Both the position numbers and the translations under genes were made by a program. A stretch of DNA of 20,033 nucleotides from positions 1 through 20,033 of the forward strand of contig JAEOTM010000055.1 in NCBI GenBank assembly GCA_016839815.1, written 5' to 3'. The DNA is from Candidatus Hodarchaeota archaeon. Its GTDB lineage: Archaea > Asgardarchaeota > Heimdallarchaeia > Hodarchaeales > Hodarchaeaceae. Numbering within the stretch: the stretch's first letter is position 1; every line of letters starts with the position of its first letter. Under the pieces are notes generated by a model, which searched no databases, was not told the origin of the DNA, and saw nothing but the letters and a program-made list of their open reading frames with translations. Below, piece by piece: positions 1 through 20,033 of this stretch.

Positions 1-2
1 CA

Positions 3-1400
3 TGGGATAAGCTCAAAGATCGTAATCAACTTTGGGTTGCCTTGAAAGTAGCTAATCGATTAGAGAATATTGATGATAAAGCTGCAGGTGAGGCATACAT
101 TCTGTCTGGATTAATATTTCAATCCTCCAATAATTTTCAAGATGCACAAAGCGTATTTAAACAGGCCAGTGAAGCTTTCTCCAGAGCACATGAATTTCAA
201 AAATCAGGTCAGGCGTTTTCTCACGCAGGTAAGATGGCCTATCAATTAGGTAATAGTGATCAAGCAATTGAATTATTTCAGAGGGGTACTGCTTGGATAA
301 AAGATACAATCTCTCAAGCTTCGCTGCAATATGATATGGCATTAGTATATCAAGATCTAGAACGCTTTGAAGAAGCTAATGGATGTTTTGAAAAAGCAAT
401 AAGGTTGATAGAAGAAACGGACAATCAGCTTACAGCAAAATACACATCAACATATGCAAGTAAATTAATGCTCCAAGCAGAGAAGGAGCGCGAAGAAAAT
501 CCGACATATGCTCTCGGATTGACACGGAAATCAGCTGAACAAAGAATAAAAGCTGCTGAATTTCTGGAAAAAACTGATGAGGGGCTTGAAGATGCAGCTA
601 CTTCATTAGTACTTGCTGCAAAAATCTATTTCTATTTAGAAAATGAAAAAAAGGGAATAACTCTAGTACAGGAAGCTTCCTCACTTTTCAAACAAGGGGA
701 GAATTTACATTCCGCTATCAAAACCTTATATGACGGATCTCAAACAGTAAAAGATGTAAACTCTAAGTTATTGCTATTAAAAAGCGTGATATCTTCTATT
801 CCCGAAAATATCGAAGATTTAAAAACTGAAAGACTACTAGGATTAATCTATTATGAAATAGGACGAATCGAATTAGACCAGAACCATTATACAGAGGCAA
901 AAAATTACCTTAACCTTTCAAAAAGGCTGTTACAGAAAGCAAAAGCGTCAACGGCTGAAATTATTCCTCTATTTATTCTAAAAGCAAATATCGCTTTCAA
1001 CTTTGAAAACTTTGAAGAGGCTGCGGGGAATTTTTATAATGCTTATGAGCTCTTGTCAGAGATGCAAGAGAATCCCACAATTTTAAATCAAAAAAATCGG
1101 TGTTTAACAAACGCCTTAATTAGTTGGAGACGATGTAGTACAATATACCATAATGCTGGTTTAGTTTCATTAATGAACGAAAAAGAGAGGGAAGCAATTG
1201 AGTTTTTCACACGATCAGCAGCGATTTTAATAGGGTGGGCTGAAAATAATGAAATAGACCCCCAAGATGAAATTCAAAAAGTTCTGACTAATCGAATTCA
1301 AAAATTGACCTTGAAAAATGAATTATTTCTTCTTGCGGAGTCCAAACATGAGATAGAAGCAATAATATCTGACCTTTCTGCTTTAATCGATATGAATTAA
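3..1400 (+). CDS. TPR-repeat helical solenoid protein, alpha-SNAP-like repeats (5'-truncated)
   Basis: Frame is open from base 3 (WDKLKDRNQLWVAL-KVANRL...), so the TTG at 42 is not the true start. Repeated TPR-type helix pairs: AAGEAYILSGLIF..NNFQDAQSVFKQA, MALVYQDLERFEEANGCFEKAI, IYYEIGRIELDQNHYTEAKNYLNLS. Confidence 0.8.
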   Translation, partial: WDKLKDRNQLWVALKVANRLENIDDKAAGEAYILSGLIFQSSNNFQDAQSVFKQASEAFSRAHEFQKSGQAFSHAGKMAYQLGNSDQAIELFQRGTAWIKDTISQASLQYDMALVYQDLERFEEANGCFEKAIRLIEETDNQLTAKYTSTYASKLMLQAEKEREENPTYALGLTRKSAEQRIKAAEFLEKTDEGLEDAATSLVLAAKIYFYLENEKKGITLVQEASSLFKQGENLHSAIKTLYDGSQTVKDVNSKLLLLKSVISSIPENIEDLKTERLLGLIYYEIGRIELDQNHYTEAKNYLNLSKRLLQKAKASTAEIIPLFILKANIAFNFENFEEAAGNFYNAYELLSEMQENPTILNQKNRCLTNALISWRRCSTIYHNAGLVSLMNEKEREAIEFFTRSAAILIGWAENNEIDPQDEIQKVLTNRIQKLTLKNELFLLAESKHEIEAIISDLSALIDMN

Positions 1401-1430
1401 CCTTTATGATTGGAAAAAGAATACGGGAAA

Positions 1431-3662
1431 CTAATCAATGAACTTCAAACGAATTTGGTTAAGTAAATCATTACGTTTCTGAAGTAATCTTGTCTTTTTA
1501 TGCTCAAGCCGTTTCACAATTTCTTCATGCTTCGTATCGGAAACCTCATCATTAAGGAATTTCTCATCAGCTTTTTCTAGGGAATCTTCTACTTGAGTTA
1601 ATTCGTCATCTAAAGATAGAAGATCGGGATGATCAACAGGAATTCCTTCGTCATTATAATTGTACTTTGTTGATGTATCTACAGGCTTTTTTTCTCCTTT
1701 TGGTTCGGTTTCCTGTCCAAGAGTAATTGTCTTAGAAAACACCTTAGGAGCTATTATTTCCTTGGATGATGAGGGTTCTTTCTTAGTTTTTTTTCTTTTT
1801 CGTCTTGCTTTGACGTCTTGGTCACTTATATATTCAGTATCACCAATCAAGAGACCCTCATGTTTTCCCTCAGAGCTTGTTAACAAGAAATTCGGCATTT
1901 CACCAGAAAATAATGATTCGACGTGTTCAGTAAAAAGTTTATCAAACCGGTCTTGTGCCCTCATTATTTCTTTACGGGCTTCTTCTAGATCTATTTTCTC
2001 TCCTTCTTGAATACGAATTCCAAATACTTTGACAATCTCTCCAGAAGGAGTCTCTAATACAGATACAAATGGCGTTTGTACAAATGAATAATCTGGAGTA
2101 TCTAAAACGGTAACTAACCCTCCTAGAATTTTCACGTATTCCCCAACACCTTTGATTTCCACAACCTGAACTACTCCTCCTAATACTTGGACGAGGTTTA
2201 TTCCAAGTTTTTCAAATACAAAAATCCCAGGTAATCTTACCAGTGTATAATCTTTTGTCTCAGTTATTGTATATTTAGAAGGTGCAGTGTCAAATACTGA
2301 GGAAAATAACCCTTCTGGACCTTTCCATTTTTTTAAGTCTGAAATGGCTCGTTTAGCATTGTTAAACAAATCAGTTGTTGATTCAAGTCCTGCAACGACC
2401 AATTCATTTTGGGTTAAATCATCGACATTCTTTGATTCAAGATGGAGTTTCATCTGCTCCCATTCTTCAGGTGGAACCCAAATAGTAGTTGTACCATCAA
2501 CTTCTTTTGTAGATATTTCCTGTTCTTCCGACTCTGTTTTTACTTCTGATTTTCCCATTAATACTAGGGTTGTTCCCTTCTCTGTGACTGTTGGAACAGC
2601 GATCGATCCCTTTTTAGCTGAAATAGAGGTTTTTCCTTTGCTAACGATTTTCATATCATCTGTTGGAATCGTGAATACTCGTTCAGGCCGTTCAAAGGAG
2701 GTTTCTTGAATGGTACTAGCCAGTTCATTGATTTTACTTCCAACCTGACTATTAGGATCAACAATCTTTCCTGTTAATGAATTTAAAACAGAATTCAGTC
2801 CATTAGTTCTTTTTCTCTGTGGTGTCAATAAAAGTAAAACTCCAATTATTAATAGGAAGAATGCTAAGTATTGGATGACTTCTTGCCTATTGATAATCCA
2901 CCCTAACCACAAAAATGCTACTAAAATGAGAGAAGATGATAAAAATCCATCACGTACTCGTTCTACTCTACTTTTTAGCGCAAAATTTTGACTAAGAAGA
3001 GTATTTATTGATATATCGTGTCTAGGTGTAGTACCTGGGATAATAATTCCAATAATATTTATCATAAGAGCAATAAGCAGTAGTAATTCTAGTTCAAATG
3101 AAATATTCTCTGGAATTATGAAGATTGATAATCCTTTTAGAATGAAAATTATGAGAGTAGCTAGCCAAAAACCACGGAATACTTCACCAAGGTAATAAAA
3201 ATATCCAAACTGTAATTTCTTGAGATCAAATCTATTCCAAATTATAGCCAATGGAACTAGAAGACAAGCCATTAAATTCTCAAATTCAAAATATGTCAAA
3301 TCGGGAAAAATATCCTCCCAGAATTCAAAAGTGCCTGCTCCTGCGGAAAAGAGATCAATGATTAGATATCCAATGAGAATTTTCATTGCTCTATTTAGAG
3401 GGGACGGAATATCCCTCTCATCGCTTGAAAAATACTTAGAAATGGGAATCACAAAAAATAATACAAGAAGAAGACCAAATAAAGTTGCTCGTATAGCTGA
3501 ATCACCAGTAAATACGACAGAAATAACACACCAGAAGATGAGTATAAGAGTGAAAAGATAATCAAGGGGTGTCTTTGGACGAAGAAATTCTTCGGTTTGA
3601 TCGAGTGCAAAGCTCTCTAAAGAGCCATATTTTTGTACTTTCTGAAGGTTTTCCATAAACAA
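1431..3662 (-). CDS. Uncharacterised polytopic membrane protein (about 8 TM), with a beta-hairpin repeat region and a C-terminal coiled-coil/SHOCT-like end
   Basis: 743-aa ORF. Hydrophobic segments across aa ~35-280, a Val/Gly-rich repeat at aa ~465-555, and FLNDEVSDTKHEEIVKRL near the C-terminus. Start is TTG 3662 or ATG 3656. Confidence 0.75.
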   Translation of the reverse strand: MFMENLQKVQKYGSLESFALDQTEEFLRPKTPLDYLFTLILIFWCVISVVFTGDSAIRATLFGLLLVLFFVIPISKYFSSDERDIPSPLNRAMKILIGYLIIDLFSAGAGTFEFWEDIFPDLTYFEFENLMACLLVPLAIIWNRFDLKKLQFGYFYYLGEVFRGFWLATLIIFILKGLSIFIIPENISFELELLLLIALMINIIGIIIPGTTPRHDISINTLLSQNFALKSRVERVRDGFLSSSLILVAFLWLGWIINRQEVIQYLAFFLLIIGVLLLLTPQRKRTNGLNSVLNSLTGKIVDPNSQVGSKINELASTIQETSFERPERVFTIPTDDMKIVSKGKTSISAKKGSIAVPTVTEKGTTLVLMGKSEVKTESEEQEISTKEVDGTTTIWVPPEEWEQMKLHLESKNVDDLTQNELVVAGLESTTDLFNNAKRAISDLKKWKGPEGLFSSVFDTAPSKYTITETKDYTLVRLPGIFVFEKLGINLVQVLGGVVQVVEIKGVGEYVKILGGLVTVLDTPDYSFVQTPFVSVLETPSGEIVKVFGIRIQEGEKIDLEEARKEIMRAQDRFDKLFTEHVESLFSGEMPNFLLTSSEGKHEGLLIGDTEYISDQDVKARRKRKKTKKEPSSSKEIIAPKVFSKTITLGQETEPKGEKKPVDTSTKYNYNDEGIPVDHPDLLSLDDELTQVEDSLEKADEKFLNDEVSDTKHEEIVKRLEHKKTRLLQKRNDLLNQIRLKFID
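2001..2272 (-). repeat. Protein-level tandem repeat, about 5 units of 16-19 aa
   Basis: DYTLVRLPGIFVFEK / LGINLVQVLGGVVQVVEIK / GVGEYVKILGGLVTVLDTP / DYSFVQTPFVSVLETP / SGEIVKVFGIRIQEG. Confidence 0.65.
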
Positions 3663-3905
3663 ACGCTATCCTTGTTTATTTCTTGAATTTCTTGATAATT
3701 CAACTAATACTAAGCGGAATATTTAATTTTAAAATATCTTTCTTGTTTCTATAAGGAGAGTGGGTCAAAATGTATTTCTGAGATTATTGATAGAAACTTT
3801 TGAAAACTATGATGGTGACTTACATTTTTATTTATATCACTTACACTTTAGGTAATCACTTGGTAGAATCGAAAATAAGACTTTTTCCTCCCACATCCCA
3901 ATCAA

Positions 3906-6900
3906 TTATTCAGTCACTTTCGAATCTTGACAATAAACACACCCATCTCCTTCAACTTCTGCAATAGTAATGATTGTACCACACTGACTACATACCAGTT
4001 CATCTTCGGAGAGGGAATCAACTTGCGAATATGACGACTCATCTTTCATAGTACGACCATTAGAATACAGATCAGATTTCTCTAATTCCTCAATTTCTTC
4101 AGTTGATACAAGAGTTGTTTTCTGACCAATTGGTTGTGTTTTTGGAGTCTTAAAAGGATCTGGTTTCTTTATATTATGATCGATTTTTTGAAATTCTTGG
4201 GATTTAACTTCTTTTTCATTTTTTTTCCTGTGAGCTTTTTTTCTTGATTTTTGCTTTTTTGGGAAATTAAAAATAGTATCAAGCGATTGGGTTTTCTGTT
4301 TGTATTTCTTCTTCTTTGATTTTTGAAAATTTGTCTTTGTTATTAAATGAACAGGTCTAGGAGCTTTTATCCGATTTTCTGGCTTCGGAGGATCTGTATT
4401 TGATTCGGAAACCATATCTATTTTAGTCTCCAATTCTTTTACTCTTTCTGCATCCTCAATTTCTTGGATATTGAGTGTGGGTTGAGATTCCGATTTGATC
4501 TGTTGATTTTTCATTGGAAACTGAATCATTCGATCGAAAATCCTTCCTGAATCGTAAATATCGTTCAAGTACTGCTTTGTATCGATCAATTGCTTAATAT
4601 CTTCAATGGAGGTTAATTCATTCAGCATAAAGCTTAATGTACAAATTCCATGTTTTATAAAAACAGATTTTACCTTTTCAAAATTAAAATCAAATGCTTG
4701 AGCTGGTATAACATGATTCCCTTTGATATTAATCATCTGGATGCGGATACCCGGATCTATAGAATAGCCAAGATCCTGGAGGATGTAAGCAGCAGTGACT
4801 TGAGGGAGTTTCGATCTATACTCTCTTAATTCTTTATTGATCGCCTTCGGTTTTACATAATAGGAAGGATCTAATTTTCCCTCCAAAACTTCATTTCTTA
4901 TTCTATCTGAGGCTTTGTATGCATTTTGATATATCTGGTCTAGCATAATTGGATTTTCTGGATCAAATTGTTCTAAATAAGCCTTTATAATCTCCTCTTG
5001 AAAATGTTTTTGCAGTTTTGAGAAATCTGCTCTCTTTGATTCTAACCCCGTAATCTCTTCTTCCTCCCATTTATTGTTCTGACTAATATGATTGTAAACG
5101 ATATATTTCTTCTTTCCCATGACAAATTGGAAGTCATAGGGACCATCTTGTTCAAATTGAATTAAGCTCTTACTTGTCTGCTTGATTGAGACTCCATCAT
5201 TCATCCAATAGTTATCATTTATGAATCCAGCCTTGAGGACTTTTTCATTCAAGATTTTATCTATTAAACTTACGCGAAAATCCAATTTTTGATCTAATTC
5301 AGAAGGATTACTCAATGTAACTTTGAAATCTAAAGGGAATTGCTTTGGAACCCACATCCATACTCCATCAGTGTCTAATTCTGTCACCGTGCCAATTGTC
5401 TCTAATTGATTAGCGGCCCAGTGAATTAGATCAGCAGATAATTTGGTGGTGATACCAGCACACGGTGTACTGGCATTTCTCACACCTGCACGCATTCCTA
5501 GTAGTCCATAAATGGAATTTAAAGGTACCTTCATTCCTAACTGAGTACTATCATGGAATTTTTGTTGTCGAAGCATATTTGGAGGAATTGGTTGTTTCGA
5601 TATTGTTTTTTGCTTTATAACTTGCTTCAATCTCTGTGCTTCAAACTTATGTCTGACTCGTGTGTTGAAAAACTCATCCATTATACGTGCAACAAAATTA
5701 AATGCTTTCTGGCATACTCGTGATTGTACAGATATCAATAGTGTGATTTTCTTTGTTCTAACATCAATGCTAAGATATGTGTTCTTGGGGAGGTGAAAGT
5801 CTTCGGGCTGATCTTCAAAAATATCGAAATGATTTCTGTCTAAATGACATCCAAGTTGAGTAGCCTCAACAGTTTGTTCTAACCAGTCCTTAATCCTAGT
5901 ATAGGGGTCAAAAGAGGTTATATTTTTTCCTAAATACGATTTATTCAATGGAATTTTTACAAGACCTGATTTCTTTCTTAACCGATAAGCTTGAGTCTGA
6001 CCTTCTGAAAAAGAAAAGATTTCCTGAATTCGACCTTTAGTTGCTACTTCAGGCTCATATTCTTTACAAGAAGATTGATTCTTTGTTGTACATATTGAAG
6101 GGTCGCATTTTGAGGATCCCTTTATTCTATGTTTACAGGGTCGACGAGCTGTTAGTTTGATTACCCAATCACCTTCAAAAAAGCACGTGTTATCCTTCTC
6201 CCTGTATTCACAGAGTTTACATTTGGATAATGGTACTATCCCTGAAGGTTGAAGTTTATACTGACGAATTTGAGATGGGTACATTGATGTAACATCTACA
6301 TGAACTCCTCTCATCTGGACGGGACCCTTCGATTTAATTAATCCGTCAATTTTCTTGAGTGTATCTTTTACGACGTTATCTACACCCTCAACATGAATGT
6401 TAGAAAGATCCTCAAGAATTTCACGTAGATTATTATTTTTTTCCTCAAAAAGTGATGAAGAAACCCCATTCTGCTTTAAAGCTGAATAAAAGTTTTTATA
6501 CAAAAGTTCAAGATCATCGGTATAAGAAATCGACAAATCACCAAATTTTTCAAGAATTTTCCTATCAAATTGGTTTTTCATTTCCCTTTTTGCGATTTCT
6601 TTACTATTTTTCTTAATAATTTGATCTATAAGTGATTTAATTTCATTTAGAGCTTCTTTGTCAGGTTTAAACTCTGTGTAAATATCACTTCGAAATATTC
6701 CAGAATGTCTCGCTTCAACTAGACCTCCTGTATATGCAAAAGAGTCAATCATAATATTAGGTGAAAACGAGTCAATATGCTTTTGCTCAATCCTTCGCTT
6801 TCCAACTATATTATATTGATGATCTTCAGCATCAATGAGTAAATCATCTAGTGAACCTGCACGACGAGTTAAAAGTTCTGATGATGGAACAGGAAACATC

Positions 6901-8312
6901 TGTCCTAACGAAATAAAGAAGTCCAACACGATTTCTTTCACATAACGATATGTAATATATCCATCACAAGCGGCATATCCCACCGCGTCTACTGGACTTT
7001 CTTCAATCGCAAAAAGGGCTTCTCTTCCGATTGGAATTATTTTTAACTTCTTTTCTACGCTAGGCTTTAGGCCTAAATCCTTTTTCGGTAAATAACTATA
7101 CTTTTCGTTAAATAAAAAGGCGTCGAGATGAATAACTCCCCCACCTGTAACAGAATCAATACTAGCAGGTGAATAATTTTTTTTTAGATCGATTTCTTCA
7201 TTGTCATTGCCATTTGATCTACGTTTGAATTTAATCCGAAAACCAGTTCTTCTTTCAAATGAAATATTATATAGAGAAGAGCGAACTGCTAAAAATGGAA
7301 TATCGAACCTATCACCAAAGAAATCAGCCATTACATCAGGTTGATAATCTTCTATAATCTCATAAAATCGATTCAAAAGCTGTCTTTCAGTCTGGAATAT
7401 TTGCACATCTACTGGAATGCGATCAAGAATTAAAGATGAGGGAATATCTGCATCAGTTTTGCACCAATCAACCCAGGGTTTTGAATGATCCTCATCTTTC
7501 TGTTTTAATACAATATCTATACCTGAAACATCCGTCGTTTCAACAACATCATCGTTAATGATCAGATGATTAATCTCTCCAGTAAACAGAGAGATCATTG
7601 AAATTGCATCACGATTTGGATTTGGTTCTCTAGTTTGATCAAAGACTGTTTCAATATCATAAGCAAGAATACGAAGGTCAGGGGGAGCTTTATTTCGTAA
7701 AATACTTATTTGGTGAATTTCCCCTCCACTAATATCAGCTTGATACCAAGAACCCACCCTGATATTATGATCAATAGCAACTCTATGATTATAAAGAACA
7801 TCAGCCTCTCTCCATTCAATAACACCTCTGATTTGCTCACATTGGGATCTTAAACTAGGAACAGATCTTGGATGATCAACGGTAACTTTAAGAAAATCCT
7901 TAGTTATTAGAAAGGTTAGATCAGCAGCATCACGGCATACTTCTTTAGATACCGTAACTACTCTATTTTCCCCCACCTCTTGAATCCTAGCAATCATTCG
8001 ATTTATTTGATTAGCAGAGAGATCAGGAGCTATTAGTAAATAAAAATAGGGAGCATGTCTTAAAAATGCACTTCGCTTATTATGTTCCTCATCTATAAAA
8101 TATACCCTAACTCCATTGATAGTTTTTTTACTACTGCCCGAATTGAAATTATCGTCTGAATTAAAAGAGGGTTCGTAAGCTTCCTCTGTTCTACTAGTAG
8201 CTTCGTAGTCTAAAATAAAAATTGGCTGATTTATCTGCTGATTATATAGATAGGGCTGGAACCAAGAACGATAACCCTGACTTATTCTGCGATCTTGTCC
8301 TGAACTAGCCAT
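3906..8312 (-). CDS. polB: Family B DNA polymerase, eukaryotic Pol epsilon catalytic-half-like, with 3'-5' exonuclease
   Basis: ExoI LAYDIET (D219/E221), ExoII FFGDRFDIPF, SYLP..LGLK, ExoIII YAACD, YTGGLVEARHSGIFRSDI, motif A HVDVTSMYP, motif B QLGMKVPLNSIYG, motif C ELDTDGVW, FEQDGPY, KKKY, ITGLESKR. These track Pol2/POLE (YVGGHVEALESGVFRSDI, ELDTDGIW, FEVDGPY). Confidence 0.95.
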   Translation of the reverse strand: MASSGQDRRISQGYRSWFQPYLYNQQINQPIFILDYEATSRTEEAYEPSFNSDDNFNSGSSKKTINGVRVYFIDEEHNKRSAFLRHAPYFYLLIAPDLSANQINRMIARIQEVGENRVVTVSKEVCRDAADLTFLITKDFLKVTVDHPRSVPSLRSQCEQIRGVIEWREADVLYNHRVAIDHNIRVGSWYQADISGGEIHQISILRNKAPPDLRILAYDIETVFDQTREPNPNRDAISMISLFTGEINHLIINDDVVETTDVSGIDIVLKQKDEDHSKPWVDWCKTDADIPSSLILDRIPVDVQIFQTERQLLNRFYEIIEDYQPDVMADFFGDRFDIPFLAVRSSLYNISFERRTGFRIKFKRRSNGNDNEEIDLKKNYSPASIDSVTGGGVIHLDAFLFNEKYSYLPKKDLGLKPSVEKKLKIIPIGREALFAIEESPVDAVGYAACDGYITYRYVKEIVLDFFISLGQMFPVPSSELLTRRAGSLDDLLIDAEDHQYNIVGKRRIEQKHIDSFSPNIMIDSFAYTGGLVEARHSGIFRSDIYTEFKPDKEALNEIKSLIDQIIKKNSKEIAKREMKNQFDRKILEKFGDLSISYTDDLELLYKNFYSALKQNGVSSSLFEEKNNNLREILEDLSNIHVEGVDNVVKDTLKKIDGLIKSKGPVQMRGVHVDVTSMYPSQIRQYKLQPSGIVPLSKCKLCEYREKDNTCFFEGDWVIKLTARRPCKHRIKGSSKCDPSICTTKNQSSCKEYEPEVATKGRIQEIFSFSEGQTQAYRLRKKSGLVKIPLNKSYLGKNITSFDPYTRIKDWLEQTVEATQLGCHLDRNHFDIFEDQPEDFHLPKNTYLSIDVRTKKITLLISVQSRVCQKAFNFVARIMDEFFNTRVRHKFEAQRLKQVIKQKTISKQPIPPNMLRQQKFHDSTQLGMKVPLNSIYGLLGMRAGVRNASTPCAGITTKLSADLIHWAANQLETIGTVTELDTDGVWMWVPKQFPLDFKVTLSNPSELDQKLDFRVSLIDKILNEKVLKAGFINDNYWMNDGVSIKQTSKSLIQFEQDGPYDFQFVMGKKKYIVYNHISQNNKWEEEEITGLESKRADFSKLQKHFQEEIIKAYLEQFDPENPIMLDQIYQNAYKASDRIRNEVLEGKLDPSYYVKPKAINKELREYRSKLPQVTAAYILQDLGYSIDPGIRIQMINIKGNHVIPAQAFDFNFEKVKSVFIKHGICTLSFMLNELTSIEDIKQLIDTKQYLNDIYDSGRIFDRMIQFPMKNQQIKSESQPTLNIQEIEDAERVKELETKIDMVSESNTDPPKPENRIKAPRPVHLITKTNFQKSKKKKYKQKTQSLDTIFNFPKKQKSRKKAHRKKNEKEVKSQEFQKIDHNIKKPDPFKTPKTQPIGQKTTLVSTEEIEELEKSDLYSNGRTMKDESSYSQVDSLSEDELVCSQCGTIITIAEVEGDGCVYCQDSKVTE

Positions 8313-8829
8313 AAAATCTACTCGGAGTTTTAAAACGGGAACGAATTCTTAAATCGAATTATGTATTTACTATCGAATTTTTGGATTTTTCTTCATCAGT
8401 GGCTCTGTATTTTTTAAATTCGGATCTCAGTTTTGCCTAAAGTTGATTCCGTTAATGAAATTATAATTTATGAAAATCCCCTTCATGGAAAACCGTAATT
8501 ACCCCTAAGTATACCTGATTTAAAAAAGTACTTACAGGCTTTTGTATATAAAAAGGCAATGTCTCAGTTTTATAAAGTCCTTATATGGATTTATAGATCT
8601 GTTAGGAAAACAAAGTGAGTATCTATCAGAAGATACCTTATGTCCTTTAATAAGAAAGACCATTTTAAGAAAGAGATTCGTCCTACAAACCAGAATGTTT
8701 TAAATAATCCATAGAGAATTTAAGTATAATTTCAAATATCTTGGATTATCACAAGACTTAGGTACAAAACTAGATTAACTCAAATATTTATTATAGAAAT
8801 ATCGTTATTCTAAAAGAGGTCTAGACTCT

Positions 8830-9090
8830 ATGCAACTTTCACGCTTAATAGAAAAATATCGTACAGAAATTCTTGGTTTTTTAGTAGCATTTATTTTGAT
8901 TATTGCTGGATTATACATCCCGAATTTTATTCCGGATCAAGTTGATAATCCTTCAGGATTTCAAGATACTACATGGATACGATCCTTGATTTCTTATTTA
9001 CTCATCGGGATGGGGTTTGTAAGTTTTGTTTGGCTGGTAATTATTCATCGGTTTATGGTTCATAAGAGTAAAAAGGATTATATGTATTGA
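8830..9090 (+). CDS. Small two-TM membrane protein, unknown function
   Basis: 86 aa, ATG start with AGAGGT upstream, two hydrophobic stretches (ILGFLVAFILIIAGLYI; LISYLLIGMGFVSFVWLVII) and a basic tail. Confidence 0.7.
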   Translation: MQLSRLIEKYRTEILGFLVAFILIIAGLYIPNFIPDQVDNPSGFQDTTWIRSLISYLLIGMGFVSFVWLVIIHRFMVHKSKKDYMY

Positions 9091-9134
9091 TAGTTCATTA
9101 AAATCCAGTATCTTTTAGAAGGATTGAAAAAAAT

Positions 9135-9539
9135 ATGAAAAAAGGGAAAAAAGATAAATTACCACCTCTGTATGTGAATTCGAATGTATGGAAGGTCTTA
9201 TTACAAATTGAGGATCTGCGTGTTAAAGAACGAAAATTAATTCGAAAATTATGGGGGGATTTGAGAGAGGATAGTACACGACGAATACATAACATGGTTT
9301 TTGAACAAGCCCTTCAATCAAATTCTGCATTTCCATCAATGAATGAAAAAGAATTGGAGAAATGGATAACCGAGAACATTTCAGCTGTTTTTATTGCACT
9401 TATTGAACAAGGAGATATTATTGTAGAGGAAACAGAACCTAATAAATGGTGGGAGGCTGGTATGGCAATTTATGATAAAATCAAGAAAACTGTTTCAAAA
9501 GAGGATGAGGAGTTAGAAGAAACTAGTGAGAACGACTGA
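9135..9539 (+). CDS. Hypothetical soluble protein, basic N-terminus and acidic C-terminus
   Basis: 134-aa ORF with AAGGA upstream, 44 bp after the previous gene, protein-like composition. No family recognised. Confidence 0.7.
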   Translation: MKKGKKDKLPPLYVNSNVWKVLLQIEDLRVKERKLIRKLWGDLREDSTRRIHNMVFEQALQSNSAFPSMNEKELEKWITENISAVFIALIEQGDIIVEETEPNKWWEAGMAIYDKIKKTVSKEDEELEETSEND

Positions 9540-9611
9540 TTGATAGTTATTTTTGTTACAGATTAGGAAAACGTAAATCCAATCTCTGTCAATTGAATAT
9601 TAGATTGAGAA

Positions 9612-12113
9612 TTATCGTGTAACATAAGAAAAATCAGTTTTTGCTTTTTCAATACGTGCTTGGACTATGTTTCTTAACGTTTCATGAATTTCCCCTAATA
9701 GTTCATCCGAAAATGAGAATTTATCCTTCAGAAAAATATCAAATTCTTGGACAGAAGTCGACTTTTCACTTTTTATGCATGAAGAAGGTTTTAAATGGAT
9801 CATATTCCGAAAGTAGGTATTTAAATCTAGAGTGGCTTTTTGAAAATTCTGAATTGGGATCTTAATATCAAGATATTCATAAACTTTAACATCGAGTCCT
9901 CCTTCCCCAAGATTTATTCGACCTAATAGTTCGATTTGTATAGATGTGAGAACCGAATTCAGATACATAAACAAAAATTTCGTCAAATCTTGAATATTTG
10001 CCTGAAATTCCTTCCTAGGAGTAATTCCATATAATCGAGCATCAAAATAGTAGTTATGGGAATTATAGAAGAATGGATATCGGTCATTAATCGTCATAAT
10101 GCAGAGAAGGGGGCAATGACTGTAATACTCTGCAGGTAACGAGTACCAGTATTTACGATTTGCACAAGTGGTTCTTAAAGCATAAGGATTTTCCTTTACT
10201 GGTTTCCATTTTTCTCCCCACTTAATATACTCTCTTAAACCTGGTTTAAGATCTGATAATTTCCGTTTCGGAATTATTAGTACTATGAAATTTAAAGTTT
10301 CATTTTTGATATTAAAACTCTTAAGTTCTTTAGGAGACTTTACGAGGTAATTAGGAACCCAAACTTCATTCTCGGACGCAATATCTGAAATAGCTTCGTC
10401 ACTCACAATATGACTTTCCTTATTCGAATGCATCCAGTACTCGGGTTCTATGACAAACGATTTCTCCTCTAATAAAAACCCTTGCTCGTTTAATCCTGCT
10501 AAAATTTCTTTACTTTTAGGTGTTAAGAGTAGATTGGCATTCTCAGGATCTACACTAGATATGAAATATTTATTCGCTTTTCCAGGTTTACCAACATAAA
10601 AAAAGTCATTTGCACCACTTGTGAAACCTCTACGAATAGAAACTAAGTCTTTTAGATATTTAATGTCTCTTAAATCATTTTCTAAAAAATCAAGATAGAA
10701 TTTTGGAGCTTTGGCAAAAATCCCCCACTTAGATTCTAGTAGAAGTTTGCTTTCACTTACAGATACTATCTTATGGTCATTTACAGTTTTGTGTGCTTTC
10801 TGGGATCTGAGGGTTGCAATATGCTTAAGATCATCTTTAGAATTCATCCATATAAATTCTACATGATGAGAAGATGACTTAAGTTCGGAACGTTGCTTGT
10901 TACTCTTGAATCTGAGAGTTATAATAGCCGTATTAACATCAACTGATGGAATTAATTTTTCTAAACGAGTAGATAAGATTAGATCGATATAATAGTGTTG
11001 TAATAAAAAAAGTTGAAAGAATTTCCCGTATTTTACATCCATCCATGAATTGGGAATAATCACTCCTAGACGATCACTAGGCTTTAAAAACTCTGAAATA
11101 AACATTATAAAATAAATATAGAGGCTAGACTGTCCAGAAAGCCGAAAAGATGTGTTTTTTTTCACGAAAGTTGTCACAATATCTGTAGATATGACATTTT
11201 CTCTAATAAGATCTTTTTCCTTCTTTAGGATGAGTTCTTGACGTGTATAAGGAGGATTCATTACTACTGATATTACACCGTTCTTTTCGCTTCGTAACTT
11301 ACTTAAGACTTCTTTGCTCATAAATAGATCTTGATTATATACCTGATAGCCCATTGAATTCGAATTCAAGATGCAAAACACCATAAGTGCACTTTCACAA
11401 ATAAGACAGAGTAAAGAGTCTTTCTCAATCGCTATGACTCTTCTAACATTATGAGTTCCAGAACTAGTCAAATTTTCTAATGTACGGAGCAAGAAAACAC
11501 CAGTACCAGCTGCAGGATCAATAATGACTTCTGTTTCAGATACAACCACTTGGTTGTATATAAAATCAACAACGGAAATTGGAGTAAAAACTTGTCCTAG
11601 AACTTGTTTACGATTTTGGCTAATACACCTATCGTAATAATAAGGGAATTTCATTTGGGGATAGATTATTGTATCACCAGTATTTTGCGTAAGGTACCGT
11701 TTACAAATATTAGAAATATTATGATCTGAGTCAAAAAACTCGATAAAAGCTTGAATAGGAAATATTGATGAATGAAACAGGGGAATATCTGAATTAGCTC
11801 GACAAATTGAATCTAAAATGCTAGATAATGGAATATTTTGTAGGTCTTTTTCAAAAAATTCCTTGGAAGTTTGTCTTTTTGTCCCTATAGTAAGGATGTC
11901 AAACAGTAAAGTAGCCATAACGGTTGAAACCGAGGTGGTTAACCGATCCGTTGAATTTTTATCCTTGGGGAAGAAAACATTCTCGAAATCAAATTCGGAT
12001 TTTGAATCGGATATGAAACTTAATTTTGTTGTTTGAATGATCCTTGAAATTTCAGGTGTAACTTGTTTAATAAATTCAGGAAAGGCATCTTTCTCACCGG
12101 TTCGGATCCTCAT
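9612..12113 (-). CDS. N6-adenine DNA methyltransferase, gamma class (Eco57I/TaqI-like), with fused C-terminal target-recognition region
   Basis: LGQVFTP (motif X), IIDPAAGTGVFL (motif I), VMNPPY (motif IV), LYIYF, IIPNSWMDVKYG, and C-terminal RRGFTSGANDFFY ... ELLGRINLGEGGLDVKVYE of the kind seen in type IIG-like enzymes. Confidence 0.88.
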   Translation of the reverse strand: MRIRTGEKDAFPEFIKQVTPEISRIIQTTKLSFISDSKSEFDFENVFFPKDKNSTDRLTTSVSTVMATLLFDILTIGTKRQTSKEFFEKDLQNIPLSSILDSICRANSDIPLFHSSIFPIQAFIEFFDSDHNISNICKRYLTQNTGDTIIYPQMKFPYYYDRCISQNRKQVLGQVFTPISVVDFIYNQVVVSETEVIIDPAAGTGVFLLRTLENLTSSGTHNVRRVIAIEKDSLLCLICESALMVFCILNSNSMGYQVYNQDLFMSKEVLSKLRSEKNGVISVVMNPPYTRQELILKKEKDLIRENVISTDIVTTFVKKNTSFRLSGQSSLYIYFIMFISEFLKPSDRLGVIIPNSWMDVKYGKFFQLFLLQHYYIDLILSTRLEKLIPSVDVNTAIITLRFKSNKQRSELKSSSHHVEFIWMNSKDDLKHIATLRSQKAHKTVNDHKIVSVSESKLLLESKWGIFAKAPKFYLDFLENDLRDIKYLKDLVSIRRGFTSGANDFFYVGKPGKANKYFISSVDPENANLLLTPKSKEILAGLNEQGFLLEEKSFVIEPEYWMHSNKESHIVSDEAISDIASENEVWVPNYLVKSPKELKSFNIKNETLNFIVLIIPKRKLSDLKPGLREYIKWGEKWKPVKENPYALRTTCANRKYWYSLPAEYYSHCPLLCIMTINDRYPFFYNSHNYYFDARLYGITPRKEFQANIQDLTKFLFMYLNSVLTSIQIELLGRINLGEGGLDVKVYEYLDIKIPIQNFQKATLDLNTYFRNMIHLKPSSCIKSEKSTSVQEFDIFLKDKFSFSDELLGEIHETLRNIVQARIEKAKTDFSYVTR

Positions 12114-12131
12114 TGTTACACCGTTAACTGC

Positions 12132-12839
12132 TTAATTAAAAAAGGATTCAAGGGGATATATTTTTGGAACGACCTGAATGTAATACTCACAGAGAGTGTT
12201 CATAGGGCATATATAGCATTTAGGGGTCGTAGCAATACAAATCATTGCCCCTAAATCCATAATTGCTTGGTTTTTAATCCAAACATTCCCATTCTCGATA
12301 AATTTCTCCGAAAAAATCCATATTTTCTTATCAAATTTCGTATTCCTTTCATCTTTCCAAAAACCGAAGATTCGACTGAAAACCCTTTCGACATTTACAT
12401 CAACAATTGCTGCGCTCCTATCTGTTTTCTCAAAAGCAAAACTAAGAATTGCTCCTGCTGTATACCTACCAATTCCTTTTAATTCTAGTAACTCATCTAG
12501 GGAAGAAGGGAATCTACCTCCCTTTTTACAAACAATCTCTTTCGCAATCTCAAATAGAAATTTACCTCTTCTTGTATATCCAAGGATATCAGTTATCATT
12601 CGTACCTGCTCGAGAGAAGTACTGGCCAGAATCTCTACTGTTGGAAACTTCTTCAGAAATTTCTTGTAGATTGGAATAACGATGTCTACATTGGTTTGTT
12701 GTAACATAATTTCACTTACAAGAATATGGTATGGATCTCTCGTTTTCCTCCATGGTAGGTCACGTCCATGTTGTACAAACCATTCAATGAGAATATTACT
12801 CAAACTATGTAATGTATCTATTTGCGATTCATTAATCAA
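12132..12839 (-). CDS. mutY: HhH-GPD DNA glycosylase with [4Fe-4S] motif, MutY-like catalytic domain only
   Basis: RDLPWR..DPYHILVSEIMLQQT, HhH LKGIGRYTAGAI, VDVNVERV, NQAIMDLGA, C-x6-C-x2-C-x5-C. 235 aa with no MutT-like C-terminal domain. TTG start. Confidence 0.85.
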   Translation of the reverse strand: MINESQIDTLHSLSNILIEWFVQHGRDLPWRKTRDPYHILVSEIMLQQTNVDIVIPIYKKFLKKFPTVEILASTSLEQVRMITDILGYTRRGKFLFEIAKEIVCKKGGRFPSSLDELLELKGIGRYTAGAILSFAFEKTDRSAAIVDVNVERVFSRIFGFWKDERNTKFDKKIWIFSEKFIENGNVWIKNQAIMDLGAMICIATTPKCYICPMNTLCEYYIQVVPKIYPLESFFN

Positions 12840-13050
12840 ACTATTACACTCTATTTAACTGTTCAAATACTAAGAGAGAGATTATCAGAGGTTTTCTATT
12901 AATATGCAATCCATCTTTTCAAATCATCTAGTGTTTTCTTCTGTTTTGTATCCAAAAGGTTTCGTTTTTATTCATAATGTTTACCTAAATTTGGCGTAAG
13001 CGGGAGGAATGTTTTTTAATAATATTGGGTGGAGATATAGTATACCTTTA

Positions 13051-13068
13051 GACGAATGCTTATAAATC
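13051..13068 (+). promoter_or_regulatory. Candidate archaeal BRE/TATA promoter
   Basis: GACGAATGC-TTATAAA about 40 bp upstream of the TTG at 13104. Confidence 0.4.
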
Positions 13069-13103
13069 TAGGGGTCAGTTAAGTGAAATTATAATCTGGA
13101 TGC

Positions 13104-13913
13104 TTGAAAACATTGAGTGAAAAGGATGAGTCTACAACTAAGAAGCTTGGACGATTTTTTGGGAAGAAAGTTGTTGAGGCAGGTAATGTAATAAATCGAG
13201 AGATGAAACGTGCTGGAAAAATCGCTAGAGATGAAATATCTGATATTGATTTTGGAAATGTGGTAGTTAAACCCTCTCAAAAACCTCATGATGAGTCCTA
13301 TGTCCGGTTTACACGTAGAGAAAGACCAACAAAAACTTATACTCAAGCTCACCGTACAATCCAGTTTTTTTCACGAAACCCTGATGAGAAAGAAATGAAT
13401 CCAGGAATCGACGGACTTGTCAGCTTTTCAATTTTAATGACTCCATTTGCACTTCTTACAGGAATCCTTGTCCTATTCACAAATTTAAATGAGTTTATAG
13501 CGTTATTTTTCCTCTTTCTATATACGCTTTTTATCGCAATCCCTGGTGCATATCTAGGTTTGGATTCAATTATGGCTGGTGCCAGATCAGTAATATTAGG
13601 TGGTGCATCGGTTTTTAGGGGATTTTTAGAGTTCATCAAGCTCATTTTTCAAGGAATAATCGAACTAGCGATTTTACTATTAAATAGTATGTTTGGTTTT
13701 CTTAAAGGGGCATTTGATACTGTAGCAGATTATGTAGTGTTTATTATCGTATACGCCATTTTCGCTGGTGGTATTTTGGCAATTCTTTCAACTTTAAACT
13801 TAGAGCTTGAGACTTTGGTAGTCCTAGGTCTTATGGTCTTGATTCCTGCCTTATTACCTGCAAGTATTGCTCATCGTTACTGGTTGATTTGGCGTTTAGG
13901 AAGAGAAACTTGA
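13104..13913 (+). CDS. Uncharacterised membrane protein: two hydrophobic hairpins separated by a long amphipathic helix
   Basis: 269-aa ORF. Hydrophilic basic N-terminal ~100 aa, then hydrophobic blocks at aa ~104-153 and ~211-256. Start codon uncertain. Confidence 0.75.
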   Translation: MKTLSEKDESTTKKLGRFFGKKVVEAGNVINREMKRAGKIARDEISDIDFGNVVVKPSQKPHDESYVRFTRRERPTKTYTQAHRTIQFFSRNPDEKEMNPGIDGLVSFSILMTPFALLTGILVLFTNLNEFIALFFLFLYTLFIAIPGAYLGLDSIMAGARSVILGGASVFRGFLEFIKLIFQGIIELAILLLNSMFGFLKGAFDTVADYVVFIIVYAIFAGGILAILSTLNLELETLVVLGLMVLIPALLPASIAHRYWLIWRLGRET

Positions 13914-13961
13914 AAATGTAAGTATAATTGGATTCATCCTTAACTTTGGGGATACATTTGA

Positions 13962-14426
13962 ATGGATAAATCATTAGACGAAATCGATCATGCAATTTTA
14001 CGCGCGTTATGTAAAGATGGACGAACTATATATCGAGATATCGCAAAAAAATTAAATGTCTCGCCCCAAACTATTTCTGATCGTGTTAATAAATTAAAAG
14101 ATGATAAAAAAGTATTCCAGAAATTTACCATCGAACTAGATCCAGAAAAACTCGGATACGATATCGAATTTATCTGTGAATTGGATATAAATGCAAGTCA
14201 TATGGATCAAATCCTAGGGATTCTAGATAAAATCCCAGAAATCCATGTAATTAAGATAACAACGGGAATTCATGATATTTTATGCATTGGTAATGCAGCT
14301 TCGATAAATAGCTTACACGATATCGTAGAAAAACAAATATCTTTGATAGAAGGCGTAAACAAGACTTATACTTCAATTACTCTTCGAAAAGTTAAGCAAA
14401 ATCAAGTTCTTAACTATGATAAATAG
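13962..14426 (+). CDS. Lrp/AsnC family transcriptional regulator
   Basis: LDEIDHAILRALCKDGR..YRDIAKKLNVSPQTISDRVNKL HTH, LDPEKLGY linker, RAM domain (ITTGIHDI, IEGVNKTYTSI). Confidence 0.95.
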   Translation: MDKSLDEIDHAILRALCKDGRTIYRDIAKKLNVSPQTISDRVNKLKDDKKVFQKFTIELDPEKLGYDIEFICELDINASHMDQILGILDKIPEIHVIKITTGIHDILCIGNAASINSLHDIVEKQISLIEGVNKTYTSITLRKVKQNQVLNYDK

Positions 14427-14445
14427 AGCTTGATATCACAAACAC

Positions 14446-14540
14446 TGGACCAAACCACTCTTTGTGGACAGAAATTAAGCAAAATTCCCGAAAGGTATAG
14501 CGTCGATCGAAAATTATATATGGAAGTATGCTTCTGTCCA
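14446..14540 (+). promoter_or_regulatory. rocD promoter (BRE-TATA) flanked by repeated TGGACAGAA sites
   Basis: CGAAAA-TTATATA at 14508-14520. TGGACAGAA at 14465-14473, its exact reverse complement TTCTGTCCA at 14532-14540, and a degenerate copy TGGACCAAA at 14446-14454. Confidence 0.55.
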
Positions 14541-14571
14541 ATTTAGAGATCATTTGTTGAATGTGATTTGT

Positions 14572-15771
14572 ATGCCTACCTCGAAAGAATATATTACTCT
14601 TGATGAGCAATATGGTGCTCATAATTATCACCCAATTCCCGTTGTCATTACCAAAGCCAAAGGGGTTTGGGTTTTCGATCCTGAAGGAAAAAAATATCTA
14701 GACTGTCTTTCAGCCTATTCTGCCGTAAATCAAGGTCATTTACATCCAAAAATCGTCAAAGCTGTAGAGGAACAATTGGCACGTGTTGCTTTGACCTCCA
14801 GAGCGTTTCACAACGACCGCATGGGACTCTTTCTAAAGCATCTGCTTGATGTCTGTGGAGAAGGGTTTGATATGGCTTTACCCATGAATACAGGAGCAGA
14901 AGCTGTTGAAACCGCTCTTAAAATGACACGAAAGTGGGGCTATGATGTAAAAGGGGTTGAGAAAGATAATGCTGAGATTATTGTCTGTGAAAATAACTTT
15001 CATGGGCGAACTACAACTATAGTTGGCTTTTCCACTGATCCAGATGCGTTTACGGGATTTGGGCCATATACTCCAGGATTTAAAGTAATACCATACGACG
15101 ATATCGAAGCACTTGAAGCAGCAATCACACCAAATACTGTAGGATTCATGGTTGAACCAATCCAAGGTGAAGCAGGTGTAATAGTTCCTCAAAAAGGATA
15201 CTTGAAGAAAGTTCGAGCCATTTGTACGAAAAATAATATCCTGATGATTCTTGATGAAATTCAAACGGGTTTTTGCAGAACAGGGAAAATGTTCTGCCAT
15301 CAATATGAGAATATAGTTCCTGATGTCATGACTTTAGGGAAAGCTTTAGGGGGAGGATTATTACCAGTCTCTGCAGTAGTAAGCCGTAAGGAGATTATGA
15401 AAGTTTTCACTCCTGGTACACATGGATCGACTTTTGGGGGATTTCCATTAGCGTGCGCAGCAGGAGACGCAGCACTAGATGTTCTTGTGGATGAAAAACT
15501 GGATGAAAGAGCTAGCAAATTGGGAAACTTATTTCTCCAAAAATTAAAGGAAATTAAACACCCTAGAATCAAAGAAGTTCGGGGGAAAGGATTACTTACA
15601 GCGATTGAACTAAATGAGAAAGCTAGACCATTTACACAACAACTAATAAACAAGGGAATCCTTGCGAAGGAGACTCATGATTATGCTATTAGATTCGCTC
15701 CTCCTTTAGTCATTGAAGAAGAAGAAATCCTATGGGCAGTAAATATTATTAAAGATATCCTTGAATCCTGA
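14572..15771 (+). CDS. rocD: Ornithine--oxo-acid aminotransferase (class III PLP enzyme)
   Basis: YGAHNYHP, YLDCLSAYSAVNQGH, LTSRAFHND, PMNTGAEAVETA, NFHGRT, VEPIQGEAGV, DEIQTG, LGKALGGG (PLP lysine), HGSTFGG, KETH..IRFAPPL. ATG 14572 is preferred over TTG 14554. Confidence 0.95.
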   Translation: MPTSKEYITLDEQYGAHNYHPIPVVITKAKGVWVFDPEGKKYLDCLSAYSAVNQGHLHPKIVKAVEEQLARVALTSRAFHNDRMGLFLKHLLDVCGEGFDMALPMNTGAEAVETALKMTRKWGYDVKGVEKDNAEIIVCENNFHGRTTTIVGFSTDPDAFTGFGPYTPGFKVIPYDDIEALEAAITPNTVGFMVEPIQGEAGVIVPQKGYLKKVRAICTKNNILMILDEIQTGFCRTGKMFCHQYENIVPDVMTLGKALGGGLLPVSAVVSRKEIMKVFTPGTHGSTFGGFPLACAAGDAALDVLVDEKLDERASKLGNLFLQKLKEIKHPRIKEVRGKGLLTAIELNEKARPFTQQLINKGILAKETHDYAIRFAPPLVIEEEEILWAVNIIKDILES

Positions 15772-15801
15772 ATTACAGAGATTAGGGGGGTCAAATCACT
15801 T

Positions 15802-15840
15802 TTAGAAAAGAGTAATCTAACACTCTTCTCTTCTAACTTT
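15802..15840 (+). terminator. Possible hairpin (terminator or operator) between rocD and dut
   Basis: TTAGAA-AAGAGT ... ACTCTT-(CTC)-TTCTAA imperfect inverted repeat followed by CTTT. Confidence 0.3.
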
Positions 15841-15865
15841 AAGAAAATCTTGGAAATGTTTAATA

Positions 15866-16285
15866 ATGAAATTAAAGGTCAAGAAAATTTCCGAAAAAGC
15901 TCGAATTCCAACAAAACACAACAAAAACGATGCAGCCTTTGATCTTTATACGATTCAAGATCAAATACTACCTGCTGGAAGTACTACAATAGTACACACT
16001 GGGATATGTTTGGAGATTGAATTTGGTTTTTATGGAAAGATTGAGAGTCGGAGTTCTCTTGCCAAAAAAGGTATATTTTGTACCGCAGGTATTATCGATT
16101 CTGGTTATCGGGGAGAAGTCATGATTGTGATGAATAACCGGAGTTCAGATGATTATCTTATTCAATCAGGCCATAGAGTTGCTCAATTGATAATATATCG
16201 AATTGAGGAAGTTTACATTATAGAATCTGACACTCTTGATGATCAATCAGATCGAGGTGGGGGATTTGGTAGTAGTGGGGAATGA
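15866..16285 (+). CDS. dut: Trimeric dUTP diphosphatase
   Basis: All five motifs: AAFDL, SRSSLA, GIIDSGYRGE, RVAQLI, RGGGFGSSG. Confidence 0.95.
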   Translation: MKLKVKKISEKARIPTKHNKNDAAFDLYTIQDQILPAGSTTIVHTGICLEIEFGFYGKIESRSSLAKKGIFCTAGIIDSGYRGEVMIVMNNRSSDDYLIQSGHRVAQLIIYRIEEVYIIESDTLDDQSDRGGGFGSSGE

Positions 16286-16333
16286 TGATCAAGTTTAAGA
16301 GTGATAAGATTTGCTCTCGTTTACAATCTTTAC

Positions 16334-16618
16334 CTAGACAATACGAAATTTCTGAGGATTTATTCTTTCCGAATGGCATTCAGGGCATTTATGAGGGTCA
16401 CTAATTCGTCCTCTGCCAGAAAACACATAATTACAACTCATGCATGATGCTGGGTTCACTTCAATTCGTTTATTATCGTATTTAATAGTTTTTCGGATTG
16501 AGTCCAGGTCCTCAGCCACAGTTTTAACTGAAACTTTAGTAAAATCAGTTAATTCTTGTATAGTCATTTTTTCATTTTTCGATAATAATTCAATTATTTG
16601 TTCTCGTCGTGTTTTCAT
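16334..16618 (-). CDS. Archaeal HTH + Zn-ribbon predicted transcription regulator (COG3357-like)
   Basis: MKTRREQIIELL...VAEDLDSIRKT..PASCMSCNYVF...PHKCPECHSERI. ATG 16618 has GGAG upstream and is preferred over the TTG at 16642. Confidence 0.88.
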   Translation of the reverse strand: MKTRREQIIELLSKNEKMTIQELTDFTKVSVKTVAEDLDSIRKTIKYDNKRIEVNPASCMSCNYVFSGRGRISDPHKCPECHSERINPQKFRIV

Positions 16619-16817
16619 TTTCAGTAACTCCACGTGTTTCAAACAGGATATTACTAAGTATCTGAATATCCTTCTTCAAATCACTATAATTTCCGCAAAA
16701 ATAATATTAAATTAATAATGATGTATTATAGGGTCTGTATCAGATAAGGAAGGCACATCCTCTATTTAAAATACTTCACAGAAGATTGTGTCAAAAAGTA
16801 CTAATGGAGAAAGAAAT

Positions 16818-18188
16818 ATGCTAGAATCCATAGTTATAATAGGTATTGTTTCCATTATTTTATATTTCATCATTTATGCGTTGTATAACCAAAATATTAA
16901 AGCAGAGAGTGATTTCGCAAAAGATGTATATTACTATCTCGTTCGACGATATCCAGCTACGAAAATTTTGGATTATGGAGGAATATCCTCTGATCCAATT
17001 ATCGAATCGAAAGATGCAGGGCCATTTGCGTCTCTCGAGGTTAAAGTCATCACCAATAAACAGGAGGGGAAAACAGATCGCGATCTTATTCTCCGAGGAG
17101 TCATCAATAAAGAAAGATTTCGCCATGCAAGTAATGAAAGATTAAATCTATTGGTTTCTCCCAAAATCACTTGGAGTGATCCGTCATCGAGAATTGAGCT
17201 TGGAGATCGGCAGTTTGATCAACGATTTAAAATCAGTGCAGATAATTCAATTTTCGTGCGAAATATACTTCTCGATACCGATGTAGCAGATATGATGAAA
17301 CGGAACTACGACTTAGAAGCATATAGTCTTTATTGGTATCAGGATGGTACAACAGCTATCCAAGTTAGAATGGAATCTATGACATCTAATAGTTTTCTGA
17401 ATGCTTTTAACGTTGCATTGGCAACTGTAGGTTTACTAAATCAAAGAGGTTATTTACTTAAATCTGACAGCAGAGAATCTGAACCCGGAACACAATCTTG
17501 GGCAGCTCTTAGTCCTACTGTGCATAAGACGCAATATACTACCGATCAATATGCCCAGGTTTACACATCTGAAAAATCAATACAAAAATCCAAAGAATTA
17601 CCGAAAATTAAACTTCATCCAGAAAGAGATTTACGCAAATTGAAGGAAAAACAAGCTCAGCAACAATCAACACAGATGTCTTCTCTCACGAAAGAGAAAG
17701 CAGCTTTTATCAAGAAACCAAGTAATACTGAGAAATTAGTCCCGCTATTCACCTCTATTCGTTATCAAGCTAAAGATATCAAATATTTAAAAGATAGTGT
17801 TGAAATTGAGACTTTTTCTTCCCAATTACCTGCTATTCAAGTCTCATTTCCCTCTCCGGAACAGGCCCTTATTGTCGGGAAGACAATTCAGATCCCTAAT
17901 CAACACTTCTCTCTTAGCATAAGCAACTCTTTTGACTCGAGTTCTCCATCTTGGGATAATCCATGGAAAAACATAGAAATTACCGGAACACAACACATTC
18001 ATGATCAAATCAAACAACGTACATCAATAGCTTATCGAATAAAGGAATTAGGAAAAATAAAAGTTGATATACGTGGTACTAAAAACGGAATTGAATACTC
18101 AGTAATTGGACCAAAGACAAAGGAAGCAATCACTACTATGTATTCGTTCTTCCTTGATCTTGTTTGGTTTCTTGAAATGCTGGTGTAA
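16818..18188 (+). CDS. Membrane-anchored protein of unknown function (single N-terminal TM, two alpha/beta domains with a polar linker)
   Basis: ATG 16818 with GGAG upstream, TM IVIIGIVSIILYFIIYALY, IELGDRQFDQRFKISAD motif, Q/S/T/K-rich middle region. Confidence 0.75.
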   Translation: MLESIVIIGIVSIILYFIIYALYNQNIKAESDFAKDVYYYLVRRYPATKILDYGGISSDPIIESKDAGPFASLEVKVITNKQEGKTDRDLILRGVINKERFRHASNERLNLLVSPKITWSDPSSRIELGDRQFDQRFKISADNSIFVRNILLDTDVADMMKRNYDLEAYSLYWYQDGTTAIQVRMESMTSNSFLNAFNVALATVGLLNQRGYLLKSDSRESEPGTQSWAALSPTVHKTQYTTDQYAQVYTSEKSIQKSKELPKIKLHPERDLRKLKEKQAQQQSTQMSSLTKEKAAFIKKPSNTEKLVPLFTSIRYQAKDIKYLKDSVEIETFSSQLPAIQVSFPSPEQALIVGKTIQIPNQHFSLSISNSFDSSSPSWDNPWKNIEITGTQHIHDQIKQRTSIAYRIKELGKIKVDIRGTKNGIEYSVIGPKTKEAITTMYSFFLDLVWFLEMLV

Positions 18189-18234
18189 AGAAAAAAGTGA
18201 AATAAGAATTATCCTCTTAAAGTCTTAAAGTCAC

Positions 18235-19221
18235 TTAAATCTCTGCATAAGTCCCAATTTTTTGAGTGGATGCTTTTTCAAATACTAGTTTTGCTGTAGC
18301 AGCATCTTGAATAGCTAATCCTACTGATTTGAAAACTGTTATTTCTTGATCATCTGCCCGGCCTGCTTTCTTACCAGTGATGATTTCTCCGAGATCCCCA
18401 TAAATATGCTCTTTGGTTATTATTCCTTCAGTAATGGGTATAATAATATCTCCTGCTTCAGCTAGACATGCACTTACTTGATCACATACAACTTTTGAGC
18501 GTAATATTGTTTCACTATCTAACTCACGTGTGCCAGGACTATGTGACCCAATCCCTGAAATGTGTGTACCAGGTTGAATCCATTTTCCATGAAAGATTGG
18601 AAGTGCAGAAGTAGTGGCAGTTAATATGATTTCAGAGCTTTTAATGATATCCTCGGCCAATTCAGCAACTTTTATTGGGATATTTAATTTTTCTGTCATT
18701 TTCTGAGCAAAACTCTCAGCTATATCTTTTCGGACGTCAAATACCATACCTCTTTTTATTGAGGGACGAGCGACACAAGCAGCCCAGAGCTGAGTCATAC
18801 CTTGAACACCTGTACCAAATAAACCGACAGTTTCGGCATTTTCTTTTGCTAAATACTCTATAGCCAATCCAGATACAGCACCTGTTCGCATAGCTGTCAA
18901 GTAACCTCCATCCATTATGCATATTACGTCTCCCGTCTTAATATCCTGTAATAGCACTTTTCCTAGTGTAGTTGGAAGATCATATTCAGAAGGATTATTT
19001 TTAAAGACAGTTACGACTTTAACTGATAATGATTCGGACTGGGGAAGATATGCAGGCATATATAGACTTACTCCTCCCTTAGCAGAGATAACGATCCGTT
19101 GTGGAAGGACTGCAGTTCCATCTGAAAGTTGACTAAAGGCCGTTTTCATCGCTTTAATGGTATCTTTCATATCCAAGACTGTTTCTACCTGTTTTCTATT
19201 CAATAACAATACATTACTCAT
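18235..19221 (-). CDS. Ornithine cyclodeaminase/mu-crystallin family enzyme (archaeal alanine dehydrogenase-like)
   Basis: PQR, YMPAY, SVKVVTVF..NP, LTAMRTGA, GTGVQG (NAD binding), GTHISGIGS, EAGD, FKSVGLAIQD. Substrate cannot be assigned from sequence. Confidence 0.92.
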   Translation of the reverse strand: MSNVLLLNRKQVETVLDMKDTIKAMKTAFSQLSDGTAVLPQRIVISAKGGVSLYMPAYLPQSESLSVKVVTVFKNNPSEYDLPTTLGKVLLQDIKTGDVICIMDGGYLTAMRTGAVSGLAIEYLAKENAETVGLFGTGVQGMTQLWAACVARPSIKRGMVFDVRKDIAESFAQKMTEKLNIPIKVAELAEDIIKSSEIILTATTSALPIFHGKWIQPGTHISGIGSHSPGTRELDSETILRSKVVCDQVSACLAEAGDIIIPITEGIITKEHIYGDLGEIITGKKAGRADDQEITVFKSVGLAIQDAATAKLVFEKASTQKIGTYAEI

Positions 19222-19502
19222 TTTCCTAGCTCACTTTTCTTTTCATCAGTGAATTTTCTTTTTCATTAACACCTATTCATTCAGCCCCATTTCTGAAGAA
19301 AGTCTTTTCAAAGTTCTTTTAATCAAATCTAAAACTTCAAATACTATCAATAGATGTGCGTACTTACGTCGTCAAATTAGTAAGAGAACGCTTATGAGTG
19401 AAATAATCAATACTGATTCACTGGATATTCGGAGAATATTACTAGAAAGACATAATAAGTTTTATTCTTATTTCTAACCATTAGTAGCAGGAAGAGTGGC
19501 TA

Positions 19503-20033
19503 GTGACCGTTTTAAAGATCGTGCTTATTGGAGATGGAGGAGTAGGAAAAACAGCTATTCGAGAGCGGTACTTAGGTAAAGGATTTAAATCTCAATACCT
19601 CCTTACTATTGGTGCAGATTTCGCTATGAGAGATGATATGGTTAATGGATCCGATATCCGATACCAGATTTGGGATTTAGCAGGGCAACAACGATTTGAT
19701 GCGGTTAGAGAAGTATACTATAAAGGATGTGTGGGTGCACTTTTAGTATATGATGTTACCCGGCCTGATTCGTATTTTAATACTCCAAAATGGATTAACG
19801 AGCTTTGGGCGAACAATGGTAGAGGACGCGTGCCTATCGTAGTTGTTGCAAATAAAATCGATATGAGGGAATTATCTGATGATACTGTTTCCCCAGAACA
19901 AGGCCGTGTGTTCACAAATCGTTTATCTAACCTTACAAAAGCTGAAGGATTTGAGTGCCACTATATAGAAACATCTGCAAAGACAGGCGTCAACATCCAA
20001 AACGCATTTGGTCTACTTGGGACAAATGTAATG
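19503..20033 (+). CDS. Rab-like small GTPase (Ras superfamily), 3'-truncated
   Basis: Own translation from GTG 19503 (in-frame TAG at 19485): MTVLKIVLIGDGGVGKT...TIGADF...YQIWDLAGQQRFDAVREVYYKGCVGALLVYDVT...VVANKID...YIETSAKTG. G1-G5 are intact. Absent from the ORF track because there is no stop in the window. Confidence 0.95.
   Translation, partial: MTVLKIVLIGDGGVGKTAIRERYLGKGFKSQYLLTIGADFAMRDDMVNGSDIRYQIWDLAGQQRFDAVREVYYKGCVGALLVYDVTRPDSYFNTPKWINELWANNGRGRVPIVVVANKIDMRELSDDTVSPEQGRVFTNRLSNLTKAEGFECHYIETSAKTGVNIQNAFGLLGTNVM

Follow-up and report, generated by a model that had tools for sequence, protein, structure and literature searches.

Judged by alignment, the four cysteines that hold the CysX iron-sulfur cluster of eukaryotic DNA polymerase epsilon (Pol epsilon) are universal in the archaeal B10 group of family-B DNA polymerases (PolBs), which is the new observation reported here. 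We believe, with a probability of roughly 0.7, that CysX of the archaeal polymerase binds a [4Fe-4S] cluster that acts as a ‘staple’. In papers on Pol epsilon, including PMC7544198 and PMC6582351, both the CysX cluster and the P-domain are described as unique features of the eukaryotic enzyme, and PMC7544198 states that orthologues of Pol epsilon have them ‘but not in other PolBs’ do they occur. No paper describing CysX in archaeal enzymes was found in the literature searched. Given that the polymerase and its kinship with Pol epsilon have already been published, the advance is one of detail rather than a new system. A compact, single-module prokaryotic enzyme could serve as a test bed for the debated role of the cluster, be it in structure, DNA binding or redox switching.

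The polymerase gene, from an Asgard archaeon of the Hodarchaeales, lies at positions 3906-8312 of the window, by which we mean the entire 20,033-nucleotide stretch of DNA analysed; it and all features described below are on the minus strand. The gene is an intact open reading frame whose stop-free translation yields 1468 amino acids, and its assignment to family B is based on Pfam and PDB matches. The Pfam matches are DNA_pol_B_exo1 (PF03104, 6.6e-23), which covers residues 168-413, and DNA_pol_B (PF00136, 4.4e-10). The Exo I motif YDIETV (residues 218-223; 7644-7661) falls within the exonuclease domain. Motif A, DVTSMYPS with the methionine of the Pol epsilon type, spans residues 673-680 (6273-6296), and its D, V, M, Y and P are invariant (alignment A2). 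Motif B, KVPLNSIYG, spans residues 928-936 (5505-5531), and its K, L, N, S, Y and G are likewise invariant (alignment A1). Motif C, ELDTDG, occupies residues 978-983 (5364-5381) and includes, within TELDTDGVW (residues 977-985), the glutamate typical of the epsilon-N-like clade; this conserved ExDTDG glutamate was named as a synapomorphy by Kazlauskas 2020 (PMC7544198). With the exonuclease and polymerase domains, Exo I and motifs A, B and C all present, the protein falls within family B, and a polymerase with these motifs intact would by such membership be of the active, proofreading type. Its C-terminus is a low-complexity tail bearing one CxxC-x13-CxxC motif (C1441, C1444, C1458 and C1461; 3930-3992), a putative zinc ribbon whose positions are cysteine in 53 of those aligned sequences that extend that far. 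The neighbouring genes in the window are ordinary chromosomal genes.

Among the relatives of eukaryotic Pol epsilon, this protein is supported as the nearest by sequence, fold and phylogeny. It belongs to the published archaeal group B10, within the clade that B10 forms with the N-terminal half of Pol epsilon. B10 comprises the ‘epsilon-like’ PolB of Hodarchaeales (Kazlauskas et al. 2020, PMC7544198), named PolB1 in PMC12680538. It is 84% identical to the B10 polymerase of Heimdallarchaeota B3 (B3_Heim), and it shares with that family the ELDTDG motif C, a single C-terminal metal motif (described in PMC7544198 and PMC12680538) and the length class, with no difference at the family level. When phmmer was run against PDB sequences, Pol epsilon catalytic subunits were the best matches (E 2e-60, versus about 1e-15 for archaeal and other PolBs). 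In our trees the Asgard and eukaryotic clades are reciprocally monophyletic sisters (SH-aLRT 100/100) joined at 99 and 96, in agreement with the published placement of B10 beside the N-terminal half of Pol epsilon (PMC7544198), and each of the two has a long stem, at 1.2-3.1 changes per site. The outgroups came from a scan of genome contigs, and the next branch beside the B10 and Pol epsilon clade (support 94) consists of ExDTDG PolBs, namely bacterial G3-type enzymes and one from Bathyarchaeia. A homologue search for shorter relatives of the bacterial G3 type recovered only Asgard fragments.

The best match by both sequence and fold is the Pol epsilon core (yeast Pol2 1-1187, 6qib/6h1v; human POLE), with which the archaeal protein has in common the SMYP motif A with its methionine, ELDTDG, a CxxC-x8-C motif with a distal VCQ at matching positions, and, likewise in the same location, an insert that separates motif A from the fingers. 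Motif A reads AMYP in most eukaryotes. The archaeal enzyme, at 1468 versus about 2200 amino acids, lacks the second, inactive polymerase module, DUF1744 and CysA/CysB of Pol epsilon. No Pfam match to DUF1744 or zf-DPOE was found in it, which places it outside full-length Pol2/POLE. In contrast, the eukaryotic sequences used for comparison are true Pol epsilon, with DUF1744, POL2_thumb and zf-DPOE present; DUF1744 and zf-DPOE were both found in four eukaryotic representatives.

A sequence-only reading of this DNA had proposed that all four CysX ligands of Pol epsilon are conserved, and the strings it quoted, QPSGIVPLSK-C-KL-C-EYREKDNT-C and SRV-C-QKAFNF, are both found in the translation of 3906-8312. 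The first part of the site, C698-x2-C701-x8-C710 (6183-6221), lies just after motif A and aligns to yeast C665/C668/C677; the codons are 6219-6221 for C698, 6210-6212 for C701 and 6183-6185 for C710. The second part is C867 (5712-5714), the fourth ligand position, which lies in SRVCQKAFNF and aligns to yeast C763 in VCQR, so that the codons of C867 and C698 mark the exact limits of 5712-6221. In the phmmer comparison with PDB sequences, query residues 670-717 align with a Pol2 stretch holding a 13-letter protein string, and ...srVCQkafnF... aligns with Pol2 ...aiVCQRenpF.... The alignment to Pol2 that had been suggested as a check, run with HMMER, pairs C698, C701, C710 and C867 with C665, C668, C677 and C763 in the numbering of ter Beek 2019 (PMC6582351) and bears out the claimed identity of the CxxC-x8-C spacing. 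The distal cysteine is shared as well, although its context in yeast is IVCQ and not the ICQ that had been cited. An IICQ context occurs in some other eukaryotes. The alignments thus support positional homology between the four archaeal cysteines and the CysX ligands of Pol2.

Conservation of these positions is nearly complete on both sides of the comparison. All four are cysteine in 66/66 Asgard homologues and in 120/122 eukaryotic Pol epsilon representatives. Taken singly, the first three are cysteine in 121-122 of the 122 eukaryotic sequences, and the C867 position is cysteine in every one (66/66 Asgard, 122/122 eukaryotic). The x2/x8 spacing is kept in 54/66 Asgard and 99/120 eukaryotic sequences. 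In a 110-sequence alignment of the segment, the CysX cysteines make up four of only 12 invariant columns, unlike C822 of the same segment, which varies freely. Because of these counts and the share of invariant columns, the aligned match is far beyond chance.

Predicted structures point in the same direction. The full-core AlphaFold model (pLDDT 87.8, pTM 0.85) has a pLDDT of 90-96 around the CysX motif, and the top 36 Foldseek matches to it are all Pol epsilon cores. With VIA-align, Pol epsilon cores, including the Fe-S-bearing 6qib and 6h1v, score Z 26 over about 850 aligned residues, versus Z 21.6 over about 625 residues for archaeal PolBs. In both AlphaFold models (full core and isolated insert), C698 sits in a short helix (695-699), and 13-residue strands (711-723 and 855-867) flank the insert; in yeast Pol2, C665 and C668 lie within helix 664-668 (ter Beek 2019, PMC6582351). 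The modelled topology therefore has a helix at the first cysteine, a strand that begins directly after C710 and a strand that ends at C867, five residues ahead of the first fingers helix (residues 873-904; 5601-5696), which DSSP assigns in the full model as H724-755. This secondary-structure topology matches that of yeast, which is indirect support for the proposed clustering of the four thiols at the base of the insert. When strands 711-723 and 853-867 are compared for covariation (MI with APC), the expected registers rank as the two best of 162 antiparallel ones, but we treat this as weak evidence because the average exceeds background by only about 2 SD and a parallel register scores nearly as high; the signal is also confounded by the two-clade structure of the alignment.

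The 156-residue insert between C710 and C867 (residues 711 to 866; 5715-6182) occupies the position of the Pol epsilon P-domain. It is bracketed by CysX and located between motif A and the fingers, a placement it has in common with 122 eukaryotic sequences. However, the archaeal insert is about 70 residues longer than its eukaryotic counterpart (median gap between the third and fourth cysteines 155 residues in Asgard sequences versus 83 in eukaryotes). A model of the isolated insert (pLDDT 80.9) matches residues 545-802 of Pol2 in 6qib weakly (Z 3.2, 132 aligned, rmsd 4.7), as it does human 9b8s (Z 3.3). VIA-align of the isolated insert against the Foldseek list and 48,161 representatives gave no clear fold and nothing above Z 3.5, and we therefore claim neither a P-domain fold nor a new fold for it. 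Given the larger insert and the weak fold match (Z 3.2), the local environment of CysX may differ from that in yeast.

The archaeal insert also carries an extra Cys4 motif that eukaryotes lack. This second, Asgard-only motif (C726, C736, C741 and C749; 6066-6137), identified in the alignment, is cysteine at each position in 67-68 of 68 aligned Asgard sequences, and the same positions in eukaryotes are gaps or non-cysteine residues. One Asgard variant, P0061, is without all four inner cysteines and retains CysX. Because the inner four have been lost together in a protein that keeps the outer four, the alignment suggests that the two sets are separate sites.

We propose that C698, C701, C710 and C867 would bind one [4Fe-4S] cluster, with three ligands contributed where the chain exits the palm past motif A and one where it returns just before the fingers. 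Since the ligands would come from both chain ends, the cluster would clip the beginning and end of the inserted domain to one another at the base, an ‘iron staple’ idea that ter Beek 2019 advanced for yeast CysX (PMC6582351). If the yeast and human enzymes are a guide, productive primer-template binding and polymerase activity would depend on the cluster, which could also confer redox sensitivity on the enzyme. The yeast site was identified as [4Fe-4S] from an Fe-edge anomalous signal and from the loss of iron in mutants, and CysX mutants in yeast lose the cluster, polymerase activity and viability (PMC6582351). The human enzyme made in E. coli carries [4Fe-4S] at the homologous site, and human CysX mutants lose DNA binding. 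Proven cluster binding belongs to these eukaryotic enzymes, whereas the archaeal site is known from its sequence, and we infer for it the identity of the metal, the clustering of the four thiols in three dimensions and the functional role. The archaeal genome encodes an IscU-type scaffold and a Mrp/NBP35-type ATPase, which could supply the cluster; SufB/D were not found in this genome, which is 89.5% complete.

A structural, mononuclear zinc site would likewise act as a staple at the insert's base, though one that has no redox chemistry. Because zinc can occupy the yeast CysX site, as it does in 4m8o, where it has been called an opportunistic binder (PMC6582351), zinc and iron-sulfur are indistinguishable from sequence alone, and the missing SufB/D and the two further zinc-like Cys4 motifs in the same protein also fit a zinc site. 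We nonetheless consider zinc unlikely, as the homologous site binds [4Fe-4S] in both yeast and human enzymes, a CxxC-x8-C arrangement with one distant cysteine is unlike the usual zinc-knuckle pair, and the IscU-type and Mrp/NBP35-type genes are present. It is very improbable that CysX residues share a metal centre with the inner four, such that CysX would not be self-contained as it is in yeast. Eight invariant cysteines do fall within 170 residues, and model confidence is lower over the inner four (pLDDT 61-83), but eukaryotes keep only the outer set, P0061 has lost the inner set as a block, and the inner four lie within 24 residues, as is typical of a compact module. Conservation for a reason unrelated to metal, such as disulfides or packing, would have to explain why four cysteines, at precisely the sites of proven cluster ligands, are invariant across two domains of life, and this in a cytoplasmic protein; we give it hardly any credence. 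A [4Fe-4S] cluster held by the four CysX cysteines accordingly remains our preferred reading.

Given that CysX occurs throughout the archaeal group that is sister to Pol epsilon, and that the next-nearest polymerases recovered have neither the CysX cysteines nor the long insert, parsimony maps the site to the common ancestor of the Asgard and Pol epsilon enzymes, and it probably predates LECA, the last ancestor shared by all eukaryotes. The bacterial G3-type and Bathyarchaeia ExDTDG PolBs have the motif C glutamate in common with this clade and are without CysX or a long insert, with 63-102 residues from motif A to motif B, compared with about 185 for eukaryotic sequences and about 261 for Asgard ones. 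The earlier suggestion that the Fe-S cluster and the P-domain predate eukaryotes is therefore upheld by parsimony in so far as it concerns the antiquity of the CysX cysteines relative to LECA; as a statement about an archaeal ancestor it is less secure, since the sister topology fits vertical descent and transfer equally well.

Such a transfer would have brought the CysX polymerase into the ancestor of Hodarchaeales from a proto-eukaryote or a mobile element, which would make the site pre-LECA without making it pre-eukaryotic and archaeal. A case for transfer is argued in PMC12395588, and among the relatives searched the gene is confined to one order (22/23 genomes, versus 0/17 in the other families of the class); furthermore, the stems of both clades are long and the polymerase is very divergent from the other PolBs of the same genome. 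We still think this origin somewhat unlikely. If eukaryotes are the sister group of Hodarchaeales (PMC10307638), vertical descent would produce exactly such reciprocally monophyletic sisters, and the Asgard enzymes have none of the eukaryote-specific additions (second module, CysA/CysB), bear a Cys4 insert of their own and, in the window, are encoded in an ordinary chromosomal neighbourhood.

A more far-reaching proposal is that the iron-sulfur-stapled insert was built before LECA, in the stem joining Hodarchaeales and eukaryotes, with two metal centres, one at CysX and the other, which might be a second cluster, at the inner Cys4. On that view the Pol epsilon of eukaryotes would have been pared down by the loss of one centre, and the archaeal enzyme, with its single module, would act as a redox-gated replicase. 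We regard this combination as a speculative and rather improbable one. If true, it would offer a simple model to explain the presence of Fe-S clusters in replicative polymerases. The CysB site of Pol delta and Pol zeta offers a parallel in that it is also a Cys4-ligated [4Fe-4S] centre in a family-B replicative polymerase. However, CysB is located in a C-terminal domain, outside the catalytic core, where it serves B-subunit binding, and it is not homologous to CysX.

The four CysX cysteines lie in a family-B polymerase encoded at 3906-8312 on the minus strand, a stop-free frame of 1468 codons in a window of 34.8% G+C. Pfam matches both the exonuclease and the polymerase domains of the family in this frame, and the catalytic motifs are all intact (Exo I YDIETV, motif A DVTSMYPS, motif B KVPLNSIYG and motif C ELDTDG). 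In the translation, the cysteines are found at residues 698, 701, 710 and 867, as the sequence-only reading had numbered them, and the peptides it quoted are correct. Because their codons, also on the minus strand, occupy 6219-6221 (C698), 6210-6212 (C701), 6183-6185 (C710) and 5712-5714 (C867), the range 5712-6221 given in that reading runs exactly from the C867 codon to the C698 codon.

The assignment of these residues to the Pol epsilon ligands is supported by homology. When phmmer is run against all PDB sequences, Pol epsilon catalytic subunits come out on top (E 2e-60), followed by archaeal PolBs (~1e-15). Residues 670-717 are paired with the Pol2 stretch holding the first three cysteines and SRVCQKAFNF is paired with AIVCQRENPF, which sets the quartet at the positions of yeast C665, C668, C677 and C763. 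If one counts from M644, the well-known methionine of SMYP in Pol2, the first three fall at C665, C668 and C677. The four yeast residues hold a cubane cluster in structures 6qib and 6h1v (ter Beek et al. 2019, PMC6582351).

Searching the whole library with HMMER brought up the Asgard group first and then about 130 long proteins, which we regard as true Pol epsilon since the four sampled all have DUF1744, POL2_thumb and the zinc fingers of Pol epsilon. When 66 Asgard and 122 eukaryote-type sequences are aligned from motif A to motif B, the four CysX columns are all cysteine in 66/66 and 120/122, respectively. The x2/x8 spacing is kept in 54/66 Asgard and 99/120 eukaryote sequences, and a divergent, LC3-like Asgard branch has x12-x14. 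Across residues 664-905, a 110-sequence alignment has only 12 invariant columns, four of which are CysX; another cysteine of the same segment, C822, varies freely.

The predicted structure points in the same direction. A 102-sequence alignment was used to build an AlphaFold model of residues 150-1260, which reaches a mean pLDDT of 87.8 (90-96 round the CysX motif) and a pTM of 0.85, and whose first 36 Foldseek matches in the PDB are all Pol epsilon cores. VIA-align superposes it on such cores, including the cluster-bearing 6qib and 6h1v, with Z ~26 over ~850 residues (rmsd ~4 Å, 27% identity), compared with Z 21.6 over ~625 residues for Thermococcales PolBs. Secondary structure near CysX agrees between this model and a separate one of residues 664-905. 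Both predict a short helix at 695-699 that contains C698, a 13-residue strand starting directly after C710, and a second 13-residue strand that ends at C867, with the fingers helix next. Yeast Pol2 likewise has a short helix, 664-668, carrying C665 and C668 (PMC6582351). Mutual information pairs strand 711-723 best with 853-867, although the signal is weak and leaves their orientation unfixed.

We consider a [4Fe-4S] cluster that would staple the base of the insert (the residues between C710 and C867) to be the best reading of CysX, with a probability of roughly 0.7. In yeast, the C665S/C668S mutant loses the cluster, polymerase activity is crippled while the exonuclease is spared, and the change is lethal (PMC6582351); in the human enzyme, mutation of two CysX ligands abolishes primer-template binding (PMC9581978). 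Zinc in place of the cluster is a real, though less likely, alternative because it is able to occupy the yeast site (PMC6582351). In the window's own genome, an IscU-type scaffold is encoded at C148:42626-42994 and an ATPase of the Mrp/NBP35 type at C154:10013-10732. The SufB/D core (PF01458), present in 14/14 control genomes, was not found in this assembly, whose 89.5% completeness could account for the gap.

The insert itself is shown to occupy the position of the P-domain. Its median length, counted between the third and fourth cysteines, is 155 residues in Asgard sequences versus 83 in eukaryotes. The isolated insert, modelled at pLDDT 80.9, matches 6qib chain residues 545-802 only weakly (Z 3.2, 132 residues, rmsd 4.7), and no PDB entry matches it above Z 3.5. 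The correspondence with the P-domain is thus one of position, and the fold match to Pol2 is weak. Within the insert lies another quartet, C726-x9-C736-x4-C741-x7-C749 (residues 726-749; 6066-6137, minus strand), in a region of lower model confidence (pLDDT 61-83). This inner quartet is invariant in 65/66 Asgard homologues and absent from all the eukaryotic Pol epsilon sequences. An Asgard variant, P0061, has lost it as a block and kept CysX, which speaks for two sites that are separate from each other.

Published work already describes the polymerase, its limitation to Hodarchaeales and its relationship to Pol epsilon (PMC7544198, PMC12680538, PMC10307638), and CysX has been stated to be confined to Pol epsilon (PMC9581978, PMC7544198, PMC6582351). 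By sequence the enzyme is a member of B10, since its best relative in a species-level scan (84% identity) is from Heimdallarchaeota B3, which together with LC3 defined that group as sister to the active N-terminal half of Pol epsilon (Kazlauskas et al. 2020, PMC7544198). The nearest proteins in public databases bear the names Hodarchaeales, Hodarchaeota or Heimdallarchaeota. When each prokaryotic species was scanned through one genome, full relatives turned up at 23 loci, every one in an Asgard assembly of the Heimdall or Hod type, although a few of these assemblies carry a different Asgard name in their deposit. Among 40 relatives' genomes, segment 640-900 was found in 20/21 of its own family, 2/2 of a second family in the order and 0/17 in three further families of the same class. 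This agrees with Eme et al. (2023, PMC10307638), in whose survey only Hodarchaeales had the epsilon-like polymerase.

How the motif arose was approached with maximum-likelihood trees (62 rows, LG+G4; 39 rows, LG+C20 PMSF). In both, Asgard and eukaryote sequences are reciprocally monophyletic (SH-aLRT 100 each) and sisters (99 and 96). The next branch out (support 94) comprises ExDTDG PolBs of Chloroflexota, Deinococcus and Bathyarchaeia, which have no CysX-aligned cysteines and no long insert (motif A-B gap 63-102 residues). By parsimony, the quartet and the long insert would have arisen on the stem that leads to B10 and Pol epsilon together, and would thus be older than the last eukaryotic common ancestor. 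To that extent, for the cysteines and the insert, the suggestion of an origin before eukaryotes is upheld. The tree stems are long, and the program warns of long-branch joins. The topology fits two histories equally well: vertical inheritance from an ancestor shared by Hodarchaeales and eukaryotes, and early transfer into Hodarchaeales, the donor being a mobile element or proto-eukaryotes, as argued by Forterre (PMC12395588). L043, an 825-aa Bathyarchaeia PolB frame (contig CAYVGZ010000001.1) with an ELDTDG motif C and a Cys-free insert of ~40 residues after motif A, groups with the bacterial ExDTDG PolBs adjoining B10 and Pol epsilon, and may belong to the published B8 or B9 groups.

Several further features accompany the enzyme. 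After a basic, low-complexity tail of ~200 residues comes a C-terminal CxxC-x13-CxxC (residues 1441-1461; 3930-3992, minus strand), whose cysteines are kept in the 53 homologues extending that far; this B10 zinc-finger domain is already published and did not bind DP1 in yeast two-hybrid (PMC12680538). Several orthologues (P0005, P0014, P0016, P0042, P0044 and P0069, and those in genomes G003, G007, G018, G020 and G021) are 1890-2020 aa long with LAGLIDADG/intein domains (PF14528, PF14890), so the polymerase of some Hodarchaeales has been invaded by inteins, of which the copy in the window is free. The window's genome (4.24 Mb, 206 contigs) also encodes PolD (DP2 and DP1) and two other PolBs (873-aa and 852-aa frames), the loci of this set being C150:5016-5807, C30:27717-28334, C20:30976-33594 and C6:5453-6529. 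With the epsilon-like enzyme, this makes four polymerases that are candidates for replication or repair. Elsewhere in the window, frames of 743 aa (1431-3662, minus), 269 aa (13104-13913, plus) and 466 aa (16788-18188, plus) lack any Pfam match with an E-value of 0.001 or lower, and a minus-strand gene pair at 9612-12839 places an 833-aa N6-adenine DNA methyltransferase with an Eco57I-like domain directly downstream of a 235-aa HhH-GPD base-excision glycosylase.
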